In this document: positions 1 through 42,876 of the stretch, in pieces | Layout of the letters: every line of letters starts with the position of its first letter | Numbering within the stretch: the first letter of the stretch is position 1 | Source: a virus | Lineage: Duplodnaviria; Heunggongvirae; Uroviricota; Caudoviricetes | Virus record (IMG/VR): IMGVR_UViG_2541047698_000015 | DNA length: 42,876 nt | Reading direction: 5' to 3' (one strand) | Translations under genes and position numbers: made by a program | Notes under the pieces: generated by a model | What the model was told of the DNA's origin: nothing | Databases searched by the model: none | The model's input: only the letters and a program-made list of their open reading frames with translations

Positions 1-1941
1 CTTCACCACCCGCGGCGTGTCCCATTTAGCCTGCGCCAGATACTGGCCGTCAGCTGCGCTCACCTCCACCGTCAGGTGCTGCACTGCCGGTGGGATAACG
101 CTGTTCAGGGTGCCTGACTGCGGCTCAAAGCGGGCCCCGTTATCCACGATGGCTTCTTTTTCAGGTACGTGCTGCACCGCCGTGATGGCAAAGGTGCCGT
201 CCGTGTTTTCCCGGATGGAGACACAGCGGAACAGGCGACGACGCAGTGACGGCAGGGAGAGTCCCCACACACCGTATGTCTCCACACCATCAGGCAGGGT
301 GCTGACCTGTATCCGGTCAGGCGCGGGGTGTGCGGTGATGGCCACGCTCGCCGGCTTACCGCTGCCGTTAATCAGATTAACAGTGGCCGTGCCGGTCTCC
401 GGCAGTGTCACCTCCCGGTCCAGCGTCAGGGTACGGCTGGCGGCATCGATGGACAGGACACGTCCGCCGGTCAGGGTCCCGGCATAGTCGTTATCACAGA
501 TTTCAATGATGTCACCGGGTGTGTGACGCAGCCCCTGTGACCCGAGCGTGAAATCCACCGTCTGCGTTTCCAGCAGTTCGGTCTTTATCACCCACAGCCC
601 GGCACGGTGGGCCTGACCGCGGCTGGTACAGCCGAACGCGTCCATCTTCAGCAGGTTGCGTCCGTAGCGCAGTATGGCTTCCGGGTCTTCCACCAGTTCC
701 GTGGAGGTCTGCCAGCCGTTCTGCGGGTCGGTGTAATTCACCTCCACCGCCGTGTGCCGGTCCTTCAGGGCACTGAAGCTGTAGCGGAAACCCACGCCGT
801 TATCATCCACCACCACATCGCTGCTGGTGTACGGCCACACCACATCCGACGGGCGGTCCTGAACGAACGTCAGCGTCTGACCGTTCCATACCGGCATACA
901 GCGCATCGCAGAGCAGAAATCACTGAGAACGTCCCACGCCTTACGCTGTTGTGCCAGGTACGCATTAAAGGTCATCCGCGGCTCGGTCCCCCCGAAACCA
1001 TCCGGGACCGTCTGGTCGCAGTACTGCCCGATGGCATACAGCGCCCACTTGTCCACATCCGCCGCCCCCAGACGTTTTCCCATGCCGTAGCGCGGGTGAG
1101 TCAGCATGTCCCACAGACACCAGGCCGGGTTGTTGCTGTATGCCGGTTTCAGGCTGCCGTCCCAGATACCACTGTACGTGCGTTTTTCCGGGTCATAGTT
1201 TGACGGCACCTGGATGATGCGACCGCGGATATGGTAGTTCACCGTCATCTGCTGGCCGCCGAACTGCTCCGCATCCACCTGCAGCCCCACAATGGCCGTG
1301 TTCGGGTAGCACTGTTTCACATCGATGATTTCGGTGTATGACGACCACAGCGTCTTATTCTGCAGCTGGTCCGTGGTGCTGTCCGCCGTCTCCCTGACCA
1401 TCCGGATGTTAAAGGGCCGGGGAGGCAGATTATCCAGAATCACCGAGGCCAGGAACTGCGAGGTGGTCTTGCCGTTAATGGTGACATCCTTTTCCGTCAC
1501 CCAGCGGCCATTACGCTGTAACTGAATCAGAATCCGGACAGAGGAAGGATTACGGTCGCCCTTTGACGTGGTCTGCACCAGTGACTGCACCCCGAAGGTA
1601 ACCCGCAGGCGGTCAATGTTCGCGGACGTAATGGTGCGCGTCACCGGTTTTGCCTTCGTCACTTCCACGCCCAGTCCGGTTTCAGCTCCGGAGGACTCAA
1701 AGCCTTCCGGTGGTGTCTGCTCCTGCTCCCCGGCACGCCAGACCGCAGTCACACCGTGTATCACGGGATTACCGTCCGTGTCCGTCAGCGGGGTTTTGTT
1801 CACCAGAATACTCTGCAGTCCCTTCACCGGACCTTCTATCGGTCCCTCACCAATCGCATCAATCACACTCATCATCTGCGTGGATTTGAGATTATCCTTC
1901 GCCTCACGAGGCGTGTGTGCCTTACCGCCACCTTTTCCCAT
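1..1941 (-). CDS. J: tail tip / host-specificity protein J, N-terminal ~647 codons (3' end runs off the window)
   Basis: Reverse complement from ~1941 reads MGKGGGKAHTPREAKDNLKSTQ..., matching the lambda gpJ N-terminus; AGGGGAAGG SD upstream; track shows no stop-bounded minus ORF here, consistent with a frame open to the edge. Confidence 0.85.
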   Translation of the reverse strand, partial: MGKGGGKAHTPREAKDNLKSTQMMSVIDAIGEGPIEGPVKGLQSILVNKTPLTDTDGNPVIHGVTAVWRAGEQEQTPPEGFESSGAETGLGVEVTKAKPVTRTITSANIDRLRVTFGVQSLVQTTSKGDRNPSSVRILIQLQRNGRWVTEKDVTINGKTTSQFLASVILDNLPPRPFNIRMVRETADSTTDQLQNKTLWSSYTEIIDVKQCYPNTAIVGLQVDAEQFGGQQMTVNYHIRGRIIQVPSNYDPEKRTYSGIWDGSLKPAYSNNPAWCLWDMLTHPRYGMGKRLGAADVDKWALYAIGQYCDQTVPDGFGGTEPRMTFNAYLAQQRKAWDVLSDFCSAMRCMPVWNGQTLTFVQDRPSDVVWPYTSSDVVVDDNGVGFRYSFSALKDRHTAVEVNYTDPQNGWQTSTELVEDPEAILRYGRNLLKMDAFGCTSRGQAHRAGLWVIKTELLETQTVDFTLGSQGLRHTPGDIIEICDNDYAGTLTGGRVLSIDAASRTLTLDREVTLPETGTATVNLINGSGKPASVAITAHPAPDRIQVSTLPDGVETYGVWGLSLPSLRRRLFRCVSIRENTDGTFAITAVQHVPEKEAIVDNGARFEPQSGTLNSVIPPAVQHLTVEVSAADGQYLAQAKWDTPRVVK

Positions 1942-2044
1942 ACAGCCTTCCCCTGAATAAATTAACCGCCACTTGCCATTCCGTACAGAAGTCGGATATC
2001 CTTCGCCCGAAAAGCATGAAACACATTTCTGCCATGCTAAAGAG

Positions 2045-2080
2045 AAACCCCGGTATCAGCAGATACCGGGGTTTTCTTTC
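2045..2080. terminator. GC-rich hairpin (ccccggtatc-agca-gataccgggg) with U-rich flank on both strands; possible bidirectional intrinsic terminator in the I-J spacer
   Basis: 10-bp perfect stem seen directly; followed by ttttctttc on plus and tttctcttt on minus. Confidence 0.4.
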
Positions 2081-2144
2081 ATGCCCACCGATAATCCTGT
2101 TGGTTAAAACCGGTAATGGCATAAAAATTCTGAATATCTTCACA

Positions 2145-2176
2145 TTTTCACAAACTGACTGTGGCGCGTATAATTT
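2145..2176 (+). promoter_or_regulatory. putative sigma70 promoter (-35 TTCACA, 16-nt spacer, -10 TATAAT) inside the I-J spacer
   Basis: Perfect TATAAT hexamer with 5/6 -35 match at canonical spacing; no CDS downstream before the terminator. Confidence 0.35.
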
Positions 2177-2180
2177 CTCT

Positions 2181-2278
2181 GCGTTAATTTTTTTGTCGTG
2201 ATATAAGAATAATTCCTTACACTTAATCTTCGTAACTCTCCCGCAGTTCCTGTCCGCGATCACTGCGGGATTTTTTTA
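2181..2278 (+). ncRNA. candidate small RNA (~95 nt) bounded by the promoter above and an intrinsic terminator; no ATG-initiated ORF
   Basis: Promoter-to-terminator unit with AU-rich body and no start codon; inferred only, not a recognised family. Confidence 0.3.
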
Positions 2279-2280
2279 TT
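2240..2280 (+). terminator. rho-independent terminator (cccgcag...ctgcggg followed by a T7 run)
   Basis: 7-bp GC stem plus tttttttatt on the plus strand, immediately downstream of I. Confidence 0.5.
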
Positions 2281-2284
2281 CTTT

Positions 2285-2965
2285 TTACCCCTGCCGCCCG
2301 ATAACCACGACCTTTCCGCCCCCGCCTTCATCACGGGTGCTGATGTCCTGGGATATACGGCGGGAGCCAACCAGCATTTCCCCGTAAGGCACCGGCATCG
2401 GGTTCCCCTGGGCAATCATGTTATCCAGCGAGGAAAAGTACGTGTTCTGTCTGCCGTTATCCGTTGCGCGGTAATCCGGTGTTTTTGCCTTCGGGGCCAG
2501 CATCTGGGCCACACCGCCCAGTATCATGCTGGCCCCCAGTGAAAACAGCATCGTGGTGGCAGAAAAACCGCCGGCACTCAGGGCTGTACCCCATAACACC
2601 ATCGAGGCACCGGCCGTGAAGAAAGAGCCCACGATGGCTGCCGCCCCCAGCACAATCTGCAGTCCACCCTTTCCGGCCCCGGCCAGTCGCGGCACAATGT
2701 GGATGACCGTTCCCTCACCCAGCTGTTCGTGAAGACGGGCGTACACCGCCTCCGGTGCCGTGTCATCACCGGCAATACGTATCTGGTACCAGCCTTCGTT
2801 CATCTGACGGCGAAAGCCCGGCATCTGCATCGACAGGGCGCGAATGGCTTCCGCTGCCGTGTTCACATACAGGCTGAGGCGGCGGCCAAATCGTTGTAAA
2901 TCCCCGTAAAGGCGGATGCGTGCCAGTGGCGGTGACGCCAGACAGAATGCGTTCGTCGTTGCCAT
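2285..2965 (-). CDS. I: tail tip assembly protein I
   Basis: 226-aa ORF (MATTNAFCLASPPLARIRLYGDLQRF...) closely matching lambda gpI in sequence and position. Confidence 0.9.
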   Translation of the reverse strand: MATTNAFCLASPPLARIRLYGDLQRFGRRLSLYVNTAAEAIRALSMQMPGFRRQMNEGWYQIRIAGDDTAPEAVYARLHEQLGEGTVIHIVPRLAGAGKGGLQIVLGAAAIVGSFFTAGASMVLWGTALSAGGFSATTMLFSLGASMILGGVAQMLAPKAKTPDYRATDNGRQNTYFSSLDNMIAQGNPMPVPYGEMLVGSRRISQDISTRDEGGGGKVVVIGRQG

Positions 2966-3606
2966 TTTTCGGAATACCTCTCCCGTTTACTCAGTTGTTC
3001 AGGAATATGGTGCAGCAGCTCGCCGTCACCACAGTAAACGGCGGCATGATTCGGCACCGATGAACCAAAGCAGCACAGCAGCACATCGCCTGCCTGTGCA
3101 GAGGACGGAGACACCCGGCAAAAGCCGTTTTCCGCCAGGTTGTCCAGGTACAGGTTCTGGCCGTTGCGCCACCAGTCATCCTCGCGATGAAAATCCGGCA
3201 TTTCAGTCCCCGCCAGATGATAAGCATCCCGGAACAGCGTGTAACAGTCCGTCACCCCGTGCTCAAAGCGCCGTCCCGTCAGATGTGGCACACAGCGGAA
3301 TTTGTGAATGTCACCCCGGCAGACCAGCCACCAGGGCAGTGCGCTTTTTATCTGCAGCCGCCGGTCAGCCTCGCTCAGCCAGGGCAGCCCACCGGGATGA
3401 CTGTGGACCAGTGCCACAATCTCCCCCTGCATCTCTGCCCGCAGCCAGTCTTCCGGTGCGATACGAAAATACGCCTCCGGCTCCGCGGAAATATTCACAC
3501 AAGGGATATACCGCTCCCCCTCCGGCGTGCTTATCACGAAGCCGCACGACTCCGCAGGCGCACACCGCCGGGCATGCGCCAGAATCGCTGATTCAGTCTG
3601 TGTCAT
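2863..3606 (-). CDS. K: tail tip assembly protein K (JAB/MPN plus NlpC/P60-like motifs)
   Basis: Start moved to internal MTQTESAILAHARRC (ATG ~3606) to avoid overlap with L; contains HSHPGG and a Cys/His pair typical of K. Confidence 0.85.
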   Translation of the reverse strand: MTQTESAILAHARRCAPAESCGFVISTPEGERYIPCVNISAEPEAYFRIAPEDWLRAEMQGEIVALVHSHPGGLPWLSEADRRLQIKSALPWWLVCRGDIHKFRCVPHLTGRRFEHGVTDCYTLFRDAYHLAGTEMPDFHREDDWWRNGQNLYLDNLAENGFCRVSPSSAQAGDVLLCCFGSSVPNHAAVYCGDGELLHHIPEQLSKRERYSEKWQRRTHSVWRHRHWHASAFTGIYNDLAAASACM

Positions 3607-3616
3607 AAACCGGGAT

Positions 3617-4315
3617 TTACTGCGAAAGTTTATTAATGGAAAGGAAACCGCCAAAATTGCCGACATTCCTGCGCAGTTCACACCCGCGCATGCACTTGCT
3701 GCATCTGTCCTTACGGATATCCGTGGTGGGTTTATCGAACTCATCCGCCACAGCCCCGCCCGTGTAACCACACTCATCAGAGCGGTAGGTCCACATACAG
3801 GTGTTCGCCAGCATGATACGACCGGGAAACAGCGCCCCGTCCGTCTCGGTCGGTGTGGCCAGCACAAACGAGGCCGTCATGGCTGTCAGCTGCGACATCT
3901 GCTCCACCACCCAGCGGTCACTCAGCTCCTGCTCCGGGTCCGCCTCCGGATTGCCCGCAACGAAATTCACCGCATCCAGAAAACGGGCATACACCCGGCG
4001 GCGGACCACCGTGGCCCCCACCAGACTCTGCAGGTCTTCCGCCATCCCGGTGACCAGACCAAACAGATTGGACACCGTCAGCGATGGTCTGGCACTGCTG
4101 CCCTTCCCGTTCATCTCAAAGCCACTCCCCTCAATCGGGTACGCCTGATATTCACGCCCCTGCCAGGTCACCGGCTCCCCTTTTTCATTCAGCTCATTGC
4201 AGAAAAAATACCGCTCACCGCCCTGCACCGTCAGGTCGATTTCCCAGAGTACCACCCGCGGTGACTGCTCTGACTTAACCGACTCGTTCAGACTTTCTTC
4301 GCGAATATCCTGCAT
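3617..4315 (-). CDS. L: tail tip protein L
   Basis: 232 aa, MQDIREESLNE...GNFGGFLSINKLSQ, near-identical in pattern to lambda gpL. Confidence 0.95.
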   Translation of the reverse strand: MQDIREESLNESVKSEQSPRVVLWEIDLTVQGGERYFFCNELNEKGEPVTWQGREYQAYPIEGSGFEMNGKGSSARPSLTVSNLFGLVTGMAEDLQSLVGATVVRRRVYARFLDAVNFVAGNPEADPEQELSDRWVVEQMSQLTAMTASFVLATPTETDGALFPGRIMLANTCMWTYRSDECGYTGGAVADEFDKPTTDIRKDRCSKCMRGCELRRNVGNFGGFLSINKLSQ

Positions 4316-4644
4316 CAGTTCACCACCTGCTTAAACTCCGCGCTGAACTCAACGCGCAACATCCCGACCCGCGCAGACCACCCGGCACAGGTCACCTTTA
4401 TCTGCCGGTATGCATAGGGTGGCTTCCACAAAAATGCCTTCCAGCCACCGTGCTCTGCCAGGAACGCTTCCAGATGCCGGGCCTCCTCCCGGGTCACGGA
4501 AAGCGTCACCCTGTATGTTTTCAGGTCAGCATTCAGCCCTGCCGCCATACGCTGTGAGTACCCGTAACCAAAACGCACTTCACGCACCGATGGCTGCGAG
4601 TTCACCTCCATATCCGGCTTCACTTTCCAGCGAAAGGTTTTCAT
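4315..4644 (-). CDS. M: tail tip protein M
   Basis: 109 aa, MKTFRWKVKPDMEVNSQPSVREVRFGYGYSQR..., matches lambda gpM. Confidence 0.95.
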   Translation of the reverse strand: MKTFRWKVKPDMEVNSQPSVREVRFGYGYSQRMAAGLNADLKTYRVTLSVTREEARHLEAFLAEHGGWKAFLWKPPYAYRQIKVTCAGWSARVGMLRVEFSAEFKQVVN

Positions 4645-7214
4645 CCACCGCTCCCTGATAACATACCGCCATCACGCAACTGCAGCCGGAGTTCATCCTG
4701 TGCCCCCTTGCGGGCCATCTCATACACCGCTTTCATCAGCTGCGGCCCTGCCCGCCCGTTGGGGCCGTCGTTCTGAATCACCACGTGATTGTTCTGATTA
4801 AAATTAATGCCTTCCGCCCGCCGCATCTGCGCCGGACTTCCGGCACCGCCGACATAACCACCTTCCGCATAGCCCCGCATCAGGCGGTACAGATTGCCGA
4901 CACCAATCCGGCTGGTCGCCTCCTTCGTGAAGACAAACTCCCCGCGATGAACAATCCCCGCAGGTTCATATTTGCCGCCGGTTCCCGTAAATCCTCCGGT
5001 CGCAAAATGGAAGTTCGCCGCCGCAGCCTGAATGGCTGTACCGCCTGACGCGGATGCGCCACCACCAACAGCCCCGCCAATGGCGCTGCCGATACTTCCG
5101 ACAATCCCCACCATTGCCTGCTTCAGAAAAATCTCTGTCAGCATGGAGAGCACGGAACGGGTGAAACCACGCCAGTTCTGCTCACTGCCGGTCAGCATCG
5201 CCGCCATATTCTGTGCAATACCGTCAAAGGTCTGCGTGGCCGCGTTTTTAACCTGCGAAAAACTGTCCGTCGCACTTTCCGCCCACTCGCCCCAGCCGGA
5301 CTTCATCCCGGCCATCCAGCTTCCACGAAGCTGCTCCTCCGCAGACCAGGTGTTCTTCAGTGCCGATGTGGCCTTCGCCAGCGCAGCCGGATTATCACCG
5401 TACACCTCACGAAGGCGCTGCTCTTCCGACTCCCGCTGCGCCTGACGGTCAGTGAGGCCGCGGGCTTTTGCGCTGATTGCCGCCTGCTTCGCGCTCTGCT
5501 GCTGTTCAAACCGCGCCGCCTGCTGTGCCAGCTCATTCAGCCGCTTCTGGTGTTCTATCTTGTCGCCCAGCTCAGCCAGCTGGCGTTTGTACTCCAGCGT
5601 TTCTTTCTCATGGGCCAGCAGGGATTTTTCCTGCTCAGATAACTGCCGTTTCGTGGCGGCCTCTTTCAGGACCACATACTGATTTTCCGCTTCCCATAAA
5701 TCCCGGCGCTGCTGGCTGATTTTCTCATTCACACCGCTGTGTTTTTCCAGCGTCCTGAGCTCGGTTTCAAGCGCCAGCATGGCTGCATGCGCCCGGTCTT
5801 CCTGGCGCTCACCGGCAGACACCTTCACACCTGACGGCTTTTTCAGCGTCGATTCATAATCCTTTTTTGCCGACGCCATCAGCGTGTTGTAATCCGCCTG
5901 CAGGATTTTTCCGTCTTTCAGGGCCTTATTCAGCTCTTTCTGACGGGCGGTATATTTATCCAGCGGCGTCTGCAGGCGCTCATACGCCTTCTGCGCCTCT
6001 CCGGTATACTTCAGCTGTGACGCCTCACGCTCAGCCCGGTCCCTTGCCGCCAGTTCACCGGCTTTTTCCATATCCGACTGCAGCGTGGCCGCTGCCAGAC
6101 CCAGACGGGCATTTTCCCGGTCATCCCATGCCCCCTGAAGGTTCGCACGAAAAGAGGAGGTCTTTCCCCGGCGCTGGCTCCGGCTCTGGTACCACTGCCA
6201 TTTTTTATCCGCCTCATCAAATGCCTTCTGCGCACTGGCGAGCATATCCGCTGAGGATTCCGGACGACCGATATCCAGAATGGCATCCCACATCGATTTG
6301 AATGCCTTCCCTGTTTTATCCGCCCAGGTCTCCAGTGTTCCCATGTTTTCTTTCAGGCGACGGGTCTGCTCATCAAAGCCTTTCGTGGCGATATCGTTCG
6401 CCGCCTGCAATGCCCCGGCCTCGTCTCCGGAACGCTGCAGCTGTGCAACATACGCAATCTGCTCTGCCGTCACGTTACGGAACTGGCGCGCCATCGCCAT
6501 CAGTCCCGACGTCGGGTCAGTGGTCAGCTTCCCGAAGGCTTCAGCGACTTTATCCACCTCCACACCGGATGCAGACGCAAAACGCGCGACACTCTGGTTG
6601 ATGGCATCAAACTGTTCACCACCACGCACACCGGCATTCACCATGGCTGCCAGTGACTCACTCGCCTGGTTAAACGTCAGCCCTGCTGCCTGCCCGGCTC
6701 TTGAGAGAGTCAGCATACGATCGGCAGTCAGTCCGGACTGATTACCGGAAAGAACCAGGGTTTTATTAAACGCTGAAAGCGTGGAATCTCCCTGGTACCA
6801 GGCGTACACCAGCGCACCTGTCGCCACCGCCAGCGAGGTGACCCCGACCATCGGCAGGGTGATCGCACCGGCAAGCCCCCTGAACATGGGGATCATCCCG
6901 CCGAAGGAGTCCTTCACCTGACCGCCCTGTTGCAGCAGGATCAGCCAGGGATTCTGACCACCGGCAAGCTGCGTGGCGATATCCGTAAACTGTGCGGGCA
7001 GGGTTCGCATGGCCGCTTTATACTGCCCGACGGAAATCCCTGCTTTTTGTGCAGCCAGCGCCTGGCGGCTCAGGCCCTGTTCAACAGCACTGGCGGTTTT
7101 TCTGGCGTCGGTATCCAGACCTGAAAAATGACGCCTTACCCGGCTCATCTGCTCATCGAAACGGACAGCATCCAGACTAAGGTCAATAACAAGATCACCA
7201 ACCGGCTGGGACAT
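4641..7214 (-). CDS. H: tail tape measure protein H
   Basis: 857 aa, coiled-coil rich with Gly-rich C-terminal region, between the G-T region and M as in lambda. Confidence 0.95.
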   Translation of the reverse strand: MSQPVGDLVIDLSLDAVRFDEQMSRVRRHFSGLDTDARKTASAVEQGLSRQALAAQKAGISVGQYKAAMRTLPAQFTDIATQLAGGQNPWLILLQQGGQVKDSFGGMIPMFRGLAGAITLPMVGVTSLAVATGALVYAWYQGDSTLSAFNKTLVLSGNQSGLTADRMLTLSRAGQAAGLTFNQASESLAAMVNAGVRGGEQFDAINQSVARFASASGVEVDKVAEAFGKLTTDPTSGLMAMARQFRNVTAEQIAYVAQLQRSGDEAGALQAANDIATKGFDEQTRRLKENMGTLETWADKTGKAFKSMWDAILDIGRPESSADMLASAQKAFDEADKKWQWYQSRSQRRGKTSSFRANLQGAWDDRENARLGLAAATLQSDMEKAGELAARDRAEREASQLKYTGEAQKAYERLQTPLDKYTARQKELNKALKDGKILQADYNTLMASAKKDYESTLKKPSGVKVSAGERQEDRAHAAMLALETELRTLEKHSGVNEKISQQRRDLWEAENQYVVLKEAATKRQLSEQEKSLLAHEKETLEYKRQLAELGDKIEHQKRLNELAQQAARFEQQQSAKQAAISAKARGLTDRQAQRESEEQRLREVYGDNPAALAKATSALKNTWSAEEQLRGSWMAGMKSGWGEWAESATDSFSQVKNAATQTFDGIAQNMAAMLTGSEQNWRGFTRSVLSMLTEIFLKQAMVGIVGSIGSAIGGAVGGGASASGGTAIQAAAANFHFATGGFTGTGGKYEPAGIVHRGEFVFTKEATSRIGVGNLYRLMRGYAEGGYVGGAGSPAQMRRAEGINFNQNNHVVIQNDGPNGRAGPQLMKAVYEMARKGAQDELRLQLRDGGMLSGSGG

Positions 7215-8066
7215 ATCTCACACCTCCCGGAATCCCCGCTGAAGCCATCATTAATGCGGCATCATCCACCATGACATCCGCCACATCCGCAGACGATAAA
7301 ATATCGCGCCCTCCGTCCCCACCGAACCGGACGCCTCCGGCAAGTCCTGCCGCTTTCTGCATCAGCATTTTGTCCTCATCCGGCCTCTCCACCTGCTCTT
7401 CCTCATGCCGGGGGACAAGCAGACTGAAATCAGAGGGATGCATATCCGGATCGCAAAAAAACAGGCTGAGTACAGCGTACGTCAGCCCGGAAAAATGCAT
7501 ATCCAGCTGGGTATCCTGAAAATAATGCGTGCGGTAAAAACGGTGCCAGTCGGCATATTCGGTGGATGTCATCCCGGCAAGCATGGCGCGCCAGTCGGGT
7601 CTCCCCATCTCACGCGCCAGTCTGAGGGCAAAGTTCAGCTCGCCGTCGAAGACTTTCCCGCAGAAAAATCATCATCAGTCAGCGTGTTATTTTTCGCCAC
7701 TTCAGTAATATCAGTATCCGGACGAACAGCTTCGATCATCCCGGACAGGCACAACACCACGTCTTCCGCCCGGGCAATGGCATCTGCAGGCCAGGTGGTG
7801 AGCACTTCCTGCTCTATCTTCATCACGGCCTCATTCATTGACGGTGACTGCGTTTTCTGTGGATGGTTATGCCACAGGGACATCGCCACCAGAAACGCGC
7901 CGGTTCTGACAAGATCTTCCACACTCACCTGCAGGTTGCCGCTGGCTTCAGCCTCTTCTGCCCGCCGTTTCAGGAGGGCAAGATGCTCAATACGCTGCAG
8001 CGCAGACAGCTCAGAAAGCGTGACGGATACACCGTTATATTCAAATTGTTCTGTTTTCAGGAACAT
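7195..8066 (-). CDS. T: tail assembly chaperone G-T fusion made by programmed -1 frameshift (G frame 7635..8066, T frame continues to 7195)
   Basis: T-frame ORF (MGRPDWRAMLAGMTSTEYADWHRF...) resembles lambda gpT; it is in the -1 frame relative to G and a GGGAAAG heptamer sits in the overlap. Confidence 0.7.
7635..8066 (-). CDS. G: tail assembly chaperone G
   Basis: 143 aa, MFLKTEQFEYNGVSVTLSELSALQRIEHLAL..., matches lambda gpG. Confidence 0.9.
   Translation of the reverse strand: MFLKTEQFEYNGVSVTLSELSALQRIEHLALLKRRAEEAEASGNLQVSVEDLVRTGAFLVAMSLWHNHPQKTQSPSMNEAVMKIEQEVLTTWPADAIARAEDVVLCLSGMIEAVRPDTDITEVAKNNTLTDDDFSAGKSSTAS
7653..7659 (-). other. slippery heptanucleotide G GGA AAG (G/G-T -1 frameshift site)
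   Basis: Plus strand ctttccc = minus GGGAAAG; in the G zero frame it reads X XXY YYZ, ~20 nt before the G stop. Confidence 0.7.
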
Positions 8067-8084
8067 CGCTTATCTCTCAGCTCT

Positions 8085-8831
8085 TTAGCCACCCGGCACA
8101 TTATTAACGGTAATTTCAGCCACCGCAGCAAACTGACCATTACCGGAAATCACAGGGATGCTGACTTTTCCATCCTTAACCCCCGTCACAGTAATCGTCA
8201 TATCTTTCACGCTAATGGTGGCTTTTGATGGATCGGCGGAAATCGCCCTGAATGTCTTATCCGTTGCATTTTCCGGTTCCACAGTAACGGTCAGGGTGGT
8301 TGTTTTCCCTTTTTCAACCGTACCTGTCGGCGTTACCTTAATCGCAGTGACCGGCGTAATTTTGCTGCGTTCTTCCGCTACAGAAGGTTTACCCACGTTA
8401 GTGACTTTCACCGTGCGGGTGATCACTTCTTTCGCCGTCACGGCCTTACCGATACTGCTGACCCAGCCACGAAACACATCCACCGTGCCATTCGGAAAAC
8501 GGATTTTATAGGCCCGGACATCGCCGCTTTCAAACCAGCCTATAAGCCCTTTCTGGCCTTCCTCTCCCGGTTTCCAGGCCAGCGTAAAACTGGTATCACC
8601 TGCAGATTTCTGTCCCTGCCCGGTCGCGGTCCAGTCCGCGTCTTCATCATCCAGGTAGTTATCATCGTAGGGTTCAGCCGTCATCTCGCCCGGCGTCAGA
8701 TCCTTCACCTTAGCCAGTCGCTGCCAGCCATCGTCTGACAACGGGTTTGCGTAAGCATCAGCCTTGCCGTTGTAAACCCACAGAGTGGTACCGGCACCTT
8801 TTACCGGCTCAAGGGGATTTGGTGTTGCCAT
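8085..8831 (-). CDS. V: major tail protein V
   Basis: 248 aa, [22 protein letters not shown]... with Ig-like C-terminal region, matches lambda gpV. Confidence 0.95.
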
Positions 8832-8838
8832 ATCGTCC

Positions 8839-9234
8839 TCACATCTCGTATGTAATGGAATAAGTCAGATCTGCAGAACTCCATAACGCCATATCGTCAT
8901 CACGACGATACTCATAGCCCTGCGTAACCATCGTGGTAATCAGTCCTGCCAGTGCCGGGATCGCGGTCATCGCCGGGTAAATCCGGCTTTCCATCCACTG
9001 ATCAAGCTCTGAATCCGGTACCTGTGCCGGTAAAAACACCTCAATATGCAGCGTGGCCCGCCAGGTATCTGCATCCAGCTCTTCACCGGTATACTCTGCA
9101 TCCGTCAGATAAACCGCGATCGCAGGAAAATCCTCTTCGTCAAAAACAACGGGGCGACCATCAAACAGCGTCGCCCCGTGTTCATGCTGCTCGAGTGCAT
9201 CCAGCACTGCGGCACGAATGTCAGTGTGTTTCAT
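8839..9234 (-). CDS. U: tail terminator protein U
   Basis: 131 aa, [33 protein letters not shown]..., matches lambda gpU. Confidence 0.95.
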
Positions 9235-9806
9235 CGTTTTATCGCAATCCTCAGTTGTTGTTTCAGCGCGTATGCCAGTTCTTTAGGCAGGCGTTCACGC
9301 CGGATACGGTCAACATTCTCATCAAATGCCTGTTTCAGTGGGGCCGCCATCGGGATTTTCACCACCTGAATGGGAAGGCGATTACGCTTTTTCCTTCCCT
9401 TGTCGTCATTGCCCTCCTCATATCTGGCCTGAGGAAGACGTTGCATAACATGCCAGCGCCCATTATTTAATCGCTGGATAAATGCCCGCTGATAACGATG
9501 CTGACCGGCTTTGAGTATGCTGTCCGGACGACGCCCCAGCATTCTGATCCCCAGCTTAATCACAGGGAGATCACCGCGGTTAACGATAATTTTTGCATTC
9601 GGATTTCTGACCGTGGCCCGTTTCAGTCTGGACCGTTCCTTAACCAGTTTCCGGCGTACCTTTGTCTCCCGGGCAACCTGTGATGAAGACTGATTAATCG
9701 CCGTTGTGGCCACGCGGTTAATCGTCATTGCTGAAGCCGCCGGAATGGCGTTTTTACGAACCCGGCTCAGATTATCAATCGCCTGATCAAGCCCTTTTAT
9801 CGCCAT
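9231..9806 (-). CDS. Z: tail completion protein Z
   Basis: 191 aa, MAIKGLDQAIDNLSRVRKNAIP..., matches lambda gpZ. Confidence 0.9.
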   Translation of the reverse strand: MAIKGLDQAIDNLSRVRKNAIPAASAMTINRVATTAINQSSSQVARETKVRRKLVKERSRLKRATVRNPNAKIIVNRGDLPVIKLGIRMLGRRPDSILKAGQHRYQRAFIQRLNNGRWHVMQRLPQARYEEGNDDKGRKKRNRLPIQVVKIPMAAPLKQAFDENVDRIRRERLPKELAYALKQQLRIAIKR

Positions 9807-9821
9807 AATTTCACCCTGCGT

Positions 9822-10175
9822 TTATCGTCGCCGGTTAACAGCGGGTGGTTGCCCACGGTTGAGCCAGAGATAACAGCTTCCCCCGTCATCCGGAGAAACA
9901 CGATCCACCCAGAACATCTCGCCGTTAATGGTCAGCGTGTCACCACGCCGCACGGCACGCACCGTATCCGTCCGCACAAATAATGACGGGCTGCTTCCTT
10001 CAATACGGACCCCGCCACCGGCAAAACCCAGCGACTCCGGATCGTCAAAAACCCCCTGAACTTCGCCGCCACGTTGTGCTCCGGAGGTGAACTGCGCACG
10101 GATCCCCATCACTTCAACGATCGTACTGTCCACCCCGGCGAGGGCAGCATCAAAGGCATTCTGAAAATCACGCAT
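9822..10175 (-). CDS. FII: head-tail joining protein FII
   Basis: 117 aa ending ...DRVSPDDGGSCYLWLNRGQPPAVNRRR, matches lambda gpFII. Confidence 0.9.
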   Translation of the reverse strand: MRDFQNAFDAALAGVDSTIVEVMGIRAQFTSGAQRGGEVQGVFDDPESLGFAGGGVRIEGSSPSLFVRTDTVRAVRRGDTLTINGEMFWVDRVSPDDGGSCYLWLNRGQPPAVNRRR

Positions 10176-10551
10176 GCTCAGCCGTTCCGTGCTGTATCAT
10201 GGCCGTTGCCAGTGATGATGGCACCAGAACACGCATACCCCGTAACGCCAGCTCAACGGGACGACCTGTCTCCGGGCAATACCCCATTACTTGCAGGCAC
10301 TTCCGTACCCGGACGGCTTTAACATCATCCGGAGCATCCGTGTTGTTCAACTGCTCACCATCGTCTGTGTGATTTTGATCAGCCCCGCTCTCATCAGAGT
10401 GCATAATGCCCTCCGGGGAAACAGCAAGCTCCTCTTCCCACTCAGACACACGTTGAGCAATATCCGCAGCACTCCCCGACATATCCGCCTCGCGCCCCAG
10501 CAGGCCAGCCAGTTGACGAAGACGATTCAGATTTTCTTCTTTTGTTGCCAT
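10168..10551 (-). CDS. FI: DNA packaging / head completion protein FI
   Basis: Start moved to internal MATKEENLNRL (AGGAGG SD 6 nt upstream); acidic middle and ...CLQVMGYCPETGRPVEL resemble lambda gpFI. Confidence 0.8.
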   Translation of the reverse strand: MATKEENLNRLRQLAGLLGREADMSGSAADIAQRVSEWEEELAVSPEGIMHSDESGADQNHTDDGEQLNNTDAPDDVKAVRVRKCLQVMGYCPETGRPVELALRGMRVLVPSSLATAMIQHGTAEHA

Positions 10552-10602
10552 CTCAGCCTCCTGTGAAAAAAGACACGGGGGCATTTCGCCCCCGCTCACG
10601 GA

Positions 10603-11631
10603 TTATTTCACCTGTACCACCACAAACTCATCCGGATCCGGCAGCACCATCAGCGGTGCGGACTGCGTCATGGTGAATTCACGGGCCGGATCGCCCACGG
10701 TCAGCCAGTGTTTCGGGTAACGGGAAGAGGCCACCACACCTTCGGACAACGCCTGCGCATCCTGAATGGCACCATAGCAACGAATGCCCTCTGCTGCCGT
10801 ATTCCCCAGGACCAGTGTGCCCTCCGGCAGATAACGTTTTTCGGTACCGTCTTCTGCCACATAAGACGTTTTCGCCACCACAATGGCCAGATCGCCGTAA
10901 TACCCCTTGAAGGACACCACCGCCCCCAGGTCTTTCACTGCCGTTTCGAGTTGTGAATTTGAGCCGCGACGGGTATCCAGTTTTTCGCGGAACAGCTTAA
11001 AGCCATTCAGCAGACGCCAGACCGTACCGTCCATAATGGCGATATTCACAAGGCCGCTGGCCTGATCGCAGTAGAGGTCAATATCATGCGTCGGATCAAA
11101 CGTATCACGGTCCTGCTCAGACCATTTTTTACCGTCAGCCTGCTCAATGTTATTTCCTTCAGAGCGCCCGAAATCCACCTCGACAGTATCAAACTGATCC
11201 CCTTCCATGGTGTATTTGCCATACAGCACGGCATTCACCGCCTGCATTTCTTCCACCTGGACAATGGCGTGCTCTTCCTGTTTGAGGTTATCGGTAATGA
11301 TACGCAGACGACGGTAGGCCGGGTCGTTCAGCTGAGCCGGATCTTCACCAGGAAGGCGCTCAACCGCCTGCTGGTAATTAAATTCGTGTTTGGGCTTGAC
11401 GTAGCCCGGACGTAACACGCGGGTTTCACCACCGCGATGGCGAAGCACTTTTCCTTCAACGATCGGGGAGACATAGGCCGCCACCGGCGTTTTTCCGGTA
11501 ATTTTGTCCAGCATCACCTCTTCGGTGTGGAAATTCACCGTACGGCGGAAAAACAGCTCCAGAAACAGCGCACGGAATTTAACTTTTTGTTCGGTATAAC
11601 CGAGTAACTGGCGGGTCGTAAACAATCCCAT
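10603..11631 (-). CDS. E: major capsid protein E
   Basis: 342 aa with long stretches matching lambda gpE (e.g. RRLRIITDNLKQEEHAIVQVEEMQAVNAVLYGKYTM). Confidence 0.95.
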   Translation of the reverse strand: MGLFTTRQLLGYTEQKVKFRALFLELFFRRTVNFHTEEVMLDKITGKTPVAAYVSPIVEGKVLRHRGGETRVLRPGYVKPKHEFNYQQAVERLPGEDPAQLNDPAYRRLRIITDNLKQEEHAIVQVEEMQAVNAVLYGKYTMEGDQFDTVEVDFGRSEGNNIEQADGKKWSEQDRDTFDPTHDIDLYCDQASGLVNIAIMDGTVWRLLNGFKLFREKLDTRRGSNSQLETAVKDLGAVVSFKGYYGDLAIVVAKTSYVAEDGTEKRYLPEGTLVLGNTAAEGIRCYGAIQDAQALSEGVVASSRYPKHWLTVGDPAREFTMTQSAPLMVLPDPDEFVVVQVK

Positions 11632-11688
11632 AAATCAGTTCCTTTCATTAAGAAATCAGTCAGGCCAACGCGGTGGCCTGATAACGTG

Positions 11689-12036
11689 TTACGGCAGCGC
11701 CGCGTGACTCAGGGCACTGCCGGTAAAGGCGTTGGCCTTTTTGTGTTCATCCACACTTTCAGGCCAGCGGATTGCCTCCGTCGCAAAGGTCCCCGACTTG
11801 TAATAGGTCAGCACCTCCTCTGTGCCTTCAAGCGGCAGTACCAGTATGCCAACCGCACTACCGGCTTTCTGTCCGTCCCAGACCACCAGTTTCCCGGTGG
11901 CCCCATCCAGCATCAGGGGTGTCAGTGCCGGTGTTGCCGAGGAAATCCCGCTGCTGCCTGTGGCGGTGTGAGCCGGATCATTACCGGCAAAAATACGTAC
12001 TTCCGCACGCTGTTCAGTGATGGTTTTCGTTACCAT
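11689..12036 (-). CDS. D: head decoration protein D
   Basis: 115 aa, ...NDPAHTATGSSGISSATPALTPLMLD...YYKSGTF..., matches lambda gpD. Confidence 0.9.
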   Translation of the reverse strand: MVTKTITEQRAEVRIFAGNDPAHTATGSSGISSATPALTPLMLDGATGKLVVWDGQKAGSAVGILVLPLEGTEEVLTYYKSGTFATEAIRWPESVDEHKKANAFTGSALSHAALP

Positions 12037-12072
12037 ATTGTAAAAACCTCATATTGATGGTCAGCACTGACT

Positions 12073-13578
12073 TCATGGCATGGCCATGAGCATTTTCACG
12101 TCCGCATCACCGTCTGCTGACGTCTGTGACACGCCACCCCGCACCGCTGCCGGTGAATGATTCGCCATGAAATGTTCAAACAGGGCGGTTGTGGATGCAG
12201 AGACCGGTTCTGCCTTACCTGATCCCGCAGCCAGCACAGCCCGGGCGCTCTCCACAGTCATTCCCGGGCAGGCAGCCAGCTGTTCAGCCTGCGCCTCAGC
12301 CCCTTTTGCCTCATCCAGTGCCATGATCTGATCACGGAGTGATGGTCCGGCATTCGCCTGCGGTGAAGCAGCCAGGATCGGGCGGGCTTTTTCCACCGTC
12401 ATCTCCGGCATCGCCGCCAGCGTTGCCGCCAGTTGTTCACGACCGTTCGCTTCTTCACACGCCATAATGCGATCGGCTTCACTCTGTGCGGATGCCACCG
12501 GCTGCTGCGGTGCCGCCGCGGCCAGAATCGCCCGGGCCTGTTCAACGCTCATGCCCTGTTGCCCTGCCAGCATCGTGGCAAGCTGTTCACGTCCTTTCGC
12601 TTCCTGGCATGTCAGGATCCCCATCACTCGCTGGTTCTCCTGCACGGCGGCTTCCGTTGCAGTTAATTGCGGCATAGTGCCTCCTCTGACATTACTGTTC
12701 AGCGCCGTGGCCATCACACTGATGGCATCCGACGCATTGATTAATTCATCCGCCAGCCCGGCCTCAATGCCGGACTGACCTTCAAAAACGGCAGCCTCTG
12801 TTCCCGTGACCGCATCAACAGACAGACCGGTATACATCGCCACTTTTTCGGCAAACATCCGGCGCGCCGCATCAATCCGCTGCTGCATGTCCTGGCGAAC
12901 CTCTGCCGGCAACGCTTCAAACTGATTGCCATCCACCTTGTGCGCTCCTGAGTAAATCAGCGTGATATCCACACCGGCCTGCGCCAGATGACCGGCATAG
13001 CTGACATGGCTCATCATCACGCCAATGGAGCCGATACGGGATGTCTGGGTAACCAGCCGTCGGGAGCAGGCCGACGCCAGCAGCATGGCTGCAGAACAGG
13101 CCGTGTCATTACACAGTGCCCAGACCGGCTTCTGCTGCCGGAGGCGGTAAATCATGTCAGCGCAGTCAAACGCGCCGGCGGCCTGCCCGCCCGGACTGTC
13201 AATGTCCAGCAGTATGCCCCGCACCTGGCTATCTGCCATTGCCTGCTGAAGACAGGCGACAATGCCGTCATAGCCAGTCATTCCGGAAAATGGCCGCATC
13301 CCCCCCAGCCGGTGCACCAGCGTGCCGGTCACCGGCAGTACCGCAATACCGTTCACCACCCGGTAAACACGGGCCGGTCGTTTACCTCCGGCCATGTACT
13401 CGTCCGTTTCAGCCAGCATCCCGGGAGCATCAAGCTGTACCTGCTGTTGCGGTACCGAAAGACTTGCTGCCCCCATCTCGCGCCCGAGCGCGCAAAAGAA
13501 AACCCGCGCATAGGCGGGCTCCAGAAGCAGCGGTTCATTGAATGCTGCGGCAATAATGTGTGAAAGATTACGTCTCAC
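12073..13578 (-). CDS. C: capsid maturation protease C (S49/ClpP-like) with C-terminal scaffold-like repeats
   Basis: 501 aa; N-terminus MRRNLSHIIAAAFNEPLLLEPAYARVFFCA matches lambda gpC; ~60 aa longer than lambda C (439 aa as I recall) because of extra C-terminal repeats. Confidence 0.9.
   Translation of the reverse strand: MRRNLSHIIAAAFNEPLLLEPAYARVFFCALGREMGAASLSVPQQQVQLDAPGMLAETDEYMAGGKRPARVYRVVNGIAVLPVTGTLVHRLGGMRPFSGMTGYDGIVACLQQAMADSQVRGILLDIDSPGGQAAGAFDCADMIYRLRQQKPVWALCNDTACSAAMLLASACSRRLVTQTSRIGSIGVMMSHVSYAGHLAQAGVDITLIYSGAHKVDGNQFEALPAEVRQDMQQRIDAARRMFAEKVAMYTGLSVDAVTGTEAAVFEGQSGIEAGLADELINASDAISVMATALNSNVRGGTMPQLTATEAAVQENQRVMGILTCQEAKGREQLATMLAGQQGMSVEQARAILAAAAPQQPVASAQSEADRIMACEEANGREQLAATLAAMPEMTVEKARPILAASPQANAGPSLRDQIMALDEAKGAEAQAEQLAACPGMTVESARAVLAAGSGKAEPVSASTTALFEHFMANHSPAAVRGGVSQTSADGDADVKMLMAMP
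12223..12627 (-). repeat. three tandem ~105-150 bp in-frame repeats in the 3' part of C, each encoding an I-M-x-x-E-A-x-G ... A-R-x-I-L-A-A module
   Basis: Repeated peptide modules VMGILTCQEAKGREQLATMLAGQQGMSVEQARAILAAA / IMACEEANGREQLAATLAAMPEMTVEKARPILAAS / IMALDEAKGAEAQAEQLAACPGMTVESARAVLAAG in the translation; DNA repeats visible. Confidence 0.6.
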
Positions 13579-15160
13579 GTGGTGTTGTCTCCTCTTCCGG
13601 CCTGCGACTCTCCGCTATCTGCTGCTGATACGCCTGCGCTATCCACACCGGACGTGAGAGTCCGGCTTTTTCCCGCTCTGCAGATTCCCTGACCTGCTGG
13701 CGGAAAATGTCCTGATAATCCTCGCCCATCAGCGCCAGCTCTTTCTCATACGTGCTCAGTCCGGCCTCAATGCGCATCACTGATTCCTGAACCTCCTTGA
13801 GCCCGTCAATGGCCATTCTTCCGGCTCCAATCCACTCAGCCCGTGACCAGGCTGATCGCGCCTGATAAAAATCAAAACGCGCCCGTGGCGGACGAATAAT
13901 CCCCCGAAGAAGTGCCTCTTCCAGCCAGCAGGAAAACATCTGCGTGGCCAGCCGGGACGCAATAAATTTTCGCCGCCCCATAAAATAGCGCCACGACTCA
14001 TTGGCGGATGCGCGGGCACTTGAATAACTGACCTTCGAGTAATCACGGGACAACTGTTCGTAGGAAACGCCAAGACCGGCGGCGATATACCGCAGCAGCG
14101 CCTGTTCAAGCGCCGAAAATCCATTGTCTGAATCCTGCGCGGTCTGAAGTTTCAGATCATCACCGGGGAAAAGGTGCGGAATTTTGACACCGCCCAGCGT
14201 CACGCTATTCGTGTCATACCAGGTGGAGAACTTCTCCAGAATATTAATAAGCGGATTATCCTTCTGCCCCTGCGGCGCACCGGCGATATATTCAAAGGCC
14301 TTTTCGGTATCAAGTTCACTTTCAATCGTCGCTGCATACATCGCCTTCACTATGGCCGACTGAAGCTGTGTTGCCTGCAGGGAATCGAGCATCTTCAGCC
14401 GTTCCATTACGCTGTAAAACTGATTGGCCCCACGGGTCTGCCCGTCCTCCACCGGCTCGAAAATATGCAGCATGGCCGGACGCCCGGTGGGAAGTTCACG
14501 CGGGATCCGTTCCCATCGTCCACTCCCGGAGCGAGGAAAATCATCCTCACAGATATGGTACGCAACGGCACGACCATATCGATCGACCTCCACACCGGCC
14601 CGCAGAAAACGGTTCCCCATACCGTGTCCTGGCGTGTCCACCCGTTTCGGACTCACGGCTTTAAAACGCGTACGAAACAGTTGCGTGCTCTCCGTATCCC
14701 AGACCGGCTGCACAAAGATTTCGCCGTTAAACGCATGAACGCCCACACCTTCACGGATAAATTCCGTAAACGTGCGTTTCCCTTCCACGTCGATCTCACC
14801 AAACATCCCTTCTGCGTATTCTGACCAGGCCGCCTCCACCTCATCGACAAAACTTTTTGCCGCGGTCTCCCGCATCCCCAGCCAGCGCCAGTTCGGACGG
14901 TAGCTAATCAGAAACATATGCCCGACAATGTGATCCTTATGCAGGGCCACCGCATTGGCCGCTATTCCGTTATTGCGCACCAGATCATCTGCACGGGCAT
15001 TCCCCAGACGCAACGCGGGCAGCAGGGCCGCATCGGCACTCTGCGAGGGTGGCAACCACTCTGCCATTTGCCCGCCAAATCCTGCACCGCCACCGTTGTA
15101 GCTGAGGCTCTCCCGAAGCGGAACGCCGTTCACATCAATCAGGACAGGCGTTCGTTTCAT
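13568..15160 (-). CDS. B: portal protein B
   Basis: 530 aa with extensive match to lambda gpB (e.g. GANQFYSVMERLKMLDSLQATQLQSAIVKAMYAATIESELDT). Confidence 0.95.
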   Translation of the reverse strand: MKRTPVLIDVNGVPLRESLSYNGGGAGFGGQMAEWLPPSQSADAALLPALRLGNARADDLVRNNGIAANAVALHKDHIVGHMFLISYRPNWRWLGMRETAAKSFVDEVEAAWSEYAEGMFGEIDVEGKRTFTEFIREGVGVHAFNGEIFVQPVWDTESTQLFRTRFKAVSPKRVDTPGHGMGNRFLRAGVEVDRYGRAVAYHICEDDFPRSGSGRWERIPRELPTGRPAMLHIFEPVEDGQTRGANQFYSVMERLKMLDSLQATQLQSAIVKAMYAATIESELDTEKAFEYIAGAPQGQKDNPLINILEKFSTWYDTNSVTLGGVKIPHLFPGDDLKLQTAQDSDNGFSALEQALLRYIAAGLGVSYEQLSRDYSKVSYSSARASANESWRYFMGRRKFIASRLATQMFSCWLEEALLRGIIRPPRARFDFYQARSAWSRAEWIGAGRMAIDGLKEVQESVMRIEAGLSTYEKELALMGEDYQDIFRQQVRESAEREKAGLSRPVWIAQAYQQQIAESRRPEEETTPRET

Positions 15161-15363
15161 AACCTCACTCCCAGCGGACGACGGCGACGGCGGGTTGTCC
15201 CCAGTACCGACTCCGCATCATTGATCGCCCGGTTAAGCTCATCCAGAGAAGCTGCCGTATATTCAATTCTGCGACCATCTTTCTGGACAGACACCACCCG
15301 TTTACCGGTTAATAAATCAAGGCGCGCCTGACGCAGCGCCTGCAGTTCAGCGACTGTAACCAT
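15157..15363 (-). CDS. W: head-tail joining protein W
   Basis: 68 aa, ...LLTGKRVVSVQKDGRRIEYTAASL..., matches lambda gpW. Confidence 0.9.
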   Translation of the reverse strand: MVTVAELQALRQARLDLLTGKRVVSVQKDGRRIEYTAASLDELNRAINDAESVLGTTRRRRRPLGVRL

Positions 15364-17275
15364 TCACTCCTCCGGACAGCTTCGCTGCCAGTTCTTTAAG
15401 GGTTGGCCGGGTCGTCTCTTCTTCCCGGGATTTTGCCAGTACAGCCAGATCAAGCTGCCAGCGTTGCACGGACACACGTAATGCCGCGTAGGCATACACC
15501 AGGCAGTCCAGCGCTTCGTTACGCCGCTTTTTGTTATCCCACAGCAGACGCATCTTTCCTTTTTCCCACTTCTCCACAAGCTCTTCCGCCACCAGTTGCT
15601 GCGCCTCTGTCTGCGAAAAAATCTCCGGATCATCAGGAAAACGGATGGCATACGACGTGGCTTCATCCGCAGGCGTGGGATCGGCTTTCATACGGGCATA
15701 GAGAATTTCTTTTGCGGTGTCCGTCCCCACTTCACACAGATAAACGCCCCGCTGATTGCGGGTTTTTGGCATGGTGATCACCGGCTTGCCATAAACAGAT
15801 GCACCTTTTACCGGCAGCACCCGGAAAACACCGTGTTTTTTTGACCTCTGATAGACAATTTCGCCATCGATCCCCCCGGTGTCCCAGCAGACACGGGAAA
15901 TGGTCATTTCGGTGCCATCTGCATGGCAGTATTTTTTGTTGATCGCCGCATCCACACGTAACAGCGTCTCTTCCTCATCAGGACGCCCCATAATGATGAT
16001 TTTATCCACCAGAAAAGCTTCCTCTCCCGGTGCCCATCCCCAGACATACATCTCAAAACGGTTTCGCTGCGAGTCAATGCCCGCCGTCAGATAAACCACC
16101 CGGGCAGGCACCGCCGCCGTGTAATGCACGACCTTATCCATCAGTACCTGGTGATCGAGTTTTTCGCCCACGGCCTCTTCCCAGGTCTCGCCCAGCGTGG
16201 TGTTCACAAAGGTTTTCAGGCCGTTGGGATCTTTCAGTGCATCCAGCCAGTCATAGACAATCTGTACCCAGGTGGTGAACGGACTGTACGCTGTCCAGAT
16301 ATGGAACGTGATGGAGCGCGGCGGCGGAATTTCATTATCCGCGGCGCTGAAAAACGTCAGACCGTCACGGGTCCACATCCCCGTGTTTTCACAGATCCAC
16401 CGCCCGTTGCTCTGGTCAAGCTCAGACTGATGGATCACGCAGCCATGATGTTCACAGAGGTAGAAAACGCTTTCGGGGCTGTCCTTCTCCCATTTAAGGC
16501 CAAAAGGCGTGGATTCATCGCCAAATTTCAGATACTGCTCCTCCCCACAGTGTGGGCAGGGCACATAAAAACGCATGAAATGCGCCGACTCGTTGGCCGC
16601 TTTTTCGATCTGGCAGGTGCCTTTGATTTTAGGCGTCGAGCCGCGAATGGATTTGGGCCATACAGAGCCCTCAATACGTTTATCCCCAAGCAGGGTTGGC
16701 GAACCCTCTTTTTCGACATCCGGTTCGAACGAGGAAAGTTCGTCATAGCAGACCACGTCCACGGATTTTTCACGGTAGTTTTTGGCGGCAGCGCCGCCCA
16801 GGCACCAGAAGCCCACACCCGATGAAAAGCGTTTCAGCGTGAGAGTATTGTCACGATGTTTACGCCCCAGCCATGGAGAAAGGTCTTTCAGACATGGCAC
16901 ATCCCGAATCGTCGCCTCCACGTGAGACTTCATAAAATCTTCAGCGGCAGAATCCGTGGGCTGAAAAAGCAGACTGTTTCGGGATTTATGCTCAATAAAA
17001 TACCCGACGACTCCCAGCAACATCTTTGTATAGCCAACACGGGCAGATTTAATCAGATTAACAGTCCGGATCTGATCATTCCCCATGCTGTTCATGATGG
17101 CGATCTGGAACGGCAGCGTTTTCCATTCTCCCTCACCATATGAAGATTCTTTAGGCAGATAATAATTTTGATCAGCCCATTCAACTGGCGTCACCGGCAA
17201 TGCCCTTATCAGGGGCTGTAATGCTGTTGTGACAGCACTCATCATATTATTCAGTTGTTGCTCTGATATATTCAT
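15347..17275 (-). CDS. A: terminase large subunit A
   Basis: Start moved to internal MNISEQQLNN; very strong match to lambda gpA throughout (e.g. KSARVGYTKMLLGVVGYFIEHK, CPHCGEEQYLKFGD). Confidence 0.95.
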   Translation of the reverse strand: MNISEQQLNNMMSAVTTALQPLIRALPVTPVEWADQNYYLPKESSYGEGEWKTLPFQIAIMNSMGNDQIRTVNLIKSARVGYTKMLLGVVGYFIEHKSRNSLLFQPTDSAAEDFMKSHVEATIRDVPCLKDLSPWLGRKHRDNTLTLKRFSSGVGFWCLGGAAAKNYREKSVDVVCYDELSSFEPDVEKEGSPTLLGDKRIEGSVWPKSIRGSTPKIKGTCQIEKAANESAHFMRFYVPCPHCGEEQYLKFGDESTPFGLKWEKDSPESVFYLCEHHGCVIHQSELDQSNGRWICENTGMWTRDGLTFFSAADNEIPPPRSITFHIWTAYSPFTTWVQIVYDWLDALKDPNGLKTFVNTTLGETWEEAVGEKLDHQVLMDKVVHYTAAVPARVVYLTAGIDSQRNRFEMYVWGWAPGEEAFLVDKIIIMGRPDEEETLLRVDAAINKKYCHADGTEMTISRVCWDTGGIDGEIVYQRSKKHGVFRVLPVKGASVYGKPVITMPKTRNQRGVYLCEVGTDTAKEILYARMKADPTPADEATSYAIRFPDDPEIFSQTEAQQLVAEELVEKWEKGKMRLLWDNKKRRNEALDCLVYAYAALRVSVQRWQLDLAVLAKSREEETTRPTLKELAAKLSGGVNGYSR

Positions 17276-17756
17276 CGAGTAAATCCGGTAATTTATCCCC
17301 CGCCCGCGCACACTGATTTGCCCCCTTCGCAATAAGGGTTTTCAGATGGTCAAGATGGCGCGGTGTTAAATCAGGAAACTGTCGCTGCATGGATAAAGGG
17401 ATGGAATCAAGCGTACTGGATAACGCCATTGCCAGCTTGCTGAGAGCAAAAATACAGAACCCGGTATCAATAAGTTTTCCTTTTGACACCTCATTTTTTA
17501 ACTGCTGTGTAACAGCCTGTTCTGCTGTCAGTTCCCATCTGGCAATAAGCAATTTCTCCTCATAGTCGTCTTCGCTATCGCCATCAGGCACATCGTTTTT
17601 ACTTCTTCTCAGATACGATATGTAAAAATCGCGCCAGGCATCCAGATCCAGTTGCCCTCGCTTATTCGATATCGGGGCACCCGGCAATTTCTGCAATCTG
17701 CGAAGCTGGCGATCGGTCAGACTTAAATGCCTGGCAACTTCAGTCTGCGTAGCCAC
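17247..17756 (-). CDS. nu1: terminase small subunit Nu1 (GTG start)
   Basis: 169 aa; C-terminal half TGFCIFALSKLAMALSSTLDSIPLSMQRQFPDLTPRHLDHLK... matches lambda Nu1; N-terminal HTH-like region. Confidence 0.9.
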   Translation of the reverse strand: MATQTEVARHLSLTDRQLRRLQKLPGAPISNKRGQLDLDAWRDFYISYLRRSKNDVPDGDSEDDYEEKLLIARWELTAEQAVTQQLKNEVSKGKLIDTGFCIFALSKLAMALSSTLDSIPLSMQRQFPDLTPRHLDHLKTLIAKGANQCARAGDKLPDLLDEYIRATTE

Positions 17757-17939
17757 TCCTCACCTCGCAAAAACTCTCACTTCACAATCACAACAAAACC
17801 GGTCATGTCCGGCTTACATGTCTATTTTTTGTGCATGTCCGGTTCACAGAAGACCTCTTTTTTTATTTTTCATATAGTTAACTTGAAGAGAAACCGGACA
17901 TGGTTCCCGGAAAATTTTCATAAATAGCGAAAACCCGCG

Positions 17940-17951
17940 AGGTCGCCGCCC
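17940..17951 (-). other. cos: cosN, 12-nt cohesive-end sequence GGGCGGCGACCT
   Basis: Plus strand aggtcgccgccc is the reverse complement of the lambda cohesive end; flanks resemble lambda cos, ~185 nt upstream of Nu1. Confidence 0.75.
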
Positions 17952-18099
17952 CGTAACCTGTTGGATCGACGGAAAGGACCCGAAAACGAGAATGATTATC
18001 ACTTACAGCAAGAATCGAATCTGATCTATTATGGTGCTTGCTATTATGTGCCGGCACAAGTGCGTCGTTTACCGTCATTTCACACAGAGGCATCATCAA

Positions 18100-18351
18100 A
18101 TGAAAATCAGAAATATTCTCGCTATCTCCCTTGCAACATCATCCTTCAGTTGCCTGGCATTTAAATCCTCGCCCAATGTGCTACCAGGACCAACGAATCA
18201 ACTAACTGCGGTAGAAAGTAAAATTATCGGACATTTTTATGCCCCACACAGTGCATTACCCGGAACAACCATCACAGGGACATGTGACGCCTCCCCCGTC
18301 CCGGGATGCACCTGTCCGTTTTGTACTATGCTGCGTAGCCAAAACCGATAA
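18100..18351 (+). CDS. small secreted protein: Sec-type signal peptide (MKIRNILAISLATSSFSCLA) plus ~63-aa mature part with a C-terminal 4-Cys cluster
   Basis: Internal ATG of track ORF 18031..18351; AT-rich island on the strand opposite all flanking genes; no family recognised. Confidence 0.4.
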   Translation: MKIRNILAISLATSSFSCLAFKSSPNVLPGPTNQLTAVESKIIGHFYAPHSALPGTTITGTCDASPVPGCTCPFCTMLRSQNR

Positions 18352-18412
18352 CATCCGCATTTACCTGGTATTACATGATGAGTTCACGCAGCGACTGATA
18401 GAGGAAGGAAAG

Positions 18413-18592
18413 ATGGTTAGTAAAAGCAAGGCGCATTGCCGCCGCATGCTGCAGGCATTGCAACAGACGAGAGCAGGTATTTTTGACCAGTTGGAAAACT
18501 GCCAGCATACTTTGCCCGAGTATATCGCCATCTCATCGGAAACCAGTGCAACTCTTATTCATCGGGTTCCACCAGAGAAAAAGAAGAAATGA
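18413..18592 (+). CDS. small hypothetical protein (59 aa, basic C-terminus KKKK)
   Basis: Internal ATG of track ORF 18239..18592 with strong SD (AGGAAGGAAAG); 60 nt downstream of the secreted-peptide ORF; hairpin follows. Confidence 0.35.
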   Translation: MVSKSKAHCRRMLQALQQTRAGIFDQLENCQHTLPEYIAISSETSATLIHRVPPEKKKK

Positions 18593-18602
18593 ACAGTGAG
18601 GC

Positions 18603-18632
18603 GTTGTGTGGCATACAACGCCTTCTTCCATC
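18603..18632. terminator. hairpin ggcgttgt-gtggcata-acaacgcc between convergent gene sets
   Basis: 8-bp perfect inverted repeat followed by ttcttcc on plus. Confidence 0.35.
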
Positions 18633-18714
18633 ATTCCTCGTCAGCCATGACAAAAATATAACCGCTGGCTCTTTCATTTTTCTCCTGCGTCCAGCCCCTC
18701 TCTACCTGGAAGCA

Positions 18715-19041
18715 TCAGGGACGTGACGGCGTAAAGATAAATTGTCTCTTCACTCCCTGACAGGGGCGATTCTTTTCAAATCGCCATTTCGCCATGGCCT
18801 TCACCACTTCATCACGAAACAAATTATGAGGCTCTGAGCGGAGAAAAACGATCCGTGTCACAGTCCCATCAGCACCAATATCGAACTTAACCTCAACCAG
18901 CCCCTTGATATAATTTGCTGCAGCATATTCCGGATATCGTGGATACACCGTCACTAATTGCCGGGGCTCATCAGCTTTTTGCTGCGAGCATCCCACTGCC
19001 AGGACAGATAACAGAAAAAGTAGTAAAAGGCGTCTTTTCAT
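18715..19041 (-). CDS. lipoprotein with TonB C-terminal-like domain (moron in the bor position)
   Basis: Start moved to MKRRLLLLFLLSVLAVGCSQQ (lipobox LAVGC); body YPRYPEYAAANYIKGLVEVKFDIGADGTVTRIVFLRSEPHNLFRDEVVKAMAKWRF fits the TonB_C pattern. Confidence 0.6.
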   Translation of the reverse strand: MKRRLLLLFLLSVLAVGCSQQKADEPRQLVTVYPRYPEYAAANYIKGLVEVKFDIGADGTVTRIVFLRSEPHNLFRDEVVKAMAKWRFEKNRPCQGVKRQFIFTPSRP

Positions 19042-19351
19042 TTTTATTCCTACGGGTCTTATTCTGACAATATATCCTGTGTTCCAGACTGCCACATCAC
19101 CACATCCTGTGCCATTATCTGACTCACATTACATACATCGCATCGGGATACAGTAGTAGCACTTTCTGTAATACAGCTTCCTGTTTCTTCCACCATCGCA
19201 CCGGGATAAACCCGCGAATCATTAACGCGGTAAAAACCCGGTGTGCATCGTTTTTAATTATCCCCGCACACTCGCGCAGAGGAGTCTCCCTGTCGGGCTG
19301 CGGTCTCTGTTAATGAGGGAATATAGCGACGATACGGCGCATCAACAAAAC

Positions 19352-19825
19352 TTATTTCAGGCACTGAGTGCGGATATAGTCCTGTGCCCCTTCCAGTTGC
19401 TTGTGCATCGTCATCAGCCGCTCTCTGAGGGTGAAATAATCCCGTGTAACGGTGTCTGCCAGTTGGGGGCCGGTTGCATTATCCACGCCGGAGGTGGTGG
19501 GGGCTTCACGCACGGAGCCTGGACAGGTGGCGTTGATCCGCAGGCGCTTACGACCAGCGGCAACGTCAGCGCGAAGAGTTTCATTTTCAGCTCTCGCATC
19601 GGCTAATTCCCTCGAGTATTTTGCATCGAGCGCAGCAACATCGCGCTGGCGCACCTGCATATCAGTAATGGTTGCGTTCGCCAGCTTCAGTTCACTGGCT
19701 TTGTTATCGCGCTGCGCTTTGTAGGTAATCGCGTTATCACGGTAATGGTCTGTTGCCATCCACAGCGCACCACAGGCCACCAGCAGAATAACGATAAACG
19801 CGGAAAGCATTCGGTTTATGTTCAC
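19352..19825 (-). CDS. Rz: i-spanin Rz
   Basis: 157 aa, N-terminal TM then coiled-coil ([31 protein letters not shown]...), downstream of endolysin. Confidence 0.9.
19414..19599 (-). CDS. Rz1: o-spanin Rz1, embedded in Rz in the +1 frame
   Basis: 61 aa, lipobox LVVSAC then Pro-rich [21 protein letters not shown], as in lambda Rz1. Confidence 0.8.
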
Positions 19826-19953
19826 CCCAGCAACCCCGACGAAGACAACATCATCCAGGCCATGGAAAGAAAAAGAGCAACCAGCATTAGTGAAAATGAA
19901 ATGCCGACAATTACACAGAGGATCTTCGCCAGCGTTATGAGTTTGTCTGACAT
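19822..19953 (-). CDS. small membrane protein (43 aa, one TM), stop overlaps Rz start
   Basis: [43 protein letters not shown]; strong SD AAGGGAGGA 7 nt upstream; internal start of track ORF 19822..20043. Confidence 0.4.
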
Positions 19954-19967
19954 GCTTAATCCTCCCT

Positions 19968-20150
19968 TCACGATTTCAACGCAATGACCAGTTTTGCCAG
20001 CCCATACAGCATCGGGGACACAGCAACACCGACCGCCACCCACTTAATGGCAAAAGCCAGTGCTCTGCTGATGTCATCAGTTACAGGCGCTTTCAGTTCA
20101 AGGCCATTTTTCATAGTCAACCTCAACAGAATTCGTTTACACTTCGCCAT
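19968..20150 (-). CDS. small membrane protein (60 aa, C-terminal TM)
   Basis: [60 protein letters not shown]; SD AAGGGAGAA; internal start of track ORF 19968..20183. Confidence 0.4.
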
Positions 20151-20306
20151 GTTCTCCCTTGCCTTACTCAAGGTCAGAAACACAAAACCTCGCTTGGTGC
20201 CAACAAACGGGGTTTTTACTTTTATTCACTTACGTTTCGCCAGTTCGCAGGATTTCGTGTTATCCGCCCGCGTGGCCATACCTTATTTTTCAGCAAAATA
20301 TTCTGC

Positions 20307-20840
20307 TTATCTGTCGATACCCCAGCACGCCAGCGCGCTCTCCTGGTCACGACGGGATACCTGACCGTAACAGTTGTTTGAACGAATACGGCAGTCTCTG
20401 CCACCGTCCTTAATCCACCAGCGAATCGCTTCGCAGGCACCTTTTCGATCACCAGCATTAATTCGTCTGTAAAACGTCGACGGGAAACACTTACCGGGAC
20501 CAATGTTGTACGGACAGAATGACGCGATCCCCGCTTTCTGGGGTTCGGTCAGCGGCACTCTGATGTTTTTCTCCACCCACGCCAGCGCTTTATCACGCTC
20601 AATGGCGTTAACCTGGTCGCATTTTTCCTTCGACAACTTCATGCCCGGAACGACAGGTTTGCCATCCACCATGATGGCACCACGGCAGATGGTCCAGATA
20701 CCTGCACCATCACGGTATGCTGTGGTGTGGTTGCCTTCCTTTTCATCCAGAAACTGGTCGAGAATGTCAGGCGCAGGCGCACCAGCGGCAATCAGCGCCA
20801 GAACGGCAGCCGACAGGCCGTATTTGATTTTGGTGTTCAT
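20307..20840 (-). CDS. R: SAR-type endolysin (lysozyme R)
   Basis: 177 aa with hydrophobic N-terminal signal-anchor-release segment (MNTKIKYGLSAAVLALIAAGAPAP), resembling P21/RrrD-type endolysins. Confidence 0.9.
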   Translation of the reverse strand: MNTKIKYGLSAAVLALIAAGAPAPDILDQFLDEKEGNHTTAYRDGAGIWTICRGAIMVDGKPVVPGMKLSKEKCDQVNAIERDKALAWVEKNIRVPLTEPQKAGIASFCPYNIGPGKCFPSTFYRRINAGDRKGACEAIRWWIKDGGRDCRIRSNNCYGQVSRRDQESALACWGIDR

Positions 20841-20876
20841 GGATATATTAAATATTCAGCCGCTGTCCCTGGCCCA

Positions 20877-21770
20877 CTAAATACGCACTTTAAGATAAGT
20901 CAGCCCCGGATGAAGCCAGTAAGCCGGCACTTTTTTAAAGGGTGGAGTATTAAAATCACGAAGAAGAGCCTCCCGCACAATTGCATCCTTATCAGCACCA
21001 CTGGCCAGCGCTTCAATCTCAGCGGCTACCTGAAGATATCCCATGCAACGGCCAACGCGCTTCATCAGCCCCTGCTTTTTATTGTTCTTCAGGTAATCAA
21101 TGGCAAATTCAATGAGCTCCTCACTGTGCTGGTGCGATGGAGGTGTTACTTTCCCATTTTCTGAGATGGTTATTTTCCCAGCATCACCGGATACAACAAA
21201 GGATGGCCGGTTACACTCCCATTCCAGCTCACTGAAATTATCATTATGAATACTGAAACACTCTGCGAGATTTCTGCTCATCACTTTCCGACAATAATCG
21301 TCAAACGCAGCAAACTGCTTTTCATCGCCAGAAGGCACCAATATCGACCATTTCTTATTCAGCTCAACGACGTAGCTCTCCAGTTTTTCAATACGTGATT
21401 CAACATCATCTTTTTCTGACCGCAGTGTTGACGGCGGCATCTTCAGAGAACAAGTAATTCTTCCCGGTAGCTTTCCTTTGTAGGTTATCAACACATCCTG
21501 CGCCTCTAAAATTACGGGGCGCTTTTCCGGCAACGGTTCGTTCCATTCACATAACCCGGCAGCAACATCCATGAAAAACTGCTTCGCCTGCTTTTTCGCC
21601 TCAGCTTCGTAAAACTCCAGCGTGGCACCTTCAGTACGGTCAAGACTAATCGCCACATCTGGCAACAACAGCGACGCTTGCCCGTCACCTTCCGGCTTCA
21701 CAGTAACAGTAACCTTATCCCCGTAATTATTTATCCCCTTAACAACCAGTTCATATTTTTTATTCATCAC
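20877..21770 (-). CDS. hypothetical 297-aa protein between holin and endolysin (no family recognised)
   Basis: Continuous ORF starting 2 nt after the holin stop; no TM or signal peptide; somewhat AT-richer than neighbours; in Qin this slot holds the ~100-aa ydfR. Confidence 0.7.
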   Translation of the reverse strand: MMNKKYELVVKGINNYGDKVTVTVKPEGDGQASLLLPDVAISLDRTEGATLEFYEAEAKKQAKQFFMDVAAGLCEWNEPLPEKRPVILEAQDVLITYKGKLPGRITCSLKMPPSTLRSEKDDVESRIEKLESYVVELNKKWSILVPSGDEKQFAAFDDYCRKVMSRNLAECFSIHNDNFSELEWECNRPSFVVSGDAGKITISENGKVTPPSHQHSEELIEFAIDYLKNNKKQGLMKRVGRCMGYLQVAAEIEALASGADKDAIVREALLRDFNTPPFKKVPAYWLHPGLTYLKVRI

Positions 21771-21771
21771 T

Positions 21772-21987
21772 TTACTCTCCCCGCGCCGCCTTACGCCGGT
21801 CCTCTTTGATTTTGAAATACAGGTTAGTCAGGTACGTCAGCAGCCCAAACAGCAGACTCCCCAGCACGCCTATTGCCGCCCACTGAGACGGGGAAACCCT
21901 GTCCAGCAACTGCAGGAACCAGTAGCCCGTTCCCACCGCTGACGTGGTGTATGACACACCTGTTGTGATTTTTTCCATCTGGTACAT
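21772..21987 (-). CDS. class II holin (EssQ/S21-like)
   Basis: Start moved to [30 protein letters not shown]... (71 aa, two TM), GGGAGA SD upstream; matches the Qin EssQ holin as I recall it. Confidence 0.85.
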
Positions 21988-22063
21988 ACCCCGTCTCCCG
22001 TTATCCGGAAGCTCACAACAATATAAAGACCACCGGCACACACCGATGGTCCCTTGCGCAGGC

Positions 22064-22312
22064 TTACATCATCATGTCGCTGTCAGGTGTGGGTTCACCG
22101 CCATCTGAAGCACTCCCGTCACCCGCGATACCTTCCGGCTCCGGAACCGCTGGTACGCCCAGCAGCTCATCCAGAATGGCATCCACTTCTGCATCAAGAC
22201 GCGACTCAAGGTTCTGGCGGAGTTTCTGTTTCAGTGCGCTCAGGACTTCTTCAGAGCGCAGGACTTCCTTCACTGCCTCAGCAGTGACCAGGGATGTGAT
22301 TTCTGACATGGG
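22064..22312 (-). CDS. hypothetical acidic protein (82 aa from internal ATG)
   Basis: [51 protein letters not shown]..., just upstream of holin; start uncertain. Confidence 0.4.
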
Positions 22313-22346
22313 ATTTTCTCGTTGAAAGGTGTTGTCAAGAAAGTGA

Positions 22347-22529
22347 CTACGGAATGAGCGGATCTTCGGGTTTGCTTCCGGCTGACTGACTGGCGCTGAT
22401 TCTCTCAGCGGCCCTTTTATCAATCTGCCTGCGCCAGAAATCGCGCACTGCCCTGTACCCACCCGAAAGAAGATACATAACACAGACTGCCATACAGAAG
22501 TACAGCATTACCTGATGAATAAATGTCAT
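22347..22529 (-). CDS. possible small membrane protein (60 aa)
   Basis: N-terminal hydrophobic helix (MTFIHQVMLYFCMAVCVMYLLSGGY); weak RBS. Confidence 0.25.
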   Translation of the reverse strand: MTFIHQVMLYFCMAVCVMYLLSGGYRAVRDFWRRQIDKRAAERISASQSAGSKPEDPLIP

Positions 22530-22665
22530 AATTTCTTACCGTTATGGTTGACAATGAGAACTGTTTTCATTTAGAAATGATTGATGTCGAAAGCATCTTT
22601 TCTTTACATTCTCCATTGGGATTACCTCCGCCAGCTTCCATTCCTGCCGCTGGCGGCTTTTTTTA

Positions 22666-24627
22666 TCATGCCGCGATGTCCGCGTTGTTCACTTCCACCT
22701 TCACACTGTCAATCAGCAGCGTATATGTCGCCGCCTTTGATATGCCTGTCAGTTGCAGTTTGTCCGCCGCCCCTGATGCCGGAGATTTCACCAGTGTGAA
22801 CGGCGTCCCCCGTTTCTCATCCAGTACCGGCGTCACCTGAATGCTGTTGTTTCCGGCAAACTCAAAAGCCAGTGTGTGCCATCCGTTATCAAAGACCCCG
22901 AACGTTTCCAGCTTCGCATTCGGCTTCTTGTGGTGCATCGCGTTCAGGTTCGTCGCATCCGTCTGCAGAAAGAAGGACATCAGCATGTCGTTGCCTTCCT
23001 CTGCCAGCGTCACTCCCTCCGGCAGGGACGACAACTGCCAGTAAATGCCCAGGGCAAACTGATTCGGCACCAGTGAACCCGGCAACTTAAACCGTACGCT
23101 CACACGTCCCCCCTTCTTCAGTAACTCCACTCCCTGTCCGGCTGCATCATGCTCCAGAAACCAGATGTGGTTTTCCGGTTTATTCAGTTGCAGGGCCTTA
23201 CCTCCCGTAGCCCCCGCATCACTGACCACCGCTTCAGCAATGTTTTTGTTAACATTGTCTCCGCTCGCCGGTTTGTGATAATAGCGCCAGCCCTGTGATG
23301 CCAGGTCTTCGCCGGACGCCAGCAGACTCATCAGGGTTCGGTTACTGACCGGGGCTTCCGGCTCTCTCTCCGTACCTTCACCGGAAGGTCCGGTGGGCTT
23401 CACCGTATCAGGCTGTTTTCCGGTAATGAATTCAGCGTTTCTCCCGGCATGCACAAGAATCGCCGTTGCCAGACGGTCGGAAATAATCCCACGACGTGCC
23501 CATGATCCAAAATGCGTTTTACGGTCGGCCGTCGTCCAGGTTTTGGCGTCCGTTCGACCACCGGCTCCGTAATACCCAATATCCGCAACATCCGGATCTT
23601 CTGACGGCTCGTTGGTACCCACATTTCGCCCGTTTTCATCCGTCATAAACGGCACAAAGAAGATTTTTTTTGCGGATTTCGTCTTGTATGCACCATACAC
23701 CGCATCGTATTGCGAAGAATAAGTCTGCTTCCAGTAGTAGGTCGTGTCGCCACAAATCCAGGGAACCGATGACGGAGAGCCCCCGAGACACTGACCTCCG
23801 AATTCCGACAGGTCAGAACGATATTTTTCCACCATGGAATCAAACAGCCCCGGCTGAGTGGCGTATGCACCCTGTTTCAAATCAAACTCGCCCTGCATCC
23901 AGACCACTGCAAGCAGAATATTTTTAGGGTTGGCCTTCAGTGCGGCCTGAGTACGGGTAAGCAGGTCCTTGTACAGTGGCTTATCAACACCCCAGCGTGC
24001 CGAGGTCTCGCTTGCGCCGGTGGATTCGCTGAAGGTACCTTCATCGCCCGCCAAAAATGCAGAACCACCACGGCAGCACGGAACCAGAAGAATACCGGCA
24101 TTCGCCGGAATAAACGGCAACAATTTCTTCGCGATATGTAATCCCTGCCCCACGCATCCATACTGAGCTGCGCTGGCTTTCGGGTGTGAAAACTTACTCA
24201 AATCCTGAACATCATGCAGGCAGTGGTCCGCAGGAATAATGTCATTGTAGTTACAGGACGCACCACCCGGCGTGACAGTGCTGCGACGCGCCAGCTGTTT
24301 AATACGCGGGTCCGGACGGTCATATGTCTCCGGCAGCGGAAGCCCTTCACCATACGCCATACCGTTTGACTGCCCGGCCAGGGCAACAACAAAGTAATAC
24401 TCCGGGTTGCTGGTGGTGCTGATAACTGCGCCTTCTCCATCCGACGGCTTCACCACCACAGGTGTGGTGACATCACCTTCCGCCGCAATGGCCTGCATCA
24501 GGGTATAAGGCGTGATGGCCACCGGACTGCCAAATGGCTGCCACCCCTCCTTCAGTTTTTGTGTCAGTCGTTTCGCAAGGTCTGACGGCGATGCCGCCCT
24601 GACAACATCATAGTGTTTAAATGCCAT
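22666..24627 (-). CDS. nanS-p: prophage sialate O-acetylesterase (nanS-p / YjhS-like SGNH hydrolase)
   Basis: ~653 aa from MAFKHYDVVRAAS...; GQSN motif (FVVALAGQSNGMAYGEG); position between the Q-tRNA-cargo slot and holin, as for nanS-p in Stx2 phages. Confidence 0.8.
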   Translation of the reverse strand: MAFKHYDVVRAASPSDLAKRLTQKLKEGWQPFGSPVAITPYTLMQAIAAEGDVTTPVVVKPSDGEGAVISTTSNPEYYFVVALAGQSNGMAYGEGLPLPETYDRPDPRIKQLARRSTVTPGGASCNYNDIIPADHCLHDVQDLSKFSHPKASAAQYGCVGQGLHIAKKLLPFIPANAGILLVPCCRGGSAFLAGDEGTFSESTGASETSARWGVDKPLYKDLLTRTQAALKANPKNILLAVVWMQGEFDLKQGAYATQPGLFDSMVEKYRSDLSEFGGQCLGGSPSSVPWICGDTTYYWKQTYSSQYDAVYGAYKTKSAKKIFFVPFMTDENGRNVGTNEPSEDPDVADIGYYGAGGRTDAKTWTTADRKTHFGSWARRGIISDRLATAILVHAGRNAEFITGKQPDTVKPTGPSGEGTEREPEAPVSNRTLMSLLASGEDLASQGWRYYHKPASGDNVNKNIAEAVVSDAGATGGKALQLNKPENHIWFLEHDAAGQGVELLKKGGRVSVRFKLPGSLVPNQFALGIYWQLSSLPEGVTLAEEGNDMLMSFFLQTDATNLNAMHHKKPNAKLETFGVFDNGWHTLAFEFAGNNSIQVTPVLDEKRGTPFTLVKSPASGAADKLQLTGISKAATYTLLIDSVKVEVNNADIAA

Positions 24628-24887
24628 GGTTCTTTCCACCATCTGAAAAATAATTCTTTAAAATACCTGACATGTAATACAGAAAAAACACAAAACCATA
24701 CCTTAAATAAAAACCTCATCATCAAGCAGATATGCATGGATAAACTACAAGACGAGATATAAACCACCCTGCATTTAAATAAACAATAAACAACATCAGA
24801 AAAATAATTCTGCTCTATGGTTTACATTCAAAAATATCATTTATACTTTTCAGAACATCACCAGCAAGACATAAACAAGGAAACTAA

Positions 24888-25223
24888 ATGAAGTGGATTG
24901 TGATTGATACAGTTATCCAGCCATCATGCGGAATATCTTTTTCAGTCATATGGAGTAAAATAAAATTAATAATCTGGTATCAATCGGATGCTTTCTTACC
25001 TCCTGAAAGTATATTTACACTGACTCACACAGGTATCATGCTCAATAACAAAGTGCTACCTGTAACCATTTACAACGTAGCACCATTCAATAAAACATTC
25101 TGGAATTTAATCAAAAACAGCCAGGAATGTCCTACAAATACAGATAACGTATTGAATGAATGCTTTAATAACCGTTGCACTCTGCAAATATGTCCTTATG
25201 GACTAAAACAACAAAGTCCATAA
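24888..25223 (+). CDS. hypothetical protein, 111 aa, in a ~33% GC island
   Basis: Good SD (AAGGAAA, 5 nt spacing); markedly AT-rich versus flanks; convergent with the late operon; Trp/Cys-containing, no family recognised. Confidence 0.45.
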
Positions 25224-25670
25224 GGAGTTTACTCACATCTGACAAAATCAATATAAACAGCCCCTCCGGAGAGGGGCTGGAGAGTGGCGCTATGTGCCAT
25301 TGCATGGTGCCGGGTGCCTCCCGGTGAATTCAGTACCAGCACCTGAATCCGCGATTATCCCATATACCTACTCGCTGATTGCCCCTCCGCACAGGGGGAT
25401 TCACCATGCCAGTTTCTTTTAACAAACTCCCCGCAAACCAGACAACAGTCAACCGCCTGAATTGTGAAGTATTTAAAAATTTCTCCCGCTAACTGATACC
25501 CGGCTAACAGTCTGGCGTTTTCTTTTTCAGCAACGGGAAAGCAACAACCACCACACCCGCCACCAGCACACCGTCAGCCAGCACTGACATTATCCGGCTG
25601 CTGCAATGCCACTCACAAAAACAGTAAGCAATCACTTTTTACCGTAACAAGTGATAATCCAGATATGTAT

Positions 25671-26024
25671 CTACCCCAGATGAGTAATCCGAAGTTCATC
25701 CATACCACAGGTCCTGGCTATTCTGTTGTACTCCTGAACAAGAGCAAATAATTCTGAATTAGCAACCATGAACTCATCGCAAACCCTCTGAATAGCATCA
25801 CTATTCAGAATAATAACGTCTCTTCCCGAAAGACGATCAGGAGTACAGAACAAAACTGTCAAACGGCTGAAGGCCTTTGCTCGTGCTGCATTGACTATAT
25901 CAATACGCTGCCTAAGGATGAAACACCCCGACGCCTCATCAATATTCACTCTACCCACACCATATGAATGATAAATATTTAATGCTGAAAAAACCATTAG
26001 ACCGTATAACAAACACTCAATCAA
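25671..26024 (-). CDS. hypothetical protein, 117 aa, first gene after the phage tRNAs on the late transcript
   Basis: ORF ...VFSALNIYHSYGVGRVNIDEASGCFILRQRIDIV...; sits where stxA is in Stx phages; no family recognised; start ambiguous. Confidence 0.5.
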   Translation of the reverse strand: MIECLLYGLMVFSALNIYHSYGVGRVNIDEASGCFILRQRIDIVNAARAKAFSRLTVLFCTPDRLSGRDVIILNSDAIQRVCDEFMVANSELFALVQEYNRIARTCGMDELRITHLG

Positions 26025-26137
26025 TACTTAACAGAACTTTTATTTTTGACAAACATATAATATTTTCAACAATATCCTGAGCCAGGTATATTTCAGTATA
26101 AGGCTCTGCCGGAAGGAATCTGGAAGAATGAATATAG

Positions 26138-26211
26138 CGCGCTGTACTGGATTCGAACCAGTGACCGATTGCTTAGAAGGCAATTGCTCTGTCCGGCTGA
26201 GCTAACAACGC
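26138..26211 (-). tRNA. tRNA-Arg (anticodon UCU), argN/argO-like; CCA end not encoded
   Basis: Cloverleaf readable by hand: acceptor GCGUUGU/ACAGCGC, D-arm AGCTCAGCCGGACAGAGC, anticodon loop CUUCUAA, T-arm ACTGG-TTCGAAT-CCAGT. Confidence 0.8.
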
Positions 26212-26311
26212 TGAATACCGATAATGGACCGCCATCGGGGACCCGCCCCCGCACCAACAACCCTGTTATCGCGTCGTCTGCTCTTCCTGATAAGCTAATG
26301 GCGGTTTGTGA

Positions 26312-26387
26312 TGGTGGCCCTTGCTGGATTTGAACCAGCGACCTGGCGATTATGAGTCGCTCGCTCTCACCACTGAGCTAAAGGGCC
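26312..26387 (-). tRNA. tRNA with CAU anticodon (Ile2-lysidine type, ileZ-like; Met not excluded)
   Basis: GGCCCTTTAGCTCAGTGGTGAGAGCGAGCGACTCATAATCGCCAGGTCGCTGGTTCAAATCCAGCAAGGGCCACCA on minus; anticodon loop CUCAUAA; CCA encoded. Confidence 0.8.
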
Positions 26388-26423
26388 GGGAGCAGAATAA
26401 TAACGGTCCGTAATTAATTCCGC

Positions 26424-26452
26424 AATAAAAAACCCGCTCGGCGGCGGGTTGT
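26424..26452 (-). terminator. tR'-like intrinsic terminator downstream of the late promoter
   Basis: Minus reads acaacccgccgccgagcgggttttttattg: GC stem plus U-run, ~45 nt after the promoter -10. Confidence 0.6.
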
Positions 26453-26497
26453 AGAAACTCTTCTAACGTCAGGCATAAAAGGCCCATCGTTATGACG

Positions 26498-26525
26498 AAT
26501 TTACCACAGATTCCGGAAAAATCAA
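26498..26525 (-). promoter_or_regulatory. late promoter pR'-like (-35 TTGATT, 16-nt spacer, -10 TAAATT); Q-utilisation region
   Basis: Hexamers read on minus between the Q stop and the tRNAs; arrangement matches lambdoid pR'-qut-tR'. Confidence 0.5.
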
Positions 26526-26530
26526 CCTTG

Positions 26531-27352
26531 TTACCTAGTTACCTTTTTTAACTGCCGCTCAGCCCATGCTTCTTCAATATCAAACCGGGTCACCAGCGCA
26601 TCATAGAATTTCTTAACTGTTTTTTCCCATGACGCGCGTGTTATCTGGTTTGTCACCTCGCATATAGCATTAAATGCCTCCGTTGATGGTAGTCTTTCAT
26701 AGCCACGACCACCACAACGCTGGCAGTCTCTGATAACAGGCATACCACGTTTTACCGACTCTTCACGGTGAATGGCGACACCACGCCCACGGCAATCCTT
26801 ACAGGCGGTGGAAACCTCACCCTTTCCGCCACACTCCGGACAGGCAACTTTTACCACCTCCCTGACTTTTTTCCATTCTTCCCAGTAAGACGGATACACA
26901 CCTTTCGTACACTTTGCCCATACCGGCGGCTTACCATCCGGATACTGGACCTTGTTTGTAAAAACTATGCTTTCAATAAATTTTTCCCCATAGCAACAAG
27001 GGCACTGCTTTTTACTCGCTGCGCTGCGGGCATAATCCTCAAAAGCGTACGAAGCCATAATGCGCATCACTACCGGTTTTATTTCTGCCGGAAGTTTTCT
27101 CAACGCCGCCACACGATCGCACCGACTGAGTGCATAATCTGCCAGTAATTCTGTTGCCCGCACCCTGTCATTCATACTGATGCCCATTTTCCCCAGGAAC
27201 GCAGAAAAACCCATCTCAGCCCGATTCTGTGTCATGCCCTGCGCGGCCATCACATCAGTGATACTCAGCGCATCTTTTGACGTTGAGGCCGATGCATCGG
27301 TCAGGCCAGGGGATTTTGGGGAGTAGTATTTCGGTAAATCTTCCAGTTTCAT
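26531..27352 (-). CDS. late antiterminator Q-like protein with three CxxC-G-G/R-G zinc motifs
   Basis: 273 aa with CPECGGKG, CKDCRGRG, CQRCGGRG; immediately upstream of pR'/tR'; assignment is mainly positional. Confidence 0.6.
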   Translation of the reverse strand: MKLEDLPKYYSPKSPGLTDASASTSKDALSITDVMAAQGMTQNRAEMGFSAFLGKMGISMNDRVRATELLADYALSRCDRVAALRKLPAEIKPVVMRIMASYAFEDYARSAASKKQCPCCYGEKFIESIVFTNKVQYPDGKPPVWAKCTKGVYPSYWEEWKKVREVVKVACPECGGKGEVSTACKDCRGRGVAIHREESVKRGMPVIRDCQRCGGRGYERLPSTEAFNAICEVTNQITRASWEKTVKKFYDALVTRFDIEEAWAERQLKKVTR

Positions 27353-27723
27353 TTTTTGACCTGCTCTTCATGCATTATGGGGTAAATCTTCACCCCCAGA
27401 CGTCCACCAGATACTGGCTGACCACGAACGATATTGATTTCATCAAACTGCTCATCGTCCATTAACACTCCCGCATGCGTCAGCGCATCCAGCGGTGCTT
27501 TCAGGATATTGTCCAGGTCGCGACGACGCTTATCCGGTGGCTCTGCAATCACCTTTATCGCCAGCCTTCCGGACAGGCTTAATTTCAGCCGCTGCTGGCG
27601 AACAATAAGCGCCACAGCCCGGCGATAACGCTTTCCCTCCTCCGAGATAAAATATGTGCTGCCACGGCGTCGCCAGTAAGTGTTCACCGTCGGCGGGTAA
27701 GGTAAAACCAAATCTATGAGCAT
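27349..27723 (-). CDS. rusA: Holliday junction resolvase RusA
   Basis: 124 aa, ...LPYPPTVNTYWRRRG...PDKRRRDLDNILKAPLDALTHAGVLMDDEQ... matches RusA motifs. Confidence 0.85.
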   Translation of the reverse strand: MLIDLVLPYPPTVNTYWRRRGSTYFISEEGKRYRRAVALIVRQQRLKLSLSGRLAIKVIAEPPDKRRRDLDNILKAPLDALTHAGVLMDDEQFDEINIVRGQPVSGGRLGVKIYPIMHEEQVKK

Positions 27724-27735
27724 CAGTCACCTCTT

Positions 27736-28782
27736 TTACCCAAGCACGCCAGTTGCAAAGGCGTGATCAAGAAAACGAAAAATTAAATCAACCTGAGAAC
27801 CATGCTTTTCTTCGAACGCCAGAGGATCCGCATGAAGCTCGTTGTGATGCTCCCGACACAGCGGTAGCGTGAAAATATCGTGAGATTTTGTCCCCATTCC
27901 GCCCTGACCATGACCAATCAGGTGATGGGGATCGTCGGCTGGCTTACCACAACACGCACACGGCTGTGTCTTCACCCAGCGTGTGTATTTCTCGTTAACC
28001 CAGCGGCGACGTTTAGGTCGTTTCATGAAAGATTCCGGAGACTCAGGATCAACGGCAATGCTGACCACCGTCTCTTCCTGTGGCGGGTTTTGCTGGTGGG
28101 CGTGAGGCAGCGGCGCAAGATTTTTTGTGCGCTGCTTCAGTATGCTGGTGGCGGTCTGCTCTCCCGGTACGATGTCGCTTTCACGGTACATTGAGCGGAT
28201 TTTTTCCGCACGCAACCCCAGCGAACGACGTAATACCGCTTCCGGTAGCGCGTCCGCCACCTGATTGCGGACCGCCCACCAGGATAATTCAGCCAGCGAT
28301 AATTCCCGCTCCTGCGAGCCATTCATTGCATGGCGTATGACGTCAATCATCCATGCAGACAGGTTTTGGTGAGCAAGTTGCCCGAGTGATTCGGAGGTCT
28401 GGTCGCGCAGCTGGTTGTCGCAGTGCCAGCACAACACCATTGCGCCGGTACCATAACGGTGAATGACGGTTTCACTGTGGTGATAATCGCCGTGTGGCCA
28501 CTGGCAGGATTTAACATGGCGCAGTAACCAGTCAGACAATGCGCCAGCGCCACCAGCAGCACGAATCACTCGTTCGTCGCTGAAAAATGGCAGTAATGAT
28601 TTATCCTCCGCCAGCGGCTGGCGAACGGCAGGAACGACCCCGGACGGCAGATTACGCATGCTTTTCGGTTCCGGCTCCACCAGTACCCGGGTATTGTGGA
28701 ATACCGGCATGGATTCACTGCCCGGCTTAACGATCACCAGCCCGAGTTCCGGTACCAGAACAGGTCGAAGTAATACCCGCAC
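27736..28782 (-). CDS. DUF968-family protein (YdfU-like) with C-terminal HNH-like Cys/His motif
   Basis: 348 aa; C-terminus CACCGKPADDPHHLIGHGQGG...LPLCREHHNELH; same position relative to hok as ydfU in Qin. Confidence 0.7.
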   Translation of the reverse strand: MRVLLRPVLVPELGLVIVKPGSESMPVFHNTRVLVEPEPKSMRNLPSGVVPAVRQPLAEDKSLLPFFSDERVIRAAGGAGALSDWLLRHVKSCQWPHGDYHHSETVIHRYGTGAMVLCWHCDNQLRDQTSESLGQLAHQNLSAWMIDVIRHAMNGSQERELSLAELSWWAVRNQVADALPEAVLRRSLGLRAEKIRSMYRESDIVPGEQTATSILKQRTKNLAPLPHAHQQNPPQEETVVSIAVDPESPESFMKRPKRRRWVNEKYTRWVKTQPCACCGKPADDPHHLIGHGQGGMGTKSHDIFTLPLCREHHNELHADPLAFEEKHGSQVDLIFRFLDHAFATGVLG

Positions 28783-28783
28783 G

Positions 28784-29062
28784 TTACCTCCAGATGCGTT
28801 GCTGGAATGTGCGGGACAGACGCGGTGGGCGTTCGGAGTAAGGAAGCCTGACGGAGATTATCCAGTGACGGTAGTCGAGGCTAAGGGCTTTTTTAACCTC
28901 GCATCCGCGCCTGCGGTAACACTGAATGAGCCATTCGGCCTGTTCTTCAGTGCATGGGGGATGCTGGTACCAGTCTGACTTAAATGCGTGAGAATACCGC
29001 TCGTGCGTGTGGGCAAGAACGGTCGAATTATCATGTTTGTAATATTTTGCGTTGCGTGCCAT
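28784..29062 (-). CDS. hypothetical protein (92 aa)
   Basis: ORF abutting the DUF968 gene; no family recognised. Confidence 0.45.
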   Translation of the reverse strand: MARNAKYYKHDNSTVLAHTHERYSHAFKSDWYQHPPCTEEQAEWLIQCYRRRGCEVKKALSLDYRHWIISVRLPYSERPPRLSRTFQQRIWR

Positions 29063-29128
29063 CGGTTTTCTCCGGTGGCACGGTGTTACTCAGCGGGAGT
29101 TCAGCCCCGCGCAAGATTGTAGATGAGT

Positions 29129-29380
29129 TTATTCTTCTGAAAAAGCAGAAAAGCCAGCTTTTATTCCGATCTCTTTCAATACCTGTAATGAAGTGACAAA
29201 CTCACCGTCGCGCAAGATAAATCCGTCCGTCACTCGGGCATCCACAAAATTAATTAACGCAGCCCCATTTTTTTGCAAACACACAATGCGGTAATGACTA
29301 ACAATATTTCCATTTTCAACGCACACAGCATAGAGGCCATCTTCACAAAAAATTTTACGCAGTTCTTCGATGTTCATCAT
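29129..29380 (-). CDS. hypothetical protein (83 aa; size and position as Rem in Qin)
   Basis: MMNIEELRKIFCEDGLYAVCVENGNIVSHYRIV...; name by position only. Confidence 0.4.
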   Translation of the reverse strand: MMNIEELRKIFCEDGLYAVCVENGNIVSHYRIVCLQKNGAALINFVDARVTDGFILRDGEFVTSLQVLKEIGIKAGFSAFSEE

Positions 29381-29496
29381 CAGAATCCTTCCGGATAATT
29401 AGCTCTCCCCTTTAAGGGACCATCCCTCTTATCCCTGCGCGCTACTTAAGTATTTTTGATTCTATTCCGGCACCGTCCAGAACTTCAAACGCGTTG

Positions 29497-29528
29497 AAAA
29501 TAAAAACAAAAACCCGCCGAAGCGGGTT
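29497..29528 (-). terminator. intrinsic terminator at the 3' end of hok mRNA
   Basis: Minus reads aacccgcttcggcgggtttttgttttt: GC stem, UUCG loop, U-run. Confidence 0.7.
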
Positions 29529-29596
29529 AAGTGCGGGTGCGTTGAGGATGCCTGCCACATCAGAGGTGGCGAGGGATTTCTCCCCCGCCGGGTCTC

Positions 29597-29752
29597 TTAC
29601 TCCTCAGGTTCGTAAGCTGTGAAGACAGCGACCTCCGTCTGGCCGGTTCGGATTCGTACCTCGCAGAGGTCTTTCCTCGTTACCAGTGCCGTCACTATGA
29701 CGGTTAAACAGATGACGATCAGGGCGATTAACATCGCCTTTTGCTGCTTCAT
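29597..29752 (-). CDS. hok: Hok-family type I toxin (51 aa)
   Basis: Hand translation of minus strand gives MKQQKAMLIALIVICLTVIVTALVTRKDLCEVRIRTGQTEVAVFTAYEPEE, a canonical Hok; not in the ORF track because it is under 60 aa. Confidence 0.9.
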   Translation of the reverse strand: MKQQKAMLIALIVICLTVIVTALVTRKDLCEVRIRTGQTEVAVFTAYEPEE

Positions 29753-29990
29753 AGCCTGCTTCTCCTTGACCTTTCGGTCCGTAAGAGGCTAATCTCTATG
29801 TGTCGCATAGATATGGCCTCAGATTAATGTTAAGCGTCTTGCAGGACGCGTAATGTTAACTGGGGCTTTTCTCTATCTGCCTTTTGGTGTTCATGCCTGA
29901 GACAGATAGCCTCAAGCACCCGCAGTTATTCTACTTAACTAAGATTTCCCCGCAAACCGTTTTTGTCCGGCACAGTAAATATCCAACTAA
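29753..29990 (-). promoter_or_regulatory. hok leader region with short upstream leader ORF whose TGA overlaps the hok ATG (mok-like coupling); an antisense Sok-like RNA is expected here but not delimited
   Basis: Leader ORF MRHIEISLLRTERSRRSRL ends in cTATGAag; inverted repeats in the leader. Confidence 0.45.
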
Positions 29991-30010
29991 ACCAATGGCG
30001 TTCGCTGTAT

Positions 30011-30190
30011 TTACCGCCAGTATTCAATGCACATGACCGCCATGAACACCCCTAAAAAAAGGGCATTTATATGTCCAAACATTAATATCAAAACATCAAT
30101 TTTTTCCATATACCTTGCTGTGAAGATGATGGGCATACATGATGCGAACAACCAGAACGCAACAAACAAAAACTGCAATGCGTTTTTCAT
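30011..30190 (-). CDS. small two-TM membrane protein (59 aa)
   Basis: MKNALQFLFVAFWLFASCMPIIFTARYMEKIDVLILMFGHINALFLGVFMAVMCIEYWR; G-rich SD (AGGGGGAA); in the AT-rich segment upstream of hok. Confidence 0.4.
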   Translation of the reverse strand: MKNALQFLFVAFWLFASCMPIIFTARYMEKIDVLILMFGHINALFLGVFMAVMCIEYWR

Positions 30191-30310
30191 TATTCCCCCT
30201 ACAATCAATGTGCAATAACATTTAAACACACCTCAATTTGGCCGGACATATAAATATCTAAACCAGAAAAAATCACTTACATAGCGTTACAAACTCTTTA
30301 GTCTAAATAT

Positions 30311-30826
30311 TCATCGTAAAACATCCTCCACGCTTATCAGTCCATTTCGTTTCAGGTAATCCATCGCCTTCTCCGGTAATTTGCAGTCCGGCTGAGCTTT
30401 TTTCAGTTGACTGACCAGTCGTTTAACCCACATTGTTAATTCGCTAACCTGATTGCCGGATGCTGGTGGATTGTCGGCTTTACCCAGAATGGCAGCGCAG
30501 CAGGCCTCTCTGAGCACCCAGTCAACAGCATCCTTCCATGCTCCTGTTTCGACTGGCGGATTCTCACGCTTTACCTGTTCATAAAAGCGCACGGCTTTAA
30601 CCAGTCCTTCTGATGTCACCGGGACTGGCGGGCCGATGAATAAGGCCTGAATTTCATAGTTCGGCCTGTCGTTACAATCCTCTTTTGTCGGTACATATTT
30701 CCAGTCACCAGCCCACGGCTTCCCCTGAAAGTCTGTAACGTCTTTTTTCACGTAGCGATATCGCCATGCAACTGGTTTTGCCTGCCCTGCCGTTTCATGC
30801 CCTTCCTGATAATTAATCTCGCTCAT
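30311..30826 (-). CDS. hypothetical protein (171 aa)
   Basis: Clean ORF, start overlaps the stop of an upstream 37-codon ORF (ATGA); no family recognised. Confidence 0.55.
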   Translation of the reverse strand: MSEINYQEGHETAGQAKPVAWRYRYVKKDVTDFQGKPWAGDWKYVPTKEDCNDRPNYEIQALFIGPPVPVTSEGLVKAVRFYEQVKRENPPVETGAWKDAVDWVLREACCAAILGKADNPPASGNQVSELTMWVKRLVSQLKKAQPDCKLPEKAMDYLKRNGLISVEDVLR

Positions 30827-30936
30827 TCATCGCCCCACTCATCACAATATGCTTCGACCGGAGTTTTTCCTGCTTCATAATCATCACGCCATGCTTCAAA
30901 ACTGACGTTGTATTTAGTTGAACCAAAATAAGCCAT
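30823..30936 (-). CDS. small ORF (37 aa, MAYFGSTKYNVSFEAWRDDYEAGKTPVEAYCDEWGDE)
   Basis: Translationally coupled (ATGA) to the 171-aa gene; under the track size cutoff. Confidence 0.3.
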   Translation of the reverse strand: MAYFGSTKYNVSFEAWRDDYEAGKTPVEAYCDEWGDE

Positions 30937-31111
30937 TTTGCTCTTCCTCTTCGTCTTTTATTTCGTGATATGAGTAATTGCAGTAGTTAAAGAAAATATC
31001 TTTTGCTTCGTCATGTATTTCATCAGGCGTCGCATCATCATCCACTTCGAATTCATCCTCGAAATCTCCACCGGCTATTCCCGTTTCAATAATTATTTTA
31101 AACTTTCGCAT
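30914..31111 (-). CDS. small acidic hypothetical protein (65 aa)
   Basis: Track ORF; highly acidic (DFEDEFEVDDD...EEEEQ); weak RBS, hairpin just upstream. Confidence 0.3.
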   Translation of the reverse strand: MRKFKIIIETGIAGGDFEDEFEVDDDATPDEIHDEAKDIFFNYCNYSYHEIKDEEEEQNGLFWFN

Positions 31112-31263
31112 TTAACTACCGCCCTTTCGGGCGGCCTCCTGATGTTCTGAGGGTGCAGAAATCCCTCCGGTTAAGGATTTGATTTTATTTACAGTGCTAA
31201 ATTTAATTATTCAGTTCTGGATTTTGTCGCCCTGCATATCCGCGCTTTCGCGTTACGCTCAAT

Positions 31264-31563
31264 CTAAATTAACTTTTCTATATTTTTCCGCCTTTCCTGT
31301 TCCTCCTGGCGCAATAGCCTTACATCATCTGCCAGTCTGGTTTCTCTTTTCGCCACAGAGAGCATCCAGTCAAACGGCTCCACAACTGCACCGCAGATTT
31401 TACAGCGGACCTGACGCTCTTTTTCGTCAACCCGAACAGAGGCGTGATGACAATATGGTCTTTCCGATGGCTCATAAAGAAAATTAACCTGATTACGAGG
31501 GTCATCCTCTTTTACCGGAAATAAAACGATATTGCTTAACTCATCCTCTGGTTTTATTTCCAT
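31264..31563 (-). CDS. small zinc-finger-like protein (99 aa, CHH...CKIC)
   Basis: Track ORF with Cys/His cluster; nin-like region. Confidence 0.5.
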   Translation of the reverse strand: MEIKPEDELSNIVLFPVKEDDPRNQVNFLYEPSERPYCHHASVRVDEKERQVRCKICGAVVEPFDWMLSVAKRETRLADDVRLLRQEEQERRKNIEKLI

Positions 31564-32002
31564 GCTCCTCTCCTTTGATGCGAATGCCAGCGACGCGTAA
31601 TGCGTGTTCTAAGTCAATCAGGTAAAGCCAACTGCCATTTTCTTTAGGTATCATGACATGTCGCTCATCTGCATTTATCGGGTGTCCATATCGAAGGTCG
31701 TAGCGAGTCGGTAATTGAACTTCCCGCGCTTCCAGTTCAGCAATACGCTTGCTCCCATCAGAGATAACGCCTTCGTAATACTCACGCTGCTCGTTGAGTT
31801 GTGATTTTGCTTCTTCCAGTCCATCCAGCAAATCAGCGATAATATCCGCTTCCCGATGACGGATGTGACGCTTAAACGCAGCAAGAGCCGCATCACAATC
31901 CCGTTCAGCATTTGGGCTGTCCGGGATAGCCTGATACCACGCCAGCGTCGACTGATAGTTTTGTGCTGCCTCACGAAGCGCCTCATAGTTAACCTCTCTC
32001 AT
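31541..32002 (-). CDS. Ead/Ea22-like protein
   Basis: 153 aa, MREVNYEALREAAQNYQSTLAWYQAIPDSP... resembles Ea22-like prophage proteins (from memory). Confidence 0.5.
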   Translation of the reverse strand: MREVNYEALREAAQNYQSTLAWYQAIPDSPNAERDCDAALAAFKRHIRHREADIIADLLDGLEEAKSQLNEQREYYEGVISDGSKRIAELEAREVQLPTRYDLRYGHPINADERHVMIPKENGSWLYLIDLEHALRVAGIRIKGEEHGNKTRG

Positions 32003-32290
32003 TGAGCCACCTCCTGATAAATCACTGCATGCCCCAGTTTCTCCGCCAGTGCCAGCTCTGCCTTAGCGCCCGCTGACCGCTGCCAGCCATTCAGCATGTA
32101 AATCGCATCCACACAACGAATCATTGCCATGCAAATATCCATGTAGTGCGGCTGTGTCAGCCCGTCCGGAAGTACTGCCGGGTTTAAGACGGTATGCCCT
32201 TCCCGTTTCAGTTCCTCTTCCGCCTTGTGAAACGCCTCACGGTTGAAATTTTCATATCCCGTCATTGGACCGGCAATATAAACTCTGACC
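31999..32290 (-). CDS. DUF4406-like protein (nucleoside 2-deoxyribosyltransferase-like fold), probable GTG start overlapping upstream stop
   Basis: YIAGPMTGYENFNREAFHKAEEELKREGHTVLNPA motif; the track's longer ATG start (32364) would overlap the upstream gene by 72 nt. Confidence 0.55.
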
Positions 32291-32291
32291 C

Positions 32292-32684
32292 TCACTCCAT
32301 CACCTCCTGAAAGTTTCCCCGATAGAACGCCAGCACACGCTGCATAACTTCGCTCTGGCGGCACTCACGACAAATTATGTTCTGCCGTCTGTTGTAACGA
32401 CGTATTTCTCCGTCAGGTAACTTTCGAATCAGTGTCGGGTCAGCAGCCTTCTCCGGTGTCTTACGCCATACGCGATACGCCTGCTCTGATGGAAATACCC
32501 CGCAACCAGAGAGCCAGACATCACCACTGGCCGCAAGCGCACCAGATAAACGACGAATAGCGGTCTTACTGACACCCGTTTTATCTGCCAGTTGTCGAAA
32601 AGTTTCTCGTCCGCTCAGGCGCACGAATTCCACAATGCGCGCCTTCACTTCTTCCCGCTCTTCTGGTGTAAATACTTTTGCCAT
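32292..32684 (-). CDS. putative HTH DNA-binding protein (130 aa)
   Basis: FRQLADKTGVSKTAIRRLSGALAASG resembles a helix-turn-helix; start at MAKVFTPEE assumed. Confidence 0.5.
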   Translation of the reverse strand: MAKVFTPEEREEVKARIVEFVRLSGRETFRQLADKTGVSKTAIRRLSGALAASGDVWLSGCGVFPSEQAYRVWRKTPEKAADPTLIRKLPDGEIRRYNRRQNIICRECRQSEVMQRVLAFYRGNFQEVME

Positions 32685-32699
32685 AAGCGCCTCCGGCAA

Positions 32700-33488
32700 T
32701 CACTTTTCCGATACAACACGGCGGGAAGAATCAGTAATCTGTCGAACAATATCCCGGTGCTTGTTCAGCTCCCGCAGCGCGGCGCAGACTCGCTCCCACT
32801 TCTGAACATCACTTTTCGCCCTGCGCAGCGCCAGGTTTGCCCTGCGAAGGGACGGAAAAATCAGCTCATCTGCTTGCGTTTCGGTAAACGATGGCAACGG
32901 CTGCACAATGTCCGCCACAGTTTCTGTTTTAATTTCTTCCTGTGTTGCGGCTTCCCGGACTGGTAACGCAGCACCTGCTGGCTGAGGAAAGGCCTTACCA
33001 TCACTTTCCGTTACCAGCGCGGCTTTCGGCTCTGCTGGTAAATTATCGCCCGGCATGCAGTAACGAAATTTACCGTTCTGATTAACGCGTGCCAGCCGCC
33101 CCGTTGCGGTTACCACCGCCAGCGTGGAAGCAACCTTGCGAGTACTGACACCGAACTTACCCGCCAGTTCCTCACACGTTTTAGCCCCATCCTGACCGAT
33201 AAACTCAATCATCATGTCTGCGGTAACTTTTTGTTCGACCTCCCCGGTCAGCATATCCTGTGCTTCAGATTTTACTGGCCGCTCTTCGGTTACCCGGGAT
33301 TCACCTTCGCCAGCCAGAAACCAGGTGTGACCAGTTTTATCAACGACGCCATTTCTTTTGAGTTCCCACAGCTCGTTGAGAACCTCTTCACGACTGATAT
33401 CAAGTCGCGCGGCCAGTTCTACCGATGTGGCTTTTCCCATTGCTTTCAGTGCGTCAAATACGGTTTCCATTAAAATTTCCTCCGACAA
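32700..33488 (-). CDS. hypothetical protein with winged-helix-like N-terminus (262 aa)
   Basis: Track ORF between P-like gene and nin region; N-terminal ...[26 protein letters not shown]... Confidence 0.55.
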
Positions 33489-33503
33489 AATCGTTTCTCA
33501 GAT

Positions 33504-34169
33504 TCAAATAAAACCAGCTGCCTTCCGGCGTTCGTATTCCTGTTTCAGCCGTTCAATTGGCGTTGGCCCTTGCGGGTGTTTCGCCCCTTCCAGTTGTCGT
33601 CGCACTGGCGGAACACTCATCCCGTTACCAACATGCTTTGCCCATTTCGTCAGTTGCCGTTCCGCAAGTCGTTTTAACTCACCCTGCGTCATCTGGCGCT
33701 CAATCCCTCTGGTGCGCATTTCGAGGCAGATGTGGTACAGCACAGGCTGAGGCCACGGATATTTGTCGCTTCCGTCATATCGCCAGGACTCATCACGCCA
33801 GCGGCGGTACTCCTCCATCACAGCATCCACCGTCAGGCCAAATGGATTGGCCCCGCTTTCTGAAATCAGCGCCACAAACTCAGCCAGGTCCGGAGGCCAT
33901 GTTTCACCCGCCCGGCAGCGGTCCATGCACTGGCGGCAGACCTGTCGGATTTGCTGCTCAGTCATCGCGCCAATCTGTGCAATCCAGAGCTTCGAAGGTG
34001 CGGCCCCGTTCTTCTGGGTCCAGCGGTTCGAATAAACCTCCCCCATGAGTTCCCACAGCTTCCAGACCGTTTCCGTCGCTGATAAATCCGTTTTCACGTT
34101 CCCACTGCTCACGTGCTGCCCGAATTTCCTGAACTGCCCGTGATGCGGTGCCACCTGGTGCTGCTGCAT
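33504..34169 (-). CDS. replication protein P-like (helicase-loader family); start uncertain
   Basis: C-terminal part (YPWPQPVLYHICLEMRTRG...LKRLAERQLTKWAKHV) resembles lambda P; alternative starts at ~34046 or ~33965 (ATGA-coupled to O-like stop). Confidence 0.65.
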   Translation of the reverse strand: MQQHQVAPHHGQFRKFGQHVSSGNVKTDLSATETVWKLWELMGEVYSNRWTQKNGAAPSKLWIAQIGAMTEQQIRQVCRQCMDRCRAGETWPPDLAEFVALISESGANPFGLTVDAVMEEYRRWRDESWRYDGSDKYPWPQPVLYHICLEMRTRGIERQMTQGELKRLAERQLTKWAKHVGNGMSVPPVRRQLEGAKHPQGPTPIERLKQEYERRKAAGFI

Positions 34170-34998
34170 GGTTTACCCCCTTGCTGACTGGTTTAACCTG
34201 CGCCCTGACGTGATTTACGTGACGGGCGAATTTCTGCTCCCACTGAATCTGCGTAAACACTTTCCCCTCCGCTGCCCAGTAGTCCCGGAAGGCGGCAAGT
34301 TCAGCAGGTGTAAATTCTGTCTCCGGCAAAGCCATCCCCCACAACGCAGCCCGTCGTCGAAAATCCCGTGACGGATACCAGCTATCGGTCATCGGAAATT
34401 TTCCGATGGGTTCGCTCAGGCCATCCAGGAATACAAGGGGTGCTGCCTGTAACGACAAAACTTCCTGCTCACTGGTCGGAGCACTCTCGCGTGCGTTATG
34501 TGTGGGGTTTAGATCTTTGGGTTCCTTTGGGTTCCGTGATCCGTTTTTGGGTGTCTTTGATGGAAAATTTGGGTGTCTTTGGTTATTTTCCATGCAGCTA
34601 AGAGTTCCGTTTTTGGGTCTGTTTTGTGCTGAAACATAACCATTTTCGGTACTGTTTTTATTAACAGCACCAATTTTACCCACCTTTAAAGACTCCCGTT
34701 TTTGGGTGTATTCAGGCTCGGCAACACTTTCTTCTACACCGATAAGTCGGTACACCACAATTTGCTTTGTTCTGCCTTTTCTCTCACCGGTATCAACAAT
34801 TAACCCAATCTCCATCAGGTGTCGTAAGCTGTCCTGCACAGTCTTTTTGTTTAGTTCCGTTACTTCTGCCAGTGCAGATACAGACGGGTATGCACACAAA
34901 TCGGCACCGCACATATCAGCAAGCCAGGTCAATACAGACTTACTGGATGAACTGCCGGTTTTCACCTTTTTAGCCCATCGTAGTGCATCGATACTCAT
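33958..34998 (-). CDS. replication initiation protein (O-like position; N-terminal HTH)
   Basis: Start moved to MSIDALRWAKKVKTGSS...; directly upstream of the P-like gene in the cro-side operon. Confidence 0.6.
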   Translation of the reverse strand: MSIDALRWAKKVKTGSSSSKSVLTWLADMCGADLCAYPSVSALAEVTELNKKTVQDSLRHLMEIGLIVDTGERKGRTKQIVVYRLIGVEESVAEPEYTQKRESLKVGKIGAVNKNSTENGYVSAQNRPKNGTLSCMENNQRHPNFPSKTPKNGSRNPKEPKDLNPTHNARESAPTSEQEVLSLQAAPLVFLDGLSEPIGKFPMTDSWYPSRDFRRRAALWGMALPETEFTPAELAAFRDYWAAEGKVFTQIQWEQKFARHVNHVRAQVKPVSKGVNHAAAPGGTASRAVQEIRAAREQWERENGFISDGNGLEAVGTHGGGLFEPLDPEERGRTFEALDCTDWRDD

Positions 34999-35521
34999 AC
35001 AAACCCCTGGCAGACATTTGTTTATCTGCAAAGTAATATTGATATTGCTGACGATACGCATGCTTGAAAGCAATAGCTTTTTCTATAAGCTCGTCAGTCT
35101 CACGTTCCACAACAGCTGGATCCGCAAAAAGCAGCCCGGACTCCACCACATCGCCATATTCTTTGTTTAATCCGGCGATCATGTACGTAATGCTTTTTCC
35201 ATCACTGATCTCACGATACAACCTGAAATCACTAATTCGGATAGCCTCCATAATTGCCGGAATCAGCGCCGTGAATTTTTTCCGCTTATCCCTGGTGTCG
35301 ATAGCTTTCCAGCGTTCGAATATCTTCACCCGGTTAACGCCCAGCGCCCGTTGATCAACCTCGCCATCATTAAACGTGACGCGTTGAACATCGATGTTCG
35401 GGCGTTCTTTCAGAGCCCAGAATGCTTCCGTGATTAATATCGTCGCTTGCTCCTGTGTCATTCCTGGTCGACATACCCAGGCATCCAGAGCCTCACAAAC
35501 CTGTTCAGGGGTGATTTTCAT
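34970..35521 (-). CDS. hypothetical regulatory protein in the cII position (183 aa)
   Basis: Track ORF immediately downstream of the cro-like gene; no family recognised. Confidence 0.5.
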   Translation of the reverse strand: MKITPEQVCEALDAWVCRPGMTQEQATILITEAFWALKERPNIDVQRVTFNDGEVDQRALGVNRVKIFERWKAIDTRDKRKKFTALIPAIMEAIRISDFRLYREISDGKSITYMIAGLNKEYGDVVESGLLFADPAVVERETDELIEKAIAFKHAYRQQYQYYFADKQMSARGLYEYRCTTMG

Positions 35522-35732
35522 TGTTCAACCGCCCCGCCCGCTTTGCCTTACGATATTCGTCATAAACTTTGGGGTCGTACTGAAGTTCCCCGCCGGATGC
35601 CTCTTGCAGGCGCATCGCGCGACCTTCAGGAACCAGTTCCCCCCATTGAGAAACAGCAGATGGATCAACACCAGCAGCTTTCGCTACTTTGGCTTTCGTC
35701 CCATAAAAATTAATTACGTCTGATTTAAACAT
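35505..35732 (-). CDS. dicC: Cro-like small regulator (DicC-like)
   Basis: Start moved to MFKSDVINFYGTKAKVAKAAGV... (HTH); divergent from the DicA-like repressor; resembles Qin DicC from memory. Confidence 0.6.
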   Translation of the reverse strand: MFKSDVINFYGTKAKVAKAAGVDPSAVSQWGELVPEGRAMRLQEASGGELQYDPKVYDEYRKAKRAGRLNNENHP

Positions 35733-35809
35733 CACCCCTCCAAAGTTGAGTTTTCTCAATAGTAATCATTCAAGGAATCTCAAGTCAAGGGTTATTAAGA
35801 TATCTAAAT
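35733..35809. promoter_or_regulatory. divergent promoter/operator region between the Cro-like and DicA-like genes; contains palindrome TTGAGTTTTCTCAA
   Basis: 14-bp palindrome in the 77-bp spacer; related copies near 36277 and (inverted) 36313. Confidence 0.5.
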
Positions 35810-36217
35810 ATGAACGAGAAAACTTTAGGTCAACGAATTAGAGAAAGACGCAAACAGGTTGGTTTAAGTCAAAACGATTTAAGCAAAGCCGCTGGCGTAT
35901 CTGGCTCATCAATTTCACTATGGGAAAGCGACCATACAGCCCCGCGCGGGCAAAATTTGCATCGCCTGGCTGAGGTATTGCAATGTTCACCAACTTGGAT
36001 ACTGTTTGGTGACGAGGATAAAACACCAGATCCACCAGTAGCACTCAACAGCGCCTTAGACTTATCGGAAGATGAGTTGGAGATGTTGCGATTGTATCGC
36101 GCACTTCCAAAATCAGAGCAGCAAGCACAAATCAGCGAACTCCGTGCCCGCGTTGAGAATTTTAATCGCCTATTCACCGAGCTACTAGAAGCTCGCAAAC
36201 GTAACAAACATCAGTAA
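35810..36217 (+). CDS. dicA: DicA-like HTH (XRE) repressor, 135 aa, no S24 peptidase domain
   Basis: MNEKTLGQRIRERRKQVGLSQNDLSKAAGVSGSSISLWE...LQCSPTWILFGDEDK; same length and conserved C-terminal motif as DicA of Qin. Confidence 0.85.
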   Translation: MNEKTLGQRIRERRKQVGLSQNDLSKAAGVSGSSISLWESDHTAPRGQNLHRLAEVLQCSPTWILFGDEDKTPDPPVALNSALDLSEDELEMLRLYRALPKSEQQAQISELRARVENFNRLFTELLEARKRNKHQ

Positions 36218-36410
36218 CCCCCTTCACAAATTTTAAAGCCTTACATTTCAATGTATTGGCTTTATTTTGCATTAAATATTGAGTTTTCTCATTAAAAATG
36301 CTTGACCAACATTCATGAGAAAACTAAATTACCACCCATCAAGACACCGCACGGTGTTCTCAGCAAACAGTTCCGCTACCCGGCGTTAAGGGGAAACAGA
36401 GGATTTCTCA

Positions 36411-36767
36411 GTGGGCGAAGTCAAACATCAGAATGGAAGGCATCCCGGGATCGGCAAAGAAGCAGCAATGGCGCTTTATATTGACATCAGCGCCATTGCC
36501 GGACAGGTAAGAATTATCAGAGCGGTAACTAAGCGGTATGCGCCTTTACTTCAGAAAGTCTCTGGTGAGTGCACCGAAGATATTGTCAACGATTTCGTCA
36601 TCGAACTGCGAGGACTCATCTTCAGTTACAAGGTGACCACAATTTTTGCAGATGGCTCCCGCGAAACTGTCAGAGCCCTGCGGCTTAAAGGATGTGTCAA
36701 AGACTTCGCCACCACATTCTGGGCAAGAAAACTTGATTGTACTCATAACCAATTTCCTCTCGAGTAA
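36411..36767 (+). CDS. possible hypothetical protein (GTG start, 118 aa) on the immunity-operon strand
   Basis: Track ORF with GAGGA SD; antisense to a zinc-ribbon ORF, so only one of the two is likely real. Confidence 0.3.
   Translation: MGEVKHQNGRHPGIGKEAAMALYIDISAIAGQVRIIRAVTKRYAPLLQKVSGECTEDIVNDFVIELRGLIFSYKVTTIFADGSRETVRALRLKGCVKDFATTFWARKLDCTHNQFPLE
36546..36746 (-). CDS. possible small zinc-ribbon protein (CPECGG...CKNCGH)
   Basis: Two CxxC pairs at zinc-ribbon spacing; AGGAAA SD before internal ATG; antisense to the 36411..36767 ORF. Confidence 0.35.
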   Translation of the reverse strand: MSTIKFSCPECGGEVFDTSFKPQGSDSFAGAICKNCGHLVTEDESSQFDDEIVDNIFGALTRDFLK

Positions 36768-36838
36768 CAGACCCCTCAGAGGATACCACCTCGCCTGACG
36801 TGGTTAAAAGCAGGCAACGCTAACCACAAGGAGCCGAC

Positions 36839-37057
36839 ATGCAGAAACGAGAACCTGTCATCATCGCGCCAGACTATACCGATGATGAACTTTATGAGTG
36901 GATGCGCCAGAAAATTAATGCAGCGCAGGATCTGAAATGGGCCAATGAAGCCAGGGCTAAGCAGGCTGAAAATCTGTCCGCTCTGGAGCAGGATATCACC
37001 AGGCTGGAAAAAGCAGCGGCATTAAGCATTGCCAGAATGATTACATACCAGCGTTAA
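36839..37057 (+). CDS. small coiled-coil protein (YdfC-like, 72 aa)
   Basis: MQKREPVIIAPDYTDDELYEWMRQKINAAQDL...; strong SD (AAGGAG); same size and position as ydfC in Qin. Confidence 0.55.
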   Translation: MQKREPVIIAPDYTDDELYEWMRQKINAAQDLKWANEARAKQAENLSALEQDITRLEKAAALSIARMITYQR

Positions 37058-37379
37058 TAGCTAACCAACGAAGCTAAGGTTGGTAATTAAGGAGTTCTCC
37101 ACGGGTGAGGTGGAGTGCGTGCGCCGGACACGGGTGAGCATCCGGCACTGACAGTTTACTGAAAGGATATTTCCATGAAAAGTCAGACCATAACGCGAAA
37201 GTACACGGAGAAGCTCGTCTCTCTGTACTTTGTCGTTAAATTTAATTCGACCGTGCGCTTCCGGTTGTGGCAATCCGCGAAATGGCGCGGCGGTAAGTAT
37301 GGCGGGGTTATTCCTTCCCCTTGAGGACACCGGGTTGTCAGGCTGACCATACGCTTAAGTGACAGCCCCGCCACAATAT

Positions 37380-37438
37380 CCATGTGTAGTCTTTGGTGGC
37401 ATCAGTTCTACTCCGTGACTGCTCTGCCGCCCTTTTTA
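37380..37438 (+). ncRNA. dicF: DicF-like small RNA (ftsZ-targeting sRNA family) with terminator-like 3' end
   Basis: TCTTTGGTGGCATCAGTTCTACTCCGTGACTGCTCTGCCGCCCTTTTT matches the 3' two-thirds of E. coli DicF as I recall it; 5' seed region differs. Confidence 0.6.
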
Positions 37439-37612
37439 AAGTGAATTTTGTGATGCGGTGAATGCGGCTCAGCGCACGCGGAACAGTTAAAACAAGCGGT
37501 CTTTTACGGGCGTAACGGGAATGCTCTGTATCCGGCGTTAATTGTTAACTGGTTAACGTCACCTGGAGGCACCAGGCACCGCATCACAAAATTCATTGTT
37601 GAGGACGCGATA

Positions 37613-37801
37613 ATGGAAACGTTATTACCAAACGTTAATACGTCTGAAGGTTGTTTTGATATTGGTGTTCTGCTCAGTAACCGGGAGTTTACGGAAGATG
37701 CCATTAAGATGAGAAAATATGAACCTTATCTTCTCAATGATAATTCCATACTTTCCAGAATTGCCCTTCTTGAACTTGGTATTATCGGAGAACAGCAGTG
37801 A
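37613..37801 (+). CDS. dicB: cell-division inhibitor DicB
   Basis: 62 aa, METLLPNVNTSEGCFDIGVLLSNREFTEDAIKMRKYE..., N-terminus as in Qin DicB. Confidence 0.85.
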   Translation: METLLPNVNTSEGCFDIGVLLSNREFTEDAIKMRKYEPYLLNDNSILSRIALLELGIIGEQQ

Positions 37802-37986
37802 CTTCAGCATTTGCGCTGGTGATGACCGTTTTTCTTATAACGGGTGAGCCACAAAATGTGATTACCGGAATTTATGACAGTAAGTCATCCTGCATTCAGG
37901 TAAGGGACGAACAAAAAATCCCCGGTGAATGCCTCCCGTTAAAAAAAGTATCGCTGAACCTGAATAACGAAATACCGGCTGGATAA
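37798..37986 (+). CDS. ydfD: YdfD-like small membrane (lysis-type) protein
   Basis: 62 aa, MTSAFALVMTVFLITGEPQN...EQKIPGECLPLKKVSLNLNNEIPAG, resembles Qin YdfD; ATGA overlap with dicB. Confidence 0.7.
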   Translation: MTSAFALVMTVFLITGEPQNVITGIYDSKSSCIQVRDEQKIPGECLPLKKVSLNLNNEIPAG

Positions 37987-38081
37987 CCCGCCAGCCATAT
38001 TAACGCCATACCAACGGATTAAAAATGCCAGCAATGGCAGGGATTCGTTCACCCTGAAATCTGTAATGAGGTTAAAACACA

Positions 38082-40556
38082 ATGAGTAAAATCTTTATTT
38101 GCGCTGCTATTCCTGACGAACAGGCCATAAAAGAAGATAGCGCTGTTGCGGTGGCCACTGCCATTGAAGCCGGTGATGAACGTCGCGCCCGCGCAAAATT
38201 TCACTGGCAATTCCTGGAACATTATCCGGCTGCTCAGGACTGCGCTTATAAATTTCTTGTTTGCGAGGATAAACCCGGTATACCCCGCCCTGCCCTCGAT
38301 TCCTGGGATGCTGAATATATGCAGGAAAACCGCTGGGATGAGGAATCCGCTTCCTTTATTCCGGTCGAACCAGAATCCGATCCGATGAACGTCAATTTTG
38401 ACAAGCTGTCCCTTGAAGTACAGAACGCGGTCCTGGTTAAGTTCGGTACATGTGAAAACATCACCGTTGATATGGCGATTGACGCGCAGGAATTACTGCA
38501 GGAAGACGTTGCTACCTTTGACGGGCATATCGTTGAAGCACTGATGAAAACGCCTGAAATTAACGCTATGTATCCGGAACGCAAACTGTTCGCTATCGGA
38601 TGGGTTAAACACAAATGTAATCCGGGTGCCAAATGGCCAGAAATTCAGGCTGAATTACGTAACTGGAAAAAACGGCAGGACGCAGAGCGCAAAGAGACTG
38701 GAAAATACACGTCTGTTGTTGATCTCGCCCGCGCCAGAGTCAATCAACAGCACACTGAAAACTCAGCAGGAAAAATCAACCCAGTCACTGCCGCCATTTG
38801 TCGCGAATACAAGCAGACATGGAAAACGCTGGATGAAGAACTGGCCTACGCTCTCTGGCCTGGCGATATTGATACCGGAAACATTGACGGCAGCATCCAT
38901 CGCTGGGCAAAAAATGAAGTTATCGACAAAGATCGCGAAGACTGGAAGCGCATTTCCGCATCAATGCGCAAACAACCCGATGCCGTTCGCTACGACCGTC
39001 AGACTATTTTTGGCCTTGTCCGTGAGCGTCCGATCGACATTCACAAAGATCCCGTAGCACTGAACAAATACATCACTGAATACCTGACTACCAAGGGCGT
39101 GTTTGAAGATGACGAAGGAACAAATCAGGGCACAGCTGGTACTCTCCCGTCACCAGTACCAGAAACTGATGCAGTGGAAACGGCAATGCCGGACAACGAA
39201 AAAACCGAATGCGAAGTGGAAGACGAACCATCTGTAGAGCGTGAGGGACCGTTCTACTTCCTTTTCACCGATAAGGACGGCGAAAAATACGGTCGCGCAA
39301 ACAAACTTTCTGGTCTGGAAAAAGCACTGGCCCTGGGAGCTACGGAAATCACAAAAGAGGAATACTTCGCACGTAAAAACGGCACGTACTCAGGTTCACA
39401 ACAAAATACTGGTGCATCTGACACGATCGCACAACCAGAGCCGGTAAAAGTTACCGCTGACGAAGTAAACAAAATTATGCAGGCAGCCAATATCAGCCAG
39501 CCTGACGCCAATAAGTTGCTTGCTGTATCACGTGGTGAATTTGTTGCAGGGATTAGCGCCCCGAATGATCCGAAATGGGTGAAGGGGATTGAAACCCGCG
39601 ATTCAGTGAATCAGAACCAGCAAGAAACGGAACAGAACGGCCAGAAAGCGGAACAAAACAGCCCAAATGCGTTACAAAACGAGCCAGAAACGAAACATCC
39701 TGAACCAGTGGCGCAACAGGAAGTGGAAAAAGTCTGCACCGCCTGCGGTCAGACCGGCGGCGGCAACTACCCTGATTGTGGCGCGGTGATGGGCGACGCA
39801 ACATACCAGGAAACATTCGATGAAGAGTATCAGGTTGAAGTTCAGGAAGATGATCCGGAGGAAATGGAAGGCGCTGAACATCCACACAAGGAGAACACTG
39901 GCGGCAATCAGCATCACGATAGCGATAATGAAACTGGCGAGACGGCAGATCACTCAATTAAGGTGAACGGTCATCAAGAAATCACATCCACCAGCAGGAC
40001 GTGTGACCATCTAATGATCGACCTTGAAACCATGGGAAAAAATCCTGATGCCCCGATCATCTCAATAGGTGCAATATTTTTCGATCCGCAAACCGGAGAT
40101 ATGGGACCGGAATTTAGTAAGACTATCGATCTGGAAACTGCTGGCGGAGTCATTGATCGGGACACCATTAAATGGTGGCTTAAGCAATCACGCGAAGCGC
40201 AATCTGCCATTATGACCGATGAAATCCCGTTAGATGATGCACTGTTACAATTGCGGGAATTTATCGACGAAAACTCCGGTGAATTTTTTGTTCAGGTCTG
40301 GGGAAATGGAGCCAACTTCGACAACACGATTTTGCGCCGTTCATACGAACGGCAGGGGATCCCCTGCCCGTGGCGTTACTACAACGATCGCGATGTACGC
40401 ACAATCGTTGAGCTGGGGAAGGCCATAGACTTCGATGCCAGAACGGCTATTCCATTCGAAGGTGAGCGCCATAATGCACTTGATGACGCCCGTTACCAGG
40501 CAAAATACGTTTCAGCTATCTGGCAAAAACTGATCCCGAGTCAGGCTGATTTTTAA
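38082..40556 (+). CDS. 824-aa RecE-N-like / YdfE-like protein with C-terminal DEDDh (DnaQ-like) 3'-5' exonuclease domain
   Basis: N-terminus MSKIFICAAIPDEQAIKEDSAVAVA... as in Qin ydfE; central LLAVSRGEFVAGISAPNDPKWVKGIETRD resembles the Rac RecE N-region; C-terminus has Exo I (MIDLETMG), Exo II (VWGNGANFD) and Exo III (HNALDDARY) motifs. Confidence 0.8.
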   Translation: MSKIFICAAIPDEQAIKEDSAVAVATAIEAGDERRARAKFHWQFLEHYPAAQDCAYKFLVCEDKPGIPRPALDSWDAEYMQENRWDEESASFIPVEPESDPMNVNFDKLSLEVQNAVLVKFGTCENITVDMAIDAQELLQEDVATFDGHIVEALMKTPEINAMYPERKLFAIGWVKHKCNPGAKWPEIQAELRNWKKRQDAERKETGKYTSVVDLARARVNQQHTENSAGKINPVTAAICREYKQTWKTLDEELAYALWPGDIDTGNIDGSIHRWAKNEVIDKDREDWKRISASMRKQPDAVRYDRQTIFGLVRERPIDIHKDPVALNKYITEYLTTKGVFEDDEGTNQGTAGTLPSPVPETDAVETAMPDNEKTECEVEDEPSVEREGPFYFLFTDKDGEKYGRANKLSGLEKALALGATEITKEEYFARKNGTYSGSQQNTGASDTIAQPEPVKVTADEVNKIMQAANISQPDANKLLAVSRGEFVAGISAPNDPKWVKGIETRDSVNQNQQETEQNGQKAEQNSPNALQNEPETKHPEPVAQQEVEKVCTACGQTGGGNYPDCGAVMGDATYQETFDEEYQVEVQEDDPEEMEGAEHPHKENTGGNQHHDSDNETGETADHSIKVNGHQEITSTSRTCDHLMIDLETMGKNPDAPIISIGAIFFDPQTGDMGPEFSKTIDLETAGGVIDRDTIKWWLKQSREAQSAIMTDEIPLDDALLQLREFIDENSGEFFVQVWGNGANFDNTILRRSYERQGIPCPWRYYNDRDVRTIVELGKAIDFDARTAIPFEGERHNALDDARYQAKYVSAIWQKLIPSQADF

Positions 40557-40614
40557 TGTTCAACCCTAATTGCCGCTAACCGTATATAGTTAGCGGCGGT
40601 TATGAGATATAGCT

Positions 40615-40818
40615 ATGAGTAGCTTATTTTTAACCGAAGATGAATTGCTAATATTAACGGGCTGCAAATATGCAAGCCACCAGCGAAAATGGTTAACGGA
40701 AAACGGGCTTCCGTTCTATACCAATCGTAGTGGCAAACCGATTGTCAGCCGGGATCTATTTACCTGCAATAAAACTTTACCACCACGCGAGGTAGAGCCG
40801 AATTTTGGTGCAATCTGA
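40615..40818 (+). CDS. xis: excisionase (Xis-like small DNA-binding protein)
   Basis: 67 aa directly upstream of int with TGATG stop/start overlap; sequence unlike lambda Xis, call is positional. Confidence 0.65.
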   Translation: MSSLFLTEDELLILTGCKYASHQRKWLTENGLPFYTNRSGKPIVSRDLFTCNKTLPPREVEPNFGAI

Positions 40819-41843
40819 TGGGAAGACGAAGGAAAAATCCTGAACACGAAAAACTACCTCCAAATGTATATCCAAATAAATATAGTTATGTATGGAAACC
40901 AACATCCAGAGAATCTGTCACACTAACCGCCATCAAGGATGGTTTAGCTGCTTTATGGAAAAGGTATGAGGAAACTGTAAATAATCGCGATCGCGCAATG
41001 ACATTCGGTCGCTTGTGGGAAAAATTCCTCGCCAGCGCCTATTACAGTGACCTCAGTCCAAGAACACAAAAAGATTATCTGCAACATCAAAAAAAGTTGC
41101 TTGCCGTATTCGGTAAGGTGCCGGCAGATTCCATAAAACCAGAACACATCCGTCGATACATGGACCAGAGAGGGGGGCAGAGTAAAACGCAAGCCAACCA
41201 TGAAAAAAGCAGTATGTCCCGCGTTTACAGTTGGGGATATGAGCGAGGGTACGTGAAGGCTAACCCATGTGCAGGTGTAAGTAAATTCAAGGCCAAAAAC
41301 CGCGAACGATATGTAACCGACAAAGAATACCAGGCAGTATTAAGCGTTGCACCTCTTCCTGTTTTTATCGCAATGGAAATTGCCTATCTGTGTGCAGCGA
41401 GGGTTTCCGATGTGTTATCGCTGAAATGGGAGCAGATTGGAAACGACGGGATCTTTATCCAGCAAGGGAAAACAGGGAAAAAACAGATAAAAGCATGGAG
41501 TCCACGATTACAGGCGGCGATCGAAAAAGCAAAACAGTTACCAACATCCGCCTATGTAATCAGCAATCAATACGGCAACCGATATATGTACAAAGGCTTT
41601 AACGAAATGTGGGTAGAAGCAAGAAATCGCGCAGGCAAAATTTCAGGTATTTTAACCGACTTCACCTTTCATGATCTGAAGGCGAAAGGAATTTCAGACT
41701 ATGAAGGAAGCAGCCGGGATAAGCAACTTTTCTCTGGTCACAAAACCGAGGGGCAAGTGCTAATCTATGACAGGAAGGTTAAAGTTTCACCGACACTTGA
41801 TGTCCCGTTACCTGAAAATATTCCAAGAAAATATTCCAAGTAA
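40818..41843 (+). CDS. int: tyrosine-type site-specific integrase
   Basis: 341 aa with C-terminal catalytic region (…HDLKAKGISDY…GHKTEGQVLIYDRK); adjacent to the tRNA-Ser 3' end. Confidence 0.9.
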   Translation: MGRRRKNPEHEKLPPNVYPNKYSYVWKPTSRESVTLTAIKDGLAALWKRYEETVNNRDRAMTFGRLWEKFLASAYYSDLSPRTQKDYLQHQKKLLAVFGKVPADSIKPEHIRRYMDQRGGQSKTQANHEKSSMSRVYSWGYERGYVKANPCAGVSKFKAKNRERYVTDKEYQAVLSVAPLPVFIAMEIAYLCAARVSDVLSLKWEQIGNDGIFIQQGKTGKKQIKAWSPRLQAAIEKAKQLPTSAYVISNQYGNRYMYKGFNEMWVEARNRAGKISGILTDFTFHDLKAKGISDYEGSSRDKQLFSGHKTEGQVLIYDRKVKVSPTLDVPLPENIPRKYSK

Positions 41844-41895
41844 TTCCAAGTGTGATTTTTGTCACTGACTTAATGATGTGTAAGTGATTGAATTT

Positions 41896-41985
41896 TGGCG
41901 GAGAGAGGGGGATTTGAACCCCCGGTGGAGTTGCCCCCACTCCGGTTTTCGAGACCGGTCCGTTCAGCCGCTCCGGCATCTCTCC
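41896..41985 (-). tRNA. serU: tRNA-Ser (anticodon CGA), serU-like; integration target
   Basis: Minus strand reads GGAGAGATGCCGGAGCGGCTGAACGGACCGGTCTCGAAAACCGGAGTGGGGGCAACTCCACCGGGGGTTCAAATCCCCCTCTCTCCGCCA (90 nt, long variable arm, CCA encoded). Confidence 0.9.
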
Positions 41986-42078
41986 GTTCAGATGGTTGCC
42001 ATGATGTCAGGAAATTTGGCATTTTAACAGTCCCTGTCCGTGCAATTTTGTTCAAGTGACGAGTTTGCGAGCAAAACG

Positions 42079-42876
42079 ATGATTAAGTGGCCCTGGAAAG
42101 TACAAGAATCAGCACATCAAACTGCCCTTCCCTGGCAGGAAGCACTATCGATCCCCCTTTTAACGGGTCTGACGGAACAGGAACAAAGCAAATTAGTCAC
42201 TCTTGCCGAACGTTTTTTACAGCAAAAGCGGCTTGTTCCTTTACAGGGCTTTGAACTGGATTCATTAAGAAGCTGCCGGATAGCACTTCTATTTTGCCTA
42301 CCCGTTCTGGAGTTAGGACTGGAATGGCTGGATGGTTTTCATGAAGTCTTAATTTATCCTGCGCCATTTGTGGTCGATGATGAATGGGAAGACGATATCG
42401 GTCTGGTGCATAACCAACGTATTGTTCAGTCAGGTCAGAGCTGGCAGCAAGGGCCTATCGTTTTGAACTGGTTGGATATACAAGATTCTTTTGATGCATC
42501 TGGTTTTAACCTGATTATTCATGAAGTCGCTCATAAGCTGGACACCCGTAACGGCGATCGCGCCAGCGGAGTTCCCTTTATTTCGTTGCGTGAGGTTGCT
42601 GGCTGGGAACACGATCTTCATGCTGCAATGAACAACATTCAGGAAGAAATCGAATTAGTTGGTGAGAATGCGGCGAGCATTGATGCTTATGCTGCCAGTG
42701 ATCCTGCTGAATGTTTTGCCGTACTTTCTGAATATTTCTTTAGCGCCCCAGAACTTTTTGCTCCTCGTTTCCCTTCATTGTGGCAACGTTTCTGTCAATT
42801 TTATCAACAAGATCCTTTGCAGAGACTGCATCACGCTAATGATACAGACTCGTTTTCGGCGACGAATGTTCATTAA
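42079..42876 (+). CDS. mtfA: MtfA (Mlc titration factor A, zinc-dependent peptidase); host gene
   Basis: Internal ATG of track ORF gives [23 protein letters not shown]... (265 aa) with HEVAH zinc motif; adjacent to serU as in E. coli. Confidence 0.85.

What the first reader, a model, noticed from the sequence alone, without database searches (positions are those of the whole stretch)
37378..37990. DicF-like sRNA, DicB and YdfD-like genes; long inverted repeat between dicF and dicB
The left operon carries a DicF-like sRNA whose 5' region differs from K-12 DicF (possibly altered targets), an intact dicB and a ydfD-like gene. A 19-bp perfect inverted repeat (~37441..37460 and ~37577..37595) brackets ~116 nt between dicF and dicB and contains a GTTAAC-N2-GTTAAC motif; this is a likely RNase III processing stem or regulatory structure.
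Basis: partly seen in the sequence, partly recalled or inferred. Interest (0 to 1): 0.45.

Follow-up and report, generated by a model that had tools for sequence, protein, structure and literature searches.

The report
DicF–dicB spacer hides STnc100-like RNA
This is the well-known prophage cell-division-inhibitor operon (DicF RNA, DicB, YdfD-like), and its long inverted repeat closes a conserved folded RNA of the STnc100 family, at the place where published E. coli K-12 work maps an RNase III cut.

Summary
Rfam DicF matches 37381-37432 (58.3 bits, cut-off 48). dicB (37613-37801) and a DUF1482/YdfD-like gene (37798-37986) are intact. A perfect 19-bp inverted repeat (37442-37460 / 37577-37595, 21 bp with one G·U) brackets 116 nt.

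The locus is a dicBF operon of a lambdoid prophage, found in most E. coli genomes. The DicF allele is a chimera of a foreign 5' seed (UGUGUAGUC) and the K-12 hairpin. It is predicted to lose xylR pairing and keep ftsZ and manX pairing.

The repeat is conserved in K-12 with G·U-compatible changes. Published K-12 data report an RNase III-made 72-nt DicF.

The repeat is also helix P1 of a roughly 136-nt multi-helix RNA with a probable pseudoknot. This RNA is related to the prophage sRNAs STnc100 and PasD, and I found no annotation or paper describing it here. It scores below Rfam's cut-off (37.7 vs 47 bits, E 2e-6). It shares a 21-nt core motif with STnc100, and helices P1, P2 and P4 covary across Enterobacterales. 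The GTTAAC repeats are the P4 hairpin and pseudoknot strand.

Stand-alone copies have a short P1 and their own terminator. Operon-embedded copies have a long P1 and usually precede an ORF (DicB and KilR among them) or a DicF-like sRNA. What the core does is unknown.

The parts
36839..37057 (+). ydfC-like gene, the last ORF before the DicF region
   Evidence: ORF. The homologous ORF is annotated 'protein YdfC' in the closest E. coli records. No Pfam or NCBIfam hit.
37250..37294 (+). Hairpin homologous to the K-12 RNase III site that makes the 5' end of the 190-nt DicF precursor (equivalent cut near 37257/37258)
   Evidence: The K-12 site comes from PMC10448788. It was mapped onto the window through alignment A1. 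The same hairpin is predicted in the window and in K-12. The fold is not better than shuffles (z about -1), so the assignment rests on homology.
37381..37437 (+). DicF sRNA allele: foreign 5' seed (AUGUGUAGUC), K-12-type terminator hairpin with the anti-Shine-Dalgarno loop UACUCC, and a U-tract
   Evidence: Rfam RF00039 at 58.3 bits. Alignment with K-12 and with DicF-like sRNAs from other loci. Target duplex energies.
37440..37460 (+). P1 5' arm (the inverted repeat). Predicted RNase III cut at about 37451-37456, giving the long (72-nt-type) DicF 3' end
   Evidence: for the helix. K-12 conservation with C:G>U·G and G:C>G·U changes. Published 72-nt species mapped.
37464..37479 (+). P2 hairpin: GCGGC / GC-A-CGC with a bulged A and loop UCAGC
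   Evidence: 99.6% of cells paired, 4 of 6 pairs with changes on both sides across 109 sequences.
37480..37533 (+). P3 variable arm, closed by GGA/UCC. It contains the pseudoknot 5' strand CAGUUAA at 37484-37490
   Evidence: Minimum-energy fold. The closing pairs covary by inspection of type-B sequences. Pseudoknot pair counts.
37535..37559 (+). P4 hairpin (GCGUUAA / UUAACGU). Its loop holds the pseudoknot 3' strand UUAACUG at 37545-37551.
   Evidence: All 7 P4 pairs covary. Pseudoknot: 57.4% paired vs 37.5% in shuffles, 0/500 shuffles as high, with the peak at register 0.
37562..37576 (+). P5 hairpin CCUGG-AGGCA-CCAGG, part of the family signature CACCnGGAGGCACCnGGCACC
   Evidence: The motif occurs twice in the window against 0 expected. 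The free n/n' pair is complementary in 109 of 109 sequences.
37577..37597 (+). P1 3' arm. The inferred partner RNase III cut near 37583-37588 would leave a dicB mRNA with a leader of about 25-30 nt
   Evidence: The position of the cut is inferred from the 2-nt stagger rule of RNase III and was not measured.
37613..37801 (+). dicB (62 aa), Shine-Dalgarno GAGGA at 37601-37605. A divergent allele, 61% identical to K-12 DicB
   Evidence: Pfam DicB 129.5 bits. NCBIfam 111 bits against a cut-off of 100. BLASTP against K-12. K-12 DNA homology ends inside the gene near 37724.
37798..37986 (+). ydfD-like (DUF1482) gene, 62 aa, GTG start overlapping the dicB stop
   Evidence: Pfam DUF1482 56.4 bits. 48% identity to the K-12 lysis protein YdfD.

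Best explanation
The region is the distal part of a dicBF-type operon of a lambdoid prophage. It is transcribed rightward from a promoter next to a DicA-like repressor gene. The gene order is ydfC-like, DicF, a structured spacer, dicB, ydfD-like, then an exonuclease gene.

DicF is cut out of the polycistronic RNA. Its 3' end forms either at its own intrinsic terminator or, on read-through transcripts, by RNase III. The 19-21-bp inverted repeat is the RNase III substrate.

The repeat is also the closing helix (P1) of a five-helix RNA domain of about 136 nt with a probable pseudoknot. This domain belongs to the same superfamily as the prophage sRNAs STnc100 and PasD.

Cleavage in P1 is inferred to have three effects:
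(i) it creates the long DicF form;
(ii) it releases the STnc100-like core as a separate RNA with a 9-10-bp P1 stub;
(iii) it leaves a dicB-ydfD mRNA with a short 5'-monophosphate leader. That would uncouple the toxic downstream genes from the upstream RNA and probably limit their expression.

Shown here: the sequence features, the family relationship, covariation of the helices, and conservation in K-12. Taken from the K-12 literature: an RNase III-dependent 72-nt DicF. Inferred: the exact cut positions in this allele, release and stability of the core, and the effect on dicB.

The DicF allele should still repress ftsZ and manX but not xylR, because only its 5' seed has been replaced.
For: - DicF, DicB and DUF1482 pass their curated thresholds.
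- The operon context matches K-12 Qin: dicC/dicA, ydfA, ydfB, ydfC, dicB, ydfD as annotated there, with dicF annotated in MG1655. It also matches phage Tritos.
- The repeat is perfect and the fold is very stable. It is conserved in K-12 with two pairing-preserving changes.
- In extended P1 helices of type-B copies, G·U outnumbers A·C 24 to 6. This points to selection on the + strand RNA.
- A published RNase III-made 72-nt DicF (PMC5069750; PMC9438474) ends at position 10-15 of the 5' arm by my mapping.
- Gordon et al. 2017, Table S1, list 'dicF-dicB' position 1649470 with 26 reads in the rnc mutant against 0 and 0 in wild type.
- Family relationship: the Rfam STnc100 model aligns over its whole length to 37430-37645 (37.7 bits, E 2.2e-6).
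- The 21-nt motif is shared with the window's own full STnc100 copy.
- Covariation over 109 sequences from many genera: 88.6% paired vs 75.6% in shuffles, 0/500, and 40-48% when the partner columns are slid by 1-3.
- My covariance model finds only these two copies in the window (83.1 and 91.7 bits; next best 11.9). It also finds the K-12 spacer (77.9 bits) and phage P7 (86.9 bits).
- P1 length tracks context. Stand-alone copies: median P1 8 bp, terminator 24-45 nt downstream in most of the 71/132 that have one, promoter-like sites in 26/138. Embedded copies: P1 7-22 bp (median 10; 21 bp in every dicB-linked copy), an ORF within 45 nt in 19/35, promoter-like sites in 0/36.
Against: - No RNA data exist for this allele.
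- I could not read the primary 1990 paper. The secondary sources disagree on which end RNase III makes. PMC10448788 speaks only of the 5' end of a 190-nt species.
- The Gordon 2017 signal is 26 reads, unstranded, in a table full of similar low-count entries. Its peak lies in P2, not P1.
- If the excised core were abundant and stable, wild-type reads might be expected there, and there were none. The operon is repressed in that condition, though, and I do not know whether their libraries retained small RNAs.
- The element fails Rfam's STnc100 gathering score and lacks that family's terminator.
- The homologues were collected with a fixed 21-nt pattern, so P5 and the inner 4 bp of P1 are fixed by ascertainment.
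- A simple RNase III site would not need the strongly conserved core, so part of the function is unexplained.
Confidence: 0.65

Rival explanations
1. The structure is a purely cis-acting leader. It would act as a stable 5' insulator or protective fold that sets the translation or stability of dicB without being cleaved in P1. The 72-nt DicF would then arise elsewhere, or not in this allele.
For: The P1 3' arm ends only a few nt before the dicB Shine-Dalgarno sequence. Embedded copies usually sit directly in front of an ORF (19/35 within 45 nt). Several embedded copies have a P1 of only 7-10 bp, too short for RNase III.
Against: The published 72-nt species maps into the 5' arm by my calculation. 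All dicB-linked copies have a 21-bp P1. The Shine-Dalgarno sequence is not sequestered in the predicted fold.
Confidence: 0.15
2. The conserved pseudoknotted core is a sensor (riboswitch-like, or a protein- or tRNA-binding aptamer) that controls expression of the downstream gene in response to a ligand.
For: The junction and loop nucleotides are invariant across genera (GGUGAAU, CUnnGCG, AGGCA), there is a pseudoknot, and the element lies just 5' of ribosome-binding sites. The architecture loosely resembles a tRNA (my reading: 7-9-bp P1 stacked on a 5-bp P5).
Against: Most family members (type A) are followed by a terminator. The window's own copy is then followed by a convergent ORF rather than a regulated gene. 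A 21-bp perfect P1 is too stable to switch. No alternative pairing with the Shine-Dalgarno sequence was found. PasD members behave as Hfq-dependent trans-acting sRNAs (PMC8550237).
Confidence: 0.1
3. The inverted repeat acts at the DNA level, as the terminal repeats of a small mobile element or as a protein-binding palindrome.
For: The overall shape is terminal inverted repeats around about 116 bp. The element occurs in many different genomic contexts and sometimes in arrays.
Against: Internal helices covary. G·U-type changes exceed A·C-type changes 24 to 6, which is specific to the + strand. The reverse strand scores 5.5 bits against 83.1. Arm sequences differ completely between copies while pairing is kept (L132, L175, L193). 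No target-site duplications were seen.
Confidence: 0.03

Closest known systems
[quoted passage not shown]
   Same: Same gene order and orientation next to a DicA/DicC-type immunity region. The DicF hairpin and terminator, the spacer with the inverted repeat, the dicB start region and the upstream RNase III hairpin are 87-100% identical.
   Different: The DicF 5' seed is replaced and 14 nt upstream are deleted. ydfA and ydfB are absent; a minus-strand ECs_2282-family gene and an unassigned ORF lie there instead. The C-terminal half of DicB and the YdfD-like protein come from another lineage (61% and 48% identity). No complete E. coli genome in the collection matches 36200-38100 over most of its length at better than about 95.5%.
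STnc100 (Rfam RF02076) and PasD prophage sRNAs
   Same: Same helix order (P1, P2, variable arm, P4, P5). Same signature GGUGAAU...CACCnGGAGGCACCnGGCACC. P2 covaries between the subtypes (CCC-CC/GG-A-GGG against GCG-GC/GC-A-CGC). The same pseudoknot topology is present.
   Different: It scores 37.7 bits, below the gathering score of 47. It has no promoter or terminator of its own and no 3' seed tail. P1 is 21 bp instead of 6-9 bp. It lies inside an operon in front of an ORF rather than as a stand-alone gene in the late region. STnc100 and PasD are described as Hfq-associated trans-acting sRNAs; nothing is known for this copy.
RNase III processing helices that excise a structured RNA, or sit in phage early leaders (rRNA precursor stems; lambda N-leader; T7 early intercistronic sites). 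From established knowledge, not tested here.
   Same: A helix of about 20 bp or more, formed by sequences flanking a folded RNA within a polycistronic transcript. Cleavage would separate the upstream RNA, the enclosed RNA and the downstream cistron.
   Different: The enclosed RNA is a roughly 136-nt member of an sRNA family rather than rRNA. Cleavage positions and consequences have not been measured for this locus.
DicF-like sRNAs of other lambdoid prophages, some upstream of a kilR-like gene (loci L114, L142, L124, L106)
   Same: The 5' seed GUGUGUAGUC(U/C) is shared, as is the position next to a type-B element in the early-left operon.
   Different: Those RNAs have other terminator hairpins without the UACUCC anti-Shine-Dalgarno loop, and they fall below the Rfam DicF cut-off. 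The window's DicF combines their seed with the K-12 hairpin.

Membership tests
DicF sRNA (Rfam RF00039) | Covariance-model score at or above the curated gathering score | tested here: met
   58.3 bits against 48, full-length match at 37381-37432.
DicF sRNA (Rfam RF00039) | Terminator-type hairpin with a U-tract, lying between ydfC and dicB in a prophage operon | tested here: met
   The hairpin is kept through C>U and U>C changes that preserve pairing. UUUUU at 37433-37437. Flanked by ydfC-like and dicB genes.
DicF sRNA (Rfam RF00039) | Complementarity to the ftsZ ribosome-binding site through the loop and 3' half | tested here: met
   Duplex energy -20.0 kcal/mol against -19.4 for K-12 DicF on the MG1655 ftsZ leader. 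The loop has one U>C change.
DicF sRNA (Rfam RF00039) | 5'-end seed that pairs with xylR (K-12 DicF nt 4-18) | tested here: not met
   K-12 gives 13 contiguous pairs at -20.3 kcal/mol. The window allele's best 5' duplex is -12.3, at a different site. Nine of the first 11 nt differ.
DicF sRNA (Rfam RF00039) | Inhibits cell division when expressed | not testable with these tools
   Needs an induction and filamentation assay.
DicB (Pfam PF05358 / NCBIfam NF049927) | Full-length match above the curated cut-offs, with an uninterrupted 62-codon frame and a Shine-Dalgarno sequence | tested here: met
   129.5 bits (cut-off 27) and 111 bits (cut-off 100), residues 1-62 of 62. GAGGA lies 7 nt before the ATG.
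DicB (Pfam PF05358 / NCBIfam NF049927) | MinC-dependent inhibition of FtsZ ring formation | not testable with these tools
   The allele is only 61% identical to K-12 DicB, and the differences are concentrated in the C-terminal half.
YdfD / DUF1482 (Pfam PF07358) | Profile match above the cut-off, with the gene overlapping the dicB stop codon | tested here: met
   56.4 bits (cut-off 25), 48% identity to K-12 YdfD, 4-nt GTGA overlap. Lysis activity was not tested.
STnc100 (Rfam RF02076) | Covariance-model score at or above the gathering score | tested here: not met
   37.7 bits against 47, although E is 2.2e-6 and all 206 model positions are aligned. The window's other copy at 25249-25438 scores 132.4 bits.
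STnc100 (Rfam RF02076) | Core fold: P1, the P2 hairpin with loop CUnnGCG, the P4 hairpin, P5 CCnGG-AGGCA-CCn'GG, and the GGUGAAU junction | tested here: met
   All are present at 37440-37597. Helices covary in the 109-sequence alignment. The joint model R1 scores 83.1 bits, but the window sequence was part of its seed.
STnc100 (Rfam RF02076) | Stand-alone sRNA gene with its own 3' tail and intrinsic terminator | tested here: not met
   There is no terminator after P1; the dicB ribosome-binding site follows directly. No promoter-like site lies upstream of any type-B copy (0 of 36).
RNase III processing site | Continuous double-stranded RNA of about two helical turns | tested here: met
   21 bp (19 Watson-Crick pairs, then G·U and A-U), stacked under the 5-bp P5 helix.
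RNase III processing site | rnc-dependent RNA ends inside the helix | tested here: inconclusive
   Secondary literature only, and only for K-12. The 72-nt DicF maps into the 5' arm by my calculation. A weak rnc-dependent read difference is reported at 1649470. There is nothing for this allele, and the primary paper is not held.

The most novel reading that the evidence does not exclude
The dicBF operon, including the much-studied copy in E. coli K-12, may encode a third, unrecognised RNA product. This would be a roughly 136-nt pseudoknotted RNA of the STnc100/PasD superfamily, excised from read-through transcripts by RNase III cuts in its long closing helix. More generally, this scaffold may be a modular RNA unit of Enterobacterales phages. 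It is made either from its own promoter, with a seed and terminator tail, or by excision from operons. In operons it sits in front of cell-division inhibitor genes (dicB, kilR) or DicF-like sRNAs. It would then have a conserved function of its own, for example binding a host factor.
Probability: 0.35. Interest if true: 0.65.

Novelty: new variant of a known kind. Interest (0 to 1): 0.45.

Why it matters
DicF and DicB are textbook prophage inhibitors of cell division, and the operon's processing has been studied since 1990. The spacer between them nevertheless carries no annotation in MG1655, and no paper I could search describes it.

Recognising the spacer as a member of a very widespread, structurally constrained RNA family gives a concrete prediction that can be tested in K-12 itself. 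It links two sRNA families that have been treated separately (DicF and STnc100/PasD). It also suggests that RNase III excision is a second way of making such RNAs.

The chimeric DicF allele shows that sRNA target range can be changed by swapping a seed module between prophages. About 630 of the 20,395 records searched (roughly one E. coli genome in nine) carry this allele at 95% identity or more.

Tried and rejected
- **Third scaffold copy upstream of DicF.** The region 37262-37376 has GUUGUGGCAAUCCGCG...GCCACAA, which looked like a degenerate copy. My covariance model gives no hit there in the window or in K-12. That region is better explained by the hairpin holding the known upstream RNase III site.
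- **HK022 put-type antiterminator RNA.** Neither the motif nor any model hit occurs in the HK022 immunity region.
- **Internal promoter between DicF and dicB.** The scan found none. By eye there is only a weak GTGACT-16-TAAAGT. PMC10448788 also reports no internal promoter.
- **Pairing between the DicF 5' end and the dicB start codon.** The fold shows UCCAU/AUGGA, and K-12 could form UUUUC/GAAAA. Strain TUM13064 combines the K-12 seed with the window's dicB start, so the two do not co-vary.
- **Per-sequence pseudoknot test with shuffled strands.** This was weak: only 18 of 109 sequences reached p<=0.05 when G·U pairs are allowed. The column-based count was more informative.
- **Small ORF 37175-37324.** Its ATG is absent in K-12 and TUM13064 and it has no family hit.
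- **Literature.** A full-text search for the core motif found no paper. Faubladier and Bouché 1994 (PMC205167) is not held. The supplements of the RNase III map by Altuvia et al. are not held.
Full report
**What is there**

- Rfam DicF matches 37381-37432 on the + strand at 58.3 bits (gathering score 48) over the full model.
- A perfect 19-bp inverted repeat lies at 37442-37460 / 37577-37595, with 116 nt between the arms.
- dicB (37613-37801, 62 aa) matches Pfam DicB end to end at 129.5 bits and NCBIfam at 111 bits (cut-off 100).
- The next ORF (37798-37986, GTG start overlapping the dicB stop) is a DUF1482 protein, the family of the K-12 lysis protein YdfD (48% identity).

Upstream lie a P22-Cro-like gene on the minus strand, a DicA-like helix-turn-helix repressor gene, a promoter-like site at 36302-36330 and a ydfC-like gene. 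Downstream lies an 824-aa protein with a 3'-5' exonuclease domain.

[quoted passage not shown] Parts of the 1-kb stretch 37060-38080 match 4738 of 5426 complete E. coli genomes. No genome matches 36200-38100 over most of its length at better than about 95.5%, so this is a mosaic variant of a very common module.

**The DicF allele**

Against K-12, nine of the first eleven DicF positions differ and 14 nt just upstream are missing. The hairpin, its UACUCC loop and the U-tract are kept. Two stem changes preserve pairing, and the loop has one U>C change.

The new 5' end (AUGUGUAGUCU) is the seed found in DicF-like RNAs of other prophages: L114 and L142, each followed by a type-B element (defined below), and L124 and L106, each preceded by one. 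Those RNAs have different hairpins and fall below Rfam's DicF cut-off. The window's allele is therefore a chimera of that seed and the K-12 hairpin.

Published mutational work shows that the DicF 5' end pairs with xylR and sequences near the 3' end pair with ftsZ (PMC5069750). Duplex energies on MG1655 target sequences agree with a change in target range:

| Target (DicF region) | K-12 DicF | Window allele |
|---|---|---|
| xylR (5' seed) | -20.3 kcal/mol | -12.3 kcal/mol |
| ftsZ (middle / 3' half) | -19.4 | -20.0 |
| manX (middle / 3' half) | -24.4 | -23.5 |
| pykA (middle / 3' half) | -22.3 | -23.6 |

(All.) The allele is not rare: 627 records match 37330-37470 at 95% identity or more.

DicB is 61% identical to K-12 DicB. 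The DNA homology with K-12 breaks inside the gene near 37724.

**The inverted repeat is an RNA helix and, in K-12, an RNase III site**

The repeat is conserved in K-12. Its two differences convert C:G to U·G and G:C to G·U, so pairing is kept. In the extended helices of related elements, G·U pairs outnumber A·C mismatches 24 to 6. That pattern is expected for selection on the + strand RNA and not on DNA. The isolated 163-nt element folds at -68.9 kcal/mol (z = -6.5) with a 21-bp closing helix.

Two papers citing Faubladier et al. [quoted passage not shown] The terminated form is 53 nt. The extra 19 nt place that end at position 10-15 of the 19-nt 5' arm in K-12, equivalent to window 37451-37456.

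An RNA-seq comparison of wild type and an rnc mutant lists 'dicF-dicB' position 1649470 with 26 mutant reads against zero wild-type reads. This is weak support. The counts are low, the data are unstranded, and the position lies in P2.

A second, separate RNase III site makes the 5' end of the 190-nt precursor (PMC10448788). It maps to window 37258, inside a conserved hairpin at 37250-37294.

I could not read the 1990 paper itself (the related 1994 paper is not held either).

A permissive Rfam scan of 37000-38100 aligns the whole STnc100 model to 37430-37645 at 37.7 bits, E 2.2e-6, below the gathering score of 47. The same window holds a full STnc100 at 25249-25438 on the minus strand (132 bits). 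The two share the motif CACCnGGAGGCACCnGGCACC, which occurs twice in the window against zero expected.

Nearly all hits were in Enterobacterales of many genera: Escherichia, Shigella, Salmonella, Enterobacter, Klebsiella, Kosakonia, Pantoea, Erwinia and others. In 232 of 266 hits, GGTGAA lies upstream of the motif, nearly always 73-107 nt away.

Two subtypes emerge:
- **Type A** is the Rfam STnc100 form, GGUGAAUCCCCCUnnGCGGnGGGGC.
- **Type B** is the form in the dicF-dicB spacer, GGUGAAUGCGGCUnnGCGCnCGCGG.

**Structure and covariation**

On a 109-sequence alignment, a five-element structure is supported: closing helix P1, hairpin P2 with a bulged A, a variable arm P3, hairpin P4 and hairpin P5.

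- Overall, 88.6% of cells are paired against 75.6% in shuffles (0/500 as high) and 40-48% when the partner columns are slid by 1-3.
- P2 is 99.6% paired, and the type A and type B versions are compensatory (CCC-CC/GG-A-GGG against GCG-GC/GC-A-CGC).
- All seven P4 pairs covary.
- The free n/n' pair of P5 is complementary in all 109 sequences.
- P5 and the inner four pairs of P1 were fixed by the search pattern and carry no weight.

The strand following P2 (window CAGUUAA, 37484-37490) pairs with the P4 loop (UUAACUG, 37545-37551). Across the alignment this pseudoknot is 57.4% paired against 37.5% in shuffles (0/500), with the maximum at the proposed register. Examples of different sequence with the same topology are L132 (CAGCGA/UUGCUG) and L103 (AAGGUUG/CAACCUU).

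A covariance model built on this alignment finds exactly two copies in the window, at 83.1 and 91.7 bits, with the next hit at 11.9. It scores 5.5 bits on the reverse strand. It also finds the K-12 spacer (77.9 bits) and a copy in the ban operon of phage P7, between tRNA genes and a terB-like gene (86.9 bits). The window sequences were in the seed alignment, so their own scores are partly by construction.

**Context separates the two subtypes**

| Feature | Type A | Type B |
|---|---|---|
| P1 length | mostly 6-9 bp (median 8) | 7-22 bp (median 10) |
| Intrinsic terminator downstream | 71/132, most starting 24-45 nt away | 7/35 |
| ORF with Shine-Dalgarno within 45 nt | 14/132 | 19/35 |
| Promoter-like site just upstream of P1 | 26/138 (control position: 1) | 0/36 |

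 Type A therefore behaves as a stand-alone sRNA gene. This fits the published description of STnc100 and PasD as Hfq-associated prophage sRNAs.

What follows type B is dicB (always with a 21-bp P1), a KilR-like FtsZ inhibitor (NCBIfam PRK11354, 161 bits), an Ash-family protein, TerB in P7, or a DicF-like sRNA.

The longest closing helices belong to operon-embedded copies, and every dicB-linked copy has one. This is what one would expect if a long helix is needed to fold the domain, or cut it out, inside a long transcript.

**Mechanism I commit to, and its limits**

On transcripts that read through the DicF terminator, RNase III cuts P1. I infer three consequences:
- It makes the long DicF form.
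- It frees the STnc100-like core, about 37452-37587, with a 9-10-bp stub.
- It leaves a dicB-ydfD mRNA with a 5'-monophosphate leader of about 25-30 nt. This probably makes the mRNA for two toxic proteins short-lived and independent of upstream RNA.

| Claim | Status |
|---|---|
| The helix, its conservation, the family relationship | Shown here |
| RNase III-dependent 72-nt DicF | Reported for K-12 in secondary sources |
| The cut positions in this allele | Inferred |
| The fate and function of the core | Inferred |
| The direction of the effect on DicB | Inferred |

A plain RNase III site would not need the invariant junctions and the pseudoknot. The core therefore very likely has a function of its own that these tools cannot identify.

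Three rivals are given separately: an uncleaved insulator, a ligand sensor, and a DNA palindrome. The last is effectively excluded.

**Novelty**

DicF, DicB, YdfD and RNase III processing of this operon are known. As far as I could find, it is not described that the dicF-dicB spacer, in K-12 too, is a member of the STnc100/PasD superfamily with a long helix at the published RNase III cut.

- MG1655 carries no feature there.
- The 2026 preprint that links PasD with STnc100 never mentions DicF or dicB.
- No paper in the library prints the core motif.

I rate this a new variant of a known kind, of moderate interest. It is directly testable in K-12.

Noticed in passing
window 25249-25438 (-): A full Rfam STnc100 copy (132 bits). 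It lies in the late region, downstream of a Q-like gene (26531-27352), a terminator and two tRNA genes, and upstream of a 658-aa ORF (22666-24642). It is the paralogue that exposed the nature of the dicF-dicB spacer.
   Followed up: yes
window 26137-26211, 26312-26387 and 41896-41985 (all -): Three tRNA genes: tRNA-Arg(tct) and tRNA-Met(cat) after the Q-like gene, and tRNA-Ser(cga) near the end of the window. The last could mark a prophage attachment site.
   Followed up: no
window 29750-29921 (-): Match to the Rfam sok (hok/sok) family RF01794 at 106.7 bits, inside the prophage.
   Followed up: no
L036 1724-3286; L078 4378-5461 and 8378-8517; L024 371-990; L013 2324-3352: Tandem arrays of three to five STnc100-like units, about 250-260 nt apart in most cases, in some viral contigs. 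Three of the L036 units reach the Rfam cut-off.
   Followed up: partly
L114, L142, L124/L103, L106 (sequences shown): DicF-like sRNAs that share the 5' seed GUGUGUAGUC but have other terminator hairpins. They sit just before or just after a type-B element and are not captured by Rfam DicF. This looks like an unannotated sRNA group with exchangeable seed and hairpin modules.
   Followed up: partly
window 36785-36818 (+): Conserved hairpin plus tail, CCACCUCGCCUGACGUGGUUAAAAGCAGGCA, just upstream of the ydfC-like gene. Near-identical motifs lie just upstream of type-B elements in L103, L124 and L132. It could be a nut-like or processing signal.
   Followed up: no
window about 37724 (inside dicB): DNA homology with K-12 Qin stops in the middle of dicB. 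The C-terminal half of DicB and the YdfD-like gene belong to another lineage (61% and 48% protein identity), so a recombination joint lies inside a 62-codon gene.
   Followed up: partly
L142 3236-3424: In a Shigella flexneri prophage the type-B element is followed by isrK (RF01394) and C4 antisense RNA (RF01695). This early-left operon is a string of structured RNAs.
   Followed up: no
L124 and L103, just after the DicF-like terminator: A second long inverted repeat (CAAAACAGAGAAGAGCATCACCGG ... GGTGTTCTTCTCTGTTTTG) encloses about 50 nt between the DicF-like sRNA and the next ORF. L106 has an analogous one. These may be further RNase III-type helices.
   Followed up: no
L244 2998-3119 (phage P7; also D6): P1-like phages carry a high-scoring copy of the scaffold (86.9 bits) in the C1-controlled ban operon, between tRNA genes and a terB-like gene. 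The element is therefore not confined to lambdoid phages.
   Followed up: partly
window 37175-37324 (+): A 49-codon ORF in the ydfC-DicF spacer has an ATG only in this window. K-12 and TUM13064 read CCTG at that position. It has no family hit and is probably not a gene.
   Followed up: yes

What the first reader, a model, noticed from the sequence alone, without database searches (positions are those of the whole stretch)
38082..40556. RecE-N-like protein fused to a DEDDh exonuclease domain, with no adjacent annealase
The N-terminal two-thirds resembles the RecE N-region/YdfE, but the C-terminal ~190 aa carries clear Exo I/II/III motifs of a DnaQ-like 3'-5' exonuclease rather than the PD-(D/E)XK domain of canonical RecE. 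No RecT/Bet/Erf-like gene lies between it and xis. An orphan exonuclease in the early-left operon could act in recombination, anti-defence or host-nucleic-acid processing.
Basis: partly seen in the sequence, partly recalled or inferred. Interest (0 to 1): 0.5.

Follow-up and report, generated by a model that had tools for sequence, protein, structure and literature searches.

The report
Prophage RecE-like scaffold with 3'-5' exonuclease
This is the intact form of the E. coli K-12 pseudogene ydfE: a very common, already annotated prophage protein that joins a RecE-like scaffold to a DnaQ-type 3'-5' exonuclease, most likely a DNA-end-trimming enzyme of a reduced phage recombination module, though its function has never been tested.

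Summary
ORF 38082-40556 (+) encodes 824 aa. Residues 643-814 match Pfam Rv2179c-like 3'-5' exonuclease (E=1.5e-67) with an intact DEDDh pentad (D647, E649, D747, H797, D802). Residues 1-256 are 87% identical to K-12 YdfE, and residues 262-626 align with RecE 278-591, ending where RecE's PD-(D/E)XK nuclease begins. No annealase, SSB or RecBCD inhibitor is detectable anywhere in the window.

It is not new. Full-length copies occur in 3,511 of 5,426 complete E. coli genomes and in viable phages (mEp460, Tritos). RefSeq calls it "3'-5' exonuclease", PHROG 2082 covers it end to end, and Pfam has YdfE_N/YdfE_C. A 2025 paper already lists DnaQ-like nucleases in lambdoid recombination modules.

Best reading: an induction-expressed DNA 3'-end processing nuclease that works with host recombination. 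A defence role like the published HREX system is less likely. Interest is modest.

The parts
38082..40556 (+). Whole gene: 824-aa YdfE/RecE-scaffold plus DEDDh exonuclease (intact form of K-12 ydfE)
   Evidence: ORF list. PHROG 2082 'exonuclease' matches 1-824 of 823 profile positions, E=0. 99.8% nt identity to RefSeq genes annotated 'exonuclease' or '3'-5' exonuclease'.
38068..38071 (+). Shine-Dalgarno GAGG, 10 nt before the ATG
   Evidence: Read from the sequence.
38082..38681 (+). Folded N-terminal domain, aa 1-200 (YdfE_N type)
   Evidence: 87% identical to K-12 YdfE. AF2 pLDDT about 90. dN/dS about 0.10. Pfam label YdfE_N on 96-100%-identical proteins. No solved or viral structural relative.
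38814..39110 (+). Helical domain, aa 245-343; start of the RecE-homologous stretch (RecE about 278-340)
   Evidence: AF2 pLDDT 80-94. BLASTP to RecE. dN/dS 0.09-0.17.
39111..39242 (+). Acidic disordered linker, aa 344-387
   Evidence: 35% Asp/Glu. pLDDT about 26. dN/dS about 0.8.
39243..39386 (+). Small beta/alpha domain, aa 388-435, with invariant GPFY...GRANK motif
   Evidence: Invariant columns G389 P390 F391 Y392 G404 R405 A406 N407 K408 in 55 sequences. pLDDT 77-85. dN/dS 0.04.
39423..39959 (+). Central segment shared with Rac RecE, aa 448-626 (RecE 440-602); homology ends at the RecE nuclease boundary
   Evidence: NCBIfam PRK09709 partial match. BLASTP.
39735..39779 (+). Zinc-ribbon-like motif C552-x2-C555 ... 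Y563-P-D-C566; the third Cys of the RecE motif is Tyr here
   Evidence: Sequence. RecE reads CNACGQTGGDNCPDCG and P0124 also keeps Cys.
40002..40553 (+). DEDDh 3'-5' exonuclease domain, aa 641-824 (catalytic D647, E649, D747, H797, D802)
   Evidence: Pfam PF16473 E=1.5e-67. Invariant pentad. Nearest solved structure is T4 DexA 8KEL.
35810..36217 (+). DicA-like HTH repressor at the head of the same-strand early operon
   Evidence: ORF. The orthologue is annotated 'helix-turn-helix domain-containing protein' next to DicC. Same order as K-12 Qin dicA.
37381..37432 (+). DicF sRNA, upstream in the same operon
   Evidence: Rfam RF00039, 58.3 bits, E=4e-11.
37613..37801 (+). dicB (cell-division inhibitor)
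   Evidence: ORF. Annotation of orthologous loci.
37798..37986 (+). ydfD-like DUF1482 gene, immediately upstream
   Evidence: ORF. Annotation.
40615..40818 (+). Excisionase-position gene (DUF4224), 58 nt downstream
   Evidence: ORF. Annotation.
40818..41843 (+). Tyrosine integrase
   Evidence: ORF. Annotation, called frameshifted in two close relatives.
41896..41985 (-). tRNA-Ser (CGA), the prophage/host junction next to mtfA
   Evidence: ARAGORN. Rfam. Annotation.

Best explanation
The gene encodes the nuclease arm of a reduced lambdoid recombination ('Rec') module.

The C-terminal 184 residues are an active-looking DEDDh (DnaQ/DexA/Rv2179c-type) exonuclease that removes nucleotides from 3' ends (shown by sequence; activity inferred). 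The N-terminal 640 residues are a non-catalytic scaffold: three small folded domains and a zinc-ribbon-like element, joined by acidic disordered linkers. This scaffold is homologous to K-12 YdfE and to the middle part of RecE (shown).

The gene is the last one of the DicA-repressed dicF-dicB-ydfD operon, directly before xis-int. It is therefore made when the prophage is induced, not in the lysogen (inferred from gene order and the lack of a promoter of its own).

Because the phage has no annealase, SSB or RecBCD inhibitor but carries Chi sites at about the host's density, the enzyme most likely trims or blunts 3' DNA tails on phage replication and recombination intermediates, which the host RecBCD/RecA machinery then handles (inferred). 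The scaffold probably tethers the nuclease to the same partner or DNA structure that RecE-type nucleases and the sister Rad52-type annealases are brought to (inferred).
For: - Domain identity and intact catalytic pentad.
- Homology to RecE stops exactly at the nuclease boundary.
- Cassette architecture: PF06630-type or YdfE-type N-termini are combined with DUF3799 PD-(D/E)XK or PF16473 DEDDh.
- Stand-alone DEDDh genes lie directly after Erf or Sak4-SSB in 7 of 63 loci, and before Abc2 in one more.
- PMC12315714 independently lists DnaQ-like 3'-5' nucleases as lambdoid Rec-module members.
- T4 DexA, the nearest solved relative, is a DNA exonuclease with a role in intron homing.
- Synteny is conserved (repressor, small ORFs, exonuclease, xis, int) in 17 other species.
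- Folded domains are under purifying selection, dN/dS 0.04-0.17.
- The gene is present in viable phages.
- There is no promoter-like site upstream and no + strand terminator between dicB and the gene.
- The prophage has 10 Chi sites against about 1.8 expected from shuffles.
Against: - No biochemical or genetic data exist for this protein.
- 3'-5' exonucleases usually inhibit rather than promote homologous recombination, as PMC12315714 itself notes.
- The Pfam family is named after an exoribonuclease, so an RNA substrate is not excluded.
- The Chi count is only host-like and weakly oriented (6:4), unlike the 20:3 reported for LLS.
- The N-terminal scaffold has no structural relative that would show what it binds.
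- Only 7 of 63 stand-alone loci showed an annealase with my limited tblastn panel.
- A short E. coli homologue (EcD) has been reported as a defence nuclease.
Confidence: 0.5

Rival explanations
1. A prophage-encoded defence nuclease of the published HREX type. It would be a DexA-like exonuclease that spares unmodified host DNA and degrades incoming phage DNA with modified cytosines (T-even phages), giving superinfection exclusion.
For: T4 DexA is the closest solved relative. PMC12315337 reports that a short E. coli DexA homologue, EcD, degrades T4 DNA and protects cells. The gene is kept in most E. coli genomes, including defective prophages. PADLOC gives a weak generic DEDDh match.
Against: DexA's proposed 5hmC-reading residues are not conserved. 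W152 aligns with Y767, and that position is Cys in a 98%-identical domain. D169 aligns with A781, and this position is acidic in only 8 of 66 family members. DexA-specific loops are missing. The gene has no promoter of its own and lies in a repressor-controlled lytic operon. The PADLOC match is only E=1e-5 to a Cas-associated generic model. The defence idea does not explain the RecE/annealase-shared scaffold or the Rec-module positions. I could not establish how EcD relates to this protein.
Confidence: 0.12
2. A 3'-5' exoribonuclease like the family's name-giver Rv2179c, acting on RNA during lytic growth: host or phage transcripts, sRNA 3' ends such as the co-transcribed DicF, or RNA primers.
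For: The best Pfam match is 'Rv2179c-like 3'-5' exoribonuclease'. RefSeq names some copies '3'-5' exoribonuclease'. The gene is co-oriented with, and downstream of, DicF.
Against: The name reflects one characterised member only. The nearest characterised phage member, DexA, is a DNase. Stand-alone homologues sit next to Erf, Sak4 and SSB, and the scaffold is shared with a DNA nuclease (RecE) and a Rad52-fold annealase. Nothing else in the locus is RNA-related.
Confidence: 0.12
3. An anti-defence effector. The exonuclease would destroy a host immune nucleic acid, for example retron msDNA, reverse-transcriptase cDNA products or linear oligonucleotide signals, early after induction or infection.
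For: Only circumstantial: it is an early-operon accessory gene with no obvious partner, and DEDDh enzymes can degrade short ssDNA and oligonucleotides (general knowledge).
Against: No tool result points to it. The gene is not next to known anti-defence genes. The conserved position and scaffold link it to Rec modules instead.
Confidence: 0.1
4. A decaying, functionless relic of a RecE-like gene that lost its RecT partner.
For: The K-12 copy (ydfE) is an IS2-truncated pseudogene. There is no annealase. The adjacent integrase is annotated as frameshifted in two close relatives. The third Cys of the zinc-ribbon-like motif is lost.
Against: The 824-codon frame and the catalytic pentad are intact. 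dN/dS is 0.04-0.17 on folded domains against about 0.8 on the linker. Full-length copies occur in 3,511 genomes and in viable phages. The same orphan arrangement is kept in 17 species of Enterobacterales.
Confidence: 0.05

Closest known systems
Rac prophage RecE (exonuclease VIII, E. coli K-12 b1350)
   Same: Same position in the early-left operon upstream of xis-int. Residues 262-626 are homologous to RecE 278-591, including the KLLA.SRGEFV.GIS.PNDPKWVKGI segment and the zinc-ribbon-like motif. Similar size (824 vs 866 aa) and the same plan of a long scaffold with a C-terminal nuclease.
   Different: The nuclease is DEDDh (3'-5') rather than PD-(D/E)XK/DUF3799 (5'-3'). RecE's PF06630 N-terminal domain is replaced by a YdfE_N-type domain. 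There is no recT, ralR or rcbA downstream. The NCBIfam RecE equivalog score is 272 against a cutoff of 1269.
YdfE of the K-12 Qin cryptic prophage (pseudogene b1577); Pfam YdfE_N/YdfE_C; PHROG 2082
   Same: 87% identical over residues 1-256, with the identical neighbourhood dicF-dicB-ydfD-ydfE. PHROG 2082 matches full length.
   Different: K-12 ydfE is cut by IS2E after about 256 codons and lacks everything downstream. The window copy is intact.
Phage T4 DexA (exonuclease A; PDB 8KEL/8KEN)
   Same: Nearest solved structure by sequence (E=1.5e-6, about 28% identity) with the same DEDDh pentad. It is a 3'-5' DNA exonuclease of a phage with a role in processing recombination intermediates during intron homing.
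   Different: DexA is a stand-alone 227-aa protein with extra loops used for tetramer formation. Its W152/D169 5hmC-recognition residues are Y767/A781 here. DexA belongs to a virulent phage with modified DNA.
Rv2179c of Mycobacterium tuberculosis (founding member of Pfam PF16473)
   Same: Best Pfam family match, covering the full length of the domain model.
   Different: Rv2179c is a stand-alone bacterial exoribonuclease (from the Pfam name and my recollection of the literature). It gave no PDB hit by single-sequence search here. Substrate preference cannot be transferred.
DnaQ-like 3'-5' nucleases of lambdoid Rec modules (e.g. phage epsilon34), as described in PMC12315714
   Same: Same nuclease class, same early-left operon location, and a proposed Rec-module role. 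My locus survey finds stand-alone versions after Erf or Sak4-SSB.
   Different: Those are described as tightly packed with annealase genes. The window gene is fused to a 640-aa scaffold and has no annealase. Only 9 of 246 modules in that study lacked an annealase. Whether the study included this fused type could not be checked, because its supplements are not held.
EcD / 'HREX' defence exonuclease (GenBank HAK9828821.1; PMC12315337)
   Same: An E. coli-borne DexA homologue with conserved catalytic residues.
   Different: EcD appears to be a short stand-alone protein. Its sequence relationship to this gene could not be determined. The proposed 5hmC-reading residues are absent here.
Sister family: YdfE_N/YdfE_C scaffold plus Rad52-fold C-terminus (P0135, P0285 and others; named 'exodeoxyribonuclease VIII' by NCBI)
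   Same: 31-49% identity over residues about 5-450, with the same three folded scaffold domains and the invariant GPFY...GRANK motif. Same early-left position before xis-int.
   Different: The C-terminus is a Rad52/Mgm101-like annealase fold with a long helical tail, not a nuclease. It is preceded by GamL and followed by Mu_gp6 and Sipho_Gp157 genes.

Membership tests
DEDDh (DnaQ-like) exonucleases, Pfam PF16473 Rv2179c-like | Profile score above the curated gathering threshold over the whole domain | tested here: met
   227.1 bits against a cutoff of 27, E=1.5e-67, profile positions 2-177 of 177.
DEDDh (DnaQ-like) exonucleases, Pfam PF16473 Rv2179c-like | Exo I (DxE), Exo II (D) and Exo III (Hx4D) catalytic residues all present | tested here: met
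   D647, E649, D747, H797 and D802 are present and invariant in alignments A2 and A3, which include T4 DexA.
DEDDh (DnaQ-like) exonucleases, Pfam PF16473 Rv2179c-like | Metal-dependent 3'-5' exonuclease activity, and which substrate (DNA or RNA) | not testable with these tools
   Needs enzyme assays.
RecE / exodeoxyribonuclease VIII (NCBIfam NF007259 equivalog) | Whole-protein score above the equivalog cutoff | tested here: not met
   271.7 bits against a cutoff of 1269. Only residues 448-626 match.
RecE / exodeoxyribonuclease VIII (NCBIfam NF007259 equivalog) | C-terminal PD-(D/E)XK nuclease domain (Pfam DUF3799) | tested here: not met
   Absent here and present in Rac RecE under the same scan. 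tblastn with RecE 591-866 finds nothing in the window.
RecE / exodeoxyribonuclease VIII (NCBIfam NF007259 equivalog) | N-terminal Exonuc_VIII domain (Pfam PF06630) | tested here: not met
   Not detected here. It is detected in RecE and in many other DEDDh fusions.
RecE / exodeoxyribonuclease VIII (NCBIfam NF007259 equivalog) | Cognate recT immediately downstream | tested here: not met
   xis follows after 58 nt. There is no RecT homologue in the window.
YdfE family (Pfam YdfE_N PF27430 + YdfE_C PF27432; PHROG 2082) | Sequence membership across the non-nuclease region | tested here: met
   87% identity to K-12 YdfE. PHROG 2082 matches full length with E=0. The precomputed labels PF27430 and PF27432 sit on 96-100%-identical proteins. 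These two Pfam models are not in the local Pfam copy, so they were not scored directly on the window protein.
Lambdoid Rec module (as defined in PMC12315714: nuclease, annealase, SSB, anti-RecBCD genes in the early-left operon) | Located in the early-left operon between immunity and xis/int | tested here: met
   Gene order is repressor, DicF, dicB, ydfD, exonuclease, xis, int. The same order is found in 17 other species.
Lambdoid Rec module (as defined in PMC12315714: nuclease, annealase, SSB, anti-RecBCD genes in the early-left operon) | Presence of a strand-annealing protein | tested here: not met
   No Bet, RecT, Erf, Sak4 or Rad52-like match in the window. So at most this is a nuclease-only module.
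Lambdoid Rec module (as defined in PMC12315714: nuclease, annealase, SSB, anti-RecBCD genes in the early-left operon) | Demonstrated contribution to phage recombination or growth | not testable with these tools
   Needs phage genetics.
HREX defence nucleases (DexA/EcD; PMC12315337) | Conservation of the 5hmC-recognition residues (DexA W152 and D169) | tested here: not met
   They align with Y767 and A781. The D169 column is acidic in 8 of 66 family members. Alignment in this loop region is not fully certain.
HREX defence nucleases (DexA/EcD; PMC12315337) | Expression in the uninfected (lysogenic) cell | tested here: inconclusive
   There is no promoter-like site upstream, and the gene lies in a DicA-type repressed operon. 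A consensus scan cannot prove silence.
HREX defence nucleases (DexA/EcD; PMC12315337) | Selective degradation of modified phage DNA and protection from T4 | not testable with these tools
   Needs assays.

The most novel reading that the evidence does not exclude
The RecE/YdfE N-terminal region may be a universal docking scaffold of enterobacterial prophage recombination modules. It would deliver interchangeable DNA-end effectors (a 5'-3' PD-(D/E)XK nuclease, a 3'-5' DEDDh nuclease or a Rad52-fold annealase) to one common site. The DEDDh version would then define an annealase-independent pathway in which phage 3' tails are blunted so that host RecBCD can load and act at phage Chi sites. That would give a function to the long-unexplained N-terminal region of RecE, and to a gene found in about two-thirds of E. 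coli genomes.
Probability: 0.2. Interest if true: 0.6.

Novelty: already known. Interest (0 to 1): 0.3.

Why it matters
On its own the finding re-discovers an annotated gene family, so it changes little.

It still has some value. The gene is present full-length in about 65% of complete E. coli genomes and its function has never been tested. The N-terminal region it shares with RecE is described as of unknown function in a 2023 review, although full-length RecE is what makes linear-linear recombineering efficient.

The cassette pattern seen here (one scaffold carrying a 5'-3' nuclease, a 3'-5' nuclease or a Rad52-fold annealase) gives a concrete, testable handle on what that scaffold does. It also flags a widespread misannotation: 'exodeoxyribonuclease VIII' proteins that are probably annealases.

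Tried and rejected
- A homologue search with residues 1-640 returned only near-identical E. coli copies and was useless for alignment depth. Searching with the divergent relative P0135 solved this.
- A sequence-profile search of the putative annealase domain against PDB found nothing, and Pfam Rad52_Rad22 was only sub-threshold. Only the fold comparison settled it.
- The supplementary tables of PMC12315714, which would show how mEp460-type phages were classified, are not held.
- I could not identify which subtype the published EcD protein is. No stand-alone type has Ala78 aligned with DexA D90 in my alignment.
- The Chi count was elevated but only weakly oriented, so it is weak support.
- PADLOC gave only a generic weak DEDDh match.
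- The literature searches for ydfE/Qin and for Rv2179c with prophage/exonuclease found no functional study of this protein. De Paepe et al. 2014 does not discuss it.
- My first coordinate guesses for P22 erf and HK620 sak4 missed and had to be repeated.
- I considered and rejected the idea that small upstream ORFs recurring in the fused loci hide an annealase. They match PHROGs of unknown function or excisionase.
Full report
**1. What is there**

The ORF is exactly as reported: 38082-40556 on the + strand, ATG start, 824 codons, with a GAGG Shine-Dalgarno 10 nt upstream.

Pfam places residues 643-814 in PF16473, the 'Rv2179c-like 3'-5' exoribonuclease' family (E=1.5e-67, 227 bits against a cutoff of 27), with a weak second match to RNase_T. 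The catalytic DEDDh residues are D647 and E649 (MIDLET), D747 (NFDN), and H797 with D802 (HNALDD). They are invariant in alignments that include T4 DexA, stand-alone phage homologues and other fused proteins.

No PD-(D/E)XK domain is present. Rac RecE, scanned the same way, shows DUF3799.

The non-nuclease part breaks down as follows:
- Residues 1-256 are 87% identical to the K-12 Qin pseudogene ydfE, which is cut by IS2E.
- Residues 262-626 align with RecE 278-591, nearly identically from about 480 onward. The homology stops where the RecE nuclease domain begins.
- RecE's own N-terminal Pfam domain (PF06630) is not present.

**2. Anatomy**

An AlphaFold2 model of residues 1-450, built on a 55-sequence alignment, has mean pLDDT 77.9. 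It shows three confident folded units (1-200, 245-340 and 388-435) separated by disordered, acidic linkers. After these come the RecE-like conserved segment, a zinc-ribbon-like motif in which RecE's third cysteine is a tyrosine, another acidic linker, and the nuclease.

Comparison with orthologues from phage Tritos, E. albertii and E. ruysiae gives the following:

| Region | dN/dS |
|---|---|
| Folded scaffold domains | 0.04-0.17 |
| Acidic linker (344-387) | about 0.8 |

Synonymous divergence collapses from 0.6-0.9 in the N-terminal domains to about 0.02 from residue 549 onward. The C-terminal third has therefore been exchanged recently between otherwise diverged copies.

**3. Context**

The window is a lambdoid prophage at tRNA-Ser/mtfA. 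The gene is the last member of a same-strand early operon: DicA-like repressor, small ORFs, DicF sRNA (37381-37432), dicB, a ydfD-like gene, the exonuclease, then xis 58 nt later and int. This is the order found in K-12 Qin and in phage Tritos. No promoter-like site precedes the gene and no + strand terminator separates it from dicB. It is therefore probably expressed only on induction; this is an inference.

No annealase, SSB, Gam, GamL, Abc2, lambda Exo or PD-(D/E)XK homologue is found in the whole window:
- tblastn even at E<=10 finds none, with positive controls intact.
- A PHROG scan of ten early and nin ORFs finds none.
- The PGAP annotation of a 99.4%-identical prophage names none.

The only recombination-related genes are RusA and a DUF968/HNH protein.

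**4. How common, and is it already known?**

- Full-length matches occur in 3,511 of 5,426 complete E. coli genomes, typically two places per genome.
- They also occur in viable phages: mEp460, Tritos, HannyBb, Evi and the PPompW phages.
- RefSeq names it 'exonuclease' or '3'-5' exonuclease'.
- PHROG 2082 matches it end to end.
- Pfam has YdfE_N and YdfE_C for the scaffold.

The entity is therefore already catalogued. No experimental study of it turned up.

**5. Wider comparison**

An exhaustive HMMER search found 11,784 relatives and showed clear modularity. Pfam scans and BLAST of representatives show a cassette system:

| N-terminal module | C-terminal module | Example |
|---|---|---|
| PF06630 (RecE-type) | PD-(D/E)XK (DUF3799) | Rac RecE |
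| PF06630 (RecE-type) | DEDDh | P0124, P0127, P0134 and others |
| YdfE-type | DEDDh | this gene |
| YdfE-type | PD-(D/E)XK (DUF3799) | P0139 |
| YdfE-type | Rad52-fold domain (see below) | P0135 family |

**6. Is being orphan typical?**

A scan of species-representative genomes returned 80 loci:

| DEDDh gene type | Loci | Recognisable annealase within 10 kb |
|---|---|---|
| Fused (685-828 aa) | 17 | none |
| Stand-alone (about 190 aa) | 63 | 7 |

All 17 fused genes keep the same layout of repressor, small ORFs, exonuclease, xis and int. Their recurrent small neighbours are not annealases.

Among the stand-alone genes, 4 lie directly downstream of Erf and 3 downstream of a Sak4-SSB pair. One more is followed by Abc2. 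Other stand-alone copies sit in early operons of LLS (again just before xis-int), an N15-like phage and phiARM81ld, without an annotated annealase. My tblastn panel is limited, so 7 of 63 is a lower bound.

**7. Mechanism**

*Shown:* a catalytically intact DEDDh domain; a conserved non-catalytic scaffold shared with a DNA nuclease and an annealase; a Rec-module position; no phage annealase.

*Inferred:* the enzyme is a DNA 3'-end exonuclease made on induction, tethered by its scaffold to recombination or replication intermediates, and working with host functions.

The prophage has 10 Chi sites (6 on the strand I judge active for RecBCD entering from the lysis-side end, 4 on the other) against about 1.8 expected from shuffles. 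By my recollection of about 1,000 Chi sites in MG1655, that is roughly chromosomal density, whereas lambda has none. This fits the class without an annealase or RecBCD inhibitor described by Bobay et al. 2013 and in PMC12315714, but the orientation bias is weak.

One specific, unproven possibility comes from what I recall of RecBCD loading. RecBCD needs nearly blunt ends, and host 3'-5' ssDNA exonucleases can blunt 3' tails. The phage enzyme may convert 3'-tailed ends into RecBCD substrates.

Against this reading, 3'-5' exonucleases usually inhibit recombination, as the 2025 paper itself notes.

**8. Rivals**

*HREX defence model*. It is weakened because DexA W152 and D169 align with Y767 and A781, because the D169 position is rarely acidic in the family, because DexA's oligomerisation loops are missing, and because the gene lies in a repressed operon. 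PADLOC gives only a weak generic match.

*RNase role.* This rests mainly on the Pfam name.

*Anti-defence role.* No specific support.

*Decay.* Contradicted by selection, intactness and conservation.

**9. Verdict**

It is a known, annotated, very common prophage gene of untested function, and being orphan is the norm for its class. The most useful by-products are the cassette view of the RecE/YdfE scaffold and the evidence that a widespread 'exonuclease VIII'-labelled family is really a Rad52-fold annealase fusion.

Noticed in passing
[not shown]
   Followed up: yes
L043, L044, L062, L065 (Erf) and L049, L054, L071 (Sak4-SSB), around position 10000 of each locus; L042:168-1026: Stand-alone DEDDh exonuclease genes of about 182 aa, 53-58% identical to the window domain, lie one or two ORFs downstream of Erf or directly after Sak4-SSB. 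In L042 the gene lies immediately before Abc2. So they sit inside P22/HK620-type recombination modules.
   Followed up: partly
L006:4992-5564 (Escherichia phage LLS): PMC12315714 describes phage LLS as having no known recombination genes. It nevertheless carries a 190-aa DnaQ-like exonuclease, 58% identical to the window's nuclease domain, immediately upstream of xis-int. That is the same position as the window gene.
   Followed up: partly
window 39726-40556 compared with 38082-39386: There is a sharp mosaic boundary inside the gene. Synonymous divergence from the Tritos, E. albertii and E. ruysiae orthologues is 0.6-0.9 in the N-terminal domains but about 0.02 from codon 549 to the end. This indicates recent recombination or gene conversion of the C-terminal third.
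   Followed up: partly
window 39735-39779: The zinc-ribbon-like CxxC...CxxC motif of RecE (CNACGQTGGDNCPDCG) reads CTACGQTGGGNYPDCG here, so the third cysteine is a tyrosine. The close relative P0124 keeps the cysteine. Metal binding may be lost in this copy.
   Followed up: no
window 40571-40596: A 9-bp perfect inverted repeat (GCCGCTAAC ... GTTAGCGGC) with no following U-tract lies between the exonuclease stop codon and xis. It could be an RNA processing or stability element, or a protein-binding site.
   Followed up: no
window 37381-37986: There is a complete Qin-type cell-division-inhibition cassette just upstream: DicF sRNA (Rfam 58.3 bits), dicB and a ydfD-like DUF1482 gene.
   Followed up: partly
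window 40818-41843: The integrase ORF is 341 aa in the window. In two near-identical genomes (AR_0017 and N10), PGAP annotates the orthologue as frameshifted over a 1,051-bp span reaching almost to tRNA-Ser. The prophage may therefore be excision-defective.
   Followed up: no
window 19777, 20415, 25560, 28550, 39988, 40677 (- strand) and 24409, 28092, 28144, 30462 (+ strand): There are ten Chi octamers (GCTGGTGG) in the 41.9-kb prophage against about 1.8 expected from dinucleotide shuffles. All lie in the lysis-to-int half, and one is inside the exonuclease gene.
   Followed up: partly
window 26137-26211 and 26312-26387 (- strand): There are two phage-borne tRNA genes upstream of the Q antiterminator: tRNA-Arg (TCT) and a CAT-anticodon tRNA. 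ARAGORN calls the second one Met, while PGAP calls it Ile in the orthologous prophage.
   Followed up: no
P0130 (702 aa), C-terminal ~260 aa: A fourth partner for the YdfE-type scaffold: the C-terminal region matches only PHROG 26058 (unknown function) and no nuclease or annealase family.
   Followed up: no
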